A stretch of DNA of 64,000 nucleotides from Candidatus Borrarchaeum weybense (GCA_019057385.1 JAHQJS010000004.1:448001-512000), one strand, 5' to 3'; counted from the first letter of the stretch, positions 1-64,000 are shown. Notes: generated by a model not told the origin, from the letters alone. Numbers and translations are program-made.

Positions 1-757
1 GGCGTTTGATACGGCAGGAGCGATTATCGGATCTTTCCTAGCACTGGTGTTTATCATATTCTACAGTTTAGGCTTTAGAACTATCTTTCTTATTGCCGGA
101 GGAGTTGCTTTTCTTGCTCTTGTACCACTCGTTTTTTTAAGAGAGAAAAAATCAAGACCACTAGCAAAGTCAATAAGTCTACATATCAGTTTTAAAGAAA
201 TACCTAGCTCTCTAAAATTCTTCATCATTGTTGCAACTCTTTTTGCTTTAGGCAATTTTAGTTACTTTTTCTTTATTCTTAGAGCGCAACAGTTTTTCCC
301 GGCAGAATTAGCGATCATAGGTCCATTGTTCCTTTACGTATTACTCAATGTAGTATATGCGGCGCTTTGTGTTCCCTTAGGAATCCTATCAGATAAGATT
401 GGCAGAAAAAAGGTTTTAATTGCAGGTTACGCTTTATTTGGTTTCGTCTGCCTTGGTTTTACTCAGTTATATTCTTCTCTTGTATATCTTATCATCCTTT
501 TCATACTTTATGGTTTAGTATATGCATTGGTAGAGGCTAATCAACGTGCATTTGTATCAGATTTGGCTTCTGAGGATTTAAAAGGAACATCTTTAGGTAC
601 TTTTCACACAGCCATTGGCATTGCTTTGTTACCTGGAAGTATAATCGCTGGGTTTCTCTGGGATTTCATTGATCCTTATGCAACATTTCTTTATGGTGCA
701 TTATTCGCTTTTCTTGCTGTTGCTTTATTTATAATTGGAGAAAAAAGCACTAAATAA
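1..757 (+). CDS. MFS transporter (5'-truncated by the window edge)
   Basis: Multiple TM helices with MFS motif A 'GILSDKIGRKK'; the frame is open to the window start. Confidence 0.85.
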   Translation, partial: AFDTAGAIIGSFLALVFIIFYSLGFRTIFLIAGGVAFLALVPLVFLREKKSRPLAKSISLHISFKEIPSSLKFFIIVATLFALGNFSYFFFILRAQQFFPAELAIIGPLFLYVLLNVVYAALCVPLGILSDKIGRKKVLIAGYALFGFVCLGFTQLYSSLVYLIILFILYGLVYALVEANQRAFVSDLASEDLKGTSLGTFHTAIGIALLPGSIIAGFLWDFIDPYATFLYGALFAFLAVALFIIGEKSTK

Positions 758-776
758 AGCACATGGACTTTGAAAA

Positions 777-1634
777 ATGCCAGCAAATTTTTTTGCTTCA
801 TTAAGTTATCAGCAATGTTGTTTTCTTAGCGATTCGATCGCGGGAAAGAATACCCTCGAAACAATGGAAGAGCATTTATCACTTGTTGAGTCAAATTTTG
901 AATCAGATCAGGATCTTCACAAACTTGTTACCGATGTCCCCGTACCAACCGTTCTTATTAGGCCAAGTGCCATTAAATATGCTAAAAACTTATGTAAAGC
1001 TCAAGCTAAAGAAATTATGCTCGATAACGGCATTATTCAAAGAAAAACTCCTTTTTCAATTAAAAAATTACCAGATTTCATAGCAAAAATGGAAAAATGG
1101 TTGCAGTTAGTTGACTATTTTATTGTCCCAGACGTGCCACTCTGGAAGTTCGGTGAAAAATACAAAGAAAAAAACATAGAAATAGCAAGACAGACACTAG
1201 AACAAATTGGTAAACAAGATAAACTTGTTCTTCCTTTACATTTTAATAATGACGCTGATTTTCATTTGTACTATGATTCAGGGTTAATTGATGAATATAT
1301 TTGGTTTGCTGTGTCTTGCAGACCGTTCTCAATCTTCACAAAGCGGAAGAACACATTAGAAGAACACAATATCTGGAATAAAACACATTTACTCGCTTTT
1401 AATTCGACAAATCGAACAAATCTATCTTTGATTACAGATGCGTATTCATTTGATTCATCAGTATACAATATTCTTGCAGGAAAATTCCGTACAATGATTA
1501 CAAAAAACGGTGAGAAGCAAATTGTTCGCCGGATGAATAAAACTGAGATGATTCTTCTTTCTCTGAATAATGCGAAGTTTTATCCAACTTTCCTGAATAA
1601 AATAGCTCAAAAAAACATCATTAAAACAATTTGA
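777..1634 (+). CDS. tRNA-guanine transglycosylase (TGT)-fold protein, divergent
   Basis: Ordered motifs IMLDNG, FIVPDVP, LPLH, THLL and SFDSS match the TGT/DpdA barrel pattern (DSGG, LD, HxxG, FDS); no Zn-site or PUA domain seen. Confidence 0.5.
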   Translation: MPANFFASLSYQQCCFLSDSIAGKNTLETMEEHLSLVESNFESDQDLHKLVTDVPVPTVLIRPSAIKYAKNLCKAQAKEIMLDNGIIQRKTPFSIKKLPDFIAKMEKWLQLVDYFIVPDVPLWKFGEKYKEKNIEIARQTLEQIGKQDKLVLPLHFNNDADFHLYYDSGLIDEYIWFAVSCRPFSIFTKRKNTLEEHNIWNKTHLLAFNSTNRTNLSLITDAYSFDSSVYNILAGKFRTMITKNGEKQIVRRMNKTEMILLSLNNAKFYPTFLNKIAQKNIIKTI

Positions 1635-1688
1635 TGAGATCATCTGTTTTGTATTCTTAAAACTGGAGGTTACATTATCAAGTCAAAT

Positions 1689-2453
1689 CTATAAATCCAA
1701 TTCTTCAAATATTCTCTTCTCTAACATATCAAGTTTTGAGAATTTCAGATCCCATTTGAGGAAAAATTTCCATTGAAATACTAGATAAATTAACAAGCCA
1801 ATCTGAGCAAGAATGTTTAAGATTATTAAGATTAAAGGAAATTGTGCTGGTGGACCTCTAAACACTAGTCTACCAATTGCAAGTCTAAATACAATTCTCG
1901 ATACAAACCAAAAGAAGTAGAAGACGGCAACTGCATTCATTAGGAAGAAGATTATACGGATTTTCTTAACATGTTGTATTATATCATAAGTGATCTGGCT
2001 TAGAGAAATAAACTCGGTGCCAGACTCAATTTCATCTGGAGAACTTTTTATTAATTTATCAAAAGTTTCTTCTTGGTCGTTATATTGCTGGACTTTTTTC
2101 TGCCAGTGTAAAAGAAAGAAAAAGTTTGCAAGTACAAAAAGAGCAATAATAATCATTATAATTCCAGGACTTAACACTTCAATTATCCTAGGTGCTTCAC
2201 GATGTAAAGGAGGACGACCAGGGGGTGGCGGATTCATACTCACAAAGACTATATTTGCAATTTGGATTAAAATTATAAAAATGGGAAGAAGTGCGCTCCA
2301 AACTAGAAACCTCTTTTGAGAATCAATAAAAAATAGCCCTTCTTTTTCAATTTTTTTAAAAGATGAAGAACGAGAATCATTCTTCCCCCGCAATATTTTT
2401 TCCTCCTCTGGTCCTTCTGGAGAATTATTCGTCATTTTCATCAGAGGTCTCAT
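1689..2453 (-). CDS. Hypothetical 4-TM membrane protein
   Basis: Four hydrophobic segments; overlaps the upstream wHTH gene by 4 nt. Confidence 0.6.
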   Translation of the reverse strand: MRPLMKMTNNSPEGPEEEKILRGKNDSRSSSFKKIEKEGLFFIDSQKRFLVWSALLPIFIILIQIANIVFVSMNPPPPGRPPLHREAPRIIEVLSPGIIMIIIALFVLANFFFLLHWQKKVQQYNDQEETFDKLIKSSPDEIESGTEFISLSQITYDIIQHVKKIRIIFFLMNAVAVFYFFWFVSRIVFRLAIGRLVFRGPPAQFPLILIILNILAQIGLLIYLVFQWKFFLKWDLKFSKLDMLEKRIFEELDL

Positions 2454-2746
2454 TCGATTTCAGAATTTATTTTCACAAACCACTCGTATCGCTCTTTTCC
2501 AAGTGGCGTTATCTTATAGATAATTATTGTGCGATCGCCCCAAGGTTCTTCGTGAGATTCGATATATCCCGCGTTTTCCAATTTTATTAAATATTTCTCT
2601 GCTGTAATTGATTTTAACCCGCAATAGTTGATTAGATGTGATTTTACAATACCTTTAATCAAAGAATTTTCACGTTCTGCTCGAAGGATCCCTTCTAAGA
2701 TCGTTTGTATAATTAAATTAGCAGGGCGATACTGAGACGATTTCAT
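2450..2746 (-). CDS. Winged-HTH transcriptional regulator
   Basis: 'KSHLINYCGLK..TAEKYL.KLE.AGYI....YKITPLG'; divergent from the ABC operon; probable ATG at 2746. Confidence 0.7.
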   Translation of the reverse strand: MKSSQYRPANLIIQTILEGILRAERENSLIKGIVKSHLINYCGLKSITAEKYLIKLENAGYIESHEEPWGDRTIIIYKITPLGKERYEWFVKINSEIE

Positions 2747-2913
2747 GATATATACACAATTTGAGTTTTGAATTCTTCTGTACCAATGGTACAAAACCTT
2801 CTACCAAAGGTTTGACAGCATTTAAGAGTTTATTGGAGACTTTGTTTTTAGATTTTTTCATTCTGTGATATGGATGAAAATTTCAAACGAATAAATTATT
2901 TCAAAGAATTCAA

Positions 2914-3708
2914 ATGGTGTTTAAAATGGACAATCCTTCGAGTACTATGCTAGACATCACCAATATTGAAAGAGGTACTGTCTCGATTGAAGAAATGAAA
3001 GAAAATTCGGTAATTCTTAAGACTGTAAATCTCCATAAAACGTATATCTCTGGCCCACTGGCAGTACAGGCGGTGCGTGGCATTGATCTGGAAGTAAAAA
3101 ATGGTGAGTTTCTAGCTATCATGGGACCTTCAGGTAGCGGCAAGTCAACATTTTTGAATTGTTTATCGGCTATTGATACTCCCACAATGGGTGATATCTT
3201 CATTGACGGACAAAATATCGCTGCCCTTACTGACAACCAACTTGCCGACATTCGCCTACGCAAAATCGGTCTTGTCTTTCAAACATTTCAACTTTTTGAG
3301 TTACTTACTGCTTTAGAAAACGTAGAAATGCCTATGACTTTTCTAAAGATTCCAAAAAAGGAAAGAAAGGAGCGAGCTTTAGAACTATTACGGATGGTAG
3401 GTCTTGAAGCACGAGCTCAGCACATTCCGTCAGAGTTAAGTGGCGGAGAACAACAAAGAATCGCTGTCGCTAGAGCCCTTGCAAATGATCCTCCGGTCCT
3501 CTTTTTAGATGAGCCAACTGGTGATCTTGACTCCAAGAATAGCCAAAAGATCATGGAACTGTTGAAATCGATCCATGAAAAAGGAGTAACATTGGTTATG
3601 GTCACCCACGACCCCGAGATGGCTGCTTATGCAGATCGTGTCATAAACATGCTCGACGGGAAGATTCTAAATGAAGAAATCAATAACAAGACTGACGTAA
3701 ACAAGTAG
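2914..3708 (+). CDS. ABC transporter ATP-binding protein (LolD/MacB family)
   Basis: GPSGSGKST, LSGGEQQR, LDEPTG, VTHD. Confidence 0.95.
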   Translation: MVFKMDNPSSTMLDITNIERGTVSIEEMKENSVILKTVNLHKTYISGPLAVQAVRGIDLEVKNGEFLAIMGPSGSGKSTFLNCLSAIDTPTMGDIFIDGQNIAALTDNQLADIRLRKIGLVFQTFQLFELLTALENVEMPMTFLKIPKKERKERALELLRMVGLEARAQHIPSELSGGEQQRIAVARALANDPPVLFLDEPTGDLDSKNSQKIMELLKSIHEKGVTLVMVTHDPEMAAYADRVINMLDGKILNEEINNKTDVNK

Positions 3709-3721
3709 ATAGAGGAGATGA

Positions 3722-5152
3722 GTGATGAGTTACTTGAGTTATCTTTTCAAAGGAATGCGTCGTAAAAAAATGCGCAGTTTGCTGGGTGTACTAGGCATCA
3801 TTGTTTCAATCGCCTTGCTTACTGGTGTGAATGCAACGGTCGATTCTTATAGTTATACTTACATCGACCAGGCCGAACAAAGTGAGGGCATTATCGACCT
3901 TATGATCACTCGGGACGTGGACGATGAAACAAATCCAACATATAACGACTATTTATTCAAAGACGCTGAGGTACGTTCATATGTAGACTATATAGAAGGC
4001 ATCAAGGGCGTTTCACCACGCCTTAGGGCACTTGTAGAGGTTAAAGTAGACAAGCCCGGTGAAGAGAATGATCTGGAAGTAGACCTTGAATTGATGGGCA
4101 TGGATGTTGCCAGAGAGGATGAACTCGGAATTGGAAATTTCCGTCTCATTGAAGGCACGTATGATCTGGAAGGAAAAAAGGTTTTCATTCAGCAAAGCAC
4201 AGCTAACCTTCTTGGCATTGGAGTAGGTGATGAGATTAAAATCGAGGCATTAGAATGGAACACCGACAACGGCGGATCAAAAACTCAAGAGTTTGAAGTG
4301 ACAGGAATCATTGAGAATGAAAATCGCTTATCATCCAACGACGAAAATGTTCTTATCGCTGGCTTATGGAGGGTGCGTGACCTTACCCGCAGCTCAAAAT
4401 ACGTAACCGAACTAGTAGGAACTTTTGAAGGAAGAGAATTTATCTATAATGTACAAGATACTGATGAAACAATCGTGAGAACAGTAACAATTGGATCAGA
4501 AATACAAGAGGCAATAGGCTATGATTATGACGTCACTTTACCGATTACTGACGCAATGCAGCAGCTTGAACAATTTGGCATGTTCACAAGGGTCATGCTC
4601 TGGTTGGTTGCGATAATATCTTTGATCATAGTTTGTGTGCTGATGTACAGTTTATTAACTATCTCAGTTGAAGAAAAGACTCACGATTTTGGCTTATTCA
4701 TGGCGATTGGAGCGAAAAAGACACAGATATTACGCCTCGTCCTGTTGGAAGCAGTGATTATTTCCACCATAGGAGCAGTTTTTGGAGTTATCATCGGATA
4801 TTTTTTGAGTGTAGGACTCCTCTCTTTCCTAACAGGTGGTGGTGTCGGGATTCCTATGGCAGGTGGTGGCGGTGGGATGGGTGGCCGCTCTAGAGGACTT
4901 AGTATTCCTTTAATGCTCGATATTGTTGTTGTGGTACAGACAATAGTAACAAGTGCACCAGCAGGAATTCTGGTTGGTCTTTTACCAATCTTCAGTGGTG
5001 TTCTTTCTTTAACTTGTAGATCTCCTAAAACTACACAAACTATGATTACTTACGATTTAGTTGATGTCCATGCTGATCGTGTAACCCAAATGGTCGACGG
5101 GAAGATTGCAAATGAGGAAATTAATGACCGAGAGATCGATACAATCTTTTAG
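3722..5152 (+). CDS. FtsX/MacB-type ABC permease, N-terminal half, with an aberrant chimeric C-terminus
   Basis: 'RSLLGVLGIIVSIAL', extracellular domain, 'EEKTHDFGLFMAIGA'; the tail copies the ATPase C-terminus. Confidence 0.8.
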   Translation: MMSYLSYLFKGMRRKKMRSLLGVLGIIVSIALLTGVNATVDSYSYTYIDQAEQSEGIIDLMITRDVDDETNPTYNDYLFKDAEVRSYVDYIEGIKGVSPRLRALVEVKVDKPGEENDLEVDLELMGMDVAREDELGIGNFRLIEGTYDLEGKKVFIQQSTANLLGIGVGDEIKIEALEWNTDNGGSKTQEFEVTGIIENENRLSSNDENVLIAGLWRVRDLTRSSKYVTELVGTFEGREFIYNVQDTDETIVRTVTIGSEIQEAIGYDYDVTLPITDAMQQLEQFGMFTRVMLWLVAIISLIIVCVLMYSLLTISVEEKTHDFGLFMAIGAKKTQILRLVLLEAVIISTIGAVFGVIIGYFLSVGLLSFLTGGGVGIPMAGGGGGMGGRSRGLSIPLMLDIVVVVQTIVTSAPAGILVGLLPIFSGVLSLTCRSPKTTQTMITYDLVDVHADRVTQMVDGKIANEEINDREIDTIF

Positions 5153-5165
5153 TGAGGTGTCATAA

Positions 5166-7037
5166 ATGAAAAAGAAACATGGATTATATCTTATATTAGT
5201 CCTTCTTGGAGTGCTGGTTGCTGTAAGCACCTTCTTTCTATTCGAAAGTTACATAATTCCACTAATAGGTAGTGGAACTAGTGGTGAATATAGTAGTGGA
5301 TCTGCAACATTCAATATTGTTGTTTCGGTACAGACCATAGCAATAAGCTTGGCAGCAGGAATTCTGGTTGGTCTAGTCAGTGTCCTTTATCCAGCCCTTA
5401 AAGCTACACAAGTTGATATCGTTGATTCCCTTACGCCTACACGCGTAAGTCACACAAAAGCTCATATGGTAAGAGAGAGAGGCGTTAGTCACCGTTTAAT
5501 CATGTATGGAATTGTAATTTCGGGCATATCAGCGTTTATGTTCTTCGTAATGCCCAACGCCTTCACTACTGGTAATACAACGACGATGTCGATGTTGTAT
5601 CTTGGTATGATGGTTAGTTTACTTATTGGGTTTACCTTCATAGGTTTAGGAGCGTTAGTTCCTGGCATAGAAAGGTTACTTACACGCGTAATACGTCCAA
5701 TCACCCGCCGGATTAATGATATAGTTGCAATGTATCTAAGAAAACATCGGAGAAGAAATACTTTAACAGCAATTATGTACTCGATATCGATTGCATTCAT
5801 CCTTTTCCTTTCGACGATGCTTACCGTTCAGACAGAGTATAGTGCAACCACTTTACGAGCTGAAATTGGCACAGATCTATCTCTTGTATCAACTACAAGT
5901 TCAATTGCAGAGCCTTTCAGGCCTGTAACCAGCGAAACTCCCATCTGGATAAATGATACTGAACTCATACCTAAGATTAAGGAAATAGATGGAGTAGTAG
6001 ATATCACACGTGTAAGCCATGCAAATCATCCAAATGGATCTTCAACAGTGAGAATGGGTGACCTGATGGAATTTGAAACAGTGAGTGCCAGTGTATATGC
6101 CGTAGATGCGAATTTTCCCAATGTAACGTACTTTGATATTGCCAGTTTCACAGCAGGGGACGAATCAGCCTTTGAAACGATTAATAAGGTAGAAAATACT
6201 ACGATTATATCCGAAGGTGCAGCAAAACGTCTTAATGTTGACGTTGGAGATCATGTGACCATTAATGTACAGAGAAATATTGCATCTGGAACAGAAGTAT
6301 CAAATATAGTGCTTAGTGTTGTTGCGATAGCTGACGATATGCCAGCCTTCTCCGGTTTCGTTAATTCCGAATCTGGCAGTTCAGATGTATTAGTTTCACA
6401 ACATACTTATGCGTTAATCTTCGATCTCTATGAGGACCAGGATATCGATAAGACAGATACAAGTGAACTAGAAGATTACGTTGAACCAGTCGAAAGACTG
6501 TTAATAAAAACAACCAGCCCTGAGGCTGCCGAGAGTGTTGGTAGGATCTTAACGGCATCTTACGGCGTGAAAGAAGATGTGAATGTTCGTGTAACAGAAG
6601 AAGAAATTGAAGAGGCAGAAGAAAGTCTAGAAAGCCTCCAACTATTCTTTACTATAGCTTTAGGATTTGGAATTATCATTGCATTCTTTGGACTCACTGC
6701 TAGCTCTTACTCCACTATCCAAGAATCTATCTCTGAGATTGGGATAATGAAAAGCATAGGGCTAAGCAGCAAACATATTGAAAACGTCTTTATGTTTGAG
6801 TCAATTGTACTTACTTTAGCGGCAGGTTTAGCTGGCCTAGTTGTAGGATACTTCACGGGGATTTCATTGATATTACAGCAAGCTATAAACGCCGAGCAAG
6901 CCTTACCGTTGTATATACCATGGACTGAACTGGCATTAGTCATCATAGCCTCAATTATCATTGGTGCTATAGGCGCAAGGATACCTTCGCGTACAATCAC
7001 TAAAAAAACAACAGCCGAAATTTTGAGAATGCGGTAA
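5166..7037 (+). CDS. FtsX/MacB-type ABC permease (C-terminal part)
   Basis: 'EIGIMKSIG', multiple TMs, terminal 'AEILR'. Confidence 0.85.
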   Translation: MKKKHGLYLILVLLGVLVAVSTFFLFESYIIPLIGSGTSGEYSSGSATFNIVVSVQTIAISLAAGILVGLVSVLYPALKATQVDIVDSLTPTRVSHTKAHMVRERGVSHRLIMYGIVISGISAFMFFVMPNAFTTGNTTTMSMLYLGMMVSLLIGFTFIGLGALVPGIERLLTRVIRPITRRINDIVAMYLRKHRRRNTLTAIMYSISIAFILFLSTMLTVQTEYSATTLRAEIGTDLSLVSTTSSIAEPFRPVTSETPIWINDTELIPKIKEIDGVVDITRVSHANHPNGSSTVRMGDLMEFETVSASVYAVDANFPNVTYFDIASFTAGDESAFETINKVENTTIISEGAAKRLNVDVGDHVTINVQRNIASGTEVSNIVLSVVAIADDMPAFSGFVNSESGSSDVLVSQHTYALIFDLYEDQDIDKTDTSELEDYVEPVERLLIKTTSPEAAESVGRILTASYGVKEDVNVRVTEEEIEEAEESLESLQLFFTIALGFGIIIAFFGLTASSYSTIQESISEIGIMKSIGLSSKHIENVFMFESIVLTLAAGLAGLVVGYFTGISLILQQAINAEQALPLYIPWTELALVIIASIIIGAIGARIPSRTITKKTTAEILRMR

Positions 7038-7060
7038 CTTTTTTATCCCCTATTTTTTTT
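7038..7060 (+). terminator. Archaeal oligo-T terminator
   Basis: cttttttatcccctattttttttt directly after the stop codon. Confidence 0.5.
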
Positions 7061-7191
7061 ACATTCACTTTTAAGGGCATTTTCAAGTTTCATTCAAGCT
7101 AAAAAGAGAGATTTTGTTGCGTGAAATCCACGTTTAATGACGTTCATGATAATGATAAACCCTACTGTACATTCTCCGTTTTGTTGCAATA

Positions 7192-7524
7192 CTATGTGGA
7201 TTTTCTTTCGACATACTCTAAAATAATGCGCTTTTTAAAACCTCCACGTTCTACATTCTTTTTCTTTCTCAATTCTTCTATTCGTGTGAATTCTAGGTTT
7301 TCAGCATCAATTAAACAATAAATTGCTTCTAGTACATCAATGAGTTCATTAACATCTTGTGATTCCTTGAGCTCAATTGCCTCTTCTAGAATTTTTTCTC
7401 TTAATGCTTGGCAATATTCCGCTTTATTTTTCGCAATATGACATTCTGGATGATTCCCTTCCTGTCTTATTATATCTGGTATTTTGTCACGAACGAGTTT
7501 ATTGAAGTATGTACGCACCATTCG
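7192..7524 (-). CDS. Phosphoribosyl-ATP pyrophosphohydrolase/MazG-like NTP pyrophosphatase
   Basis: 'FNKLVRDKIPDII', 'LEEAIE', 'ELIDVLE', 'K.VERGGF'; start is approximate. Confidence 0.8.
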   Translation of the reverse strand, partial: RMVRTYFNKLVRDKIPDIIRQEGNHPECHIAKNKAEYCQALREKILEEAIELKESQDVNELIDVLEAIYCLIDAENLEFTRIEELRKKKNVERGGFKKRIILEYVERKST

Positions 7525-7600
7525 ACATTCTCCTATAATGCAATCTATTAGCATTTTAATCGTAAACTATATAACTAAAAAGATATGACAGTGTCATAAT

Positions 7601-8524
7601 ATGGATGAATGTTCTATGATCGTAGCAAATAATATTACAGAATTAATTGGAAAAACCCCAATGTTAAAGATAAACAATCTTACAGGCTCCGATAGGGCTA
7701 CAGTTTATGCAAAACTAGAGTGGTATAATATCGGCGGTTCGGTAAAGGACAGGATGGCCTTGTATCTCCTAGAATATGCAAATGTAGCAGGTAAATTAAG
7801 CAATAGTAAAACAATTTTAGAGGCAACATCTGGTAATACTGGAATAGCGTTAGCAATGATCGCAGCAGCAAAGGGTTACAAAATTGCTATTATAATGCCT
7901 GAATCTGTTAGTGTGGAAAGAAGAAGGGTTATAAAGGCTTATGGAGCTGAATTAATACTTTCGCCAGGAGTAAAAGGAACTGGTGGCGCGGTAGAACTTA
8001 AGCAAGAGCTACTCAGAAAGAATCCTGGTAAATATATAGATATAGATCAATTCAAAGACCCCGCGAATATATTGGCGCATTATGAAACAACTGGTAAGGA
8101 AATTCTCGAACAGACTAAAGGAAAAGTGAATATGATTGTGGTTGGCATTGGGACTGCTGGGACCGGAGTTGGGACTTCTCTGCGTATTAAAGAGCATGAT
8201 CCAAAGATAAAAATAGTTGGCGTTATGCCGAAGCTTGGCATAAGTGTTCAAGGATTAAGAAATCCAGGAGAGCCCTATCCTACTCAACTATTTAGAAGAG
8301 AGTGCTTCGACGATATTGTTGAGATATCGAAAGAAGAGTTACCTAAAACTTTCGAGATCGCACGGAAAGTCGCGAAGGAAGAAGGTCTCTTGATTGGTTT
8401 AAGTGCAGCATCAATCATGTATATCGCACTCCAGAAAGCAAAGGAGTTAGGGGGAGGTAAGACAGTTGTTGCGATATTACCCGACGATGGTATGAAATAC
8501 CTTAGTACATCTTTATTTGAGTGA
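7601..8524 (+). CDS. cysK: Cysteine synthase (PLP-dependent)
   Basis: GGSVKDR, EATSGNTG, GIGTAGT, ILPDDG.KYLS. Confidence 0.9.
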   Translation: MDECSMIVANNITELIGKTPMLKINNLTGSDRATVYAKLEWYNIGGSVKDRMALYLLEYANVAGKLSNSKTILEATSGNTGIALAMIAAAKGYKIAIIMPESVSVERRRVIKAYGAELILSPGVKGTGGAVELKQELLRKNPGKYIDIDQFKDPANILAHYETTGKEILEQTKGKVNMIVVGIGTAGTGVGTSLRIKEHDPKIKIVGVMPKLGISVQGLRNPGEPYPTQLFRRECFDDIVEISKEELPKTFEIARKVAKEEGLLIGLSAASIMYIALQKAKELGGGKTVVAILPDDGMKYLSTSLFE

Positions 8525-8635
8525 GATATCTAAAGTTAAAGATGGGAGGTATTTGACAACAAATTTATTTGCTTTAATGAAAAATTATAGTTGTCATAAT
8601 TTAACTGAAAGGATGATCCAGATTTTAACTAAACT

Positions 8636-9826
8636 ATGTTGGAGGGGATCTTTGTGAAAGTAGTGTATATGGACAACGCCTCTACAACTCCAGTTGATCC
8701 AAGAGTCGCGGAGGTAATGCATGATTACTTTGTCACGCATTTTGGTAACGCCTCAAGCATTCATGAATTTGGTCGTGAAGCTCGTGAGGCAATTGACAAC
8801 GCTAGGCAAGTTGTAGCTAAAGCCATTGGCGCTGAGGAAGAGGAGATCATTTTCACTTCTGGAGGTACTGAGGCTGATAACCTTGCTTTGAAAGGCATTG
8901 CATTTTCCGATGAATATGAAGGAAAACACATCATCACGAGTGTCATTGAACATCCTGCTATTTTGAAAACTGCGAAATTCCTAGAAAAACAAGGTTTTGA
9001 AGTAACGTATCTGCCAGTTGACAGCGAAGGATTAGTAAGCGTAGAAGATGTCCAAAATGCCATTAGACCCGATACCATTTTAATTTCTGTAATGTACGCA
9101 AATAACGAGATTGGCACAGTTCAGCCACTTGAAGAAATTAGCAAACTTGCAAGGGAAAATAATATTGTTCTTCATACAGATGCAGTTCAAGCTATTGGAA
9201 AACTTGACGTCGATATCAATAAATTAGGGGTCGATTTGCTGTCGATGTCATCTCACAAAATTCATGGTCCTAAAGGAGTAGGTTTCCTCTATATTCGCAA
9301 AGGCACAGTTATCGAGCCACTTTTACATGGTGGAGGCCATGAGTATAACCTTCGGTCAGGTACTGAGAATGTTCCAGGGATTGTGGGCTTTGCAAAAGCA
9401 ATGGAATTGGCAACTATCGAGTTAGATAAAAAGGCAAACTATATGATGCAATTAAGAGATAAACTAATAGATGGCGTCTTACAACGTATAAAAGGGTCAT
9501 ATCTTAATGGACATCGTACAAAAAGGCTACCAAATAATGCCAATTTTCGGTTCGATCAAATCAATGGTGAAGCCTTGATTTTAGATCTTGATATGAACGG
9601 CATTTCAGCATCAACAGGCTCTGCTTGTTCATCACATGAAACTGATCCGTCACATGTTCTTCTTGCGCTTGGTTTGTCCCATAATGAGGCAGAAGGCTCT
9701 CTAAGGTTGACATTAAGTACTGAAACAACCGAAGCTGATATTAATTACGTGCTTGAAGTATTGCCAAACAGCATTTCCAAATTGCATGCGTTGCATCCAC
9801 GCGTATCTAAAACTGAATTTGAATAA
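8636..9826 (+). CDS. iscS: Cysteine desulfurase IscS/NifS
   Basis: YMDNASTT, FTSGGTEADN, SHKIHGPKG, STGSACSS; likely start is GTG at 8654. Confidence 0.95.
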   Translation: MLEGIFVKVVYMDNASTTPVDPRVAEVMHDYFVTHFGNASSIHEFGREAREAIDNARQVVAKAIGAEEEEIIFTSGGTEADNLALKGIAFSDEYEGKHIITSVIEHPAILKTAKFLEKQGFEVTYLPVDSEGLVSVEDVQNAIRPDTILISVMYANNEIGTVQPLEEISKLARENNIVLHTDAVQAIGKLDVDINKLGVDLLSMSSHKIHGPKGVGFLYIRKGTVIEPLLHGGGHEYNLRSGTENVPGIVGFAKAMELATIELDKKANYMMQLRDKLIDGVLQRIKGSYLNGHRTKRLPNNANFRFDQINGEALILDLDMNGISASTGSACSSHETDPSHVLLALGLSHNEAEGSLRLTLSTETTEADINYVLEVLPNSISKLHALHPRVSKTEFE

Positions 9827-10194
9827 CTCATTCCATTTTGTAGTTTAACTGGCAAGGAGATCACTCACCATTGCTAAACCCGTTTAGATGCAATCTAAGT
9901 TACTAAAAAACCTATCGTAAGCGTATAATTCCATTACAGAGAACTTCAGCTTCTGTTGAAATTTGATAATATGACAACTTTTATAACCTTCTAGCATTTT
10001 ACTTAGACGAAAATGTACCTTTAAAGCATTTTGAGTGCTAGATCTCCTTACGATGAGCACAAATTCGAAACAAAAATATTGTTATAGAAAACGTAAGCAT
10101 CCGAGTACGATGCTCTTGGTTATATCGATAGCATTGTATTGATGGATAAGTATTTAGCATGTTCGTTAATGTTTCAGAATGAAAACAGGATGGA

Positions 10195-11340
10195 GTGTAT
10201 AATTTGTCTGAAGTTTACTTTGCATCTGCAACCTCATATTTTCCATGGCAAAATATGAAAATATCCTTAGAACATCTATTCGACCTATTAAAGATTCCAC
10301 AATGGATTCCTGAAAGAATACGAGTTGGTGTCAAATTTGAAACTGGTCATGAAGATTGTACTCGTTATTTATCTCCGCTATTTGTAAGGACAATGCTTGA
10401 TGAGTTTACTAGACTCCATAAACCACCTATTGGCCTTGATTCAATAAACCTCTGGAGAGGAGGAAGGCGATACGATCCAGCGGGCTGGGTTGACAAATGC
10501 CGGCATCATGGTTTTTCTATGGAGACATTAGGGACTGAAATATTTTTAACTGAGGGCTATACTGGTCAGGATAGCAAGACTTTGATGAACAAATTGGGCA
10601 AAAAAATTCGCGTTTTGGAAATTGGTGCAACGGTTACATATTGCCAATTATTAGTGATGCTAACCCATGTTACGGGGCATCCTTTACTCGGCTTCTACGG
10701 GGCAATCGCCGATCTGGCTTTAGGATGTACTGCTAGAAAAGGCAAAATGCGCATTCATGAGGACCTTCTACCAACTGTAAACATGGAAAAATGCAACTTG
10801 TGTGGCTTATGTGAACGAATGTGTGAATGGGACGCAATCAAAGTAGCTGAAACTGTAGTTATTGATCCAAAAAAATGCGTTGGGTGTGGAAAATGTATAG
10901 TCAAATGCCCACGGGTGGCAATAGAAGTTACTTCAAATCAAATAAGGGATTTTCAAATAAAGGTAGCGGATGCGGCGTCATTTATCGTCCAAGCAATGGA
11001 CAGTAATATCGCCTACTTCAACTTTCTAATTGATTGCACGCCTCATCCTGATTTTGATGCAAACTCTGGCATTCCATTTATTCCAGACATTGGTATCTTA
11101 GTGTCGAAAGATCCTGTAGCTATAGATAAAGCAACCCTTGATCTTGTCAACAGAGTACCAGGTGTGAGAGGTTCCGTAGCTGAACAGTTTAACGTATTGG
11201 ATAATAACACAGAAAAATTCAAGGCCATTAGCTTTGCTGGAGCAGCGGATCCAATGGTCCAGATTACCTCTGCTGAAGAACTTGGTCTCGGAAGCACAAA
11301 GTATGAATTAATTGATGTATGGGAACTAGAAAATGAGTAG
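10195..11340 (+). CDS. DUF362 family protein with 2x[4Fe-4S] ferredoxin domain (degenerate motifs)
   Basis: Two CxxCxxCxxxC motifs, 'PDIGILVSKDPVAIDKA', 'GLGS..YEL'. Confidence 0.8.
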   Translation: MYNLSEVYFASATSYFPWQNMKISLEHLFDLLKIPQWIPERIRVGVKFETGHEDCTRYLSPLFVRTMLDEFTRLHKPPIGLDSINLWRGGRRYDPAGWVDKCRHHGFSMETLGTEIFLTEGYTGQDSKTLMNKLGKKIRVLEIGATVTYCQLLVMLTHVTGHPLLGFYGAIADLALGCTARKGKMRIHEDLLPTVNMEKCNLCGLCERMCEWDAIKVAETVVIDPKKCVGCGKCIVKCPRVAIEVTSNQIRDFQIKVADAASFIVQAMDSNIAYFNFLIDCTPHPDFDANSGIPFIPDIGILVSKDPVAIDKATLDLVNRVPGVRGSVAEQFNVLDNNTEKFKAISFAGAADPMVQITSAEELGLGSTKYELIDVWELENE

Positions 11341-11420
11341 ACAAAAAGTTGTTTTGATTGAAAAATACTTGCAAAAATATCTTTTATAATGTATGATAAT
11401 GATATAGATCAAAAAAGAGG

Positions 11421-11810
11421 GTGGTAAAAATAGACACCGTTCCTAAAAAAGATATTACTGTGGAAGTTCCCCTATTCAAAGAGAAGTGGGTTAGAAAACT
11501 TATGGTATGCACTCTACACGATCTTGGTGTAACATGTCCAGGTATTTGTTCACATCAAATTCCTCCAGGAATAGGAGGACGACACTGTGGCACATTGAGT
11601 CGTGTACTTCATAAAGGCACAAAATCCATTTTGAGAACACTTAGCAAATTGGCAAAATTAGGATATGTGGATATTTTGGAGATTTCAGCTGGTGAAGGTA
11701 GTAAAGGACAGTTAAGAAGGGCGATTCAAAAAGTTTATAGATTAAGTGAGAAGGGCAAAGAAAAGGCAAAAGAATTTGATGATGAATTTGAATATAAAGA
11801 CTTAATATAG
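11421..11810 (+). CDS. Winged-HTH protein with a Cys/His-rich N-terminal segment
   Basis: 'LSKLAKLGYV....KVYRLSEKGKE'; C..H...C...C.H...HC cluster. Confidence 0.55.
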   Translation: MVKIDTVPKKDITVEVPLFKEKWVRKLMVCTLHDLGVTCPGICSHQIPPGIGGRHCGTLSRVLHKGTKSILRTLSKLAKLGYVDILEISAGEGSKGQLRRAIQKVYRLSEKGKEKAKEFDDEFEYKDLI

Positions 11811-11839
11811 ATACGGAAGATAGTAGATATGGGTTTCCT

Positions 11840-12172
11840 ATGAATATAAAAGAAAAAATACTTCAGGAATTGAAACGACGCCATTTGGCATTAGTAAATC
11901 CTCGAGAATGGGTTAGTATAAATGAGATTTCCTATCTCTTCTCATTTTATGTTATTACTCGTATGATAGAACCTGAAGATGTCATAGAGGCACTCAAGGA
12001 ACTCATTGAAGATAAAATAATTGTTGAAAAGGATAATATGCAATATTTCCAATTAGCAAATTATGAGGCTTTTATTAAAGAAGTAGAAAACCTCTGGAAG
12101 CAAAAATCAAAAATAAGACGTTCCGTAGTACAAAAGGAATATGATGATGAAAAGAGATCATGCAATCTCTAA
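11840..12172 (+). CDS. Hypothetical protein (possible wHTH)
   Basis: 'EDVIEALKELIEDKII'; operonic position. Confidence 0.45.
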   Translation: MNIKEKILQELKRRHLALVNPREWVSINEISYLFSFYVITRMIEPEDVIEALKELIEDKIIVEKDNMQYFQLANYEAFIKEVENLWKQKSKIRRSVVQKEYDDEKRSCNL

Positions 12173-12269
12173 TGATAGATTTTTTGTCAAGCTATTAATT
12201 TCTTCATAATAAGAGAACTATTCACGAACGATATGTAATAACTTGAAGACTTGATAGAGGTGTAATTTA

Positions 12270-13235
12270 ATGAGTACGAAAGAAGAAAAGGAAAAGAAAG
12301 CAGAAGAAGTAATTGAGAAGATTTTGGGATATAGAGAAAAAGGCGATAAGAGAGCCGAACTTAAATATGTTGCAAAGTTACGTTCCCCCATTTTAGCTAG
12401 GTTCAGAAACATCAAACATAAAATTGCAGTCATGTCCGGTAAAGGAGGCGTTGGTAAGACCACGGTAGCGACAAATTTGGTTGCAGCGTTTAAAGCGGAA
12501 GGCTATAACTGTGGCATCTTAGATGCCGATGTTCACGGCCCTAATGTCCATAAAATGCTGGGAGTAACGGAAAAATCTCCATCATTTAAAGGACGGACAT
12601 TTTATCCCCTTGAAAACGAAGATGGCATTAAAGTATGGTCGGTAGCATTGTATTGGCCAAGTGAATCAACACCTGTTCTTTGGCGCGGTCCATACAAAAC
12701 GAGAGTAATCAAACAATTCTTGGCCGCTGTAGATTGGGGACCCTTGGATTTTCTAGTAGTTGATCTTCCCCCTGGAACAGGTGATGAACCCCTCACAATA
12801 GTAGAAAAAATACCAGACATTGATGGAGTGGTCATAGTTTCTACCCCTCAAGAGGTTGCTCTTTTAGATGTCAGAAAGGCTGGGGTGATGTTAAAAGAGA
12901 AGAATGTGAGGCCTTTGGGCATTATTGAAAACATGTCAGCTCGTGCGATCTGTCCTCATTGTGGTGAAATACTTAAATGCGCAAATTGTGGAAATGAAAC
13001 GATTTTATTTGGAGAAGGTGGCTCAGAAATCGTTGCTGAAGAACTAGAAGTGCCATTTCTTGGAAGCATACCCGTTGATCCTCGTATAAGAACTTCTGGA
13101 GATGAGGGTAAACCTTTTGTCATCAAATATCCTGATAGTGAGGCCGCAAAGAAGTTTAGAGACATTGTTCGAAGAATCGAAGAAGAATTAAGTATTTCGA
13201 ACGACACAACTGAATCTCAAGAAACTGAAGCCTGA
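12270..13235 (+). CDS. mrp: Mrp/NBP35/ApbC Fe-S carrier ATPase
   Basis: SGKGGVGKTT, DADVHGP, DLPPGTGD, ENMS, CPHC. Confidence 0.95.
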   Translation: MSTKEEKEKKAEEVIEKILGYREKGDKRAELKYVAKLRSPILARFRNIKHKIAVMSGKGGVGKTTVATNLVAAFKAEGYNCGILDADVHGPNVHKMLGVTEKSPSFKGRTFYPLENEDGIKVWSVALYWPSESTPVLWRGPYKTRVIKQFLAAVDWGPLDFLVVDLPPGTGDEPLTIVEKIPDIDGVVIVSTPQEVALLDVRKAGVMLKEKNVRPLGIIENMSARAICPHCGEILKCANCGNETILFGEGGSEIVAEELEVPFLGSIPVDPRIRTSGDEGKPFVIKYPDSEAAKKFRDIVRRIEEELSISNDTTESQETEA

Positions 13236-13247
13236 GGTGAATATTTA

Positions 13248-13571
13248 ATGCCTGATGAAATCTCTTTAGACGATATTGTTCTTAAGGTAGCTGAAAGGTC
13301 GACAAAAGCACTGGAGAAATTAATCTTTTCTCTTGCTACCCCAGAAGAGGTCTCCGAAGAAATAACAGATATCGATGTGTCGGGATTGCTAGAGAACAAT
13401 TGGGCAAAATTTACTTCGGATCCGAAGTATCACTACCATCTTGAGATTCTACAAACAGTATTAACTCTTAAAGATCAGTTATTGGATCAAGTACAAGAGA
13501 TGGGTATTGATAGCATAAAATCAGATTTAGAAGTTCTAGATTTTGCACGAGAAAAAATTGCCAACAAGTGA
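13248..13571 (+). CDS. Hypothetical protein
   Basis: 107-aa ORF with a GAGGTG SD right after mrp. Confidence 0.6.
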   Translation: MPDEISLDDIVLKVAERSTKALEKLIFSLATPEEVSEEITDIDVSGLLENNWAKFTSDPKYHYHLEILQTVLTLKDQLLDQVQEMGIDSIKSDLEVLDFAREKIANK

Positions 13572-13644
13572 TTATGAACTGAAAAGCCTTTAAGAGGTCA
13601 TCCTTCTCTTTAAGACAAGTTTCTTGAATTACCGTTTTTGGCCT

Positions 13645-14433
13645 TTAATTTGTTCTAGCAATTTGTCTTGTTAGAACCTCTCTTAGAATCATCTCTATAG
13701 GCATTATCACCCTTTTGACGGTTTCTGGTCGAGATTCTTTTTTAAGACGACCGTTATCAGCTTTTACTCTAGACGTGCTATCAGATTTCAGTAGTGTAAC
13801 CAAATCGTTTTTTGCATCCATACAACTCATTTCAATAATGCGTGAATGCGCGTCTCTCATTCGTTCGCTCCATCCCGTCTCAACAAGTAACTCCGATATC
13901 TGACTAACTGGGGTACGTACCTCCGTTGGAAGATCCATTTTATTCAAGCAGATCACGAAAGGCACGTCTTTAAGACCGTAGCTGTCGATAAATTCTGTGA
14001 GTTCCGTTAAGGCGCTTCTATTAGCCTCAAACTGTGCGCTTGTAGAGTCTAATATGATAATAAGTCCTTGGACGCCGCTTGTGACCACCTCTCTTTGTGT
14101 TATGTGGCGAAGTTGACCAGGGACGGTATAAATATGTGCTTTCAAGCGATCTTTGCCAGTCAACGGGTTATAACCAAAACCGAACACTCCGCGATCAAAA
14201 AACAATGTTCTCTTAGTTGGATCCTCAAGTGTGAGAAAGCTGTAAACGCGCTCTGGATCTTCTAAGGTTTTTAAAACTTTGAAGATAGTGAGTGCCATTG
14301 TCTTGCCTGCCATAGAAGCACCCCAGAACACTAGTTTAACTACTGGGACTTCATCAAAATCCTTTTTAAGATGTTCCAATGGTTTTCTGCCTCCAGTTCC
14401 TAAATATGGTTCTCTTGGAGAATTATGAGCCAA
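13645..14433 (-). CDS. MglA-like small GTPase
   Basis: G1 GASMAGKT, RTLFFD, YTVPGQ, G4 NKMD. Confidence 0.85.
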   Translation of the reverse strand: MAHNSPREPYLGTGGRKPLEHLKKDFDEVPVVKLVFWGASMAGKTMALTIFKVLKTLEDPERVYSFLTLEDPTKRTLFFDRGVFGFGYNPLTGKDRLKAHIYTVPGQLRHITQREVVTSGVQGLIIILDSTSAQFEANRSALTELTEFIDSYGLKDVPFVICLNKMDLPTEVRTPVSQISELLVETGWSERMRDAHSRIIEMSCMDAKNDLVTLLKSDSTSRVKADNGRLKKESRPETVKRVIMPIEMILREVLTRQIARTN

Positions 14434-15031
14434 TTATATGGTGTCTTGTCTGTTTTCAAATTTGGAGGATATTGCTGGGCTATTAACTTTTAAACTGCTA
14501 TAAAAACTTTAAGATAAAAAACTCAGCATTATTAGTTTTGTTTAGAAAAGAATTTCCTGACAACTTTTCCTCTTCACCTCTCCCCATGTTAGTACATCCG
14601 TCTTTTCCATGATTCCAACTTTGATAAGATATGTTGAATTGGGAATATTAACTCAGTGTTTTTATTCATTGCAGAATTGTAAGATCACTCAATTTGGATT
14701 CGGTTGCATGACACATTGTCGCTTTAAGTAGAGAAAAAGCACATTTTTCCAGTTATAGCATAATATATTTCCCTATCGGTAGTATCCGTGGATAAAATCG
14801 CTTAAAAACGGGAATGAATGACAGATAGAGGGAAGAGAAAGGTCATAAACACATATGGATGCATGGGAACATTTATAATTTCTCACAGGTACTCGGTATT
14901 TTAATTAAAGTTAGTTTATTTTGATGTTTTCGCATTACATTCGTAGAGATTTTGATTAACTCATGTAGATAAGTATTTTACTCGTTAATTCCTATGGATA
15001 TAAATCTTTTAGAACCTTCCCCAGTTAGCAG

Positions 15032-15466
15032 GTGATACAGATGTACGGTCCATCATGGAGAATGGATGAGATAATTAAGAACAAAGAGAATTTACTTAAA
15101 GAGAGTATTTTCTATGTAAGAAATAGAAAAGATGCACTTTCTGAAGAAATTCAGAAACTTAGCGAACGTGATAAGATGATCCTTCCACATATCCGCGATT
15201 TAGACATTGATCAAGTTATTAATGAGTTTATTGATGTCTATCTGAGCGGATTAATTGATATAGCTTGTGAGTCAAAAGATGTTGAAGAATTCACTAACAA
15301 AAGTAGCGAACTTATTTCCAATATTGAACTACAGTTTAACAAAAAAAAGATTGGAAAGCCTGTCTCAAATCTAGCGATAGATATCAGTATGGCGTTGGTT
15401 AACTTTGGAATGGGTATAGAATATCGTTTTTCGCCAAAAGAATCTGGAGCGCGACATTTGATTTGA
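15032..15466 (+). CDS. Hypothetical protein
   Basis: ORF with an AGGTG SD before the ATG at 15041. Confidence 0.55.
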   Translation: MIQMYGPSWRMDEIIKNKENLLKESIFYVRNRKDALSEEIQKLSERDKMILPHIRDLDIDQVINEFIDVYLSGLIDIACESKDVEEFTNKSSELISNIELQFNKKKIGKPVSNLAIDISMALVNFGMGIEYRFSPKESGARHLI

Positions 15467-15506
15467 GGGCTATAATCTTATTTAACTTAATTAATAGGAA
15501 TTCATT

Positions 15507-17540
15507 TTGGAGGAATGTATTTTGAATTTCCGCGGAATAATTGACATGGACAAATACGAACAAATAGTTAAACAATTCACAGATGAGCTTGAGAAAGTTG
15601 GTATTACTCCTTTAAATCAGGACGTCCTAGTAACCGTGCCAGTTCAGTCGTTCAAAGCATTTTTTTCAGCCCTTCCTCTTATTGATGCATTAAATAAGTC
15701 TGGGCTAAAAGCGAACTTAAAGACAGTTCGAAAACCTGAAGAAACGAAAGAAGAAAAAAAGAGAATAGAAAAAATGAGCGAACATGGTAGTATAACCGAG
15801 GATTCTTTCTATGAAAAGTATGCGGATCGCATCGGAACTGATCTCATTACGCAAATGCGCGATTTAGGAGGAGCGGGCGCACCCATGGCTTCCTCAATGT
15901 TTGGGGGTGGAAAGAAAGTACGTGTTGAAGAAGATGAATCTGATAAAATATATACTCTTTTAACATATGTTTGGGAACTTATCGATAAATATATCGAAGT
16001 ATGTGCAGGAGGCTCATATGATTACGAACATGAGCAAAAATTTGGGACGATTATGAATCGATTAAATCCATACTTTGCAGAAAAAAATGAGAACCCTCTT
16101 GAAAGTTGGGCTCGCGCTCCCCACATTATTTTAGATTTCGATGGTGATGCCTTTAAAAGTGTTCGAGGTTCTCCAGAAATTATACTAAAAATAGATAGTG
16201 CTGATTCGTGGGTTACATTATCAAATGTAGAAGATGATTTAGAAAAAGTATGTTTTGAGATCATAAGAAGTGGGTTTAATCTTCCTCGGGGAGGAGATAC
16301 ACTTATCATTCTTCCGAATATACCTTCCGAGAAACGTCGCAAAAAACCAAAAGAAGATTATCTTCAAGCGTATCTCCAAGCCTATAAACTGGAAGATGTT
16401 TCTTTTAAGCGGGGACGAATCGCGAGCATTTTAACACTTAACACAAAAGAGCACCCAAACGATCCTGCTGATAAAGTATGGTCTACAATTCAAGCATTTT
16501 GGGGGCTAGAATTCTCAAAATATGTTCCTCAAGAACCATTTAAACGTTATAAGATTTTCTCTGCTGTATCCGGTATGAGATACAAAGCGCGGTTACCTCA
16601 TGCAATTTGTATCTTCAAGGGAGAAGGATATTTTGGAAAGGATATTTTCGGTGAGATTATTGGATATCCTACACCAAACTTAAAGACGAAATGGACAAGT
16701 ACTCTTCAATTAATATCAAAACTTAAGTGGTATCCACAGTCAAGTGAAGATGATCGTGAACCTTTGATAAGATTGGGCTTGCAGGAAATTTTACCGATTT
16801 CAACGTTCTTACGAGTGTGTGGCATTGATTACAAGAACATGCGGAAGAGAAACGAGTCCATCAAAGAAGTTCTTGAAAAAGCAGAAAAACTTGAGGTGAC
16901 CGGACAACCAATCGATGGATTTGCCACAAACCTAACAGTTTCTCTTGGTAGGCGAGAACTCAGGAAAAGCGACTCTGAAGCTATATGGCCAGGAATGTTT
17001 GCCAACTTTCCTGGTGGAGAGGTTTATTTCACGCCAGAATCGCTTTCAGGCGTCTTCGTGTCGGATGAAGTGATATCTATCGATAGTAGTTACGTTCTTG
17101 AGTCACCTCTCGTAATAAAGATTGAAAATGGGCATTATACGGAGATAACAGGCAATCAACAGATCCTAAATATCCTCTTAACTGAGAAAGAAAAGGTCAA
17201 GAAAAGAATCACACATTTAGAAGAAAAACTGGCACTGCCAAATGAGGTTCTACAATTGTACAAAGACAATCTCGATCGAATCGGTGAGTTCGGTATTGGC
17301 ACGAATCTCAATGCACAATTGCCCAGTAGTTACCTGATAGAAGCCGAGAAGGCTGGTCGCACTATACATCTTGCACTAGGGTCTGGCTATGAGCCCGATA
17401 GGGCAACTTTGTATCATTGGGATGCTGTTGCAGGTCATCATCAAAAATTAACCCTCACGGCGTTAACAAGCGACGGTAACGAAATCCCTATCTTAATTGA
17501 AGGAGAATGGAGCAAAGAATTAGAAGAAGAGGAAACTTAA
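15507..17540 (+). CDS. M29 (thermophilic metalloprotease/aminopeptidase T)-like protein with a long N-terminal extension
   Basis: NFPGGEVY, GEFGIG, EAEK..TIHLALG, HWD. Confidence 0.75.
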   Translation: MEECILNFRGIIDMDKYEQIVKQFTDELEKVGITPLNQDVLVTVPVQSFKAFFSALPLIDALNKSGLKANLKTVRKPEETKEEKKRIEKMSEHGSITEDSFYEKYADRIGTDLITQMRDLGGAGAPMASSMFGGGKKVRVEEDESDKIYTLLTYVWELIDKYIEVCAGGSYDYEHEQKFGTIMNRLNPYFAEKNENPLESWARAPHIILDFDGDAFKSVRGSPEIILKIDSADSWVTLSNVEDDLEKVCFEIIRSGFNLPRGGDTLIILPNIPSEKRRKKPKEDYLQAYLQAYKLEDVSFKRGRIASILTLNTKEHPNDPADKVWSTIQAFWGLEFSKYVPQEPFKRYKIFSAVSGMRYKARLPHAICIFKGEGYFGKDIFGEIIGYPTPNLKTKWTSTLQLISKLKWYPQSSEDDREPLIRLGLQEILPISTFLRVCGIDYKNMRKRNESIKEVLEKAEKLEVTGQPIDGFATNLTVSLGRRELRKSDSEAIWPGMFANFPGGEVYFTPESLSGVFVSDEVISIDSSYVLESPLVIKIENGHYTEITGNQQILNILLTEKEKVKKRITHLEEKLALPNEVLQLYKDNLDRIGEFGIGTNLNAQLPSSYLIEAEKAGRTIHLALGSGYEPDRATLYHWDAVAGHHQKLTLTALTSDGNEIPILIEGEWSKELEEEET

Positions 17541-17570
17541 TTACGCTTTTTTGTATTTTTTCCGATGACT

Positions 17571-18731
17571 TCATCCCAAAGGCTTTTTCCAAAGCCCTAC
17601 TTTCTCGAAAAATTTATCATACGCGATTAAAATTACTAACCAAAGTCCTTGAAATATGAACGGGATTTTATTGTAAAAATGATCACTTTCATTGAGGATA
17701 TTGCCACCTAAATAAATGTAATATACGTAATAACTCAAAAGCGCTAATATAAAAACCAAAAGAGTTCTCATAAAGATATTAAATCGTTTATCATATTCGT
17801 GAGGCCAATTACCGCAGTAGAAAGCCCAGAAATATATCCATGATATTATGAATATTGAAAAGTTTGCAGCATTTCTTAGATACCAATCATTACTAGGACT
17901 CTCCCATAGAAACCAAGACTGGGTAGATGCTAATGCAAGAATTGCATAGAAAATATAGCCACCAATTAGGCAAATTGAACTTGCTAATATTCCTTGATAT
18001 GGTTGATTTTTTATTCTCTCAATTGGCCAATTTTCCCATAGTATACCTAAAAACAGCGTAACTGCTAGGGCGCTGTAAAGATACCCAATAAAGGCGTTAA
18101 GACTTATAACTTGTTTAAATTCACCATTTGCGATTTGTGCCGGGAGAACAAACCAAGCATAGGTTAAAACTAGAAGAAAAGTGCACCATAAAAACTCAAG
18201 AACTCTTATTTTGTATTTATTAAGCTCGTTTAAAGGCCAATGTCCCCAAAAAAACGACCACAATAAGTAGATGAAAATGCCTGTCGATGATATGAAAAAT
18301 AAAGAAGTATCTTTCACTTTATTAAAAAGCGAGCTAATTTCACCCCATACTAATGTAATATATGCAATAATTACAAACATAACCACAATATTTGCGGTGA
18401 AAAGAGCTAACCCTGTCTCTTTTTCTCTTATTTTTAATTTAGTCTTTAGAAACTCTTTGAATTCCATCTCTGGATCAATGAATTGGAGATAGAGGATTAT
18501 TGATAAAATAAATAAAAAGATGTAGTTGAGGACAAGATCAGCGGAAGCCTCTTCATACAAACGGAAAGTTTTCCAAATAAAAAACTCGCCTTCGGGATCG
18601 ATAAAAAGCCACCAAATAAAAAGCGATAAAGCGAATGTAAATACGAAAGCTAAAATTGATGTAATAATGGGATTATATCGTGGGATGATCTCAGTTTCTT
18701 TTTCTGTTGATTGAAATGCCATTCTTGTCAT
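17571..18731 (-). CDS. Polytopic membrane protein with repeated xxWP motifs
   Basis: About 10 TMs; WGHWP, WENWP, CGNWP repeats. Confidence 0.6.
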   Translation of the reverse strand: MTRMAFQSTEKETEIIPRYNPIITSILAFVFTFALSLFIWWLFIDPEGEFFIWKTFRLYEEASADLVLNYIFLFILSIILYLQFIDPEMEFKEFLKTKLKIREKETGLALFTANIVVMFVIIAYITLVWGEISSLFNKVKDTSLFFISSTGIFIYLLWSFFWGHWPLNELNKYKIRVLEFLWCTFLLVLTYAWFVLPAQIANGEFKQVISLNAFIGYLYSALAVTLFLGILWENWPIERIKNQPYQGILASSICLIGGYIFYAILALASTQSWFLWESPSNDWYLRNAANFSIFIISWIYFWAFYCGNWPHEYDKRFNIFMRTLLVFILALLSYYVYYIYLGGNILNESDHFYNKIPFIFQGLWLVILIAYDKFFEKVGLWKKPLG

Positions 18732-18909
18732 CCTCGAATTTCTTAGTCATTGAAAAGGTTATAGAAGTTTAATTTTCAAATATTTCGTATTTCCCAGTAT
18801 TTCCAATATCTACTTATATTTCATATTCTTCGGGCTGTAATGAATAAGCACTACTAAGTTAAAAAGATGAGTGAAGTTCAAAAAAAATGGAAGAAAGACT
18901 GTTGTGTTC

Positions 18910-21900
18910 CTAAATCGCCTTACTTTTCGCGGTGTATCCCGATAATAACTCACTATTTATCAGTTCTATCAAATGGTCATTTGTCGACAGGATTCCTGTT
19001 AGATCTCTTCCTTTTACTGCTGGAGCTATGAGAACTTCTTCGCTATCTCGCGAAATTACATAGATCTTCGGATCAGGATAGTTTCTAACTCGGACATTTC
19101 CACGCTCTTGAAGTTGCCCTGCATCTTTCATATTAGCTTCAGCTAATTCTGTAACACATGTGACACGTATCGTTTTCTTAATATTTGATAAAGAATCTAC
19201 TGGTATATCTTCAAATTTTGGCGTTACTAAAATGAGATTTGCTTTTGTTCTGTCTATAATAGCCTTTATGTTGAAAAGGATATTTGCATCCCCAACCACA
19301 CGGTATGTCTGTTCAACTGGCAAAGGTTCTGCTTTTCTTGAAAGTTTTTGAATTGTGCCTAGCACACGGGCTGCCTTATTGCTTGCGGCTACCGCAGCTT
19401 CTAGTTCAGACGGGATTACATTGACCACTTCAGTTAATTCTTTTTCGATTCCTTCGACTCGATTAGTGACTATTTGGAGCAGTTCATCTTTGTGGGTAAC
19501 TACAGTGCCTTCATAGTTCTGAATTTGTGAAGAAGTTGTCTCAGATAATTTTTCATTAAGTTGTTTTGTTGCTGTTTCGACTTCTATGCCTAAATTCTCC
19601 AGAAATTCATTAATGTTGTCAATACTACTATATATGTTCTCGCGGTATTTTGTAGTTTGTACAGAGAGTAAATTAGAGAAGGATCCCTTAAAATCAACAG
19701 TTCCTTCAAGGATCGTTGTTGAAGGCCTTGATAAGAGTTGATCCAATCTTGTGATTATCTGCTCCAGTCGAGTATCAAATTTTGCAAGATAATCTTTCCC
19801 GCTGGCTATAAGTGCGTCTTTTAATTCGTCTACCTTTTGTTTTACGGATGTATTCGCTTGATCCAATATCTTATCGAATTTAGTTAGTATCGTCTCAATA
19901 TCTCCAGTAATTATCCCCTCTTTCTCCCCTAAAACGTCAAAAATGGTCTTTTTGATCTCAGAGATCTCGGAATCTGCTTCTTTGACTTTTTCATTTACGC
20001 TAACGGAAAGTGTATCAAGTTCTGTTGTAACCTCTTTAAGTTCCGTGGCTCCTTCTGTAGTTTTTTCTAACTTTTCAAGAAGGGCTTTTGCTTGAGGTTC
20101 AAACTTTTGTATGATATTCGAGTCAAGTTCAGCTAAAGTTGAAGCCGATTCATCTAATGTCCCTGATAGTTTGTTTAGCATATCTTCTGTCTCTGAAAGT
20201 TTGGTGTTAAGTGTTGAATTAAATCCCGATACTTTTTGAATAGTTTCTTCAAGTACATTCAATACAATCTCTGATAGATTCTGTTTCAACTCCATCAGAT
20301 GTGATGTCGAAGCACCTATCTTCTCCTCAGTTATTTTTTCAATTAAAGTTTCAACAGATTGTTCAGTTTCCGTTTTTCTTGTATTAATTTCGTCTTCAGC
20401 TTTTTCTTGTAACGCTGAGTTATTGCGTTCTATCTCTGCTCCCTTTTCGTTTAGGATAGTATTCGTATTCTCTTGTAGAGAATTTAAATTGCTTTCATTT
20501 ATTTCTTTAAGAGAGTTTGCTAGAGACTCAACATTCGTTTTTATCGTGTTGAGCAGTGAATCCTGCGCTGTTATCTCTTCAATGGTTCTTGTAGTTGTAT
20601 TCATTTTATGTTGTATCAAAGTAGATACAATCTTTTCTTCGTATTGAGAAAATGACTCGTTGAACTGTTCTACCCAACTATTGCTGGATTCGTGATTCGC
20701 GTCTCGAAGATTTTCAAGGATTTTAGTGAGGGCATCGCGTAAATTGGTCGTAAGTTCCTTCCTTTCATTCATGTTTGACTTTAATTGTGAATCTATTTGT
20801 TTTCCAGCCGTTTCTAAACTCTTAGTGTTTATAGTAGCTGTTTTTTGAATTTCTTCAAAAGCAGTTTTAGCCTCATTAAGTTTCTCGGTGAGTACTTTTC
20901 CAGCAGTATAGGTCATTTCATTGATCGCTTCTTTATTTTCTTCCAATCTGAGCACAACAGATTCTTTAGCCTCTGAATTATTGGTTTTTAAACCATTAGT
21001 GAAGCGTTCTAACGCATTCTCTATCTCTTTTTGAAAAGCACCTTGGAAGGTGGATGCAAAGTTTGAAACGATTGTTTCATAGGTTGTGTTCATTTTTTCA
21101 AAATTGGATTCGGCGTCTTTTTCTATGGTCTCCACTCTGTATGTCATATTTCGGCTAATATTATCCAATAGGGATGATACTCCCACCTCATACGCATCAG
21201 TATTCGTGTTTATTACATCTCTGACCTGTGCCCTCAATGACTGCAATTCCCCCTCCATTGATGCCAATTGATCCATAAATTCCTCTAATCCTGCCTTGCG
21301 CAAGCCGAATAAACTGCTGGCTTTTTCTTCGGTCTTCGTTTTTAAAACTTCAACGATAGACAAGAGTCGTCCAGAAGTGTCCGCGAAGCGTATGTCAAGT
21401 TGACTTATTCGATCCTTATGCTCCTCTAACTCTTTCTCGATGACATTTGGTACTTCATCTCTTATTCCCATGCTTTCTGTGAGCACATTGTCGATGAACG
21501 TTTTCATAAGTTCCATATTTTGCTTTTTTGACTCCTCCAGTTGTTTAAGCACATTTTGAGAGGTTTCCTCAATATGGACCGCAGTTTTTCCTTTTACATC
21601 TGTGAACTGCTTGTCCATATTTTTATTGCTAACCGAGAACATCTCTAAAAGATCTGTCTGGGTCTTTTCATTTGATTCTTTTAGTTTTCCGTGTTCTATA
21701 TTGAATTGTTCTTTAATTTGTTCTTGTGTTGTATCTATAGTTGTATTCGCTTTTGTGATCATTTCTGAGAGTGCTTCATCAATTTCTTTAACTATAGTTT
21801 GATTAGCATCTTTGACTTGTGAAATTGCTTCTTTTAATTGATCAGTTGTTTTTGTTAACAGGTCAGCATCCTTTTTTTCACTTTCTTCTAAAGTTTGAGA

Positions 21901-23508
21901 GATTAATTCCATATTTGCTTTAATTTCTGTGGTTATTTTTTCCTGGTTCTCTTCTGTTAACCTCGTAGCGTCATTAACAGAATTTTCAATAAGTACGTTC
22001 GTAGAAACAATACTATTATTCACAACATCTGATAATTCATATGCAAGAGTACTAAATCTCTCCTGTAAACGAGTGCTACCTTCAAAGAATTCTTCTAACA
22101 GTTGCTCCATCGATTGTCCAACAAGTTCGTTTACCTTACTTTTCGCATCTTTAATTGTTTGTGAAACCACATCTAAAAGCTCTTTTTGCGTTGTTTTCGC
22201 GTTTGAGGCATGTGACTTCAAGAGACCATCAAAATCACTTTTTAGTGAACTTATCTCAGTTAACATTTTGTTAAGGTTCTCACTAATTTCTTCCTTTAAC
22301 TGGTTCATCTTTGCAACAATATCGTCTCTCTCTGTATCTACAAATGTCTCTACTTGTGTATTAAACGCTTCAATCTGCGTTTTTATTACTTGATCAAGTG
22401 AAGTTACGGTATTACCAGCAACTTCAATTTTTGTTTTGATTATTTCAGCAAAAGATGATATTCCTTTTTTCGTTTTGTTTATAATTTTCGTATTTTTTTT
22501 CTTTAGGTCCTTAATAACAGCCTTAACTTCAGCGAGTGAACTTTTTAACATACCACTGCTTTCATCTTTGAAGGTCGTGAGTTTAGTATCTATATTTTGG
22601 AGCTGTTCATTAAATGAATTGGAAATATTAGAAAGAAGTGTATTGAGTTTTTCCTTAAACGCGTCAATAGATGAAATCGTAATGTTTTCTGTTTTTTCTT
22701 TAGCATCCGTAAATCCAGTTGTATAAACCTGAGTTAGGTTGGTCAGCGTTTCACTAGCATCTTTCTTAAATTTTTCAACATCCTCTACATCTGTCTCCTC
22801 AGTACTTTCAAGAAGCTGTTCGCTCTTTTCTTGGAAGCGTGTAACGTTTGCTTTCCAATCATTTATTTGTTCTCTAATGGCTTCTGCCAATTGTTCGTTT
22901 AGTGTCTGCATTTCGACTTCAAATTCGTTTGAAGTATTATCTAATGCATCAAATAATGTATCTTTAAGTCCGGTCAACGTCTCTTCAAACGCGGTATAAT
23001 TATCTTTTAAGGTGGTTGTTATTGTTTCTCTATTTTGATCCGCATCAGATTTGACGTGCTCGCCGAAATCCATTGAAATTGAATCAATCTGTTCTTTGGT
23101 TACATCAACGTTTTTCTTGAATTCTTCAAGATGTTCATTAATTACTGCAGATGTAGATTCCTGGAATCCTTGAAGTTGCGATGACAACGCGTTCTTGACT
23201 TCATTCCATTTAACTGTTATCTCGTCGCGTACATTTGACAGTCTTTGCGTGAGATCTTCTTCGACTTTTTCGCTTAAAACGATTCGTGGTTCCATAGCTA
23301 CCAGAATGTCCACTTTACCTGGAATCCGACGTATTAGCCCCTTCTGTTCAAGTGCGATCAAATTACTTTGTATTTCTGGAAGAGGGTCTCCTGTATAAAG
23401 AACTAATTCCTCTAATGTTTTCGCTCCTAAACCAACGATTGTTTCGTAAATTTTTCTTTCAATTTCATTGAGCCCGATTAATTCGTACACTTCTTCTGCA
23501 TTAAGCAT
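18910..23508 (-). CDS. TrmB-like protein (N-terminal wHTH, C-terminal PLD-like domain) with ~1300-aa helical/coiled-coil insertion
   Basis: 'IGLNEIERKIY...TLEEL.....LEQKGLI....AMEP'; C-terminal 'AKANLILVTP'-like strand and 'SRDSEEVLIAP'; heptad-rich middle. Confidence 0.7.
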   Translation of the reverse strand: MLNAEEVYELIGLNEIERKIYETIVGLGAKTLEELVLYTGDPLPEIQSNLIALEQKGLIRRIPGKVDILVAMEPRIVLSEKVEEDLTQRLSNVRDEITVKWNEVKNALSSQLQGFQESTSAVINEHLEEFKKNVDVTKEQIDSISMDFGEHVKSDADQNRETITTTLKDNYTAFEETLTGLKDTLFDALDNTSNEFEVEMQTLNEQLAEAIREQINDWKANVTRFQEKSEQLLESTEETDVEDVEKFKKDASETLTNLTQVYTTGFTDAKEKTENITISSIDAFKEKLNTLLSNISNSFNEQLQNIDTKLTTFKDESSGMLKSSLAEVKAVIKDLKKKNTKIINKTKKGISSFAEIIKTKIEVAGNTVTSLDQVIKTQIEAFNTQVETFVDTERDDIVAKMNQLKEEISENLNKMLTEISSLKSDFDGLLKSHASNAKTTQKELLDVVSQTIKDAKSKVNELVGQSMEQLLEEFFEGSTRLQERFSTLAYELSDVVNNSIVSTNVLIENSVNDATRLTEENQEKITTEIKANMELISQTLEESEKKDADLLTKTTDQLKEAISQVKDANQTIVKEIDEALSEMITKANTTIDTTQEQIKEQFNIEHGKLKESNEKTQTDLLEMFSVSNKNMDKQFTDVKGKTAVHIEETSQNVLKQLEESKKQNMELMKTFIDNVLTESMGIRDEVPNVIEKELEEHKDRISQLDIRFADTSGRLLSIVEVLKTKTEEKASSLFGLRKAGLEEFMDQLASMEGELQSLRAQVRDVINTNTDAYEVGVSSLLDNISRNMTYRVETIEKDAESNFEKMNTTYETIVSNFASTFQGAFQKEIENALERFTNGLKTNNSEAKESVVLRLEENKEAINEMTYTAGKVLTEKLNEAKTAFEEIQKTATINTKSLETAGKQIDSQLKSNMNERKELTTNLRDALTKILENLRDANHESSNSWVEQFNESFSQYEEKIVSTLIQHKMNTTTRTIEEITAQDSLLNTIKTNVESLANSLKEINESNLNSLQENTNTILNEKGAEIERNNSALQEKAEDEINTRKTETEQSVETLIEKITEEKIGASTSHLMELKQNLSEIVLNVLEETIQKVSGFNSTLNTKLSETEDMLNKLSGTLDESASTLAELDSNIIQKFEPQAKALLEKLEKTTEGATELKEVTTELDTLSVSVNEKVKEADSEISEIKKTIFDVLGEKEGIITGDIETILTKFDKILDQANTSVKQKVDELKDALIASGKDYLAKFDTRLEQIITRLDQLLSRPSTTILEGTVDFKGSFSNLLSVQTTKYRENIYSSIDNINEFLENLGIEVETATKQLNEKLSETTSSQIQNYEGTVVTHKDELLQIVTNRVEGIEKELTEVVNVIPSELEAAVAASNKAARVLGTIQKLSRKAEPLPVEQTYRVVGDANILFNIKAIIDRTKANLILVTPKFEDIPVDSLSNIKKTIRVTCVTELAEANMKDAGQLQERGNVRVRNYPDPKIYVISRDSEEVLIAPAVKGRDLTGILSTNDHLIELINSELLSGYTAKSKAI

Positions 23509-23522
23509 TATCCAATCTCCTC

Positions 23523-25829
23523 TTATTTGCTCATTTCTCGTGAAATTTCATCAATTGATTTCTTAGCATCATTAAAATCTGTTTGAACTGGTTTCTTCAG
23601 GCGATCTAGTTCCTTACCGATCCGTTCCACACTATTAGAAAGTTCCCGTAAGGATCGTGTCAATGAATTTAATTCTTCTTTCAATTTGTCTTTATCTTCA
23701 TTTATTGCTGATGAATAAGTGTTTGTTAGATCTGTAAGTTCTTTCTTCGTCCCCTCTTTTTGCCCCTCAAGTGTCTTGGACACATTTTGACTCATTTCGG
23801 TGTTAAATCTATCCAGTTTTTCGGTCTCAGCTAGAAGAACATCCAAGAGTCCCTTCTTAGAATCTTCAGCTAAAGATGTCAATTTAGAGATGGTGTCTTC
23901 TAATTGAGAATTCAATTTTTCCTTTGTTGTGTCCTGCATGTTTGCATTTGCCGTGGTTATACTATTAATCCACTGAGAAACCTGTTCTTTCATCATATCG
24001 CTATGTTCTCTGGTGGCGTCGCTATGTTCCTTTGTAGCTTCATTATTCTCTTTTAGTGCATTACTATGGCTTTCGGAGATAGTCTTTAGCTGAATTCTAG
24101 TGCTGTCATTAATATCTTTGTTTATTGTATTTACTGTAGTATTCATAGCATCATCACTATTTTTAAAGCGGTCATTAATTTTCTCTTTGATCACTGTTAG
24201 CGCTTTAGATACATCTGTAACTGTTCCATTCAAAGCATTTGTAAGATTGTCATTATGAGTTGTCGTTTCCGATTTGTAATTCTCCGAAATACTTGTTAAT
24301 TCCTGAGCAACAGTTTTTTCTAACTCTTCGGTAGCGTTTATGAAATTATTTTTATGAGAATCCAAGGATTCTGTCATATTTGTCTGTAGATCGGTTGTTG
24401 TCGCTTCATGGGTTTGTTTTTGTTCGTTTAATGAGTTAAGCGTATTTTCTTTGAGCCCATTCATTTTAAGTTTAAAATCTTCCATGGCTTTCATTAGGAA
24501 TTCTTCAGTTTCTGCCTTAATCTTCTCTACGTTATTTTTGTGGGCTGAAAGAGTGTTATCTACTATTGTTATGAAGTCCCCTTCATAAGATTCGCAGACT
24601 TCTGCTACTGTAGCAATATTTTCTAAAAAGGCTGTTCGCATTTGCGAGTTTAGGTCGTGAATTAGTTCCTCGATCCGTGTTAAGATATCTTTAATGCCTG
24701 TTTGCATCTGATCTTGGGTAACTTCAATTGTACCTTCAATATTTTCAAGACTTTTAACCAACTTTTCACTGAAAGCTAATTCAAGTTCTTCTTTCTTTTC
24801 GGCAAATTGCTGTTCTTGAAAACTCATTAACTCAAAGGCTTTTTTCATCATGCCGGTTTCTAATTGGGTTTTCACTTCACCTATTTTTGTTTCGAGAATA
24901 TCTGAGAGAAGGCTCTCCACTCCAGCAATAACTTCATTATATGTTTCCTTATGTGTTTCAAAAGTTTGTGATGAGTCTGCTTTTGTCTTTTCAATACTTG
25001 TAGAAAACTGAGATCGCTCGTTTTCAAGAAGACTTTGCAGAAGTTCTTTGATAGAATCTGCTTGCTGCATAAGTATGTTTATAGATTCCATAATCAGAGT
25101 ACTCGATGCATTTTTTTTGCCTTCAAGCATCTCTGAAAACTGAACAGATTTCGCCTCTAACTCGTTTATCAAGTTTTCTCGCGTATCATTAAAATTAGTC
25201 GAAAGTTCTGTGTATTTTTGCGTCAATTGTGTGCTTATTCCTTCGTCATGATTCTTGAGGAGTTCTGTAGAAGTCTCATTAACATTCTGAAGTATATCTA
25301 CTATTTTTTGATGGAGTTGGTCATTAATTTGATTCTGTGTAGTTAGAAATTCACCAAATTTCTCTGTTGCTTCTTGTACCATCCCTTGTGAATCATTTTT
25401 CATCTTTGTAACATTTTCATCGAAAAACGTAAGTCCTGCCTGTTCTTCTTTTAGTGCAGCGGTAAATTGACTGGTAACATCATCTATCTGGGGCATGAAT
25501 TTGAGTTCTTTAAGGATTCCTTTTAGTTCTTCAACCTCTTTAGATATTTCTGAAATTATGGCTGTTTTTGCGTCATCTAGTTTTAGCGCGATCTCCTCTT
25601 GCATAGTAGAATTTTGCTTCTTTAAATTCTCTTGGATCTCCTTTGCGTCTTCTTCTATCTTATTTTCGCCTTCCTGAAAAACCTTTTCTCCAGTTGATTT
25701 GATTTCTTCATATCCCGACGAGAGTGTCGAATTAAATTCACCAAATTGCTCCTCAAAGGACTTCGAAATTTTATCAAGATCTTTTCTAATCGATTCCAAC
25801 CTTGTTAGGGCATTTTCTACCTTTGACAT
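23523..25829 (-). CDS. All-helical coiled-coil/apolipoprotein-like protein
   Basis: 768 aa, E/K/L/T-rich, almost no Pro, no TM, no ATPase motif. Confidence 0.65.
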   Translation of the reverse strand: MSKVENALTRLESIRKDLDKISKSFEEQFGEFNSTLSSGYEEIKSTGEKVFQEGENKIEEDAKEIQENLKKQNSTMQEEIALKLDDAKTAIISEISKEVEELKGILKELKFMPQIDDVTSQFTAALKEEQAGLTFFDENVTKMKNDSQGMVQEATEKFGEFLTTQNQINDQLHQKIVDILQNVNETSTELLKNHDEGISTQLTQKYTELSTNFNDTRENLINELEAKSVQFSEMLEGKKNASSTLIMESINILMQQADSIKELLQSLLENERSQFSTSIEKTKADSSQTFETHKETYNEVIAGVESLLSDILETKIGEVKTQLETGMMKKAFELMSFQEQQFAEKKEELELAFSEKLVKSLENIEGTIEVTQDQMQTGIKDILTRIEELIHDLNSQMRTAFLENIATVAEVCESYEGDFITIVDNTLSAHKNNVEKIKAETEEFLMKAMEDFKLKMNGLKENTLNSLNEQKQTHEATTTDLQTNMTESLDSHKNNFINATEELEKTVAQELTSISENYKSETTTHNDNLTNALNGTVTDVSKALTVIKEKINDRFKNSDDAMNTTVNTINKDINDSTRIQLKTISESHSNALKENNEATKEHSDATREHSDMMKEQVSQWINSITTANANMQDTTKEKLNSQLEDTISKLTSLAEDSKKGLLDVLLAETEKLDRFNTEMSQNVSKTLEGQKEGTKKELTDLTNTYSSAINEDKDKLKEELNSLTRSLRELSNSVERIGKELDRLKKPVQTDFNDAKKSIDEISREMSK

Positions 25830-25832
25830 TTT

Positions 25833-27560
25833 CTAATTCTCCTTCTTAGGTTCTATAACTATTTTTTTTGCAAGTTTATCAAACTCTTTTCGATATAATT
25901 CATTGTTTATGGATTCTCGAGCCTTTTGACAAACTTTTTTTGCTCTTGCCCCCTCATTCGCTGTCTTGTAAAGTGAATAAGCACGCCTATAAAATAAGCG
26001 AGTAAAAGCGTCAAATGACTCTGCAGCGTATACATCTCCAGCTTCCTCATATAACATTGCAGCGTTCCTCGACAACGCGTTCCTTTTCCACTCGCTTCCT
26101 ATTTTATCATAAAGCCTTGAACCATTTGCAAGAAACTTGCGTGCATAATAGGGTTTTTTAGCCTTTGAAAATCTCTTGGCCATCTCATCACATAAAAGAG
26201 CTGCACGTTCAAAATCCTCTATTTTTTCAAAAATTTCTGTGGCATTTGAGAAAAGCACAAAGGCTTCATAAAACATTTCATGTTCCATTAAAGCTTCACC
26301 CATGGTGCTATAAGATTCTGCAATTTCTGTAAGAATCGGCGTTTCACGTTGGGCGAAAGCAATATTAGTCAATTCATCTAATTTCTCCTTAATCGGAGTA
26401 TCTGGTCTTTTTCCTGCACCTATTGATTCTTTAAACAAATCCAAAAGTATATTTGCTCTTCCAAAGATATTCAATCGTTCAGATGTTCTCTTTAATGTTT
26501 GAAAAAGAAATTTAGATGAAAAATAGACGAAGGTATTTTCTACCACTAGAAGTTGTTTTTCTTGCAGATCATTCAAGATAGTACTTATATCGTTTTTTAA
26601 ATCAGAAGTAGCTTCTAGTTCTGACAAAGTATCTAAATTTTCTTTTCGTGAGGCAATATTTTCAAGTATTTTAAGTTCCTCATCATGTAAATCAAATATA
26701 TCAACTATATTTTCATTTAGAATTGCATCTTTGCATTTATTCCAGACATTTTCTTCTATTGATGCGTTTTCTCTGTTTTCATAGAGATAACTAGTCGCTA
26801 AAGTTAGAACAAAGGGGACTCCTCTTCCTGCTCGAATAAGTTTTTCTTTCACATCTTTCGAAATAGTTATCTCATTTTTTGTTTCAACTCGTTTTAAAAA
26901 TATCTCCGCTTCTTTTGAACTCATCTTTCCAAGGGAGAACATTTCAAGATTTGATTCCAAGTTCTGTGAAGGGATATATTTCATAAACTCATCAGTAATG
27001 GAAAATATAATTATAATATTGTATTTTTTTTCTTTCAATTCTTTTAAAATTTCAATCAAAATATGATAAGCGTTTTCAAAATCTCTAATTGCAAAAAATT
27101 CCGTATCATCGACTAGAAACATAGCCCAGGTTTTTTGCGACTCCAGTTTTTCCTGAACATCGTCTAATCCTCGAAAAAATTCATCAATATACTCTGAGAG
27201 TACTTCAGATGTTGTAGTCGTTCCTTTAGGTAGCGGAAGCATATCAAAATCTGCTTTCTTCGAAAAACGTTTTTTCTTTTCGGGCACGAGAGCTACTATT
27301 TGACTTTTTAAGTCAGCAAAAAAACTCTCGACGGTTCCTGGGGTGATTGTTTTATAAATAGTCTGGAAACGCTCTATCTGCGCTAACTCCTGAAATTTCA
27401 TCAACGTAAGACTCTTACCCATACCCCTCTCACTACTAAGAATACCTCCTCGTTTTTCTTCGCTTCCTGTCTTAATTTTTGTTAAAAAGTCTCTAAATCG
27501 ATTTATTTCGTCTGTTCTTCCTGTGAATAACTCAATATTGGATATTATGGCGTTTTCCAT
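25833..27560 (-). CDS. STAND/AAA_16-type P-loop ATPase with wHTH and C-terminal TPR/SNAP-like repeats
   Basis: FTGRTDE, Walker A SERGMGKS, Walker B FLVDD, GxP motif 'GRGVPF', helical repeats 'EAFVLFSNATEIFEK', 'AAMLYEEAG'. Confidence 0.7.
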   Translation of the reverse strand: MENAIISNIELFTGRTDEINRFRDFLTKIKTGSEEKRGGILSSERGMGKSLTLMKFQELAQIERFQTIYKTITPGTVESFFADLKSQIVALVPEKKKRFSKKADFDMLPLPKGTTTTSEVLSEYIDEFFRGLDDVQEKLESQKTWAMFLVDDTEFFAIRDFENAYHILIEILKELKEKKYNIIIIFSITDEFMKYIPSQNLESNLEMFSLGKMSSKEAEIFLKRVETKNEITISKDVKEKLIRAGRGVPFVLTLATSYLYENRENASIEENVWNKCKDAILNENIVDIFDLHDEELKILENIASRKENLDTLSELEATSDLKNDISTILNDLQEKQLLVVENTFVYFSSKFLFQTLKRTSERLNIFGRANILLDLFKESIGAGKRPDTPIKEKLDELTNIAFAQRETPILTEIAESYSTMGEALMEHEMFYEAFVLFSNATEIFEKIEDFERAALLCDEMAKRFSKAKKPYYARKFLANGSRLYDKIGSEWKRNALSRNAAMLYEEAGDVYAAESFDAFTRLFYRRAYSLYKTANEGARAKKVCQKARESINNELYRKEFDKLAKKIVIEPKKEN

Positions 27561-27793
27561 ATTATCTCTCCACCATTTCCTATACTTACATACCTAGGAC
27601 TTTCATTCATTCATCACATAATAATTTCATGATTGATTATTATTAGCATGCTGTCGCGCGCGATAAACTCACCAAAATGGTATATATGCTCATCGCTATA
27701 ATGTATTCAATTGTTTTTCCGTAGGCTTCAATGAAACCTAAATATGCTTTTACAATTAGTTTGCCACTTCAAATCACTTAGGAGGCATATTTC

Positions 27794-28699
27794 ATGGTTC
27801 AAATTAAAGGCATAAACGTACCCGTCGTTACTCCTTTCAAAAACAATGAAATAAATGAGGACGGTTTCAGAACCATAATCAACTATTTGATAGAAAATAA
27901 AGTTCACGGTATTATCCCATGTGGGTCAACTGGCGAAACAATCAACCTTAGAATGGATGAACGAAAAAAAGTTGCTGAAATAGCAATTGATGAGGCAAGT
28001 GGACGCATATCCGTTATTGTCGGTACTGGTGATAGTTCTACCGATCGTGCAATTGAATTAACAGAGCATGCCGCTGATATTGGTGCTGATGCTGTCCTAT
28101 TGGTTACCCCTTTTTACTTCAAGCCCAGTCAAGAAGCGATCTATGAATACTTTTCTGCAATTGTATCAACTATTGACATCCCTATTCTCCTCTATATGGT
28201 TCCTAAGTTTACTGGTGGCGTAGAAATTGATCCTCAAACTGTGGTGCGTCTACAAGAATACTCAAACATCATAGGAATAAAAATGAGCATAACGGATATC
28301 AGAAAAATCTCCACAATGATAAATATCGCATCAAATGAAAGTTTTAACGTGTTTGCTGGAAGTGGAAGTGCTATTTTTGCAACATTGATGCTTGGAGGAA
28401 TAGGTGCCGTACCAGCTACAGGAAATATTGCAACGAGGATGATAGCAGATATTTATGGTTCCTTTGTTCAAAACGACTTCGAAAAAGCAAGAGAGTTACA
28501 ATTGAAAATATTACCTCTTGACAACTTTCTTACTGGTCCAAATGGTCATGGAATCCCTGCAATCAAAGTAGGTATGGACATGTTAGATTTAGATCTTCAA
28601 GCAGGCATCCCTCGAAGTCCGTTACTTCCAATAACTGATAAAGTTAAAAATGAGTTAGGAAACATTCTCCATTCTATAGGTCTGATAGAAAACCAATAA
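27794..28699 (+). CDS. dapA: 4-hydroxy-tetrahydrodipicolinate synthase family
   Basis: VTPF, CGSTGE, VTPFY, LYMVP, IIGIK. Confidence 0.85.
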   Translation: MVQIKGINVPVVTPFKNNEINEDGFRTIINYLIENKVHGIIPCGSTGETINLRMDERKKVAEIAIDEASGRISVIVGTGDSSTDRAIELTEHAADIGADAVLLVTPFYFKPSQEAIYEYFSAIVSTIDIPILLYMVPKFTGGVEIDPQTVVRLQEYSNIIGIKMSITDIRKISTMINIASNESFNVFAGSGSAIFATLMLGGIGAVPATGNIATRMIADIYGSFVQNDFEKARELQLKILPLDNFLTGPNGHGIPAIKVGMDMLDLDLQAGIPRSPLLPITDKVKNELGNILHSIGLIENQ

Positions 28700-28832
28700 T
28701 CTTTCGAACCGTTATTTCCGCAACTTTAAAATGAAGCCTCATCATTGTATAATATTAAGGTAATACACCCATTATGACGTTTGTAGTTTCCAATTTGCTA
28801 CATCTTGTGAGCGCAACTTAGGTGAACTAATC

Positions 28833-30308
28833 GTGTCTCAGAGTCAAGTACCAACTCGGATCCTTATGTTTACGTCCCCAGATTGTGCTTATTGTCCTTC
28901 AGTTGAGAAACTTTTACAGCGCACAATAGGTTTTGGAAGTGTAGCATTTGCTCACGTCTCTACAATAGATATTAATGAGAATCCTGAGCTAAAGACAAGG
29001 TATAAAATTAAATCACTGCCCACTTTGATAATAAATGATGAAAAGGTTCTTAGCGGTCAGATCACCGAGGGCGAAGTTCAGAATGTGCTCTGGAACAAAT
29101 TGGTTACCACGATTTTAGAACGCGAAAAATCGTATGATATGCGAAAAGAAACTATGCTAGCAATCACAACCAATACACTTTCTTCAGCGCTCGAACTTCA
29201 ACTTGTTCGACCAAGCATTGGAGACTATACTCATATTGGAGCACTGCAGAAAACAACTTTTTCAATATTAGGGTTAGATGTTTTAGCAACACGCTTATTT
29301 TATGAAGCAGGTAAAGATTTAGGCTTATATGGTGCAGATTCTCACCTCCTCTTAAGTTTAAATCCTAAAATCGGAGCTGAAATCAGATCTATCGAAAAAC
29401 GCTTTAAGCACGTGATCGACGGGATACGTATTTTCTTTAATAGACAAACCAGTAATCTCCCCACGTATTTCAGCGATAGAGTTGATATAGTTAGCCTAGA
29501 GGATGATGAAGCCGTGATCCGTGTCTATGAAACTGCATCTTCTACACAAGCTATGGACATTGGTGAACCTCTTTGTCATTTCACTGCTGGCGAAATGGCT
29601 GGCATGATCGAAGCGTTACTTGCAGAAAGTGTTACAGTTCGAGAAACGGCATGTTGGGGTACTGGAAACCCATATTGCGAGTTTTACATAAAACTTGCTG
29701 GAGAAAAAGAGAAGCCTTATCCTTTACCAAAAAAACGAAAAGATAGACCTGAAAGATTTAAGCAACTGATTGATCGCTCAATGCGTCTTGCTTATGATTC
29801 TATCTTCATGAAAAGAAAAATGCGTCCAAATACAGGAGATTACCTGCACCTTGGGGTGCTCCAACAACAACTTACATCACTTAAACTCTCTGATCCGTTT
29901 ACAGGAAGTTTACTTTACGCAGCAGGACACCAACAAGGTTTAAATAGCCCTGAAATTGAATTTATTAACCGAATTAAAAATAAATCTGCTGAAATTGGAG
30001 ATATGGAGTTCTTAGAGGCTTTGAAAGTCTTACGAAACTTCTACAATCACCCAAGCTCATTTCTATCACGTGAACATGGCAAGGTTCGTTCACGAAATTT
30101 ACGAAAAGAAAGTGCTTCGCTTATAATCTATGAACTCGCTTCTGCTACTGCAACTCCAAATGCTGGGGTTAATTTTTGTGATTTCGAAACCGGTAAAATT
30201 GCTGGTCTTTTTGAACGATTAACTGGACAAAATATTGTTGCCAACGAATCAAAATGCTGGGGTTTAGGTAATAATTTTTGTGAATTTGACGTCAGCAAAG
30301 TGGACTGA
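28833..30308 (+). CDS. Thioredoxin-like domain fused to two V4R domains
   Basis: CAYC thioredoxin; two 'C.F..G..AG..E.L.....E..CWG.G...CEF' repeats. Confidence 0.8.
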   Translation: MSQSQVPTRILMFTSPDCAYCPSVEKLLQRTIGFGSVAFAHVSTIDINENPELKTRYKIKSLPTLIINDEKVLSGQITEGEVQNVLWNKLVTTILEREKSYDMRKETMLAITTNTLSSALELQLVRPSIGDYTHIGALQKTTFSILGLDVLATRLFYEAGKDLGLYGADSHLLLSLNPKIGAEIRSIEKRFKHVIDGIRIFFNRQTSNLPTYFSDRVDIVSLEDDEAVIRVYETASSTQAMDIGEPLCHFTAGEMAGMIEALLAESVTVRETACWGTGNPYCEFYIKLAGEKEKPYPLPKKRKDRPERFKQLIDRSMRLAYDSIFMKRKMRPNTGDYLHLGVLQQQLTSLKLSDPFTGSLLYAAGHQQGLNSPEIEFINRIKNKSAEIGDMEFLEALKVLRNFYNHPSSFLSREHGKVRSRNLRKESASLIIYELASATATPNAGVNFCDFETGKIAGLFERLTGQNIVANESKCWGLGNNFCEFDVSKVD

Positions 30309-30450
30309 AATTCTTATCCTTTAGACAATTTTAATCCTATAGACCGTGATTTCTGATAAATACGCAACTATTTTTGATGATTAAATTCTTAAGTGCACGC
30401 CTTAATCATTTCACTATATTTCATCACAATTATCTTGTAGCTTGAGGTGA

Positions 30451-32082
30451 ATGTCATTGACAGAAGGTGAAACTAAAGATGTCTACATAAGCCCATTCAT
30501 TCAGCAAATCACTGGTGAGGTTAATTTACCACAAAAAGTCTACATTTTTGACACAACTCTCCGTGATGGAGAGCAAACTCCTGGTGTTGCACTTACAATT
30601 GAAGAAAAAATACAGATTGCATTAGCTTTGGATGAACTTGGTGTAGATGTTATCGAAGCAGGAATGCCTGTTGTAAGTTCTGGTGAAAGAGAATCCGTTA
30701 GAAGAATAAAGCAATTAGGTCTAAATGCCGAGATTGCTGGATTGGCACGTACAAGATCTTCGGATTTGGACGCGCTTCAAGAATGCGAATTAGATGTTGC
30801 ACACGTTTTCATAGCTACATCTGACTTGCATCTTCAGTATAAACTACACATGACCCAACAACAAGTTATTGAAGAGATTGTTAACTCAATAACTTATGCG
30901 CAGGAATTAGGATTTAAAGGAATTGAATATAGCGCTGAAGACGCTACTCGTACTGATCTTGACTTTCTGGTGAAAGCTTATACGACTGCCGTGTCTGCCG
31001 GTGCTGACCGAATTAATATCCCCGACACTGTCGGAACAATTATACCACGTGCTTACGGAGCCCTTACAAAAACCCTTACTGAGGCTATTAGAGCAATAAA
31101 TAAAGATGTCAGAATCAGTTTGCATTGCCATAATGATTTCGGTCTCGCTGTAGCGAATTCCCTTGCAGGAATTGAAGTCGGTGCGAATCAGGTTCACGTC
31201 ACAGTAAATGGTATCGGTGAACGGGCCGGTAACGCCTCACTTGAAGAAATTGTCATGTCCCTTTATGCGTTGTATGGAGTTCCTACGAATATTAAATTAA
31301 AACAGCTCTATAAAACGTCGAAACTGGTTGAAAAACTAACTCAAGTACCGATTTCTCCTTGCCAACCCTTCATGGGCGATAATACCTTCCGTCATGAGAG
31401 CGGCATACATGCACATGCTGCACTAGCACATCCACGAACATACGAACCTATTACCCCTGAACTCATTGGAAAACGAAAGGATAGTGAAATTGCAGTTAAA
31501 GGCGTTGTAATTGGAAAGCATTCTGGAGCGCATTCTATTCAGGAGAAACTAAAAACATTCGGCATAGAAACAACTCGCGAGCAAACAACTGAAATTCTCG
31601 AACGAATAAAAGAAATTGGGGATAAAGGAAAGCGAGTTACAGATTTCCATTTAAGAACTATAGCAGAATCTGTCACTGGAAAAATTGCTGAGCCAGTTCT
31701 TGACTTAAAGGAGTTAACTGTTGTCACAGGCTTGCATATCACACCATCAGCTACAGTAAAATTACGGATTAAGCAAAATAGTTCATTTATCGAAAAAGTA
31801 GCCTCTGATATCGGAGTTGGCCCGGTTGATGCTGCGTGTAATGCACTTCAAGCAGCGTTTAAGGATATTGTTAAAGATTTTGGCGATATTCAACTAGAAA
31901 AATTTAGTATGGATGCAATAGAAGCAGATACTGATGCTTTCGCCACAGTTCACGTTAGAGTTTCTGATGAACAGGGCTTTGTGACGGATGCAAGCGCATC
32001 AAAAGAAGACATCGTTGTAGCTAGTATTGAAGCTCTTGTCAACGGTTTTAATCGCCTCTTATATATGCGACGTGAAAGTTAA
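30451..32082 (+). CDS. leuA: 2-isopropylmalate/citramalate synthase family
   Basis: DTTLRDGEQTPG, HCHNDFG, GIGERAGN, C-terminal allosteric domain 'GVGPVDA'. Confidence 0.85.
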   Translation: MSLTEGETKDVYISPFIQQITGEVNLPQKVYIFDTTLRDGEQTPGVALTIEEKIQIALALDELGVDVIEAGMPVVSSGERESVRRIKQLGLNAEIAGLARTRSSDLDALQECELDVAHVFIATSDLHLQYKLHMTQQQVIEEIVNSITYAQELGFKGIEYSAEDATRTDLDFLVKAYTTAVSAGADRINIPDTVGTIIPRAYGALTKTLTEAIRAINKDVRISLHCHNDFGLAVANSLAGIEVGANQVHVTVNGIGERAGNASLEEIVMSLYALYGVPTNIKLKQLYKTSKLVEKLTQVPISPCQPFMGDNTFRHESGIHAHAALAHPRTYEPITPELIGKRKDSEIAVKGVVIGKHSGAHSIQEKLKTFGIETTREQTTEILERIKEIGDKGKRVTDFHLRTIAESVTGKIAEPVLDLKELTVVTGLHITPSATVKLRIKQNSSFIEKVASDIGVGPVDAACNALQAAFKDIVKDFGDIQLEKFSMDAIEADTDAFATVHVRVSDEQGFVTDASASKEDIVVASIEALVNGFNRLLYMRRES

Positions 32083-32097
32083 AAAGAAAAAATAAAG

Positions 32098-32992
32098 TTC
32101 CTTAAAAAAAGAAAAAATTGAATGGGTTTTTTGTATCTCACTTTTCTTCGGGTGGTGGCTTTTTACTAGTTTTTTTAGAACTTGCTTTAGTTTCCTTTGG
32201 TGGTACTTTTTTAAGTTCATCTTCCATTTCTGCAACGTCTTCAGCGTCCTCAGGTAACTCCTCTGGAACTTCTTCTATCGTTTCCATCGCATATTTCTCG
32301 CGTTGCTTTTTCTTTTGACGTTTGGTCCATACAAGTGGAACTACAACCATCACTACGGCTAGCCCAATCATGAAGTACAGGTTCAGTGCATAGGTGCCGG
32401 TAAGATTGAGCCATTGAGGAACGGCAACACCTATAGTAAGTCCTGCGGCTGTCGCTGCACCGGTGCCGGCTGCGGCCACACCAAAATTGAGTAACCCTGC
32501 TTCGGTTAAGACCGTCATGACATCGGCGGCTTCCCCTTGTCCTGTGCCTAGGGCTGATGCCAGTTTTGAGACCACGTTTTTCTTTGCTTCCGCGAGGATG
32601 CCAATCGCTTTCGTACTGGATGATTTCAGCGCGTTGCGATATTCACGTATGAGGTCCGCTGTGAGTAATCCACACCCAGGGCATACCTCAGGTGCTGACC
32701 ACTTTGCCGCACATTTCGGACAATTTGCCATGCGCCGGACTTTATTCTTAATTGCTCGTGCGAGCTTTGATAGAATCCTATTTCTCGCTTCTGAGGACAA
32801 TTTACCTGCTGCAAAGTTCTGCAAACTGCCTGTTGCACCAAATAGTGATCCCGGACCCAGTGAAGCGGCTGAGGGTACACCACTCATAAATGAGGGAAAT
32901 ACTCCTCCTAGCTGTAATCCTGTAGCAACTACAGCCACACCCGCAACTGCTGTCACACCGACGGTTGCCTGTCCTGCGGGAGTACTTAACTG
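32098..32992. repeat. 895-bp direct repeat, copy 1 (copy 2 at 33899-34793)
   Basis: Identical by eye at offset 1801; shadow ORFs in the ORF track are identical. Confidence 0.9.
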
Positions 32993-33661
32993 TTTACTTA
33001 GTTTGTCAGTAGCTGAAGTGTCTGTCTTTTCACCGGTTTCGGGATCTATAGTATACCAGTCCTGCACATTGACATCAACCGCCATCTCTGCGACTTCTTC
33101 TTCTACTGCCTGCATTGTAGACATTTGTTCGGCTTGGGCACTAGCACTCGGTGGAGAACCTCCAACTGCATATGTGATGTAAACCGTTATTTCAAGGAAA
33201 CCTGTGTAAATCGGATCCGGTACACTGTATCCTGCAGCTTCAGCTTCAGCTACCACATCTAGAGTTTGATCGTATACAACTGTATCAGGAGTGTTGGCTG
33301 GAAATGTTTGATCGACGATATAATTACCTTCTGCTGGATATCGGTAAATCGATCCTAATCCTGACACGAGTTCTACGGTCGCATAAAAGTCCTGTACATA
33401 GACGGCTTGTGGTCCAGTTCCTGCTACTATCCTGATGTTTAGTGGTTCAAGTCTGCCCTCATCCGTTATGTCGAGTCTAAATTCACCAGCGGTTACACCT
33501 GTCCCTGCAACTAGTTCATCGTTAAAGTAGAGATAATATCTGAAAGGTGGTACAGTTGTATCCTGAGACGCTGCTGGTGTCGTAGCAACTAAGAGAAGCA
33601 TTAATCCTAGAAATCCGAAGAATAAATAGCGTGATATTACACCTCTATTTCGTTTTGACAT
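32138..33661 (-). CDS. Signal-peptide membrane protein, paralog A (ectodomain + TM + Zn ribbon + TMs + charged tail)
   Basis: N-terminal signal peptide, CPKC..CPGC, hydrophobic segments. Confidence 0.7.
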   Translation of the reverse strand: MSKRNRGVISRYLFFGFLGLMLLLVATTPAASQDTTVPPFRYYLYFNDELVAGTGVTAGEFRLDITDEGRLEPLNIRIVAGTGPQAVYVQDFYATVELVSGLGSIYRYPAEGNYIVDQTFPANTPDTVVYDQTLDVVAEAEAAGYSVPDPIYTGFLEITVYITYAVGGSPPSASAQAEQMSTMQAVEEEVAEMAVDVNVQDWYTIDPETGEKTDTSATDKLSKQLSTPAGQATVGVTAVAGVAVVATGLQLGGVFPSFMSGVPSAASLGPGSLFGATGSLQNFAAGKLSSEARNRILSKLARAIKNKVRRMANCPKCAAKWSAPEVCPGCGLLTADLIREYRNALKSSSTKAIGILAEAKKNVVSKLASALGTGQGEAADVMTVLTEAGLLNFGVAAAGTGAATAAGLTIGVAVPQWLNLTGTYALNLYFMIGLAVVMVVVPLVWTKRQKKKQREKYAMETIEEVPEELPEDAEDVAEMEDELKKVPPKETKASSKKTSKKPPPEEK

Positions 33662-33898
33662 AGGACATCTCCTTTTTCTAGTATTACTTATTTCTTTGAT
33701 AGTCTTCTTACCTTTATTTCTTTTTCTTCTTTGTAAAAAAGTGTTTAGTATTGTATATTTTTAGGAAAGCAATAAGGGGTTTTGTTGCTTATACTTGCAT
33801 ATTGAAAGAAGATGTCGTGACAAAAAGTATTGAAGCCCTTATCAATCTCAATCGCTTGTCGTCAAGCTACGAGTAGAGCAAATAAAGAAAAAAGAAAA

Positions 33899-34793
33899 TT
33901 CCTTAAAAAAAGAAAAAATTGAATGGGTTTTTTGTATCTCACTTTTCTTCGGGTGGTGGCTTTTTACTAGTTTTTTTAGAACTTGCTTTAGTTTCCTTTG
34001 GTGGTACTTTTTTAAGTTCATCTTCCATTTCTGCAACGTCTTCAGCGTCCTCAGGTAACTCCTCTGGAACTTCTTCTATCGTTTCCATCGCATATTTCTC
34101 GCGTTGCTTTTTCTTTTGACGTTTGGTCCATACAAGTGGAACTACAACCATCACTACGGCTAGCCCAATCATGAAGTACAGGTTCAGTGCATAGGTGCCG
34201 GTAAGATTGAGCCATTGAGGAACGGCAACACCTATAGTAAGTCCTGCGGCTGTCGCTGCACCGGTGCCGGCTGCGGCCACACCAAAATTGAGTAACCCTG
34301 CTTCGGTTAAGACCGTCATGACATCGGCGGCTTCCCCTTGTCCTGTGCCTAGGGCTGATGCCAGTTTTGAGACCACGTTTTTCTTTGCTTCCGCGAGGAT
34401 GCCAATCGCTTTCGTACTGGATGATTTCAGCGCGTTGCGATATTCACGTATGAGGTCCGCTGTGAGTAATCCACACCCAGGGCATACCTCAGGTGCTGAC
34501 CACTTTGCCGCACATTTCGGACAATTTGCCATGCGCCGGACTTTATTCTTAATTGCTCGTGCGAGCTTTGATAGAATCCTATTTCTCGCTTCTGAGGACA
34601 ATTTACCTGCTGCAAAGTTCTGCAAACTGCCTGTTGCACCAAATAGTGATCCCGGACCCAGTGAAGCGGCTGAGGGTACACCACTCATAAATGAGGGAAA
34701 TACTCCTCCTAGCTGTAATCCTGTAGCAACTACAGCCACACCCGCAACTGCTGTCACACCGACGGTTGCCTGTCCTGCGGGAGTACTTAACTG
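33899..34793. repeat. 895-bp direct repeat, copy 2
   Basis: See copy 1. Confidence 0.9.
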
Positions 34794-35495
34794 GTCTCTT
34801 AATCGTTCGGTAGATGATGTATCTCTCCGTTCGCCATCTTCATATATATACCAGTCCTGGACATTCACTTGAACGTCATCTTGTGCTACTGTGTAGCCTT
34901 CTGCATCTACCTGCTGTTGCGTTTCATATCCTTCTCCAAAAGATAAGGCAGAACTGTCTAAAGTTTGGGCCGTAGCTGCTGGTGGAGGTCCTCCGACTCG
35001 ATATCTGATAAATATCGTGAGTTTAAGGAAGCCGGTGTAGATCGGATCTGGCAAGTCGTATCCCAATTCCTCAGCAGTCGCGAGTATGCGTAGGGTTTGG
35101 TCATAGATCACTGTATCGGGTGTATTTGCAGGAAGCAGTCGTTTTATAGGATAATTACCTTCTTGTGGATATCTAATTGTTACTCCTGTTCCCTCTATAA
35201 GTTCTACTGTCGCATAAAAGTCATGTACATAGACTTGTTGTGCCCCTGTTCCGGCTAAAATCTTAATGTTGACTGGCTCAAACCTGCCGTCATCTTCAAG
35301 ATCTAATTTAAACTGTTCAGCAGGAACATTTGTTCCCGCTACCAATTGATCGTTTAGATAAAGATACCATCTGACAGTTTCTGCTTGCGTTGTTTGCTGA
35401 GACATAACTGGTGTCGTGGCGAATAAAAGGAGTGCGAAGCCTATAAACCCAAAGAAGAGAACGCGAGACAATAAATCTCTATTTCGCTTTAACAT
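33939..35495 (-). CDS. Signal-peptide membrane protein, paralog B
   Basis: Same architecture; C-terminal ~284 aa identical to paralog A. Confidence 0.7.
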   Translation of the reverse strand: MLKRNRDLLSRVLFFGFIGFALLLFATTPVMSQQTTQAETVRWYLYLNDQLVAGTNVPAEQFKLDLEDDGRFEPVNIKILAGTGAQQVYVHDFYATVELIEGTGVTIRYPQEGNYPIKRLLPANTPDTVIYDQTLRILATAEELGYDLPDPIYTGFLKLTIFIRYRVGGPPPAATAQTLDSSALSFGEGYETQQQVDAEGYTVAQDDVQVNVQDWYIYEDGERRDTSSTERLRDQLSTPAGQATVGVTAVAGVAVVATGLQLGGVFPSFMSGVPSAASLGPGSLFGATGSLQNFAAGKLSSEARNRILSKLARAIKNKVRRMANCPKCAAKWSAPEVCPGCGLLTADLIREYRNALKSSSTKAIGILAEAKKNVVSKLASALGTGQGEAADVMTVLTEAGLLNFGVAAAGTGAATAAGLTIGVAVPQWLNLTGTYALNLYFMIGLAVVMVVVPLVWTKRQKKKQREKYAMETIEEVPEELPEDAEDVAEMEDELKKVPPKETKASSKKTSKKPPPEEK

Positions 35496-35796
35496 AGGAG
35501 ATCTCCTTTTTTAGTATTGATTATTTTTAAAATAGTCCGTCTTCTCACATATCTCTCTTTCTTTAGTTTTCATAAAGTGTTTGGTACAAAAAATACACAA
35601 AATTCCTATGTATTCAGCAGCTTTTATTTCCTACTTGTCGAGTGGTAGTTCACCTGACGTAAAAATACTCCTCATATAACTGATGAAAAGACAATTTACG
35701 AAAGTTATCTGCTTTTAAAAGTTAGATAATAGAATTAGCAATCATCTGAAAAACTAAAAGTCAAAAAGAAAAAAGGAAAAAAGAGAGGGAAGATTT

Positions 35797-37266
35797 TTAC
35801 TTCTTTGGGACTTCTGCAAGTGGGAATACTTTATTGACTTCTTTTACCATTGCCTTAGCTCTTTCCATACCAGGTTTCCAGTAGTCGTCTATCCACGCTC
35901 TCTGTGCAAAGTCCTCGGTGAAGGGAACCCGTTTAAATCCACCAAACCGTTCGATGACCTCTTTGATCATGTCATGTGTCTCGAAAATCGGTTTAAGGAG
36001 TTCGCCGCTGCATTTCTCAGGAACAATCGACCATTTCATGACGTTTTCGTTGGTCAATACTGGCTCATACTCTACGATTTCGTATTGCATTTCACCAGCG
36101 CCTAGCATTTCCATAGCTTTGATTTGGATTCTTGGGGAGTAGTCTTGGATCAGTTCGTAGCGGTCTTGCCCTACCTTGATGCCTTTCTCTTCTGCAACGC
36201 TCCATGGACCAATTGGAGATTGATCTACGAGGTCACAGGCACATGCATCGATTGCGACATAGTCCTTAGTTGCGAGTGTTCCAATGTCTGGTGCAACTGG
36301 CAAATCTGCCCATGGGACACAATCACACATTTGGTCGTTGTCAATCAAGTATGTTATGCAACCGACTTTTTCACGGTACTTGGTAAATTCCTTGCCTGGC
36401 TCTTGCCATGCATTTAATGTACCCATTGCCGCGTCTGCCATTGCAATTTGATTCATTGGCCAGTACTCGTCACGCCACTTTAGAGCGCTTGTCGCCATGA
36501 TGATGCAATGCCATTGACAGGTCTGACACATATAGCATTTTTCCCAGTCGATGTCAACAGTATCTGGCTGCACAGTGATAGCATCTACGGGGCAAACACG
36601 TGCACACATATCTGCTACGGGGCATCCATTTGATCCCGGACAGTTCTCTTTGATAAGAACAGGCCAGCCCATGTGATCTTCTGGTTCTCCCCACATCGCT
36701 AAGTGGCTGTTATACTTGCCTCGTTTTGATTGTGCACCGATACCTAAGTTTTTGATCGCACCACCATATGCCGTCATTGGATGTCCTTTTCCGTGCGTGG
36801 TAATTATCATACCGTCGGCTTGGGCAATTCCACGAGCGGTATATGATTCTTTGAGAATATTTCCGTTTGGTATTGGGATAATAACGTCATCTTCCCCAGC
36901 AAATCCGTCAGCAATGATTATTGGGCATCCCATTGATGCAGAAGTAAAGCCATGATACGCCGCGGATACTAGTTCAATATATGCATTAACACGGCTGCAA
37001 CAATGACTATAGGGTTGGCAGGTAGTATCTGTGACGAAGGGTCGTCCGCCCTCAAGTTTTATCATGTCAGCCATAGCCGCAACACATTCTGGTCGCAGTA
37101 CGTGGGTTCTGCCCCACTCGCCCACATGAATCTTAACTGCAGTGAAGTCGCCCTTGTCTACACATTCATCTAAGCCAGCTTCGTAGAAAAGATCTTTTGC
37201 TCTGTAGATCTTCGATTCTACCCAATTTCTTTCTCTTGCTTCGCTAAAATATACTTTTTCTGGAAT
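35797..37266 (-). CDS. DUF362 family Fe-S protein (start extended to ATT at 37266)
   Basis: Frame is open upstream of GTG 37125 giving 'PEKVYF...AVKIHVGE'; HGKGH, KNLGIG, ferredoxin cysteines, MCDC, PDIG. Confidence 0.8.
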   Translation of the reverse strand: MPEKVYFSEARERNWVESKIYRAKDLFYEAGLDECVDKGDFTAVKIHVGEWGRTHVLRPECVAAMADMIKLEGGRPFVTDTTCQPYSHCCSRVNAYIELVSAAYHGFTSASMGCPIIIADGFAGEDDVIIPIPNGNILKESYTARGIAQADGMIITTHGKGHPMTAYGGAIKNLGIGAQSKRGKYNSHLAMWGEPEDHMGWPVLIKENCPGSNGCPVADMCARVCPVDAITVQPDTVDIDWEKCYMCQTCQWHCIIMATSALKWRDEYWPMNQIAMADAAMGTLNAWQEPGKEFTKYREKVGCITYLIDNDQMCDCVPWADLPVAPDIGTLATKDYVAIDACACDLVDQSPIGPWSVAEEKGIKVGQDRYELIQDYSPRIQIKAMEMLGAGEMQYEIVEYEPVLTNENVMKWSIVPEKCSGELLKPIFETHDMIKEVIERFGGFKRVPFTEDFAQRAWIDDYWKPGMERAKAMVKEVNKVFPLAEVPKK

Positions 37267-37721
37267 ACATATTCCTCCTTGTTAGATATTGCTTACATCT
37301 ATTTTTGAGATTGCTCTCTTTTGCCAATTAGGCAAATAGAAGTAAAGTGAGTTAAGTTCGTAGCTTTGTCTTTAAAAGCATTATCAACTAATCAGTTATA
37401 ATGATAACTACACCAGTAGTTTTAATCAGATAACTTACGAGAACTATCTTTAGTAATTTATCATTAACTAGGGCAATAAATATGATATTTTCGAAGCAAT
37501 TTGGATTATAATCATGCAAAGGTTAGCTTAGATAGAAAATATGGGGTTTCTAAAATTTAAGGATCATATCTTTCTAGCTTGTCGAAGAGCATCTAAAAAT
37601 GAAATACACATGAAATAAGATAAAATTATGAAACTAGAATTATATTTTAAGTATGTCTTACTCTTTTTAATTAGATGAGTTTGCCTGAAATGATATTTAA
37701 GGTGCATACGGCCAATTCTCT

Positions 37722-37802
37722 TTAGAATGAACCAAGCGGCTGTTTTTCAGTTGCATAGAAGGGACAAATTATGCAACATCTGGTACATGTGACACATTTA
37801 TT
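37722..37802 (-). pseudogene. Relic of a 4Fe-4S ferredoxin-type domain
   Basis: Translates as NKCVTCTRCCIICPFYA; in-frame TGA immediately upstream; no start codon. Confidence 0.4.
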
Positions 37803-38371
37803 TCAATTCTGCACATATCGATTAAAATTACTTTTTGATATTGAATGGTGCTTACATAATACATAAAAGAATTTTTTAAAAAATTGTGGCATCCAATAAA
37901 TCCATTGTAACTCATACCTTTTTTTGATATCTAAGTTGTACTTTAAGAAATTAGTATGTAACCTAATGGGAGGAAGTCTAAGAAGGAGTCTTTAACGCCA
38001 AAATACGGGACGTTTAAGATTGTTAGAGCCCCCTATTTTAGTCGAAAATTACAAATTGTAATCATTGTAAACTGGTCCATTCCATTAAGTAAGTTTAACC
38101 ATGAATTAGGATTCACTTTGCAATTCTATCATTTAAAAGTAACCCGTTTTCGCCCATTTCCATTCAAGAAATATTACGCGCGCGTCAAAAAATAATACCT
38201 ATGTCGTTCCATATCCAGATATCCCTGTTAGCTATTATTTCCATCAATTTTTGAGAGTTCTCTCTTTTGATCTCTCATTTATCATGAATGTTAATGAAAT
38301 CTTCTGGTATTGTTCGGTTGAAGCGTTTTTGGTAATTAGATGACGGTTTCAAATGATAAATCTCACAAAAG

Positions 38372-39130
38372 CTACTGGTCAGCAAGTGCCGCTAGCCGTT
38401 TTGCTTCAAGAAGGATGTCGTTATAGAGTTGAGAGTCAATCTTGCGGGCCAATTTTTCTAAAGACGCATTAATTTTTCGACTAATATCATACTCCCCCTT
38501 CAAGCATTTGTTACACGCGATGTAAGGCAGAAAAGTAAATGTGTTCAAGGTTTTGATAGCATTATCTTCTTTTGGGTAGTATACAGGGGCGTTTCTCTTA
38601 ATTAAAGAGATGATTTCGTCATCGTCATTAGTATTATATTGCGTTTTTAAGGCAGTTACATAGCGCTCGGTATTTACAACAATGTGTTTGTTGTATTCTT
38701 GAATACAGTGTGAGGGATACCCTAAAATCTTGCCTATTTGGGAATTAGTCATTTTAGGTTTTAGCAGGGATGGAACTTGCTTATCATTGTAGACCCTTAA
38801 TATGATTGTAGGCTTTTTTATGGCATTCAGCTCAACAAAGAAGGAACGAACTTTGGGTGAAATATTTGTAGCCTCAAGCGAGGGTTGAATTCTTCTAAGT
38901 GTAGTGACAGAAGTGCGCAATTTAAACGTTCTAAGGATCTTTCTCATGATTTGTAGATTAGGAAGGAGGCTATCATCTTCGGGTTCGATAGATGCAACAT
39001 TTTTTTGTCCCGCTAGGACTGCACAAAGAGAAAGTTTATTATGAAGATCTTCAATTCGCAGAATACTTGTAGGGATCTCCTTGATACTATCCCACAGTTT
39101 TTTGACGTGATTTAGATCCATAGATGGCAT
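38372..39130 (-). CDS. DUF483-like hypothetical protein
   Basis: 'GKILGYPSHC' and 'FLPYIACNKC' motifs. Confidence 0.5.
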   Translation of the reverse strand: MPSMDLNHVKKLWDSIKEIPTSILRIEDLHNKLSLCAVLAGQKNVASIEPEDDSLLPNLQIMRKILRTFKLRTSVTTLRRIQPSLEATNISPKVRSFFVELNAIKKPTIILRVYNDKQVPSLLKPKMTNSQIGKILGYPSHCIQEYNKHIVVNTERYVTALKTQYNTNDDDEIISLIKRNAPVYYPKEDNAIKTLNTFTFLPYIACNKCLKGEYDISRKINASLEKLARKIDSQLYNDILLEAKRLAALADQ

Positions 39131-39200
39131 GGCAGCTTCCTTTTCCTGTGAGTGAATGAACTTAACTTTTGAAAACTCACTTTAAGCTTTAAATTTCATT

Positions 39201-39236
39201 GAAATCACCCCGTCCCTTTAGGATGGGATAATTGAC
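39201..39236 (+). mobile_element. Solo IS200/IS605 end hairpin (PATE/REP-like remnant)
   Basis: GAAATCACCCCGTCCCTTTAGGATGGGATAATTGAC matches the typical 'GAAGCCCC..CTTTAG..GGGG..GTTGAC' terminus. Confidence 0.6.
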
Positions 39237-39309
39237 CTTTTTGTAAGACAGTGATGGACAAATTTAATAGAAAGTTATTCATATTGCACATGATGTTGTT
39301 AGTTGGCTC

Positions 39310-40083
39310 TTGGAGGTATCTATTATAAATACTGCGACTGGTTACACAGATGTACAACGCAGGATGTTGATATTGTTATTAGAGAACCATGCACTATTTC
39401 TCGACGTTGAATTCCATTTAATGATCCCTGAGAATGCAAAAGGCCAGTTACACTATTTTTACATGCATAAATTACATGTGGGAACAAGAAGCCTTCAAAA
39501 AATTCTCCGTACTCTGCAAAAAAAAGGATTAGTGGAACGTAAAGATAAAAAAAGAGGACGATCTTTCGCAATGAGATATCTACTTACCTCTCACGGCAGA
39601 TTAGTAGGAAATAAATTGCTCAAGGAAGAGAAGGACCCTCCTAAAGTTCTTGCAGAGAGACATATGCGGGTTTTAATAAAATCAGAGGAGGGGTCTGTTA
39701 AAGAAGAACCACTTTTCGCGATCTCCCCAAGAGGTGCAATTATCTCGATAAATGATGTAACCATTAAAAAAGAAACTCGGACAGTCCTAGTCAGAAAAGA
39801 ATACATCCTAGTAAGAAATGATATTGTGATAGTAACAAAACGAGTAAGTGGGGATAGTTGTAAAATTATAATTAAAGGATTGAAAGGGCAAATTGCTCAA
39901 GAGATATATGAAAAGGTAAAACGAGTCTGCTTGCTGACTGAGGTTTGTGACGATTTCGAATGCTCTATTCAAACACCACTTTCGGAGGAGTGCTTTTCGT
40001 CTATAGCTGGATTAACGCAAGGAGACCGTGCAAGAAAACTATTGGATGAGTGGAAAACTACTATTAAAGGAGTGGAATGCTAG
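39310..40083 (+). CDS. wHTH + unknown C-terminal domain, paralog 1
   Basis: 'LHVGTRSLQKILRTLQKKGLVER....YLLTSHG'. Confidence 0.65.
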   Translation: MEVSIINTATGYTDVQRRMLILLLENHALFLDVEFHLMIPENAKGQLHYFYMHKLHVGTRSLQKILRTLQKKGLVERKDKKRGRSFAMRYLLTSHGRLVGNKLLKEEKDPPKVLAERHMRVLIKSEEGSVKEEPLFAISPRGAIISINDVTIKKETRTVLVRKEYILVRNDIVIVTKRVSGDSCKIIIKGLKGQIAQEIYEKVKRVCLLTEVCDDFECSIQTPLSEECFSSIAGLTQGDRARKLLDEWKTTIKGVEC

Positions 40084-40110
40084 TCAATCATTTTAATTGG
40101 GCTGAGACCG

Positions 40111-40887
40111 ATGCGGGACAAAGATCTGAAGCTGTTGGAGGACGACTTGTTAGTCCTATGTTTAGATAATTGCAGTATATATCTGTTTTCGGATGATCGT
40201 CACTATACTGATAGTTGCAGATCAAACTTAATAGCCATAGATTCACCAGGAAAGACATCCACTTGGTACGCATGTCGATTAAAAGTGGGATCACGAACTT
40301 TTATGCGAATAACAAAACAAGCATGCGCCAAAAAACTATTAGAAGAGCGGCGTGTTATGCGACATCATTCGTTCGTAAGACTTCTAGAACTCACCCCCTT
40401 AGGAGAAAAGACTGCAAAACGCTTGAAAGCTGAAAGAAATGATGAATTTCCTGAACCCGAAGAAGATCCCCTCATAAAAGTTCGAGTACGATCGCACAGT
40501 CCTCACGCTCAAGAAGAGCCAATACTTGTTATGAAAGAAAAGTGCCTATCCTCATTAATAGCTGTAACCATATTACGAGAAAAAACTGATAACGAAGAAT
40601 ACATAATCACAAAAAGCGATACAATTGTTGTCACAATAAGAGATGCAGAACTTCCCGAAGGAAAGGATCGAAAAGTCTTAGTGAAGGGTATTGAACTAAA
40701 ACCTTCGCTTTATGAGCGGATCAAAAGATTGGTTCTGATAACGTTAAACGATGAAGACCTTCAATTTAGTTTTGTACCACATACACCGCTTCCTTATGAA
40801 TTCTCTAACGTAAAAAAGTTAAGAACAAATCTGGCGCAAAAAATGCTCAAACAGTGGAATTGTTTCAAAAAAACGTCTTGTTCGTAA
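40111..40887 (+). CDS. wHTH + unknown C-terminal domain, paralog 2
   Basis: Shares LDN, LKVGSR, LTPLG, EEP, EYII, VKG and PL motifs with paralog 1. Confidence 0.65.
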   Translation: MRDKDLKLLEDDLLVLCLDNCSIYLFSDDRHYTDSCRSNLIAIDSPGKTSTWYACRLKVGSRTFMRITKQACAKKLLEERRVMRHHSFVRLLELTPLGEKTAKRLKAERNDEFPEPEEDPLIKVRVRSHSPHAQEEPILVMKEKCLSSLIAVTILREKTDNEEYIITKSDTIVVTIRDAELPEGKDRKVLVKGIELKPSLYERIKRLVLITLNDEDLQFSFVPHTPLPYEFSNVKKLRTNLAQKMLKQWNCFKKTSCS

Positions 40888-40974
40888 TCTGTCAGCATAA
40901 TCATGTCATAAAAGAATATTTTAAGTATGCTACTACCCATAATCTGTTCATAGAGACACATATAGGCGGATTTT

Positions 40975-41904
40975 ATGACTGATTCCTCAAGTGTTCCTTC
41001 AAGGAAGGGGGGTGCCGTGGATCACCCCGAATTGTCGATGATCGGGTGCCTGTGTTCCCGCGTCGGGCTAACTCAACCATCCGTGAGGACAGAAGCTCCG
41101 TCCGTAAGGGGGGAGTAGTTCACGACTGATCATTTATCACCATTAGAAGATCAATTTCTTGTTCTTTTACTAGATAATGCAAGCATTTTTCCGCAATTTG
41201 ACCGCTGGGATATCATTAGCTCAGAACTCCCACGAGGAAAACTAATTTTCTGGTATGCTGGAAAACTTCACATAGGAACAAAAACACTTCTAAAAACAAT
41301 GCGACGTCTTAACAAAAAAGAGTTAATTAAAAGGCAGGATTGTGTAAGAAGAAGTGCTTCAGTAATGCGATATATACTAACAAAGAAAGGAAAAGAAGTT
41401 GCAACTCAAATTAAGACAAGATGCAACGAAGATAGCTGTGTGAAGCCTCCTAAGGATTGCTTCATCAAGGTATTAACAACGATGTACGGATGCGAGGGTA
41501 TAGAACAGCCACTTTTCTCAATAAAGCAGAAGCAGATAACACCGATTAAAGATGTTACAATGAAAAAAGAATTCACAGAGAGTGCAGAGTTCGTTATTAC
41601 GCGTGGAGATACTCTTATTGTAACAATAAGAAAGAAACACAAAAAAAGCGACGAGCATGAAATACTCATAAAAGGTCTTGCTTGTGACTTTGAGTTATTT
41701 GAGAAGGCAAAACGTTATGCACTTGTTTTTTTGCAGCAGAGAGGTGAATACAATGAAAATCACTTGTCTTATAAATTTGTCTCTCTAATACCTCTCCCGG
41801 AGTCATATCTTTCACATAAAAATTCCTTTCAGAAGAAAACTAAGAACATGCTCAAAGAATGGAGAGACCATACCTTAAGTCACCTACAGAAAAAAACGGA
41901 CTGA
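40975..41904 (+). pseudogene. wHTH paralog 3, interrupted after codon 3 by a 147-nt omegaRNA-like insertion carrying a TAG
   Basis: Removing 40977-41123 restores MTDHLSPLEDQFLVLLLDN...LHIGTK, in frame with the 41299 ORF. Confidence 0.75.
40984..41123 (+). mobile_element. Non-autonomous IS605/TnpB right-end (omegaRNA scaffold) element
   Basis: GC-rich island ending GAAGCTCCGTCCGTAAGGGGGGAGTAGTTCAC; flanked by a GACTGAT direct repeat. Confidence 0.75.
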
Positions 41905-41920
41905 CAAAAGCACCTTCCCT

Positions 41921-43816
41921 TTAGAAAGCTGCTGCCAACATCTCGTTGATGTGTGTCACTATATCTTTCCAATTTTGTACCTCTAACACCCTTCCGTTTT
42001 TAGCAAGTTGTTTGGCAAACCAAGGTCTGCCCTGCGGGATATAGAACACATTAACTTGATCAAAGAAATTCACAACATCCCTAGGATCTTCCCCATGCGT
42101 CCAGACACAATCTGAAATCAAAAACACAATTTTTTTTGGCGCATTTGTGCGTGTAAACTCATCTAAGGAAACTTCTAAAGCCCCTCTGATGTCTGTCAAC
42201 ATTGTGTGGCGAAGTGAGACGATATTAGTAACAACTCTATCAATTTGTCTTTCCTGATTTAATCCTTTTAACAGATACTGATCTGTATTATAAGCAATTA
42301 CACCAAAGTTGTCATGTTTGCGATTCATTGCATATGAAAGAATAGATGCGATAAGGATAGCTATCTCGATTTTCTCGCCTCTCATCGATTCAGAACAATC
42401 AACAAGGAGCATAGCCCCTCTACTAGTTGTTTCTCGTGATCTGACAATAAAATCTTCTTCTTTGGGATATACCTCTTGTACTAGATTTTCAATTGTACGC
42501 TCAATATCGAGATCGTCATCTCCATTAAACTTGTGAGGTCGTAAACGTCCTTCACGTCTTCCAAAAGGAGTAGCTCTAAGTGCACGCTTTAGAGCAACTT
42601 GCAATGATAATACTCTTGCCAATTGTTTCATATATTCCCTTGGTTGTCGTTTATGATATTCTATCCCGTCTGATGCGCTGTGAGTCGGGTGTGAATCGAA
42701 TGTCACAAGATTTTTTGCGTTCAATCCTGCAGGATGAGCCTCTCCAGAGACATTTTCAGAGGTCTTTTCAAGAGGAATTGGATATGCTGTACCTTCTATT
42801 TCTTCTGGAATTGCAACATTGATTTCTTCCATATCATCTTCTTCATCTTCGGGTGCTTGACTTTTTTTTTCAGGAAATAATTCTTTTTCTAATTCATCTT
42901 CTTCGCGATGTTCTTCTTTTTTTTCATCTCCTTCTCCTGGTCCTTCTGTGTCAATTTCACTTTGAAGTTCCTCAAAAATTGAGGAGATTATCTCGTAAAT
43001 TATTTCCTCTTCTGATTTGTTCGATGTAGGGGCTGGCCAAATTTTTAAGCGTAAGGAAACGATAGCAGCGTCGAGTAAATCTTCAAAGGTGTAGTTATCT
43101 TTTGCCCCATTCATTATCAACTGAATAAAATCGATTGCACCTCTTATACTTGCACCTGCTTTTAGATCTGGATGTTTTCTACTTCTTTGTATGATTTCAA
43201 CTGCTAGATCAATTAGCCATTCATCTTTGCATTGCGTGTTAACTTTAACTATTTGTATTTCTTCTTCTTTGGACTGATATAACATTTTTAGACTTACGAA
43301 CCGATCTAAAACCCCTCGGCTAATGCGCGAGACTCCAATATCGTCCAAGGGGTTTTGAGTCGCCACCACCGAGAAATTTGCATTAGCATTTACGTTTCCA
43401 TAACGCGGAATATCCATTGTCTTTTCACTAAGTGAAACAAGTAACACATTAAGTGTTTCAGGCGGTGCTCTATTGATTTCCTCTATGTAAAGTATACCTC
43501 CCTCTTCCATGGCTTTAGCCAATGGACCTTTTCGAAAATTCTCTTTTTTATAACCTGTCTGCAATACTGCTGAGGGATCAAAATGTCCGATCAACTTGGG
43601 TACGGTCAAATCTTCATTGCCTTCTACGAAATAAAATGGGACATCTAAAATTTCGCTAAAATTCCTAAGTATGGTTGTTTTTGAAGTTCCTGGTGCCCCC
43701 TCAAGAAGAACTGCCTTATCGGCAGCTAATGCACTTAATATAAGGCGAATTTCTTTTCGTCTTCCTACGATTTGTGCACAAACTCTACCGAATACGTCAT
43801 TTACGTCAATGTCCAT
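41921..43816 (-). CDS. MoxR AAA+ ATPase fused to a vWA domain
   Basis: GAPGTSKT, YIEEINR, ATQNP, LDRF, ASIRG; acidic linker; MIDAS DCSES. Confidence 0.85.
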   Translation of the reverse strand: MDIDVNDVFGRVCAQIVGRRKEIRLILSALAADKAVLLEGAPGTSKTTILRNFSEILDVPFYFVEGNEDLTVPKLIGHFDPSAVLQTGYKKENFRKGPLAKAMEEGGILYIEEINRAPPETLNVLLVSLSEKTMDIPRYGNVNANANFSVVATQNPLDDIGVSRISRGVLDRFVSLKMLYQSKEEEIQIVKVNTQCKDEWLIDLAVEIIQRSRKHPDLKAGASIRGAIDFIQLIMNGAKDNYTFEDLLDAAIVSLRLKIWPAPTSNKSEEEIIYEIISSIFEELQSEIDTEGPGEGDEKKEEHREEDELEKELFPEKKSQAPEDEEDDMEEINVAIPEEIEGTAYPIPLEKTSENVSGEAHPAGLNAKNLVTFDSHPTHSASDGIEYHKRQPREYMKQLARVLSLQVALKRALRATPFGRREGRLRPHKFNGDDDLDIERTIENLVQEVYPKEEDFIVRSRETTSRGAMLLVDCSESMRGEKIEIAILIASILSYAMNRKHDNFGVIAYNTDQYLLKGLNQERQIDRVVTNIVSLRHTMLTDIRGALEVSLDEFTRTNAPKKIVFLISDCVWTHGEDPRDVVNFFDQVNVFYIPQGRPWFAKQLAKNGRVLEVQNWKDIVTHINEMLAAAF

Positions 43817-44250
43817 AAGCGCAACACCAACTGCTGTAATTTTGTTTAGATGCCACAAAGCGCTACTATATAATAATCTCTAAAAGGTAACGACTTCTAA
43901 ATTTTCTTTTAAGTGAATTGATTAATCATGCTATCTGAGGAAATATTCACTTTAAAATTGTTTGCTTTCGTGTATGAACTAAAATGATACTACACATATG
44001 ACTTCCTCTTTTTGAAACTTCCTTTGGTCGCTAATCACTCATTCACCCGTTGTTCTCCAGTTGTATCTTTTTTGAAATCTCTATACTACTCACAGATAAC
44101 TTTTTACCTGCTGCGGGTTCTGAGACTGCTTGTAAGCATATAAAACTGTAAAAAACAGTATATTTAAAAACTGCGGGGAATGTTGCATAGTATATATAAG
44201 CCAATCATTATGTCATATTGCTTCTAAAAATAAAACACGAGGTAATAGAA

Positions 44251-45534
44251 ATGCCTAAAGTTAAAGTGTCGATAGCTAAAGCAGATAATTATGAAGAGGC
44301 GCAAACCGGTATCCGAGCTGTGATGGAGCCTTTAGGAGGCTTTGGTGCATTTATCAAGGACGGTCAGAGCGTCTGGCTCAAACCTAATATGGTGCGTCCA
44401 CTACCAAACGTTCCTGCGCTTACAGATGCGCGCTTCATGGCGGCTCTAATTAGAGAAATAAAAGAACAAACAGATCCCTCCAGAATTGTCGTTGCAGATG
44501 CACCCTACAGAGGATATCCTGGGGTGAAGGCCTTTAATTTTGAGGGAGAGTACAGCGGTTTAAAGATGAAAGAGACGTGTGAAAAGGAAGGTGCCGAGGT
44601 CATTTACCTGGATGAATACAAATGGGAGAAGGTCGAAATCCCAAGTGCCAAAGTACTTAAGGAAGCCGAGTTTTCCAAACTTCGCAACGAGGTAGATGTC
44701 ATTATCAACGTTCCTAAACTGAAGACCCATGTGCAACCAGGTATCACCGTAGCGCTAAAGAATTGGCATGGTTTCATCAGTTGGCCTTATCGCAGATTAT
44801 GGCATGCAGATAACCTCAGCCAGAAGTTGGTTGATATATTCAAAGGTCCTGGTGCGATGCCTGCTTTGAACATAGTAGATGGTATAATCGGTGTTCATGA
44901 ATTTGGTCCATCAATTGCAGGCCTACCTTATGATTCAAAGACGATAATAGCCAGTCCAGATCCCGTTGCAACCGATGCAGTCGCATCTTACATGATGGGC
45001 TGGGATGACCCGTTTCAGGTGGAAATGGTTAGAATTGGTCACTACGATGGTGTTGGCGTTGGAGATCTTAATGAAATTGAGATTGTTGGAGAGCCAATTT
45101 TTCAATTTGAAGATTGGATTCGTCCCAATATGGATCTCATCGCAGTATATCCTAATGTCAATGTAATAGTTGGTGGTCTTTGTGCTGGATGCAAATCGCG
45201 AGTAAAATTTGCGATGGAAAACATTTTGAAACGAGGACTTTGGGAAGAATACTTCGAGAAGCACGGCCCCCTTACAATAGTATGTGGAGTTGGCGCACGT
45301 TTGCCAGAGCCAAGCGAAGATGTGTGGTACGTAGGGGATTGCACACAATTTGGTCAGAAATGGGACGAAGAGGGAAATCCACGATTTGCCTGGGATGAAG
45401 AAACGGTTGCAGAACGTAGAAAGTTACTCGAAGATCCTAAAGCGGTATGGTTTAGAGGCTGCCCCGTATGGTTCACGGCTCTCTCGGATGAAATCAAAGA
45501 ACGAGTAAGGAAAGCAGCAGAAGCAGAAGCCTAA
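44251..45534 (+). CDS. DUF362 family protein
   Basis: VWLKPN, INVPKLKTH, ALKN, IVDG, DPVATD, CAGC, GDC, GCP. Confidence 0.85.
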   Translation: MPKVKVSIAKADNYEEAQTGIRAVMEPLGGFGAFIKDGQSVWLKPNMVRPLPNVPALTDARFMAALIREIKEQTDPSRIVVADAPYRGYPGVKAFNFEGEYSGLKMKETCEKEGAEVIYLDEYKWEKVEIPSAKVLKEAEFSKLRNEVDVIINVPKLKTHVQPGITVALKNWHGFISWPYRRLWHADNLSQKLVDIFKGPGAMPALNIVDGIIGVHEFGPSIAGLPYDSKTIIASPDPVATDAVASYMMGWDDPFQVEMVRIGHYDGVGVGDLNEIEIVGEPIFQFEDWIRPNMDLIAVYPNVNVIVGGLCAGCKSRVKFAMENILKRGLWEEYFEKHGPLTIVCGVGARLPEPSEDVWYVGDCTQFGQKWDEEGNPRFAWDEETVAERRKLLEDPKAVWFRGCPVWFTALSDEIKERVRKAAEAEA

Positions 45535-45581
45535 CTCTCTTTTTTGCTACATTACCCTCTTTTTTATTTCATATTTTTCAA

Positions 45582-46571
45582 CTATCGATCCCAAGGTTTA
45601 ATCCCAGTAATGGCATCCTTAGTAAAGTCGAATACAGTTGATTTTTCCTTTCCGTCAGTTATGACTAATTGTTTATCTTCAGTTATTTCCCCAACAACTG
45701 CCGCTGCAATATTCTGTTTCTTAAAAATAGTTAACGCTTGTTTTGCCAAGTTTGGGTGCGTTGTAAGTAAATAACCGAACCCTGGGTTGACTCTCAGCCA
45801 ATCTTCTAAAGAGATCGAATCTGGCTTTGGAACGTTCCTGACATCCACCAGTGCCCCAGTCCCCGCTACTTCAAGCATCATTCCTAATGTTCCTATAATC
45901 CCAGGCATGCTCACATCTTTACAAGAGGTAGCTAACTTGAGATGTGCAATAGTTGTAATCGTCTCAAAATTCTTTCGAACGACATCTGGATCTTTAAATG
46001 AAGTATTATCAAAGCCAGTAAAGAGTGTTTCCTTTCCATCTGTATCGATGGTTACAATAAGAACATCACCAGGTCTTGAACCATGAGAATACAGAATTTC
46101 ATCTTTTTTTGCTGCACCAATCGTTGAACAATCAAGTGAGGGACTCGGGGCGTCCGGAATGATATGTCCTCCTAATATTGGACATCTAAATATCTCTGAT
46201 CCCTTCTTAAGACCGTGCATAATTTCTGCTAACGTTTCCTCGTTGTTAAAACTGATGACGCTTAAGAAGCCAAGTGGCTTACCACCCATAGCATAGATGT
46301 CCTTCACGTTAACTACAACACAAAAATATCCGGCATCTCTTGGATGTTTTTCAACAAACTGAGATCGCATGGCATCGTTCGTAAAAAGTACAACGTCATT
46401 TTGTCCGAGTTCTCGCAAATTTATTGCAGCAGAATCTTCTCCGTATGCTTCAAGCACGTAATTATTCTTTAACTTAGAGCCTAGAATCTCTGTTATTTTT
46501 TGAATTGGTTTTTTGCGTATAATACCCTCATTAAGCCTAAGATTCTTCGCTAATTCGTCCAAGTCAGTCAT
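45582..46571 (-). CDS. AIR synthase (PurM-like) family protein, methanogenesis-marker-2/sll0787-like
   Basis: GEDSAAI, VNVKDIYAMGG.P, GGH, KDVSMPGIIGT..M.LE. Confidence 0.75.
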   Translation of the reverse strand: MTDLDELAKNLRLNEGIIRKKPIQKITEILGSKLKNNYVLEAYGEDSAAINLRELGQNDVVLFTNDAMRSQFVEKHPRDAGYFCVVVNVKDIYAMGGKPLGFLSVISFNNEETLAEIMHGLKKGSEIFRCPILGGHIIPDAPSPSLDCSTIGAAKKDEILYSHGSRPGDVLIVTIDTDGKETLFTGFDNTSFKDPDVVRKNFETITTIAHLKLATSCKDVSMPGIIGTLGMMLEVAGTGALVDVRNVPKPDSISLEDWLRVNPGFGYLLTTHPNLAKQALTIFKKQNIAAAVVGEITEDKQLVITDGKEKSTVFDFTKDAITGIKPWDR

Positions 46572-46712
46572 ATTTGTTAACTCCCTGAGATCTTATGGGA
46601 AATTTCGTTTTTTATAGGATATCTAACTCTCTTTTCTCTTGTGGCTCTTTCTTACGAAAGATTCATAAAGCTGATGTTAGGGATAGGATGTGCTCTAAAG
46701 GAGGAAACGCCT

Positions 46713-48101
46713 ATTCGGATCAAAATCTCTTCAATTTTTATAATTATTCTTCTTTGCGTCTCAGTAGCAGTTCTATGTTTGCCCGTTAAAGCCGATACAA
46801 ATGCCAACAACTCCTTGTTTGTGACAGGGTTACAAGGAGATTCGAACCTTATCAATAGTTACTATGTGTATGTAAATGATACACACCCCTCTTTTTCAGT
46901 AAAAGTTGATGTAAAATGGTGGAAAGGTTCAACTGAATCAAATATGAGGATTACAGTAGAAAAACCTGGTGGAACCCTTTACAAGCAGGAAGAAGTGTCA
47001 TATGGGACTACAGGTCTTATTGAACTATTAGTTAAAGCAAAGCAAGTTGGGGTATGGGAGGTAAGAATTGAATGCCTAAAAGCAGCTCCAGGTGACTTAT
47101 TAGTCGGATATTCGCTTAATGTCCCTGAATTGGACGGAAAAATATGGGCTGATGATCTTTGGATTTCTAATGAAGAAGGAGATGCTTTTGAATACTGGTT
47201 GGAAGTACATCGCTTCCTTGAAGGAAAAAGTTTTACACTAAATGTATTAAATGTAGATAGTCAAGGAAGAGTAGATTTACTCTTTCCAACAGGAAAATTA
47301 GCAGAACGTATGCAAATTCAACCTACTGAAAATGAGTGGAGTGCAACACAAGAAGTTCTCCATGAAGAAGGAGGTTTCTGGAAACTTCGCTTCGATGCTA
47401 ATTGGCAGGCAGCACACATCACTGTGATAGACCAGAATGAGGATACACTTCGCCTCTTTCTTGCGACACAGAATGATATTCCTCCACGACCGGGCCCTGT
47501 ATTATTCAATTACGTACAGGAACTAAAACTCACACAGGCAGAGCCATCAAAAATTACACTTGACATTTATAACGGTATCTCTGCCAGTTTTTATGTCATA
47601 GTAAGAACGAGCGGAGTAGGATTTACAGCTACTTCGCAAGAGATCTATATCGTGCCTGGTACAAATGTGGTATTTATTGACACATTGTTTTTGCCCTCAT
47701 CACCTTATGAATGGGGGAATAGGATCCTAAAGATAGATTTAATAGTTCAAAGCACTTACATGGACAGCGTTCTCGTTCCGGTCGATGTACAAATCAACAC
47801 ATCTAATATCATGATAGGTTATGTTTCTCCAACGATAGTAATCTTGGCATTAGCGTCTCAACTGATTGTATATAAGAAAGAAATGGATGAAAGTGGTAAA
47901 AAGTTAAGAATCACTCGCTGTGTACTAGGCTTCTTAATGGCCGTCTTTGGGATCACTAATGCCTTTGGATTTGCTATCGCAGATGTAATCGTTCACAGCA
48001 GCCTAACATTTGGTGGATACGTAACATTAGTAATCTCAGTAGCCACTACATTGCTTGGCTATCTTTGGCTACATCGCGGACTCACAGATCACTGGGTCTA
48101 A
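46713..48101 (+). CDS. Secreted beta-rich surface protein with 3 C-terminal TMs (probable ATT start)
   Basis: GGAGG, 8 nt, then ATT gives the signal peptide (M)RIKISSIFIIILLCVSVAVLCLPVKA. Confidence 0.6.
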   Translation: MRIKISSIFIIILLCVSVAVLCLPVKADTNANNSLFVTGLQGDSNLINSYYVYVNDTHPSFSVKVDVKWWKGSTESNMRITVEKPGGTLYKQEEVSYGTTGLIELLVKAKQVGVWEVRIECLKAAPGDLLVGYSLNVPELDGKIWADDLWISNEEGDAFEYWLEVHRFLEGKSFTLNVLNVDSQGRVDLLFPTGKLAERMQIQPTENEWSATQEVLHEEGGFWKLRFDANWQAAHITVIDQNEDTLRLFLATQNDIPPRPGPVLFNYVQELKLTQAEPSKITLDIYNGISASFYVIVRTSGVGFTATSQEIYIVPGTNVVFIDTLFLPSSPYEWGNRILKIDLIVQSTYMDSVLVPVDVQINTSNIMIGYVSPTIVILALASQLIVYKKEMDESGKKLRITRCVLGFLMAVFGITNAFGFAIADVIVHSSLTFGGYVTLVISVATTLLGYLWLHRGLTDHWV

Positions 48102-48441
48102 CGCGACTTCTCTTATTTTTCTTTTCCATCTATAAAAAACGCTTGACTTGAATAAGACGGTTTCTATGGTAGCATCGTGAGATATTTAAGATGACAGTGA
48201 CATAATCTATTCGTCTAATAGCATACTTAGAAGTTATTATTCATAGTCTTTTAAGAAAAAAGAAAAACAATCTGATGTCATTATTACGCGCGCGAAAAGC
48301 CTTTAATGTGTCACCTGATAAGAACGTCATATTAAAAGTTTAAAAGAGAAAGTAGCTATAATTGAAAAACAATATACTCAAAGTTTTGAGTAGGTTAATA
48401 TCACAATCAGAAAATGAGATGAAGTATTCGGAGGATTAATT

Positions 48442-48999
48442 TTGGCTAAAATAACAGAAGTAAGATTTCATGGCAGGGGAGGTCAAGGCGTAGTTACTGC
48501 TAGCCGACTCCTTGCTAACGCAGCGATTCTTGAAGGAAAGTTTATACAAGCTTTCCCAGAGTTTGGTCCAGAACGAGCAGGGGCGCCAATCAAGGGGTAC
48601 ACACGAATCGGTGATGAAAAATTCACCATAAAATCGGCAATTTATACTCCTGACGTTGTTGCTGTAATCGATCCTACGTTACCAAGACTAGTGCCAGTCA
48701 CTGAAGGTCTAAAGGAGGGTGGAATTGTTGTCATTAACACTCCTCAAACTCCTGAAACTGTAAAGAGTGAACTTAATGTGCAAGGCACAGTAGCCGCTGT
48801 AAATGCAACGAATATTGCTCTAGAAACAATTGGGCGTCCAATTGCAAATACAGCAATCTTAGGTGCACTAGTAAAAGTCACTGATCTAGTAAAACTTGAT
48901 TCACTTTTTGAGGCACTTCTAGAGATTTTCAAAGGTGGCGTCGGCCAGAAAAATGTTGACGCAATTAAAAGAAGTTATGAGGAGGTTAAAGTTGCATGA
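48442..48999 (+). CDS. porG: Pyruvate/2-oxoacid:ferredoxin oxidoreductase gamma subunit
   Basis: EVRFHGRGGQG, FGPERAGAP. Confidence 0.9.
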   Translation: MAKITEVRFHGRGGQGVVTASRLLANAAILEGKFIQAFPEFGPERAGAPIKGYTRIGDEKFTIKSAIYTPDVVAVIDPTLPRLVPVTEGLKEGGIVVINTPQTPETVKSELNVQGTVAAVNATNIALETIGRPIANTAILGALVKVTDLVKLDSLFEALLEIFKGGVGQKNVDAIKRSYEEVKVA

Positions 49000-49307
49000 C
49001 CATCCAAGACGAGTACAGGAAAAAGGGTTGGAAAGACTTGCCCCCAGGCGGAATAGTCGATCGACCAGCGACAGCTCTTGATTATAAGACTGGAACGTGG
49101 CGAGCATTTCGCCCAATTCGCAACAAAGACAAAAAAATTTGTCAGAATCCCGAAAACTGTTTGATTTGCTGGGCTCTCTGTCCTGATGCAGCAATAAAAA
49201 GGGTAGAACCTAACGAACTAGAATTCGATATGGACTATTGTAAGGGCTGCGGAGTTTGTGCCCTTGAATGTCCTCTAAAGGCAATTGAAATGGAACAGGA
49301 GGAATAA
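48996..49307 (+). CDS. porD: PFOR delta subunit
   Basis: KTGTWR..RP, CLICWALCPD, YCKGCGVCALECP. Confidence 0.9.
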   Translation: MTIQDEYRKKGWKDLPPGGIVDRPATALDYKTGTWRAFRPIRNKDKKICQNPENCLICWALCPDAAIKRVEPNELEFDMDYCKGCGVCALECPLKAIEMEQEE

Positions 49308-49314
49308 TGGTAAA

Positions 49315-50499
49315 ATGGCAAAAGCTAAAACTCTAGGTATGATGGGTGACTTCGCAGTCGCAGAAGCCGCTAAGTTGTGTAACCCAGATGTGATTGCAGC
49401 ATATCCAATTACACCTCAAACAATCATTGTTGAGCGACTCTCGGAGTTTGTGGCAGAAGGTGAACTAGATTGCGAGTATATTTGTGTTGAATCAGAACAC
49501 TCTGCTATGTCTGCGTGCTTTGGTGCGTCAGCAACGGGTGCAAGAGTATTTACTGCCACTGCGTCGCAAGGACTGGCTCTTATGATTGAAATAGTCTATA
49601 TTGTCGCATCAGCCAGATTTCCAATTGTTATGGCAATTGCTGATCGCGCGCTTTCCGGTCCGATCAACATTCACTGCGATCATAGCGATGCCATGTTGGC
49701 ACGCGATTCTGGATGGATTCAGTTATTTGCAGAAGATTGTCAAGAAGCGTATGATACCACTATTCAGTCGTTCAAAATTGCTGAAGACAAACGGGTGTCA
49801 CTCCCAGTAATGCCCTGCTTGGACGGGTTCGTTTTAACGCATTCAATTGAGCCAGTTACAATACTCCCGATCGATGACGAAGAAACACTTGACGGATTCC
49901 TACCACTGCGTGACCCGCTTTATAAACTTGACATAGAGGCACCAATCGCTCAAGGACTGTTAGCACTTCCTGATTTCTTTATGGAGATCAAGCGTGGACA
50001 GCAGGAAGCTCACTTGAAATCCATAGATGTTGTCAAAGATGTAATTCAGGACTTTGGTGATAGATGGGGTCGTTATTATCCAGTTGTTGAGCCTTACCGA
50101 ATGGATGATGCTGAAGTAGCAGTTATAACGATAGGATCAGCTACAGGAACCGCAAGAGTTGCCGTCGATGTACTACGAGAGGAAGGTAAAAAGGTCGGAC
50201 TTGTGAAATTACGTTGTTTCAGACCATTTCCAGAAAAGGACTTACAGGCGGCGCTCAAAAATGTTCAAGCAGTCGGTGTATGTGACAGAGCAATTTCATT
50301 TGGAGCTACAGGACCATCTTATGCTGATGTAGCAGGTGCATTGTATGGTAGAGGACCGCTTCTTAAAAACTTCATTATCGGTCTAGGTGGTAAAGATATC
50401 ACAATTGATACTTTCAGAACAATATATGACAAACTGTATGCTGACTTAGCAAAAGGAGAAGTAGAAGAAAAAGTTGAATGGATAGGAATAAGAGAATGA
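49315..50499 (+). CDS. porA: PFOR alpha subunit
   Basis: AAYPITPQT, VESEHSA, TATASQG, GLGG.D. Confidence 0.9.
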   Translation: MAKAKTLGMMGDFAVAEAAKLCNPDVIAAYPITPQTIIVERLSEFVAEGELDCEYICVESEHSAMSACFGASATGARVFTATASQGLALMIEIVYIVASARFPIVMAIADRALSGPINIHCDHSDAMLARDSGWIQLFAEDCQEAYDTTIQSFKIAEDKRVSLPVMPCLDGFVLTHSIEPVTILPIDDEETLDGFLPLRDPLYKLDIEAPIAQGLLALPDFFMEIKRGQQEAHLKSIDVVKDVIQDFGDRWGRYYPVVEPYRMDDAEVAVITIGSATGTARVAVDVLREEGKKVGLVKLRCFRPFPEKDLQAALKNVQAVGVCDRAISFGATGPSYADVAGALYGRGPLLKNFIIGLGGKDITIDTFRTIYDKLYADLAKGEVEEKVEWIGIRE

Positions 50500-50509
50500 G
50501 GTGAAAAAT

Positions 50510-51481
50510 ATGGCAGATTATCCAAATCGTTTGGCAGATTTACCTAAAGAAGAACGTTCAGTCTCATCAGGACATCGACTTTGTACAGGATGTGCAGCAG
50601 GCACAGTCGCCCGCCTTGTTGGGAAAGCAGTCCCTGATAAACCGTTGATGTGGGTGAATGCCACGTGCTGTATGGAAGTTGCAACAACGATCTATCCATT
50701 CGCAGCTTGGCACATCCCATGGATTCATAACGCTTTCGAAAATGCGGCAGCTACAGCGTCAGGTGTGCGTGCAGGACTTGATGTATTAATGAGGAAAGGT
50801 CGAATTCCACAACAGGACACGGAGGTCATTGCCATCGGTGGAGATGGTGGGACCTATGATATCGGTATTCAGGCAGTAAGTGGAGCAATTGAGCGGGGGC
50901 ATGACTTTGTTTATATCTGTTATGACAACGAAGCTTATATGAACACTGGTATTCAAAGAAGTGGTGCCACAATGCATGCCGCATGGACAACGACATCTCC
51001 AGCTGGAGAAGTGGTGCCTGGCAAAAAAGAATTTAAAAAACCGCTTTTGAGGATCGTTGCGGCTCATGGACTAGAATATTGCGCCACCGCGAGTGTATCT
51101 CATCCGCTTGACTTTGTCCGAAAGGTTAAGCGTGCAGTTGACGTCAAAGGGCCAGCTTTCGTGCATGTTATTCAGCCGTGCCTGAGAGGGTGGCGGTTCG
51201 AGACGTCCCAATCATTCCAAGTAGCGCGGTTAGCTGTTGAATCACGCTTCTTCCCACTTTACGAAGTGTACCATGGATACAAATTCGTCCTTAACTATCC
51301 CAATCCAGCGATGTCGAAAGTTCCTATCGAAGATTATCTAAACAAGCAAGGTAGACTAAGACATCTGTTTAGACCAGAGAAAAACCAAGAGATCATTGAT
51401 GTTATTCAGAACCACGTTGACCTAGAATGGAACAAACTTCTTGAACTTGCTGAATTCTCAGAGAAATCGGCAATCTATTAA
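50510..51481 (+). CDS. porB: PFOR beta subunit
   Basis: GHRLCTGC, GGDGG, YDNEAYMNTGIQRS, PC..GW. Confidence 0.9.
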   Translation: MADYPNRLADLPKEERSVSSGHRLCTGCAAGTVARLVGKAVPDKPLMWVNATCCMEVATTIYPFAAWHIPWIHNAFENAAATASGVRAGLDVLMRKGRIPQQDTEVIAIGGDGGTYDIGIQAVSGAIERGHDFVYICYDNEAYMNTGIQRSGATMHAAWTTTSPAGEVVPGKKEFKKPLLRIVAAHGLEYCATASVSHPLDFVRKVKRAVDVKGPAFVHVIQPCLRGWRFETSQSFQVARLAVESRFFPLYEVYHGYKFVLNYPNPAMSKVPIEDYLNKQGRLRHLFRPEKNQEIIDVIQNHVDLEWNKLLELAEFSEKSAIY

Positions 51482-51707
51482 CCTATACCTTCTTTTTTTA
51501 TTTCCATTTAAAAACTAATTTTTTCGTTTACTAGTTCTATAGTTTTGAACGGTCTTCTTACAGCATTTCTTTTTTTTAACTTTAAGTACGAAAAGCCTCA
51601 AGACAAAATATAAACTTCTGCAAAAAAGAATTCAGTCTATTCCCTTTAATGCTATGATGTTTTTTATATGTATCAAGTGATTAGTTATTCTACAAATTTA
51701 AAATCTA

Positions 51708-52046
51708 ATGAAATCAGTAGCAATAGGATGTCATTTCTTGAGCGAGAAAAAAATCAGCGATAAAAGAAGAAAAGAGAAGGCACTTAAAGAATTGAGGAAA
51801 TTACAAAAAGAAATGATAGATAAATTTTCTACATTGATTACAACAGCATTTGGTTTTGTTGTAGCGTTTGCTTGGAACGGTGCGTTTCAAGCAATCTTCC
51901 GTAACATCTTTGGAATAACCAATGAAGTAGTTCCTTCGGTAACATATGCGATAGTTGTGACCGTAATTGCAGTCATTGTAACAATCTGGATAAGCAAGCT
52001 AGCTAGAAGATATAAAACGATCGAACAACACATAGTAACAAGTTAA
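51708..52046 (+). CDS. Small 2-TM protein (DUF5654-like)
   Basis: 'LITTAFGFVVAFAWN.A', 'YAIVVT.IAV'. Confidence 0.65.
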   Translation: MKSVAIGCHFLSEKKISDKRRKEKALKELRKLQKEMIDKFSTLITTAFGFVVAFAWNGAFQAIFRNIFGITNEVVPSVTYAIVVTVIAVIVTIWISKLARRYKTIEQHIVTS

Positions 52047-52124
52047 AAAAGACTTGTTATAATTGATTGCATAGAAAAGAAAACGTATTATTGTCAACAA
52101 AATCCCTGATAGGAGGCTTTCGAT

Positions 52125-53066
52125 GTGATTACTATAATATCTGGTGGATTGCAAACGACCAAATTTTTAGAAGGGCTTTTACGAGTTATACCGCAAGAAA
52201 AACTTGGGATCATAGTTAACACTATGAATAATTTAGAAATTTTAGGATTGGATATCTATCCCGACCTAGAATATTTGTTATTTCTTTTAGCCGGTAAACT
52301 GGATATTCGATATTGGGAGACCATCCAAAATGATACTTATAGTTTTATGAACGCCTTATCTTATTTGACGAACAAAGAAGACCTATGGTTTCGTTTTGGC
52401 GACACACTCATTACTCAAATCATCTTCCGCGAGCATCTTATGACTAAAGGTGCATTCTTTTCAGAAGCAATCACCATAATTGCCGAAAAACTTGGTATTA
52501 AAGCAAGAGTTCTTCCAATGACAGACGCCAAAGTTATTTTCCAAGTGATTACCGATCAAGGGAATTTATCCTTTATGGAATACCGCAATAAGGAACTTCA
52601 AGGAATCATAAAAGAAGTAAAAAAGATTGAATACGTTGGGATCGATAAGGCGGAAGTACATCCCAAAATAAAGGATACACTGTCTAACAGTGATGCAATA
52701 ATCATAGGTCCAAGTAATCCTCCGTTAAACATCGAGCCTATGCTTGCTTTTGAGGAGATTAAAAATACGATTGAAAAATCAGGTGGTAATGTTATTGCGA
52801 TAAGCCCTGTCTTAGGTGATGAACCGATTGATCAACCTATGAGGAGGCTTATGGAGGAAGCCCTAGGAATTGGTACATCAATTCTCGATATTGTTGAACA
52901 TTATCCAGGTCTCATAGATACACTAATTATAGATGAATCTGACGAAGAGCATAAAGAAAAACTTGAGGAGATGGGCATGGAGGTAATCGTAACAACGGTC
53001 AAACTTAGTTCCCAAGAAAATAGAATAAAGTTAGCTGAAATCGTCTCAAAACTACTGGAAACTTAG
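52125..53066 (+). CDS. CofD (2-phospho-L-lactate transferase)-like protein with degenerate motifs
   Basis: ISGG, IVNT, PDL, LPMTD, IIGPSNP, AISP, all co-linear with CofD. Confidence 0.75.
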   Translation: MITIISGGLQTTKFLEGLLRVIPQEKLGIIVNTMNNLEILGLDIYPDLEYLLFLLAGKLDIRYWETIQNDTYSFMNALSYLTNKEDLWFRFGDTLITQIIFREHLMTKGAFFSEAITIIAEKLGIKARVLPMTDAKVIFQVITDQGNLSFMEYRNKELQGIIKEVKKIEYVGIDKAEVHPKIKDTLSNSDAIIIGPSNPPLNIEPMLAFEEIKNTIEKSGGNVIAISPVLGDEPIDQPMRRLMEEALGIGTSILDIVEHYPGLIDTLIIDESDEEHKEKLEEMGMEVIVTTVKLSSQENRIKLAEIVSKLLET

Positions 53067-53221
53067 CGATCTATGACGCCAATTTGTTAGAAACGGTATG
53101 GATGATTAGAATTTGAACTTAGTTTAGTAAAAAGCGTAATATGCTCTTAGCTCTTCATTTGATCTATGATATTCTTATTAAAAAAATTAGTATAATATAC
53201 AGTTTGGAGGATTGGAAAATA

Positions 53222-53476
53222 ATGATTATTAAAAAAAGAGACGGAAAGAAGGAACGGTTTATTCCTGAAAAAATTTTAGTGAGTTCTATAAAAGCAGGAG
53301 CTCCTCCTGAAGTTGCTCGAGAAATTGCGAAAAAAATTGAAGCACAACTCTCAGGTCTAAATGAAATGAGCACGACAGAACTTCGTGATATGATCTTAAA
53401 TATGCTGAGTGAAAAAAACCCAGAATGGAAAGAAAATTGGGTAGCATATGATAGGTCAGTTAAGAAAAGGAGATAA
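53222..53476 (+). CDS. Stand-alone ATP-cone domain protein
   Basis: 'IIKKRDGKKERF.PEKI..S..KAG'. Confidence 0.85.
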   Translation: MIIKKRDGKKERFIPEKILVSSIKAGAPPEVAREIAKKIEAQLSGLNEMSTTELRDMILNMLSEKNPEWKENWVAYDRSVKKRR

Positions 53477-53605
53477 GAACTTTCTTAGTTATCAAATTTC
53501 TTTTCTTAAATGAAATAGATAACTAGAGTTAGTGATATCTGAACCATTAATGACAAGAAGTATTCTATTTTACCTTTTCGGAAGCAAAAATAAGGCCTGT
53601 CACTG

Positions 53606-54688
53606 TCATAACCACTTTTTCATCCGAAAATAAATTGTCATTACGAGACCTAAAGCAAACATCATAAGTAATGTGAATGGATAACCAAACTGCCATTCCA
53701 GCTCTGGCATAAGCTTAAAGTTCATTCCATAAATACCCGCAATTAGCGTTAAAGGGATAAATATTGTAGCAATAATCGTCAGTACTTTCATAACTTCGTT
53801 CATTTTATTACTGATACTTGAAAGATAAATATCAAACATTCCAGAAAGCATGTCACGGTATGTTTCTACGGCATCGATTACCTGAATTGTATGATCATAA
53901 ACATCTCTAAGATATATGTCAGTAGATTCACGAATAAGAGGGTTCTCTAATCTTTCCAATCTACTGATTACCTCTCTTAAAGGCCAAACTGACTTACGTA
54001 ACGCTATCATCTCTCTTTTTAATTTATGGAGCTGGTGCAAAGTTTCGGAGGTAGGATTTTCAACCAATTCTTCTTCTAAAAATTCAATCGTCTCTCCAAC
54101 TTTTTCTAGAATGATGAAATAGTTATCAACAATAGTATCTAACAAAGTATAAGCAAGATAATCTGATCCTTGTTTTCTAATACGGCCTACCAAATTTCTA
54201 ATTCGTTCTCTAATTGGGTCAAAAACATCAGTTGGCTGTTCCTGAAAGGAAATAACGAAATTTGAGCCAAGAATTAAACTGATCTGCTCTATTTTTATTT
54301 CATTTTCTTCATAATAAAGCATTTTCAAAACAACAAAGATGTAACTTTCAAAATCATCTATTTTTGGACGTTGTTCTGTATTTAAAATGTCCTCAAGAAT
54401 GAGAGGGTGTATTTCAAAATGGTTTCCTAATTTTTCTATGATCTCTACTTCATGAATGCCATCAATGTTTATCCATGTTACAGTTGGAGTATCTTTAAAG
54501 GGAAAACATTCTTCAATCGTCTTAACTTCCTTCTCCTGAAATTGGGTTTCATCGTAGTCAAAGTATGATATCTTAATTTTTTCAACTCTTTTCTCTCCGA
54601 CGTGAACTGGAGTTCCTGGTGGAAGTCCTGCCTTTTTTGATCTTTTCCTTAATTTGGGTACTTTCATTTTCTCTCTGAGTCTAGACAT
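53606..54688 (-). CDS. corA: Magnesium/cobalt transporter CorA
   Basis: GIYGMNF..MPEL, QRPK. Confidence 0.95.
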   Translation of the reverse strand: MSRLREKMKVPKLRKRSKKAGLPPGTPVHVGEKRVEKIKISYFDYDETQFQEKEVKTIEECFPFKDTPTVTWINIDGIHEVEIIEKLGNHFEIHPLILEDILNTEQRPKIDDFESYIFVVLKMLYYEENEIKIEQISLILGSNFVISFQEQPTDVFDPIRERIRNLVGRIRKQGSDYLAYTLLDTIVDNYFIILEKVGETIEFLEEELVENPTSETLHQLHKLKREMIALRKSVWPLREVISRLERLENPLIRESTDIYLRDVYDHTIQVIDAVETYRDMLSGMFDIYLSSISNKMNEVMKVLTIIATIFIPLTLIAGIYGMNFKLMPELEWQFGYPFTLLMMFALGLVMTIYFRMKKWL

Positions 54689-55051
54689 TACAACCCCCTT
54701 CTATTCAACGAGCGTCTCATTTTAAATCAACTTCGTGAAATTATGATTCAATCATTTACTAACGAGACGAGACTAATAAAGCTGTTTTTAATTTCTATTC
54801 ATTCATGTTTCAAAGAAAATGTTGAACTGGGCTCTTAATTTGTTCAAACAAAATGCAAATTTCCCTGACTAAACTAATTCTAACATACCGAAACCTAATG
54901 TTTTTAAATAGATTTTCTACAGACATGCAATAAAACCAATTAATTTTACTTATTTGGTTTTTGACTATTGACGCATAAAAGAGGTCTTTTAATTCCTTGC
55001 ATCCCACCTCATAAAAAGAGATTTTATTAGAAAAACGTGGAAGGTGATTAC

Positions 55052-55876
55052 ATGCAAACAGCATTTGAAAATTTGTTAGATCCTATTGCTGCTATTAGTT
55101 CAGTAATAATTCAAAATCTACCGAATCTTATTCTTGCCTTTATTATCCTTATAGCCACTGCTATTATACTGCCAATTGTCAAAAGATCGATACGGAGAGC
55201 TGGAGACCGCTCACATTTACCAAGAGATGTAATTTCAACTATAAATAAATTAGTTCAATGGACCATCCTTTTGGTCGTATTCATTATAATCTTGAATATA
55301 TTTGGTTTGCAACAATTTTGGCTAGCCACGGTTATTCCAATTATATTCGGTACAGTTATTGGTTTTGCCTCTATTGCAACAATTGGAAACATGATTGCTG
55401 GGATCATTATTATGTTCACTAGGCCCTTTAAAATCGGTGATTTAATCCAAATGGGCGAGGATATCGCAGAGGTAAAAGAAATTACAATTATTTACACAAA
55501 GGTCGAAAAGGGAGAAGGTTTATTGTATATTCCTAATGCTGATTTTCTAAGAAATAAGTTCATAAATTATGATCAAAAACCCGCGATAATTCGAACGATT
55601 ACCTTTACAGCGGGATATGAAATTGATACTACTATGATAGAATCAATTGTGCTCAAAGCGGTTAAAGATGTTGAAGGTGTTCTAGAAAATCCTTCCCCTG
55701 TTATAAGAACAGATCTGTTTCAAGACTTCGCTCAACAATATAAACTGATTTATAATATTAAAGACTTTAGACAGAGAGGACGCATTGAAGGCGACATTCG
55801 CAGAAACATAGTCAAAGCATTTAAAGAAAATGGCATTGATTTACCGACAAGTCATCTTGTAAGTCTAACTCAATAG
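55052..55876 (+). CDS. MscS-family mechanosensitive channel
   Basis: IGFA, N.IAG, RPFKIGD, YIPN. Confidence 0.85.
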   Translation: MQTAFENLLDPIAAISSVIIQNLPNLILAFIILIATAIILPIVKRSIRRAGDRSHLPRDVISTINKLVQWTILLVVFIIILNIFGLQQFWLATVIPIIFGTVIGFASIATIGNMIAGIIIMFTRPFKIGDLIQMGEDIAEVKEITIIYTKVEKGEGLLYIPNADFLRNKFINYDQKPAIIRTITFTAGYEIDTTMIESIVLKAVKDVEGVLENPSPVIRTDLFQDFAQQYKLIYNIKDFRQRGRIEGDIRRNIVKAFKENGIDLPTSHLVSLTQ

Positions 55877-55906
55877 ACTAACCTCATCGCTTTAGCGTGA
55901 TGGAGC

Positions 55907-56857
55907 TCACTTTGGGAATCCAACAATATCTATGGTCGCAGAAGCTATTTTAATTCTCTCATTTTTTTGAATTTCTTCCAGAATCTTTTGGCTTAATTTG
56001 TGACGCAACGATCTTCTTTTTTTTGCTTCCGTCACATATCTGATATTAAAAGATATCCAATTATCTGTCAGTTTTAGAAATATATTGGGTTCAACAATGC
56101 GCTTTTCTATGTAGTATATCTCTTCGAGTTGTTCGATTTCTTTTTCTGCTTTTTCTGCTAAATGTTTTGTAAGTTCTCTGACGGCAGTCATAATTGTGTC
56201 ATATGCTTCCTTCCAATCACTATCATAGGTGATAGGGATCATAATTTCATCCCAGATAAAGCTATGGTCTTTAGTAAAGTTGTAAATAGTACTTGATAAA
56301 ACGTAGCTATTTGGAATTATTGCCAACCTGCCTGTTGGTTGATCTCCATCCACCCATCCTTGTATTTCAAGAATAGTAGTGTATAAAATATGAATATCAA
56401 TTACGTCACCTACAATCTTCTGGATTTCAATTCTATCTCCCACAGTGTAAAGTCTATTCACGTAGATGATTATTCCGCCTGCAAGGCTCTTAAACAGATC
56501 TTGTAGAGCGATAGCGATACCAGCGGCAACAACACCATAAGCAACAAAAAGAGTTTGCGGTTGTTCTATCCATATTGTAGTTAAAACAACTAGAAATGCC
56601 AAAATATATAGAATTGAAACAATTTTTTTGAAGGAATACTTGGTTTTAGTTTCTTTTATTTGTTTGACAACAGCTTCTTCAATAATTACCCTAAATATTA
56701 TATAAATGATACCAAATGCAAGCACTGTATAAAATGCATTTAAAAGATATATCTTAGGAAAAGCAAATAATAACGATATCGTTGTATATAAAAGATTTGC
56801 CAACCAGAGTAAAATCGTTCCTATGATCCATAGTATTACTATAATCGCCTTTTTCAT
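55907..56857 (-). CDS. MscS-family mechanosensitive channel
   Basis: IAIALQD, VGDRIEI, TGR..IPNS. Confidence 0.85.
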   Translation of the reverse strand: MKKAIIVILWIIGTILLWLANLLYTTISLLFAFPKIYLLNAFYTVLAFGIIYIIFRVIIEEAVVKQIKETKTKYSFKKIVSILYILAFLVVLTTIWIEQPQTLFVAYGVVAAGIAIALQDLFKSLAGGIIIYVNRLYTVGDRIEIQKIVGDVIDIHILYTTILEIQGWVDGDQPTGRLAIIPNSYVLSSTIYNFTKDHSFIWDEIMIPITYDSDWKEAYDTIMTAVRELTKHLAEKAEKEIEQLEEIYYIEKRIVEPNIFLKLTDNWISFNIRYVTEAKKRRSLRHKLSQKILEEIQKNERIKIASATIDIVGFPK

Positions 56858-57236
56858 GTATTGCCAGTATTCATCGTTTTTATATTAAATGCTTTTGCTA
56901 TTTCAATTGCAAGCGGTTTCTGGTTTAAACAAATATGCTAACAAGATTATAATAAGCTAAAGAAGTCATTGTGTTAGTATCTTGTCAATGTAACTCCCGT
57001 GGTGACCTCATGCTAATTCTTGTTGGCGTGCTAGAATGTTTTGGCTGATATTCGCCATATCATAGATTATATAGACATCTTGTTGATGTTGCAAGCGGAA
57101 TTCTGTTTCATTCAAAATCTCGACCTAAAACCGTTCAAATCGGAAATCAACTGTCTTGAAATGCACATACCACAAGGGATAAATTATAGAATCTACAAAA
57201 AACGGTGCAAAAAATAGTTTATGGAGTGAATAAGAC

Positions 57237-57602
57237 ATGGCTAGAGAAAGACCATTGGGCGTTACTCTTTTAGCAATTGTAGTCTATATTGTCGGCATTA
57301 TAGTCTTAGTTCGAGGTTTAATCTTCGTGGGGTTAGTAAGTTTCGCACTACTTACGACACCATCATGGGCGTTAGGCAATGAAGTGATTCTCGGAATTGG
57401 TTGGATATTCCTAGCGCTTGTTGTGATGGCTGTAGGCAGCGCATTATGGTATATGAAGAAGTGGGCTTGGTTTGCCACTACAATATTCGCAGTGATCGGT
57501 GTAATACTTTCAGGAGCAGGCTTACCTGCAACTTGGCTCACATTTGGGGCATTTCTGGTTTTACTAATATACCTCATATTTGCAATTAGATATTTCAGGT
57601 AA
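57237..57602 (+). CDS. Small 4-TM membrane protein
   Basis: 'RPLGVTLLAI', 'LW.MKKWAW'. Confidence 0.65.
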   Translation: MARERPLGVTLLAIVVYIVGIIVLVRGLIFVGLVSFALLTTPSWALGNEVILGIGWIFLALVVMAVGSALWYMKKWAWFATTIFAVIGVILSGAGLPATWLTFGAFLVLLIYLIFAIRYFR

Positions 57603-57782
57603 AACAAACCGAGCTAACAAGATAATGATATACTATTTTTTTTTTAATTACCAATAACAACTAATTATCAGTAATGTAGATAAACTAAATACCAAGTTAA
57701 GAAGCTTTTAATAGTTGAATCTATGCATATTTTTATAATGTATAAATTTCTATGAAAAAATAAGAATAAGGAGCGACAAACA

Positions 57783-59921
57783 ATGTCTTTTAAGGAAGTC
57801 GATGAGAAGGAAAGCGAAGAAGAGGAAGAAGAAGAGGAAGAAGAACTTGAAAAACGAAGAGCACCACCAAAACCTGTGACAAAGGAATATGTTCCAAAGG
57901 TTAAGGAAGGAACACTTTTATTCGAAGTGCCACGAGGGAGAGTAGTTGCTGATCTTAAAGAAGAAGACCTTGAACTTATTGCCGAGAAAGATGTAACCCC
58001 AGCTTGGAAAAAGGCTGGCGAATCAAATGAAAAAAGAGTTCTAGTGATCAACTCTGAGACCGCGAGTGCTGTATTTAAGGCAGATGGCACGGTTGAAAAA
58101 ACAGAAGCAACAGGTCTTATAGGTTTTTACAATCCGAACAAGAAAAATAGAGTTTGGGATATCGATAGCTATTGGGAAAACCTTGCCAAGACCAATTTAG
58201 CCGCTAGAGACGGCTTATGCCACATTGATGTCTATGAACTTGAACCTGGTGAATTTCGTGCTAAATCGTACGCTTTAAAGGAAGTAGAACCTTTACTAAC
58301 GCTTAACGTATCCGTAAACACAACCCCTGGAAAGGAAAAGGGACCTAATGTCCTAATAAAAGATAAAGAAACTGTTGCCGAAGTAACGGTTACAGCTACC
58401 AATGTATCAAAAACAAAGTTAGAAAATATAACAGTCGAAAAAGACTTGGGTGGATTTGGAAGCGCGAGTGATGCAAAAGCCAAGGCAGGCACCACCAAAC
58501 TAGAAGACAAAAAAGTTGTGTGGTCAGGGTTAAGTTTAGATCCTAATGGCGCTCAATCAATGACCTTTAAAGTTCCAATGAGTGCAAAAACGATAGATCC
58601 TCTAAAACTAGGTGATATCACTGCCAGCTATGTAGCGCCCGATATGACGATATCAGGTATTGCATTTATGGGATCGGATGGTTACACCAAAAACGTGACC
58701 TGGATCGATAAGGATGAGATGGATATGAGTCCCGGTCGCTGGAACTGTGCGGTCGAGTTCGAAAACCTGTCCACCTTTGAAGTCTTGCTTCGTGAAGTGG
58801 AGGTCTATCGCCAGACAGCCGAAGAACACATCTTCAAGAAACGCTCGGATAAACGGCAACAACTGATAGTTGACGAGGAGCGCCTTGACATAACGCTTAG
58901 CCCGGATACTGAGAATAAATGGACCAAAAGCTTTGTGTTCCCGGATCCAAAAGAAGAACCGATTATGAAACTGCCCAGTTTTGGTCAAAAAGTTGATTTC
59001 TCAGTCAAAAGCATGTTTCTGAGGGAACTCACTGGCTCTGTAGTACAATACGGTGGTGTAGTTACCATCGCAGATATGGAAGTAGAAAAGGCGTATAGAC
59101 TAAAGGAAGTTAGCGCTGCCGAAAAAAAGGCGAATGTAACAACATTAAAGGCATGCAATACTGGTTCAGCACCATTAGATGACTTAACTTTCAATGAAAC
59201 GATCCCTCCCGGCTTTGATGTTGACCCAGGTACTGTAAAAGCATATATTGTTCGACCAGGTGCAGATAAAGTAGATATTACAAGATCAATAAGGACTACG
59301 CCCCCAAGAGAGAAAGATCTTAAGAAGGAAAGAAAATTAACCATTTTACTTGAGAACGTCAATAAAGCAGACGCAATCCGTGCAATCAAGCCAAAAGAGT
59401 GCATTGAGATAAACTATGATCTTCAACCAATGTCTCCTGAGCCCGGCAAAGAATTTACTTCAAAAGTTGATGTAATAGGTAATGTTTTGGTACCGTTTCC
59501 AGCAGGAGAAGAACTACGTGCTAGTGCAGAAGATAAGATTGGCGTAAAGCCATATGTCTGGCGTAAGGTACGTGTTGGAAAATCTATCCAAGAAGGTGCG
59601 ACCAAAGGCGAATATGCAATTGCGATATACTACAAGAATAAAATGAAGCCTGGGGAACTTGCACTAGTGACTGATGATGAGGCAAGCTTGCCCGATATTA
59701 GTGTCAAGGATATCCTGCCTGAAGGCTTTAAATTGGTATCAAGTACTCCAGCAGTTACCGATCAAAAACCGAGGCTAATTGAAGGTAAAAGCTTTACTGT
59801 CTTAGAATGGGCCATTCAAGATATCCGACCCGATCAAATGGTGGAGATTAAATATTTCATTAAAGGCGAGCCTGGGGCTGTATATAAAGCCAAAGAAGCA
59901 CAAGCGCTTCTTACTGCGTAA
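57783..59921 (+). CDS. Cytoplasmic beta-sandwich protein: putative mu-homology (adaptin mu/delta-COP-like) domain plus Ig-like repeats
   Basis: Acidic N-terminus with no signal peptide; 'E.ASAVFKADG.V...E..G.I', 'LENITVE', 'VVW', 'ITASY..P..TISG'. Confidence 0.5.
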   Translation: MSFKEVDEKESEEEEEEEEEELEKRRAPPKPVTKEYVPKVKEGTLLFEVPRGRVVADLKEEDLELIAEKDVTPAWKKAGESNEKRVLVINSETASAVFKADGTVEKTEATGLIGFYNPNKKNRVWDIDSYWENLAKTNLAARDGLCHIDVYELEPGEFRAKSYALKEVEPLLTLNVSVNTTPGKEKGPNVLIKDKETVAEVTVTATNVSKTKLENITVEKDLGGFGSASDAKAKAGTTKLEDKKVVWSGLSLDPNGAQSMTFKVPMSAKTIDPLKLGDITASYVAPDMTISGIAFMGSDGYTKNVTWIDKDEMDMSPGRWNCAVEFENLSTFEVLLREVEVYRQTAEEHIFKKRSDKRQQLIVDEERLDITLSPDTENKWTKSFVFPDPKEEPIMKLPSFGQKVDFSVKSMFLRELTGSVVQYGGVVTIADMEVEKAYRLKEVSAAEKKANVTTLKACNTGSAPLDDLTFNETIPPGFDVDPGTVKAYIVRPGADKVDITRSIRTTPPREKDLKKERKLTILLENVNKADAIRAIKPKECIEINYDLQPMSPEPGKEFTSKVDVIGNVLVPFPAGEELRASAEDKIGVKPYVWRKVRVGKSIQEGATKGEYAIAIYYKNKMKPGELALVTDDEASLPDISVKDILPEGFKLVSSTPAVTDQKPRLIEGKSFTVLEWAIQDIRPDQMVEIKYFIKGEPGAVYKAKEAQALLTA

Positions 59922-59943
59922 TTGTACCCCCTCACATTTTTTT

Positions 59944-60375
59944 TTATTTTGTAAGTCCAATTGTTGAGTTCAAATCTTTTATTTTCATAAATAAGTCAAG
60001 ATCAATCTTTGGTGTTTTTCTGGGTAAATGAGTTTCTAATTTCGTAATTTTTTTGAATTCATCAGCGATGCTAATCAATATTTCTTCTTTTTATAAATAA
60101 GACGAAACGTCTAGTTTTTTTTCTGCGCGGAAGAAGATGCGAACGTCGCTATAGACACGATCCTAACCATCCCCTTCTAAGGTTTCGTTCGTTGTTAGAC
60201 ACCATTTATTCCATGTATAATAGTTAAAAAATTCCGTTGGGAATACTTCAAGTAGTAACTCTAATTTGTATGGATCTTCGCTTTCGAATATTAAGATCGA
60301 TATATCAATTTCTTTGACATCCAGTTCAGGAAGTTCATTTTCGAGTTCTGTTAAGAGTTCGTCAGTTATTTTCAT
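59944..60375 (-). pseudogene. 144-codon frame with two internal stops
   Basis: Frame continues through TAG (60163-60165) and TAA (60091-60093) to TAA at 59944-59946. Confidence 0.45.
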
Positions 60376-60400
60376 AATTATGCTTCTCTTGAGTAGTTAA

Positions 60401-60704
60401 TCAAGAAAGCACTTCAGTTTCAGCGTGTGATGAATGGCAGGAGTGAGTGTTCACTTTCATCACGTGCATCGAGGGGTCTCCCTGTAGTTATATAGATGGT
60501 ATGACGAAGATAGTAACGGTTATTGGAGGGATAATACGTATACTTGTACGCAAGGTGCATACTTCAATGGCAGAACGATAGTTCAAAGTACCTACGGGGC
60601 GTAGGGATGTTAAGCCTGTGGAGATAAGACCTCCGTAACCCGCAAGGGGATCGAGTCTGTCGTAGAAGCAGGGAGCCTCAATGCGTTAGCACGAGGTAGC
60701 TCAC
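60401..60704 (+). mobile_element. Non-autonomous IS200/IS605 element (left end + TnpB omegaRNA right end, no ORF)
   Basis: Left end TCAAGAAAGCAC...GTGTGATGAAT; right end GTACCTACGGGGCGTAGGGA..GCCTGTGGAG..GAAGCAGGGAGCCTC..GAGGTAGCTCAC. Confidence 0.75.
60588..60704 (+). ncRNA. TnpB-type omegaRNA/reRNA scaffold (guide would follow from 60705)
   Basis: Conserved hairpin motifs of TnpB right ends. Confidence 0.6.
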
Positions 60705-60962
60705 TGCGTAACCTTTTCTATTCCTTTATTTTTTTATATTTTTAGATTTTTTATATGAATCTAGATCCCTAGCTTTTTGAAAATTTGATTGCAGAAATAA
60801 TAGGCACGCTAATTATCACTTTAGATTATCTATAACTCTAAATGGATCTTTATGTCTCAATTCTATAGTTCAAGTCCCCTCTATAAAGAATGATTAATGC
60901 GATAAAATAATAAGTAAGGCAAACAAAGATACAATTAGAATATTTGGGCGATCCTGTTTGAG

Positions 60963-61544
60963 TTGATCTCCCCGCTCCAGGAGGCTAATGCAGAGATGGG
61001 TTATATCGGTTTTCTTGGTTCAGCGATCTATGATTCTAAGGGGAAACCTTTTGGCACGATCGAAAGATTTGTTCAATTTATTGGTACTGTAATTCTAGAA
61101 GTCAAACTATCTGAGGAGATCAATGGATTAGATCAGATCCAAATCCCATTAGTAGAATGTATCATCAAAAATGATTCCATTTCCACGAAGAAATCAATTA
61201 AATCAATTTTAAACGCTGAAAAAAAGAAGAAAAAGGATGAACTAAAGGAAGAACAAGAACGTTTCAAAAAAATGCTAGAAAAAAGAAGGATGCTTTCAGA
61301 GCCCGAATCTGTAGCACCAGTTAATAATGATTCGTTAGTTTCAGAAGTTCCATCAGTTTTAAAAGAGAAAGAAGGACCTTCAACGCCTGCTGATTGGATT
61401 ATCTGCCCAAATTGCGATTCTGCTTTAAAAGAACTTTACCGGTTCTGCCCTTATTGTTCAGAGCCTCTTCCATATTGTCCAAATTGCGGAAAACCCGTTA
61501 AAGAAGATTTCAAAGCATGTCCACACTGTGGAAGCCGTCTTTAA
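60963..61544 (+). CDS. PRC-barrel-like N-terminus + coiled coil + double zinc ribbon
   Basis: 'GSAIYDSKGKPFGTI'; four CxxC motifs at the C-terminus. Confidence 0.65.
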   Translation: MISPLQEANAEMGYIGFLGSAIYDSKGKPFGTIERFVQFIGTVILEVKLSEEINGLDQIQIPLVECIIKNDSISTKKSIKSILNAEKKKKKDELKEEQERFKKMLEKRRMLSEPESVAPVNNDSLVSEVPSVLKEKEGPSTPADWIICPNCDSALKELYRFCPYCSEPLPYCPNCGKPVKEDFKACPHCGSRL

Positions 61545-61706
61545 CCACATTATTTCTTGGCTTCTAGACATCTAATTGCTATATAAAAATCTTTTAAAAT
61601 TTGGAAAATGTTATAATGTATTCTAACTAATTATTTAATGAGAGTATATATCCCGACTTGATCTATGTATGCTCAAAGAGTTCTTTTGTGTAAGCATTTC
61701 CGGATG

Positions 61707-61940
61707 GTCAAAAGCCCCACTTTTTTCAGCGGGGTTTGTGATGGTGGTAGCAATGCAAATTTTGTCTAGCCTCAGTTCTTGCCAATTTCTGGAAGAACTA
61801 CGCCTTGCAGGCTATAAGAATGTCGGGGATGCCTCCCTAGTCCCCTCCTCTTCGACAGAACCACTGAATGTTATGGCTCTCAATGAGACCCTAAACCTGC
61901 TTGGCATTGGCGAAGGGAAACTTGACTCTGACAGGGAGAC
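61707..61940 (+). ncRNA. IscB/IsrB omegaRNA (HEARO-like)
   Basis: GTCAA..CCCC..GGGG, CTAGCCTCAG, ACTACG, GGATGCCTCCCTAGTCC, CATTGGCGAAGGG. Confidence 0.8.
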
Positions 61941-61944
61941 CGCA

Positions 61945-62991
61945 ATCGGTAGAATTCCTGTCGTCAGCAAAAGCAATGTACCCTTAATGCCATGTCGACC
62001 AACAAAGGCGAGAAAACTGTTAGCGCAAGGAAAGGCCATCAAAAAACGCAACAAACTAGGTGTCTTCTACCTTCATCTACAATTTGACCCACAAATGCCC
62101 GTTATACAACCCTTAGCCGTAGGCGTGGATCCTGGTACGCAGTTTGAGGGCTTTTCGGTAGTTGGCAAACATGATACAGTAGTTAATATAATGTCTGAGT
62201 CAGTTACCTGGGTGAAACAAGCAATCGAAAAACGAAGAAATGCTAGGCGGGCGCGTAGAAACCGAAAAACACGAAGGCGAAAATGTAAAAAACATAGACG
62301 AACAAATCAATCTTTACTTCCGCCGTCAACCAAGGCACGCTGGGACGTAAAATTACGAATTATTCGCCAGTTATGCAAAATACTGCCTTTAAGATATGCG
62401 GTTGTAGAAGATATACGTGCTGTCACCAAGAAAAACCAGCAACGATGGAATAGAAATTTCAGTCCATTAGAGGTCGGAAAGAACTATTTTTATTCCGAAT
62501 TAAAAAATCTGGGGTTAATTGTAATACTTGCGCAAGGTAATGAAACCAAACGCTTACGAGAACTATTTGGATTGAAAAAGCGGAATGGTAAGTCAATACC
62601 GGTCTTTGAAACACATTGTATTGATGCTTGGGTGCTTGCAACGGCGATTACCGGAGCATTATTTCCGACTACAAAGAGTTTGTATTATATAGTACCTTTA
62701 CAGTTTCATAGGAGGCAGTTACACAGATTTAAATGCAGTAAAGGCGGTGTCAGACGACGATATGGTGGGACTATGTCGCTGGATCTGAAAAAAGGCACTT
62801 TAATACGTCACAAAAAACACGGTTTATGTTATATAGGCGGAAACCGGAATAACCGGTTAAGTTTACATTGTTATAAGACAGGTAAAAGAATCTCAAGAAG
62901 TGGTAAGAAAGAAGATTTCAAAATATTAACAAAGATACCATTTAGGACGCAATTCATTCCCCTGCCAAAGCAGGGAATACAATTGCGGTGA
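61945..62991 (+). CDS. isrB: IsrB (PLMP + split RuvC + bridge helix, no HNH); start uncertain, frame open from 61669
   Basis: PLMP, RuvC-I GVDPG, Arg-rich RRxRR helix, LPPS, RuvC-II VED, RuvC-III HCIDA, HRRQLH; ~350 aa; no HNH or CxxC. Confidence 0.85.
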   Translation: MGRIPVVSKSNVPLMPCRPTKARKLLAQGKAIKKRNKLGVFYLHLQFDPQMPVIQPLAVGVDPGTQFEGFSVVGKHDTVVNIMSESVTWVKQAIEKRRNARRARRNRKTRRRKCKKHRRTNQSLLPPSTKARWDVKLRIIRQLCKILPLRYAVVEDIRAVTKKNQQRWNRNFSPLEVGKNYFYSELKNLGLIVILAQGNETKRLRELFGLKKRNGKSIPVFETHCIDAWVLATAITGALFPTTKSLYYIVPLQFHRRQLHRFKCSKGGVRRRYGGTMSLDLKKGTLIRHKKHGLCYIGGNRNNRLSLHCYKTGKRISRSGKKEDFKILTKIPFRTQFIPLPKQGIQLR

Positions 62992-63081
62992 TCAATATGG
63001 AAAGATTAGTCTCCCCTGTTTTTTTTGGTGGTGTTAAAACACCATTTAATTGAAAGAATCAGTTTCGATTGAGGGTGAATA

Positions 63082-63678
63082 ATGACAGTAGAATTCAGAA
63101 AGGAAAAAACACTTGAAGTTGCCTTAAGGCAATGGATTAAAAAAATTAAAGCTCTGCGTGGAGCATATACTGATAATCAAGCCAAGTTGGCAGAATTTAT
63201 TAAAGGAGAACTTCCCAAACTCCTGGATGCAGCAGAAAGTATTCCCGCGGAGAATACTGTAAATCTTGAGACACTTAAAGGATTAAGGGACAAACATGCT
63301 AGCATTTTTGATGATTCACAAACTCTACTCGAAAGCATGTCAGAGCAGCTAAGAAACCTTATTCTGCTAGCTGAAGATATTAATGGTATGGAGTTCAAAT
63401 CAGATATCCCTACTTCTTTAAGAAATCAATTACTAGAAGAAGAAATTCTTTTAGAAAAATGTGATGGGGCCTTAATCGATTTATCAAAGACCCTTCCTCT
63501 ATATTTAAGTGATGCGCAAAACGATATCAAAGAAACTATCAAAAACAGCACCCTTCTTGCCTTCGCTAATTTTCAAGATGGAATACTTGAAACTGAAAAA
63601 ACTTTGGATTCACTCTTTAGTATTTTAAGGGAGAATCTGCAACTAGCCAAAGACTTAGAACGATCTAGAATATCTTAA
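63082..63678 (+). CDS. Hypothetical helical protein
   Basis: 198-aa ORF with a GAGGGTG SD. Confidence 0.6.
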   Translation: MTVEFRKEKTLEVALRQWIKKIKALRGAYTDNQAKLAEFIKGELPKLLDAAESIPAENTVNLETLKGLRDKHASIFDDSQTLLESMSEQLRNLILLAEDINGMEFKSDIPTSLRNQLLEEEILLEKCDGALIDLSKTLPLYLSDAQNDIKETIKNSTLLAFANFQDGILETEKTLDSLFSILRENLQLAKDLERSRIS

Positions 63679-63828
63679 AAATTATTATTGTCGGTATTTC
63701 TAAGTTTATCCATAGCGTAGATCTTTTTCTAAGGTGTGGCCTCTTTTCCCTTATTTTTATTCGTATGTTCTTTTTTAGAGGCAATTATCTTTTAAATAGA
63801 AATTCCAACTAATATTAGGAGATTTTCA

Positions 63829-64000
63829 ATGTCCACTCCGATGATAAAGCAATGGAAGAAGTTCAAGAAACAAAATCCAGACACAATCTTATTTTTTCAA
63901 GCTGGTGATTTCTATGAACTGTACTATGAAGATGCGACGCTAGGACATAAGGAGTTGAATATCACTCTCACAGCCAAAAAAACAAAAAATGAAAAAATCC
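63829..64000 (+). CDS. mutS: DNA mismatch repair protein MutS (5' fragment)
   Basis: MSTPMIKQW..FK..NPDTILFFQAGDFYELYYEDA. Confidence 0.85.
   Translation, partial: MSTPMIKQWKKFKKQNPDTILFFQAGDFYELYYEDATLGHKELNITLTAKKTKNEKI

Follow-up and report, generated by a model that had tools for sequence, protein, structure and literature searches.

The window analysed here, a stretch of 64,000 nucleotides from Candidatus Borrarchaeum weybense, carries on its minus strand an operon of three genes. They are the ATPase gene (gene 1, 25833-27560, an ORF of 575 aa), the gene of a headless hendecad rod (gene 2, here called mid, 23523-25829, 768 aa) and the gene of a much longer protein (gene 3, here called the giant, 18910-23508, 1532 aa). 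The gaps are 3 nt between the ATPase and mid genes and 14 nt between the mid and giant genes, just as the original prediction had described. SD-like motifs, GAGGAG and GGTGGAG, can be read upstream of the starts; GGTGGAG lies in the 5' leader of the operon (27561..27600, minus strand), 7-8 nt before the ATG. On the same strand a run of eight T (18880-18887) is found 23 nt past the stop codon of the giant. Archaeal transcription is halted by oligo-T runs, and this T8 run is probably a transcription stop at the end of the operon. No transmembrane-like segment is present in any of the three proteins, which should be soluble (the highest Kyte-Doolittle mean over 19 aa is 1.1), and profile searches gave no match to a P-loop family in either rod protein, in agreement with the earlier statement that there is neither an SMC Walker motif nor a transmembrane segment. 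Next to the operon in the window are genes of the housekeeping kind, dapA and a leuA-like gene among them.

The STAND-type ATPase

The ATPase is composed of two parts. Residues 1-350 (26511..27560, minus strand) form a nucleotide-binding oligomerisation module with a P-loop domain, a helical lid and a winged helix, as judged by AF2, Foldseek and VIA-align, and residues 351-575 with the stop codon (25833..26510, minus strand) form a helical-repeat sensor domain, TPR and SNAP-like, as judged by the model and by comparison with 6mfv and 2ifu. Every motif that had been named for this protein was found again: FTGR..E, SERGMGKS as Walker A, FLVDD as Walker B, RGVPF, which contains the GxP, the winged helix and the C-terminal helical repeats. 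The AF2 model has a pLDDT of 87.9. Its top Foldseek match is the STAND-TPR protein 6mfv, which aligns along residues 7-574, and MalT (8bob) aligns over residues 7-369 with a Z of 17.9. Further structural neighbours are Cdc6/Orc1, NLRs including NRC2, NLRP3 and Apaf-1, Avs3 (8dgc) and nSTAND1 clusters. That gene 1 encodes a STAND-type nucleotide switch with a helical-repeat sensor, as originally proposed, is strongly supported by the model and by the matches to MalT and 6mfv.

In the model, the sensor consists of nine to ten paired helices, with repeats across residues 350-565. Gamma-SNAP (2ifu) aligns with residues 361-569 (Z 13.1, rmsd 5.0, 186 aligned), at scores that helical repeats reach by chance, and the match of the sensor to the Sec17/alpha-SNAP profile is weak (E 0.006) and also within the chance range for helical repeats. 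The 12 orthologues compared keep the Walker A consensus GxGK[ST] and, in Walker B, Asp151, with the exceptions that Ser replaces the first Gly in the genus of the window and that Arg replaces Lys in one family. The position after the Walker B Asp varies (D/N/S/C). In some lineages, this variation and the Lys-to-Arg replacement may have made ATP hydrolysis slow or abolished it.

End domains of the giant

Residues 1-78 of the giant (23275..23508, minus strand) are a TrmB-type winged helix. It matches PF01978 with 30.9 bits against a cut-off of 25.6, and by phmmer it is related to TrmBL2 (5bqt/5bpd, E 2.4e-4) and to TrmB (3qph, E 0.005). At the other end, residues 1346-1532 with the stop codon (18910..19473, minus strand) are a PLD-like domain of the TrmB/TrmBL2 type, recognised in the model of a 1176-aa orthologue. 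In VIA-align comparisons of this orthologue model, the domain matched TrmB 2f5t best (Z 15.2, rmsd 2.2, 121 aligned), and then 3qph (Z 14.9), NucT (Z 14.0) and TrmBL2 5bpd (Z 12.9). The fold is common to the nucleases NucT, Nuc and Zucchini (Z 11.6-14.0). The catalytic His-x-Lys-x4-Asp motif, the HKD motif, or any conserved His was not found in this domain among 14 orthologues, in which a Glu, a Pro and an Arg-Asp pair are invariant and a Glu-Glu pair is nearly so. The chain ends with the PLD-like domain, as that of TrmBL2 does, and the sugar-binding subdomain of TrmB is absent. The architecture that had been read from the sequence, a winged helix, a helical rod and a PLD-like domain in 1532 aa, is hence confirmed by the PF01978 match and by the 2f5t match of the orthologue model. 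There is strong support for gene 3 encoding a TrmBL2-type protein in which the pairing helix of ~35 residues has been swapped for ~1,270 helical residues, the centre of which is conserved and breaks the helix. Two more paralogues with the TrmB-rod-PLD architecture, one of 606 aa and one of 1913 aa, are encoded in the same genome, neither with an ATPase gene next to it.

In TrmB and TrmBL2, Tyr50, together with Asp51, is the DNA-recognition residue of the recognition helix (PMC4158304). This pair aligns with Gln47-Ser48 in the giant of the window, and none of the 21 aligned orthologues has Tyr at this position, which is variable. The net charge of the winged helix is -5 to +3 among orthologues, and the recognition helix is acidic to neutral. 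Since the TrmB Tyr is missing in all 21 giants and the winged helix is not basic, we can only infer that the giant is anchored to DNA, and the part of the original prediction that tethered the assembly to DNA is likewise tentative.

The two rods

Both mid and the giant have an 11/3 hendecad hydrophobic period of 3.66-3.68, which stays in phase for hundreds of residues with core positions a/d/h. Mid is all-helical by composition and periodicity, as anticipated for the purely helical 768-aa protein, and its phase is constant over residues 331-700; its net charge is -55. In the giant, the N-terminal arm (residues 79-676, 21481..23274, minus strand), for which a length of ~90 nm as a helix is estimated, has a period of 3.66 with constant phase across stretches of 230-350 residues. 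It is followed by a central block (residues 677-800, 21109..21480, minus strand) and a C-terminal hendecad arm (residues 801-1345, 19474..21108, minus strand). The net charge of the giant is -90. Strong support exists for both proteins being rods of uninterrupted 11-residue repeats, that is, straight, non-supercoiled coiled coils.

The sole conserved stretch of mid, in an alignment of 11 orthologues, is its central block (residues about 340-430, 24540..24812, minus strand), in which Glu416 is invariant. Among 26 orthologues with lengths of 425-773 aa, 25 have the centre of this block at most 5 residues from the midpoint of the protein (r 0.999 over the 26); no excess of Gly or Pro was found at the centre of mid. 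The central block of the giant, which would be the apex of a folded rod, is conserved in an alignment of 11 giants and interrupts the periodicity. Across orthologues it shows a conserved Pro and a basic loop with a Gly, FG(K/L). In 19 giants of 1176-1812 aa, the block has a constant offset from the midpoint of the rod (r 0.9986), while the number of helical residues between the end domains is about 1,270 here and ranges from about 950 to 1,570 in these orthologues. The sole conserved block of each rod therefore keeps to the midpoint whatever the length of the rod, and the arms are length-balanced, a rule that is newly found here.

Because the block stays at the midpoint at every rod length, the N- and C-terminal arms must pair with each other. 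An antiparallel dimer of giants satisfies the length balance equally well as an intramolecular fold-back. The fold-back is argued from the length balance, since modelling an orthologous giant at full length gave a poor result (pLDDT 55.7).

The 11/3 periodicity is also that of helices on lipid surfaces, and the Pfam family Apolipoprotein A1/A4/E matched mid with 72.7 bits and the giant with 89.9 bits, both below the cut-off of 90. The rods might be amphipathic helices that lie flat on a membrane, in the style of apolipoprotein, perilipin and synuclein, so that the module would coat the membranes of Asgard cell protrusions or tether something to them. However, the hydrophobic stripe is narrow, taking ~3 of 11 positions, and is often made of Thr or Ser; on the polar face acidic residues dominate and the Lys belt of lipid-binding class A helices is missing, as the net charges of both proteins reflect; and arms so strictly matched in length speak for pairing between helices rather than for surface binding. 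Membrane binding is hardly likely, and we place it lowest among the readings considered.

Distribution and inheritance

The original prediction had called for a synteny check across Asgard genomes, and the genes indeed co-occur. The order ATPase-mid-giant was found in 10 of the first 10 loci; of 20 loci added from other families of Asgard archaea, most have it as well, which makes about 15 families in all. Since the gene order recurs across these loci, the operon is not a chance arrangement. In 26 loci, the gene 3' of that of the ATPase is a mid orthologue. The giant gene is 8-17 kb away from the ATPase-mid pair in one family, and a separate mid gene is lacking in three families, so that the three proteins are not an obligate trio. 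No flanking genes were conserved among the loci compared, and no genes for actin, tubulin or ESCRT were seen beside the operon in any locus read.

The ATPase is present as a single copy in 85 of 400 Asgard genomes, and its presence is all-or-none by family (31/31, 11/12, 6/6 and 4/4, as against 1/135, 0/19 and 0/14). In the ATPase tree, each family with at least two rows forms one clade, and the 14 label changes are the minimum possible (shuffled mean 22.2). Only about 37 clusters of full-length ATPases at 50% identity were found among 1.84 billion proteins, and all the named ones are from Asgard archaea. The ATPase clade is small and separate from other STAND NTPases.

These data bear on two further explanations. 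The giant might be a repressor or activator of the TrmB family, with the rods and the ATPase relaying a signal to its head mechanically or by sequestration. Its head does belong to the TrmB family, and MalT, the best structural match of the ATPase, is a ligand-switched transcription activator among STAND proteins. However, the flanking genes are not conserved, leaving no obvious regulon partner, both the sugar-binding subdomain and the DNA-reading Tyr of TrmB are missing, and a length-balanced rod of 1,270 residues is without precedent in a simple regulator. A regulatory role is quite unlikely.

The other explanation is an antiviral conflict system based on a STAND protein, in which the TPR sensor detects an invader, the PLD-like domain of the giant is a nuclease effector and the coiled coils act as in Zorya, Lamassu or CoCoNuT. 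The structural neighbours of the ATPase include Avs3, NLRs and nSTAND1 clusters, the PLD-like domain shares its fold with nucleases, and PADLOC gives matches to ZorA, LmuB and LeoB. These matches, however, cover only the coiled-coil tails of the profiles, without a MotA-like membrane part, and the PLD-like domain has no His-x-Lys-x4-Asp. The single-copy, family-wise and tree-congruent presence is unlike that of patchy defence genes, and the neighbours in the window are housekeeping genes. CoCoNuT systems require McrB/McrC, and these systems hardly occur in archaea (PMC11090510). With a single copy passed on vertically and no HKD motif in the PLD-like domain, the defence option of the original prediction is very unlikely. 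As for ZorA of Zorya in particular, an identity with it was considered and rejected: the MotA/ExbB-like membrane domain is absent, the PADLOC and NCBIfam profile matches are tail-only and there is no hydrophobic segment.

Possible function

In the mechanism that we propose, the giant would fold back at its centre into an arm of ~90 nm, and this fold-back would join the winged helix and the PLD-like domain into a TrmBL2-like head. The helix of mid would continue through its centre, and mid would most likely form an antiparallel dimer of ~114 nm with its dyad at the conserved block. The sensor of the ATPase may recognise a conserved rod block, and nucleotide-dependent oligomerisation of the ATPase may switch the assembly of the rods. 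The head of the giant would most likely be located on the nucleoid, attachment to DNA being the weakest step, and the module might act as an ATPase-controlled scaffold that spaces or bridges chromatin. Our best guess at the function is an ATPase-switched scaffold of the nucleoid or of the cell, and this vertically inherited, Asgard-specific module would be structural, not a defence system or a metabolic regulator. This explanation as a whole is tentative, its chances being in our judgement a little short of even.

The rods may alternatively form a scaffold of the cytoskeleton or the cell architecture that makes no contact with DNA: hendecad filaments or struts as in Scy/FilP, with the TrmB-like head as an end piece that binds protein or ligand and the STAND ATPase controlling assembly. 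In its favour, the pure hendecad periodicity resembles that of the hendecad-based repeats in the actinobacterial cytoskeletal proteins Scy and FilP, the winged helix is not basic and lacks the Tyr by which TrmB reads DNA, inheritance is vertical with one copy per genome, and the two paralogues of the giant (606 and 1913 aa) have no ATPase gene beside them. However, the head keeps both TrmBL2 domains with a recognisable sequence likeness to DNA-binding relatives, the coiled coil is the sole filament-forming feature found, and no link to actin, tubulin or ESCRT was seen in any locus read. This reading is somewhat unlikely. The ATPase-switched scaffold, which we prefer, may also be extended to a chromatin-anchored Asgard skeleton, in which TrmBL2-like heads sit on DNA, the conserved tips of the ~90-nm fold-back arms are cross-linked by symmetric rods of 60-115 nm, and the lattice is assembled or dissolved by the STAND ATPase with its SNAP-like sensor. 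Such a skeleton is unlikely; if it is true, it would be a prokaryotic forerunner, in logic, of the nucleoskeleton and of the remodelling of helical bundles driven by SNAP and ATPase.

Among known prokaryotes, Asgard archaea are the nearest relatives of eukaryotes, and the way in which their chromatin and cell interior are organised is central to the question of how the nucleus and the cytoskeleton arose. In several Asgard families, every or almost every genome sampled has the module, which devotes about 2,900 codons to a dedicated nucleotide switch and to two rods that measure tens to a hundred nm. The midpoint rule predicts where the fold or the dyad is positioned and which blocks are binding sites. 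If the link to DNA fails, the module would still be a new class of hendecad-based cell scaffold under the control of a STAND ATPase.

Comparison with known systems

As originally suggested, the operon does not correspond to a named system: no characterised system matched it in PADLOC, Pfam, NCBIfam or the literature searched, the literature search found no paper describing it, and no defence or SMC family matched the three proteins. The PADLOC matches to ZorA, LmuB and LeoB cover only the coiled-coil tails of these profiles. Of the SMC, cytoskeletal, regulatory and defence systems described so far, none is a counterpart of the operon, and its likeness to known proteins is confined to parts.

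Scy/FilP of Streptomyces are known as coiled coils of great length in which repeats containing hendecads give a periodicity near 3.64-3.67. The rods described here share the hendecad periodicity, and no sequence relation is claimed. Scy/FilP are not known to have a TrmB head, a partner ATPase or a conserved block at the centre. The sensor, a twisted helical-repeat domain of SNAP-like appearance encoded with an ATPase and adjoining genes for long helical bundles, is reminiscent of alpha/gamma-SNAP with NSF, which take SNARE bundles apart in eukaryotes. This likeness is weak and only a lead: the Asgard ATPase is a STAND protein, not a Cdc48/NSF double-ring AAA+, and the rods are not SNARE-like.

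The ATPase shares the P-loop domain, the lid, the winged helix, the helical-repeat sensor and Walker A/B with STAND-TPR NTPases such as MalT (8bob), the Pyrococcus protein 6mfv and Avs3 (8dgc). It differs from them in that it has no fused effector or DNA-binding output domain, its sensor weakly resembles SNAP-type repeats and its partners are giant rods. TrmBL2 is a nucleoid protein that makes stiff filaments and stalls SMC (PMC11840125; PMC4158304). With TrmBL2 and TrmB (5bpd, 5bqt, 5box; 3qph, 2f5t), the giant shares an N-terminal winged helix followed by a helix and a non-catalytic PLD-like domain. Unlike TrmBL2 of Thermococcales, the giant has a hendecad rod and a central block, lacks Tyr50, is encoded together with a STAND ATPase and a second rod, and is restricted to Asgard archaea. 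By inference, the giant may be likened to SMC, Rad50 and MukB, in which a long antiparallel arm with a conserved centre joins globular ends; the arms of the giant are length-balanced across orthologues. However, the giant has no ABC ATPase head and no kleisin; it is built on hendecads, not heptads, it carries a winged helix at one end and a PLD-like domain at the other, and the ATPase is a separate STAND protein.

Results

The operon consists of three minus-strand open reading frames, read from the sequence, which encode an ATPase (25833-27560, 575 aa), a helical rod protein termed mid (23523-25829, 768 aa), and a giant protein with a TrmB winged helix, a long rod and a PLD-like domain (18910-23508, 1532 aa). 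The gaps between them measured 3 and 14 nt, so the tight spacing claimed in the original prediction was found, and its claim that transmembrane segments are absent held as well, with membrane-like segments in 0 of the 3 proteins. SD-like sequences precede the start codons of the ATPase (GGTGGAG) and the giant (GAGGAG), and a T8 run (18880-18887) lies 23 nt past the giant's stop codon. The source genome is 4.18 Mb, and close copies of the giant carry the label Promethearchaeota. All of the 20 public runs listed as carrying the locus are sediment, soil or marsh metagenomes in contig form, with no RNA runs among them.

The flanking genes are ordinary: dapA, a leuA-like gene, a thioredoxin-V4R fusion and an Arf-family GTPase. 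They vary between orthologous loci and none is conserved, which argues against a simple transcription regulator, as does the missing effector subdomain of the giant. The downstream 386-aa gene has no counterpart beside orthologous operons, and Rfam and tRNA scans across the window found no RNA genes. The GTPase (13645-14433, minus strand, 262 aa) matches the Arf family above the Pfam threshold (27.6 vs 22.3 bits); Arf-type small GTPases are eukaryote-type signature proteins typical of Asgard genomes. The 491-aa fusion protein (28833-30308, plus strand), in which a thioredoxin/glutaredoxin-like domain is joined to two V4R domains, is encoded between dapA and the leuA/homocitrate-synthase-like gene. 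Tandem minus-strand ORFs of 507 and 518 aa (32138-33661 and 33939-35495) have no Pfam match.

The ATPase query found one copy each in 17 of 41 relatives. Of 400 genomes from the phylum, 85 have one copy each by the ATPase profile, in an all-or-none pattern among families. Full-length matches form about 37 clusters among 1.84 billion representative proteins, and the named clusters are Hod-, Hel- and Promethearchaeota. The three genes do co-occur, as had been proposed: in the 30 loci examined, the usual order is ATPase, mid and giant, tightly packed. Three families have just one rod protein after the ATPase, about 1,100 aa long and PLD-like at its end; another family keeps ATPase and mid together, with the giant 8-17 kb distant. 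The ATPase-mid pair of genome G100 is followed by an ORF longer than 2,126 aa (L041:6122-12501), truncated at the edge of the retrieved sequence, which matches 0 of 4 domain profiles of the system. On the ATPase tree, each family with at least two rows forms one clade, and the family labels change 14 times, as few as is possible (mean after shuffling, 22.2). In one locus, L028 (G247:C11:67500-80000), the giant gene comes first, then ATPase and mid; its genome is the sole positive among 135 sampled in its family. Since its ATPase clusters with another family on the tree, the whole module may have been laterally transferred there.

Pfam gave only sub-threshold matches of the ATPase, to AAA_16 and AAA_22. 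An AlphaFold2 model built from an alignment of 12 orthologues was confident (pLDDT 87.9) and consists of a P-loop domain, a lid, a winged helix and then 9-10 paired helices. Foldseek places the STAND-TPR protein 6mfv of Pyrococcus first, ahead of Avs3, Cdc6/Orc1, sso1545, PAB2304, SAMD9 and NLRs; VIA-align ranks MalT top (Z 17.9), then ORC/Cdc6 and NLRs, and the neighbours in the protein atlas are nSTAND1 and AAA_16 clusters. Across the 12 orthologues, the GxGK of Walker A and the Asp of Walker B are kept, with variation at the residue that follows this Asp. The first Walker A Gly is replaced by Ser in the window's genus. In the family of genome G028, the ATPase (L016:6111-7820) has Arg for the Walker A Lys (GSGRTS), and because of this replacement normal nucleotide handling may have been lost in that lineage. 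For the C-terminal sensor alone (residues 361-569), gamma-SNAP was the sole natural structural match (VIA-align Z 13.1), and the ATPase family profile matches Sec17/alpha-SNAP at E 0.006. A predicted complex of the sensor (350-575) with the central block of mid (300-470) scored 0.08, where the mark was 0.32, which is not evidence for or against binding.

Residues 11-74 of the giant are a TrmB winged helix above the Pfam threshold, which aligns with TrmBL2 (E 2.4e-4) and TrmB (E 0.005). The model of a full-length 1176-aa giant orthologue was poor overall (pLDDT 55.7) with usable end domains. Its C-terminal domain fits the first subdomain of the TrmB effector domain (2f5t, Z 15.2, rmsd 2.2, 121 residues), and also TrmB 3qph (Z 14.9), TrmBL2 (Z 12.9) and PLD-fold nucleases. 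This match came from the fold search; querying the sequences of solved structures with the isolated C-terminal domain gave nothing meaningful, a protein-atlas feature search gave no usable match, and the relatives returned by a word-based homologue search were all at least 85% identical. In 14 orthologues, the domain has an invariant Glu, Pro and Arg-Asp and a nearly invariant Glu-Glu, and the HKD motif is absent. The PLD-like domain thus appears to be inactive, and this argues against a defence system, as do the vertical single-copy inheritance and the housekeeping neighbours of the operon.

In the TrmB family, Tyr50 (with Asp51) is the DNA-reading residue (PMC4158304). When the window's giant is aligned with TrmBL2, Gln47-Ser48 stands at this position, which is variable among 21 giant orthologues, of which 0 have Tyr. 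The same 21 orthologues have a recognition helix that ranges from acidic to neutral. Winged-helix net charges run from -5 to +3. Tyr50 is missing, the recognition helix is acidic or neutral and the winged helix is not basic; for these reasons we regard DNA binding by the giant as an inference from family membership and not as a supported feature.

Both helical proteins have Pfam Apolipoprotein matches just below threshold, and both rods match the coiled-coil tails of ZorA profiles, because the rods are a pure 11-residue (hendecad) repeat. The hydrophobic period is 3.66-3.68 (11/3), and the phase is constant through stretches of 230-370 residues. The core is narrow (positions a, d and h) and the surface acidic, with net charges of -55 for mid and -90 for the giant. 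Such a pattern marks helices that pack against one another in a straight, non-supercoiled fashion, and not helices that lie on a lipid surface.

A single conserved central block is present in each rod, at residues ~340-430 of mid, with an invariant Glu416, and ~677-800 of the giant. In 25 of 26 mid orthologues (425-773 aa), the block centre is at most 5 residues from the exact protein midpoint (r = 0.999, slope 0.97 over all 26), and the one off the midpoint has a doubtful start codon. The 19 giants, of 1176-1812 aa, keep the block a constant distance from the point halfway between their end domains (r = 0.9986, slope 1.02): the offset is -20 to -33 residues in most of them and -42 in the shortest. 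This midpoint placement is a new observation of this analysis. It holds across six or seven distinct length classes at the least, so a gain or loss of residues in one arm is matched by one in the other. Such balance would be expected only if the N-terminal arm pairs with the C-terminal arm. Lipid-surface binding by the rods is argued against by the balanced arm lengths and by the narrow, acidic stripe.

The centres of the two rods differ. At the giant centre are a Pro, conserved except in one clade, and a basic loop containing Gly; the periodicity breaks there, and the orthologue model has a helix break. Together with the arm balance, this is consistent with a fold-back of about 90 nm, with an antiparallel dimer as the alternative. 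The mid centre has no Gly/Pro excess and the hendecad phase is continuous through it, as would fit an uninterrupted helix about 114 nm long; the simplest arrangement would be an antiparallel dimer whose dyad falls on the conserved block. Mirroring of hendecad-amplitude dips about the mid centre had a mean z of 0.47 (14 orthologues). Profile-profile comparison of the two central blocks gave a probability of 42%, and homology is not claimed.

The source genome has two more TrmB-rod-PLD proteins with a hendecad rod, of 1913 aa (L045:5846-11587, contig 6) and 606 aa (L046:5038-6858, contig 4), neither with a STAND ATPase alongside. Other Asgard genomes have two to six matches each, in open frames of ~330 to 1,545 aa. 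Therefore the TrmB with a hendecad insert is an Asgard family, of which the operon's giant is one member. Divergent from the 1913-aa paralogue is a 385-aa protein of several winged helices (L045:11738-12895) with Pfam matches to E3_UFM1_ligase (24.2 vs cut-off 23.2 bits), PCI and, weakly, DDRGK; it may be UFL1/UFBP1-like in an archaeon.

Discussion

The architecture of the operon is well supported; its function is not. We favour the idea that the operon would encode a structural scaffold switched by the ATPase. TrmBL2 forms stiff filaments and stalls SMC (PMC11840125), and by analogy with TrmBL2 the head of the scaffold, the giant's winged helix and PLD-like domain, would most likely sit on the nucleoid. 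The altered recognition helix of the giant makes a cytoskeletal role that does not involve DNA a serious alternative.

PADLOC matches to ZorA, LmuB and LeoB were rejected as identities, since they reflect coiled-coil composition only. CoCoNuT systems, the nearest literature match for a long coiled coil plus PLD, are McrBC systems nearly absent from archaea and unrelated to the operon (PMC11090510); McrB/McrC are absent here. No description of the operon was found in the full-text literature searched, which covers a minority of subscription journals. The likeness of the ATPase sensor to alpha/gamma-SNAP is a lead, short of membership. The giant is alike to TrmBL2 in domain content, but the short pairing helix of TrmBL2 is replaced by about 1,270 helical residues.

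Follow-up and report, generated by a model that had tools for sequence, protein, structure and literature searches.

Introduction

In IS200/IS605 TnpB elements of the ISDra2 type, the scaffold of the guide RNA (reRNA or omegaRNA) shares sequence with both the 3′ end of tnpB and the right end, the guide consists of the ~16 nt flanking the right end, and the TAM lies 5′ of the left end (Karvelis 2021, PMC8612924). ISDra2 TnpB cuts 15-21 bp from the TAM and uses a guide of ~16 nt (PMC8612924). In the homing model, the guide matches the element-free site, TnpB-omegaRNA cuts this element-free donor joint, and recombination with the element-bearing sister copy is proposed to restore the element (Meers et al., bioRxiv 10.1101/2023.03.14.532601). 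Homing by TnpB has been shown in engineered bacteria and is described as scarless; a 2026 review and the primary papers likewise describe excision and reinsertion of IS200/IS605 elements as scarless, with no target duplications.

Here we analyse a TnpB-element remnant in a 64,000-nucleotide stretch of Candidatus Borrarchaeum weybense DNA (GCA_019057385.1 JAHQJS010000004.1:448001-512000), referred to as the window. The remnant belongs to the known IS200/IS605 TnpB-omegaRNA world and its protein-free derivatives, and shares with them the scaffold, the right end, the flanking guide and the TAM. Unlike IS200/IS605 elements, however, it lacks the left end, tnpB and tnpA and bears a 7-nt copy of its target beside the TAM. 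PATEs and stand-alone omegaRNA cassettes are similar to it in being protein-free, in keeping the omegaRNA and in needing TnpB in trans, but a PATE keeps both ends and is mobilised by TnpA, whereas the window copy consists of a right end only plus a partial target duplication. As in canonical insertions, the right flank starts directly after TTTAT in the empty site; complete elements and PATEs leave the target unduplicated, whereas 7 nt of it are doubled here. Because the left end is absent and the target duplication is present, the window copy is neither a complete element nor a PATE.

Internally deleted DNA transposons, such as those of the P elements and the Ds derivatives of Ac, arise by interrupted gap repair: the break at the empty donor site is repaired from the element-bearing sister, and an early stop followed by end joining yields truncated, non-autonomous copies. 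Unlike in these systems, the break at the window locus would be directed by RNA and lie away from the insertion point, so that one end would carry the TAM plus part of the target and a one-sided target duplication would result. Insertions of LINE-type retrotransposons have a constant 3′ end, variable 5′ truncation and short target-site duplications. The scars described below resemble 5′-truncated LINE insertions in all three respects, but no reverse transcriptase was found, and some scars hold a left-end hairpin, a TAM and upstream flank. TldR proteins, nuclease-dead TnpB-like repressors with host-directed guides (PMC10705468), likewise combine a TnpB-type scaffold with a guide in the 5′ end of a host gene. 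Unlike TldR loci, the window stub has no adjacent dead TnpB, is not conserved, interrupts the gene, and has a guide matching its own empty allele only. In the literature consulted, whose coverage was incomplete, we found no description of truncated or scarred TnpB homing products or of IS605 target duplications, and novelty is thus unproven.

Results

Anatomy of the insertion

The insertion interrupts the third of three tandem winged-helix paralogues at its start codon. The features of the locus, all on the + strand, are listed here with the evidence for each.

39310-40083, 40111-40887 and 40975-41904, +: the three tandem winged-helix paralogues of the host, ~257 aa (ORFs in the window)
40972-40976, +: TTTAT, the TAM, sharing bases with the host ATG at 40975-40977
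40975-41118, +: chimeric ORF of 47 aa, host M-T-D followed by the frame of the ancestral TnpB C-terminal tail (ORF listing)
40977-40983, +: GACTGAT, left copy, corresponding to target nucleotides 1-7 and adjoining the TAM (sequence, paralogue C4:692672, metagenome joint)
40984, +: T, junction base (linker length and register)
40985-41123, +: omegaRNA scaffold and TnpB-element right end, a remnant with the right end only (nhmmer, common 3′ boundary)
41116-41118, +: TAG, the ancestral tnpB stop inside the G-TAG-TTCAC terminus (frame of G001:C23)
41124-41130, +: GACTGAT, right copy, the first 7 nt of the guide (sequence)
41124-41139, +: predicted 16-nt guide GACTGATCATTTATCA, directly 3′ of the right end (length after the ISDra2 guide, PMC8612924)
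41125-41904, +: remainder of the interrupted host gene, HxlR-like winged-helix (PF01638, E = 2.5e-4)

The 139-nt block 40985-41123 ends in the terminus GGGGAGTAGTTCAC, followed by GACTGAT and then by CATTTATCA. Its GC content is ~60% (peak 0.61), against ~0.37 in the surroundings and the genome. The net insertion amounts to 147 nt (49 codons), keeps the frame of the ATG and contains one stop, the TAG. The sequence agrees with an earlier note on this DNA, which gave the same layout, in-frame insertion and single stop. That note also saw no left end or tnpB, and this holds: neither a left-end hairpin nor tnpB was found upstream of the scaffold, and no tnpB lies within 2.5 kb of it. Between TTTAT and the scaffold are 8 nt without the hairpin TTCGCAAGAAGACCCC...ATTGCG that is found in the other nine copies of the family. 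The resulting arrangement, TTTAT + 8 nt + CCTCAAG, has the same register as canonical left ends, which open with TTTAT + 8-nt linker + CGCAAG, and a left-end variant starting with CCTCAAG is present at C2:133.

An exact 7-mer at a fixed junction has a chance probability of ~6e-5 per offset, and the GACTGAT repeat is not due to chance. The possibility, raised in the earlier note, that GACTGAT is simply part of the tnpB 3′ sequence fails, the full-length copies having GTCGGA, GCGAAA or CACTTA before the scaffold. The insertion is not an assembly artefact, because contigs of two other, independent metagenome studies carry it as well.

Downstream of the paralogues, on the opposite strand, lies a 645-aa ORF (41921-43858), a putative fusion of a MoxR-type AAA ATPase with a vWA domain.

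The scaffold family and its TnpBs

Searching the 4.18-Mb assembly with a profile made from the genome's own copies returned exactly ten full-length scaffold matches, the window copy included (nhmmer E = 5.5e-33, model positions 1-142). All ten share the terminus ...GTAGTTCAC, and the flanks beyond it are unrelated. In three copies, tnpB lies immediately upstream of the scaffold (C8:31570, C5:437787 and C7:837547, with an in-frame stop in the tnpB of the last), and six are protein-free elements composed of a left-end hairpin and the same right end. The window copy is the sole one with neither tnpB nor left end. The homology of the scaffold and the 3′ boundary common to nine other copies support the earlier identification of the insert as an omegaRNA-only, right-end piece of a TnpB element, and the divergence of the flanks immediately after the common terminus agrees with the sequence that follows being the would-be guide.

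The window scaffold is most closely related, at 85% identity, to the right end belonging to a full-length tnpB element from another genome of the same genus, G001:C23. Its tnpB frame of 497 codons traverses the scaffold and stops at a TAG 5 nt before the right end, and the tail of the 47-aa ORF in the window matches the C-terminus of this TnpB. Because the scaffold doubles as the C-terminal coding region of tnpB, the open frame and single TAG of the window copy are the inherited TnpB tail and stop, so that these properties lose the special meaning formerly attached to them. Fusion to the host ATG in frame is a one-in-three coincidence.

The consensus fold of 16 copies (RNAalifold) comprises 37 pairs, 17 of them with compensatory changes; the window copy keeps 34 of the 37 and breaks three. 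Searched against Rfam at gathering thresholds, the whole window matched no family. Words sampled from the locus were next to absent from two RNA runs. The genome contains 41 TnpB zinc-ribbon matches and one Y1 tnpA, and its TnpBs retain the acidic RuvC triad D/E/D. No cognate TnpB is evident in the genome, because the nearest scaffolds are 74-76% identical to the window copy and have a different terminal hairpin.

In TnpB P0001 (L002:1497-2945, - strand) and in G000:C5:437984, the RuvC-II acid lies in an unusual G-x-P-(D/E)-K motif, the usual motif being hydrophobic-E-x-L; within the P0001 family, the motif reads PD in C8 and C7 and PE in C5. At G000:C8:156362-156900 (- strand), a truncated right end from a different TnpB family, with the terminus ...GAGGTAGCTCAC, is nested within the left-end hairpin of a protein-free copy and splits it.

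TAM and left ends

In all eight aligned family copies that bear a left end, TTTAT is followed by 5-8 nt and then by the hairpin TTCGCAAGAAGACCCC...ATTGCG. The same TTTAT-linker-hairpin arrangement is found in 45 elements with paired left and right ends, where the linker is ~8 nt long and lineage-specific. Since every left-end-bearing copy has TTTAT before the linker and hairpin, TTTAT is the TAM of the family, as the earlier note had implied. The TTTAT of the window locus occupies exactly the position needed for canonical insertion.

In metagenome run X7, on the contig with the empty allele, a second TnpB right end (...GTAGTTCAC) abuts G40925. This base directly follows TTTAA (40920-40925, TTTAA|G) in a TATA-like box ~50 nt upstream of the host ATG. 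Both TAMs, TTTAT and TTTAA, resemble the core of the archaeal TATA box, and promoters may be preferred landing sites for elements that use them.

Empty site and natural variation

The host-gene paralogue at C4:692672 begins with ATGAATGATCATTTATCA, and further homologues begin with M-(T/N/D)-D-x-L-S. The pre-insertion sequence thus was TTTT-ATG-ACT-GAT-CAT, with a single GACTGAT. The paralogue and a contig from a 2015 metagenome that skips the 147 nt both give the empty site TTTAT|GACTGATCATTT, which establishes the 7-nt duplication as real; its recurrence elsewhere, described below, points the same way and upholds the earlier note on this count.

Contigs from four independent metagenomes were aligned to the locus. 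The insertion allele occurs in two metagenome studies, on contigs of 4-7 kb. The 2015 marine-sediment run contains both alleles, the insertion allele at depth 10 and the empty-allele contig at depth 4.5, and the insertion is polymorphic in nature. The empty allele, which the earlier note had asked for, is represented by a single short contig of 93 nt, which joins 40976 to 41124 and skips exactly 147 nt, with 7 ambiguous bases. Its right side is an exact match over 30 nt, three of which are different in the paralogue; the left side comprises 27 nt with 3 mismatches, and such joints can stem from other organisms. Because of this short, mismatched left side, the evidence for the empty allele TTTAT|GACTGATCATTTATCA is suggestive, not conclusive. 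Exact-match scans of metagenome contigs with a 30-mer and a 20-mer of the right flank gave no further alleles. No full-length element was found at the window locus, and one metagenome run showed no loose contig end there. The insert is absent from the syntenic gene of G004 and from other homologues; the former was rejected as a source of the exact empty site, which is not derivable from it (~69% identity, different N-terminus).

Between strains, five changes fall in the 139-nt insert against four in ~835 nt of flank. Two of the five lie at positions without variation among the 16 family members, and one disrupts a C-G pair that is otherwise invariant, which argues for relaxed constraint on the stub. 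The next in-frame start of the host gene is ATG 41299, the use of which would remove much of the winged-helix domain. No TAM-adjacent target of the window guide with up to 3 mismatches was found in the genome, and an exact match to TTTAT plus guide is present in the empty allele. Judged by these sequences, the empty allele in natural populations appears to be the sole perfect target of the stub guide.

Another paralogue of the host gene, at G000:C7:76934-77600 (- strand), has a ~42-nt fragment beginning GTCAATCACC at its 5′ end. It replaces the usual start region, and a TTG within it could serve as a new start codon.

TAM-proximal target duplications recur

Every right-end-like terminus was examined for the same signature, namely a TAM, the first k nt of the right flank, the element and the same k nt again. 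Around 14 further TnpB elements of this genome and its relatives show it with k = 6-11, where ~0.3-2.6 are expected by chance; the flanking duplications that the earlier note proposed to look for in other copies are thus found. With TTTAT as the only TAM, chosen beforehand, this genome gives five clean cases of k >= 6 (k = 7 at the window locus, 9, 9, 9 and 6), and flank permutation predicts ~0.3 TTTAT-anchored matches of >= 6 nt per 99 exact ends and ~0.9 per 314 loose ends. Among 80 ends from relatives, TTTAT gives k = 6 and k = 11, against ~0.08 expected. Six T-rich TAMs, a set that is partly post hoc because it was picked after sight of the matches, give 19 cases against 2.6 expected and, for k >= 8, 11 against 0.35.

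Across the signature loci, inspection finds the right junction constant and the left breakpoints variable. The retained parts range from stubs of 38, 41, 78, 139 and 159 nt through whole MITEs to whole tnpB or tnpA+tnpB elements. In an IS605-type family of seven copies with the TAM TTTAA, four retain the 10-nt linker CTTAWKCGGC; in the remaining three, the start of the copy's own right flank takes the place of linker bases in register, over the first 10, 9 or 7 positions. Such in-register replacement of the linker is also seen at C4:892922 (left end at C4:893166) and in G002:C229. The scars at C4:1217832 and G004:C44 each contain, in slightly diverged form, a repeat of their own upstream flank together with the TAM, so the template for copying was the scarred locus itself. 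Nowhere else in the genome does the 62-nt extra segment of the C4:1217832 scar occur; it was read instead as a diverged duplicate of the flank upstream of that scar. Every observed k is at most 11, and in every case the duplication has guide position 1 as its first base, next to the TAM.

The scars affect ~10% of the ends in the source genome and a few percent in relatives; the ends sampled come from one genus and a few relatives, and genomes so related do not count as independent. Among a further 30 right ends (GGGGTAGTTCAC) taken from five relatives, there was no scar beyond the known G004:C44, so that scars are infrequent outside the source genome. When genome contigs were scanned for a 14-mer from the right-end terminus, most matches were random; ~14 genuine ends came from Firmicutes and other archaea, and none of this small sample had a scar.

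Several matches were left out of the scar count: C4:631035 (k = 7), with a low-complexity flank; window ~59910/60704 (k = 7 after CTTAC), where no left end follows; C5:24292, where the 11-nt match is the left-end start itself and no TAM precedes it; C4:1214190, where TTCAC may be a degenerate right end and not a TAM; and the k = 6 matches at C5:267881 and C6:125775.

The genome's only tnpA (Y1) + tnpB element (G000:C7:~194100-195885) has a 10-nt target-derived linker, ATAGACTTGG, which alters the sequence immediately 5′ of its left-end hairpin. Bases at this position assist cleavage-site recognition by TnpA in IS608-type elements, and the change could impair excision of the tnpA+tnpB element.

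A probable homing-repair origin of the scars

The scars probably result from the repair of TnpB-triggered breaks, that is from homing that retained the TAM and part of the target. From the observed anatomy, its recurrence and statistics, the empty-site sequence and the polymorphism, we infer cleavage by TnpB, the route of repair and the succession of events as follows. An ancestral element would have been seated canonically at TTTAT|GACTGATCATTT, splitting the start codon of the winged-helix regulator gene, and its own TnpB-omegaRNA would have cut an element-free copy of the site at the TAM-distal end of the target. Excision creating such empty sites may be rare, because the genome holds a single Y1 tnpA. 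The right side of the break would have full homology to the right end plus flank of the template, allowing copying leftwards through the right end. The left side, consisting of the TAM and part of the target, would be non-homologous to the linker and left end of the template. Extension of the untrimmed left 3′ tail in register would overwrite the linker with target bases, while right-side synthesis that halts early or overshoots, followed by end joining, would give truncated or over-extended copies.

At the window locus, the end carrying TTTAT and GACTGAT may have been joined to an incompletely copied element. Alternatively, an in-register linker swap may have been followed by a later deletion between similar C(G/CT)CAAG motifs at the left-end start and the scaffold start; this two-step origin is equally possible, because TTTAT + 8 nt + CCTCAAG is in the canonical left-end register. 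By either path the product would take the form of the TAM, k nt of target, the element (5′-truncated in the window copy) and the full target. With a guide match of 7 nt, the window product should escape re-cutting, judging from the ~16-nt guide of ISDra2. Similarly, k <= 11 would fit products that match too little of such a guide to be cut again, and all observed values lie below the 15-21 bp cut distance of ISDra2 TnpB.

If the duplications are imprecise homing products, they constitute natural evidence, drawn from sequence only, of this pathway at work in Asgard archaea. This origin would also explain the orphan omegaRNA stubs and the copy-to-copy differences in the bases between the TAM and the left-end hairpin. 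Moreover, it would provide a simple signature from which homing events, TAMs and the length of target surviving on the TAM side can be read in any genome, and would caution annotators against taking a short direct repeat around an IS200/IS605 fragment as the mark of a DDE-type transposon.

Repair without TnpB would lead to final structures that look alike. In this account, TnpA inserts the element canonically at TTTAT|G and excises it from one strand, loop/heteroduplex or replication-fork repair leaves a patch of target behind, and an unrelated microhomology deletion removes the left end and tnpB. TnpA excision is indeed strand-specific, and the left-end start (CGCAAG/CCTCAAG) and the scaffold start (CCTCAAG) share CAAG in the right register. 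However, TnpA chemistry places no nick or break 6-11 nt past the TAM, published accounts have IS200/IS605 elements transposing without a scar or a duplicated target, and the start of the duplicated bases at guide position 1, by the TAM, is the place of TnpB target recognition; we consider this account unlikely. Somewhat less probable still is that the 147-nt unit of 8-nt linker and scaffold is a TnpA-mobilisable mini-transposon, whose 5′ hairpin acts as the left end and which inserted canonically after TTTAT before a homing scar rewrote the first 7 linker bases. The canonical left-end register, the existence of left-end variants starting with CCTCAAG and the resemblance of the 5′ part of the scaffold to left-end sequence (GGGGGG...GAATTG) agree with such a unit. 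Yet it would be the only one among the ten scaffold copies in the genome, the same sequence being internal in all others, downstream of tnpB or of a true left end. In addition, the TTGAGG partner of the left-end outer stem is absent, and the guide-position-1 start of the duplicated bases beside the TAM would be left unexplained.

Among the atypical modes of spread suggested in the earlier note, the repair-mediated one fits best, while the RNA-templated one, in which a target-paired omegaRNA is reverse-transcribed from the cut target strand in a LINE-like manner, is very improbable. The fixed 3′ end, the variable 5′ truncation and the 6-11-nt duplications do resemble target-primed reverse transcription, and the 5′ limit of the window copy is close to that of the conserved scaffold. 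However, RVT_1 (PF00078) has no match in this genome, which is estimated to be 100% complete, and positive controls matched; sister scars contain parts known as DNA only (left-end hairpin, TAM, duplicated upstream flank), which are not expected from a processed omegaRNA; and full-length elements show in-register linker replacement. There is equally little to recommend the note's other proposal, a domesticated cassette whose scaffold, kept by the host, lets a trans TnpB or TldR-like protein bind its own start codon and regulate the gene. In its favour, the host promoter would drive transcription of the scaffold, TTTAT with a 7-nt seed match does stand at the ATG, and most of the fold (34 of 37 pairs) is preserved. 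Against this, the ORF is interrupted, with much of the winged-helix domain lost on a start at 41299, the insertion is polymorphic in nature, and the syntenic and homologous genes of relatives lack the insert. Strain variants strike two positions invariant in 16 members and break an invariant C-G pair, so constraint is relaxed. The nearest scaffolds (74-76% identical, with a different terminal hairpin) leave no close cognate TnpB, the TnpBs keep their catalytic acids, the 7-nt match falls far short of a ~16-nt guide, and the genome itself offers no TAM-adjacent guide target. The window stub today is an orphan, slowly decaying omegaRNA relic that interrupts a gene, not a domesticated regulator.

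A further step beyond homing repair as the origin of the scars would be that the stub with its right end only still works as a selfish unit, a minimal gene drive without transposase or left end, which we regard as doubtful. Its transcript from the host promoter, together with a trans TnpB, would cut the empty allele TTTAT|GACTGATCATTTATCA, which would then acquire the 147 nt during repair templated by the stub-bearing allele. If so, TAM-proximal duplications would form a readable genomic log of RNA-guided homing in Asgard archaea.

A widely shared scaffold terminus

A terminal omegaRNA module, GAAGCC-hairpin-GGTGGTAGTTCAC, is nearly identical between Firmicutes and several archaeal groups. It occurs at loci L118, L121, L123, L128, L131, L139, L156, L161, L166 and L169; the Firmicutes hosts are Kandleria, Sharpea and Peptostreptococcus, and the archaeal hosts are Hadarchaeota, Pacearchaeota, Nitrosopumilaceae and Thermoplasmata. 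This distribution points to a scaffold terminus that appears to be very widely shared.
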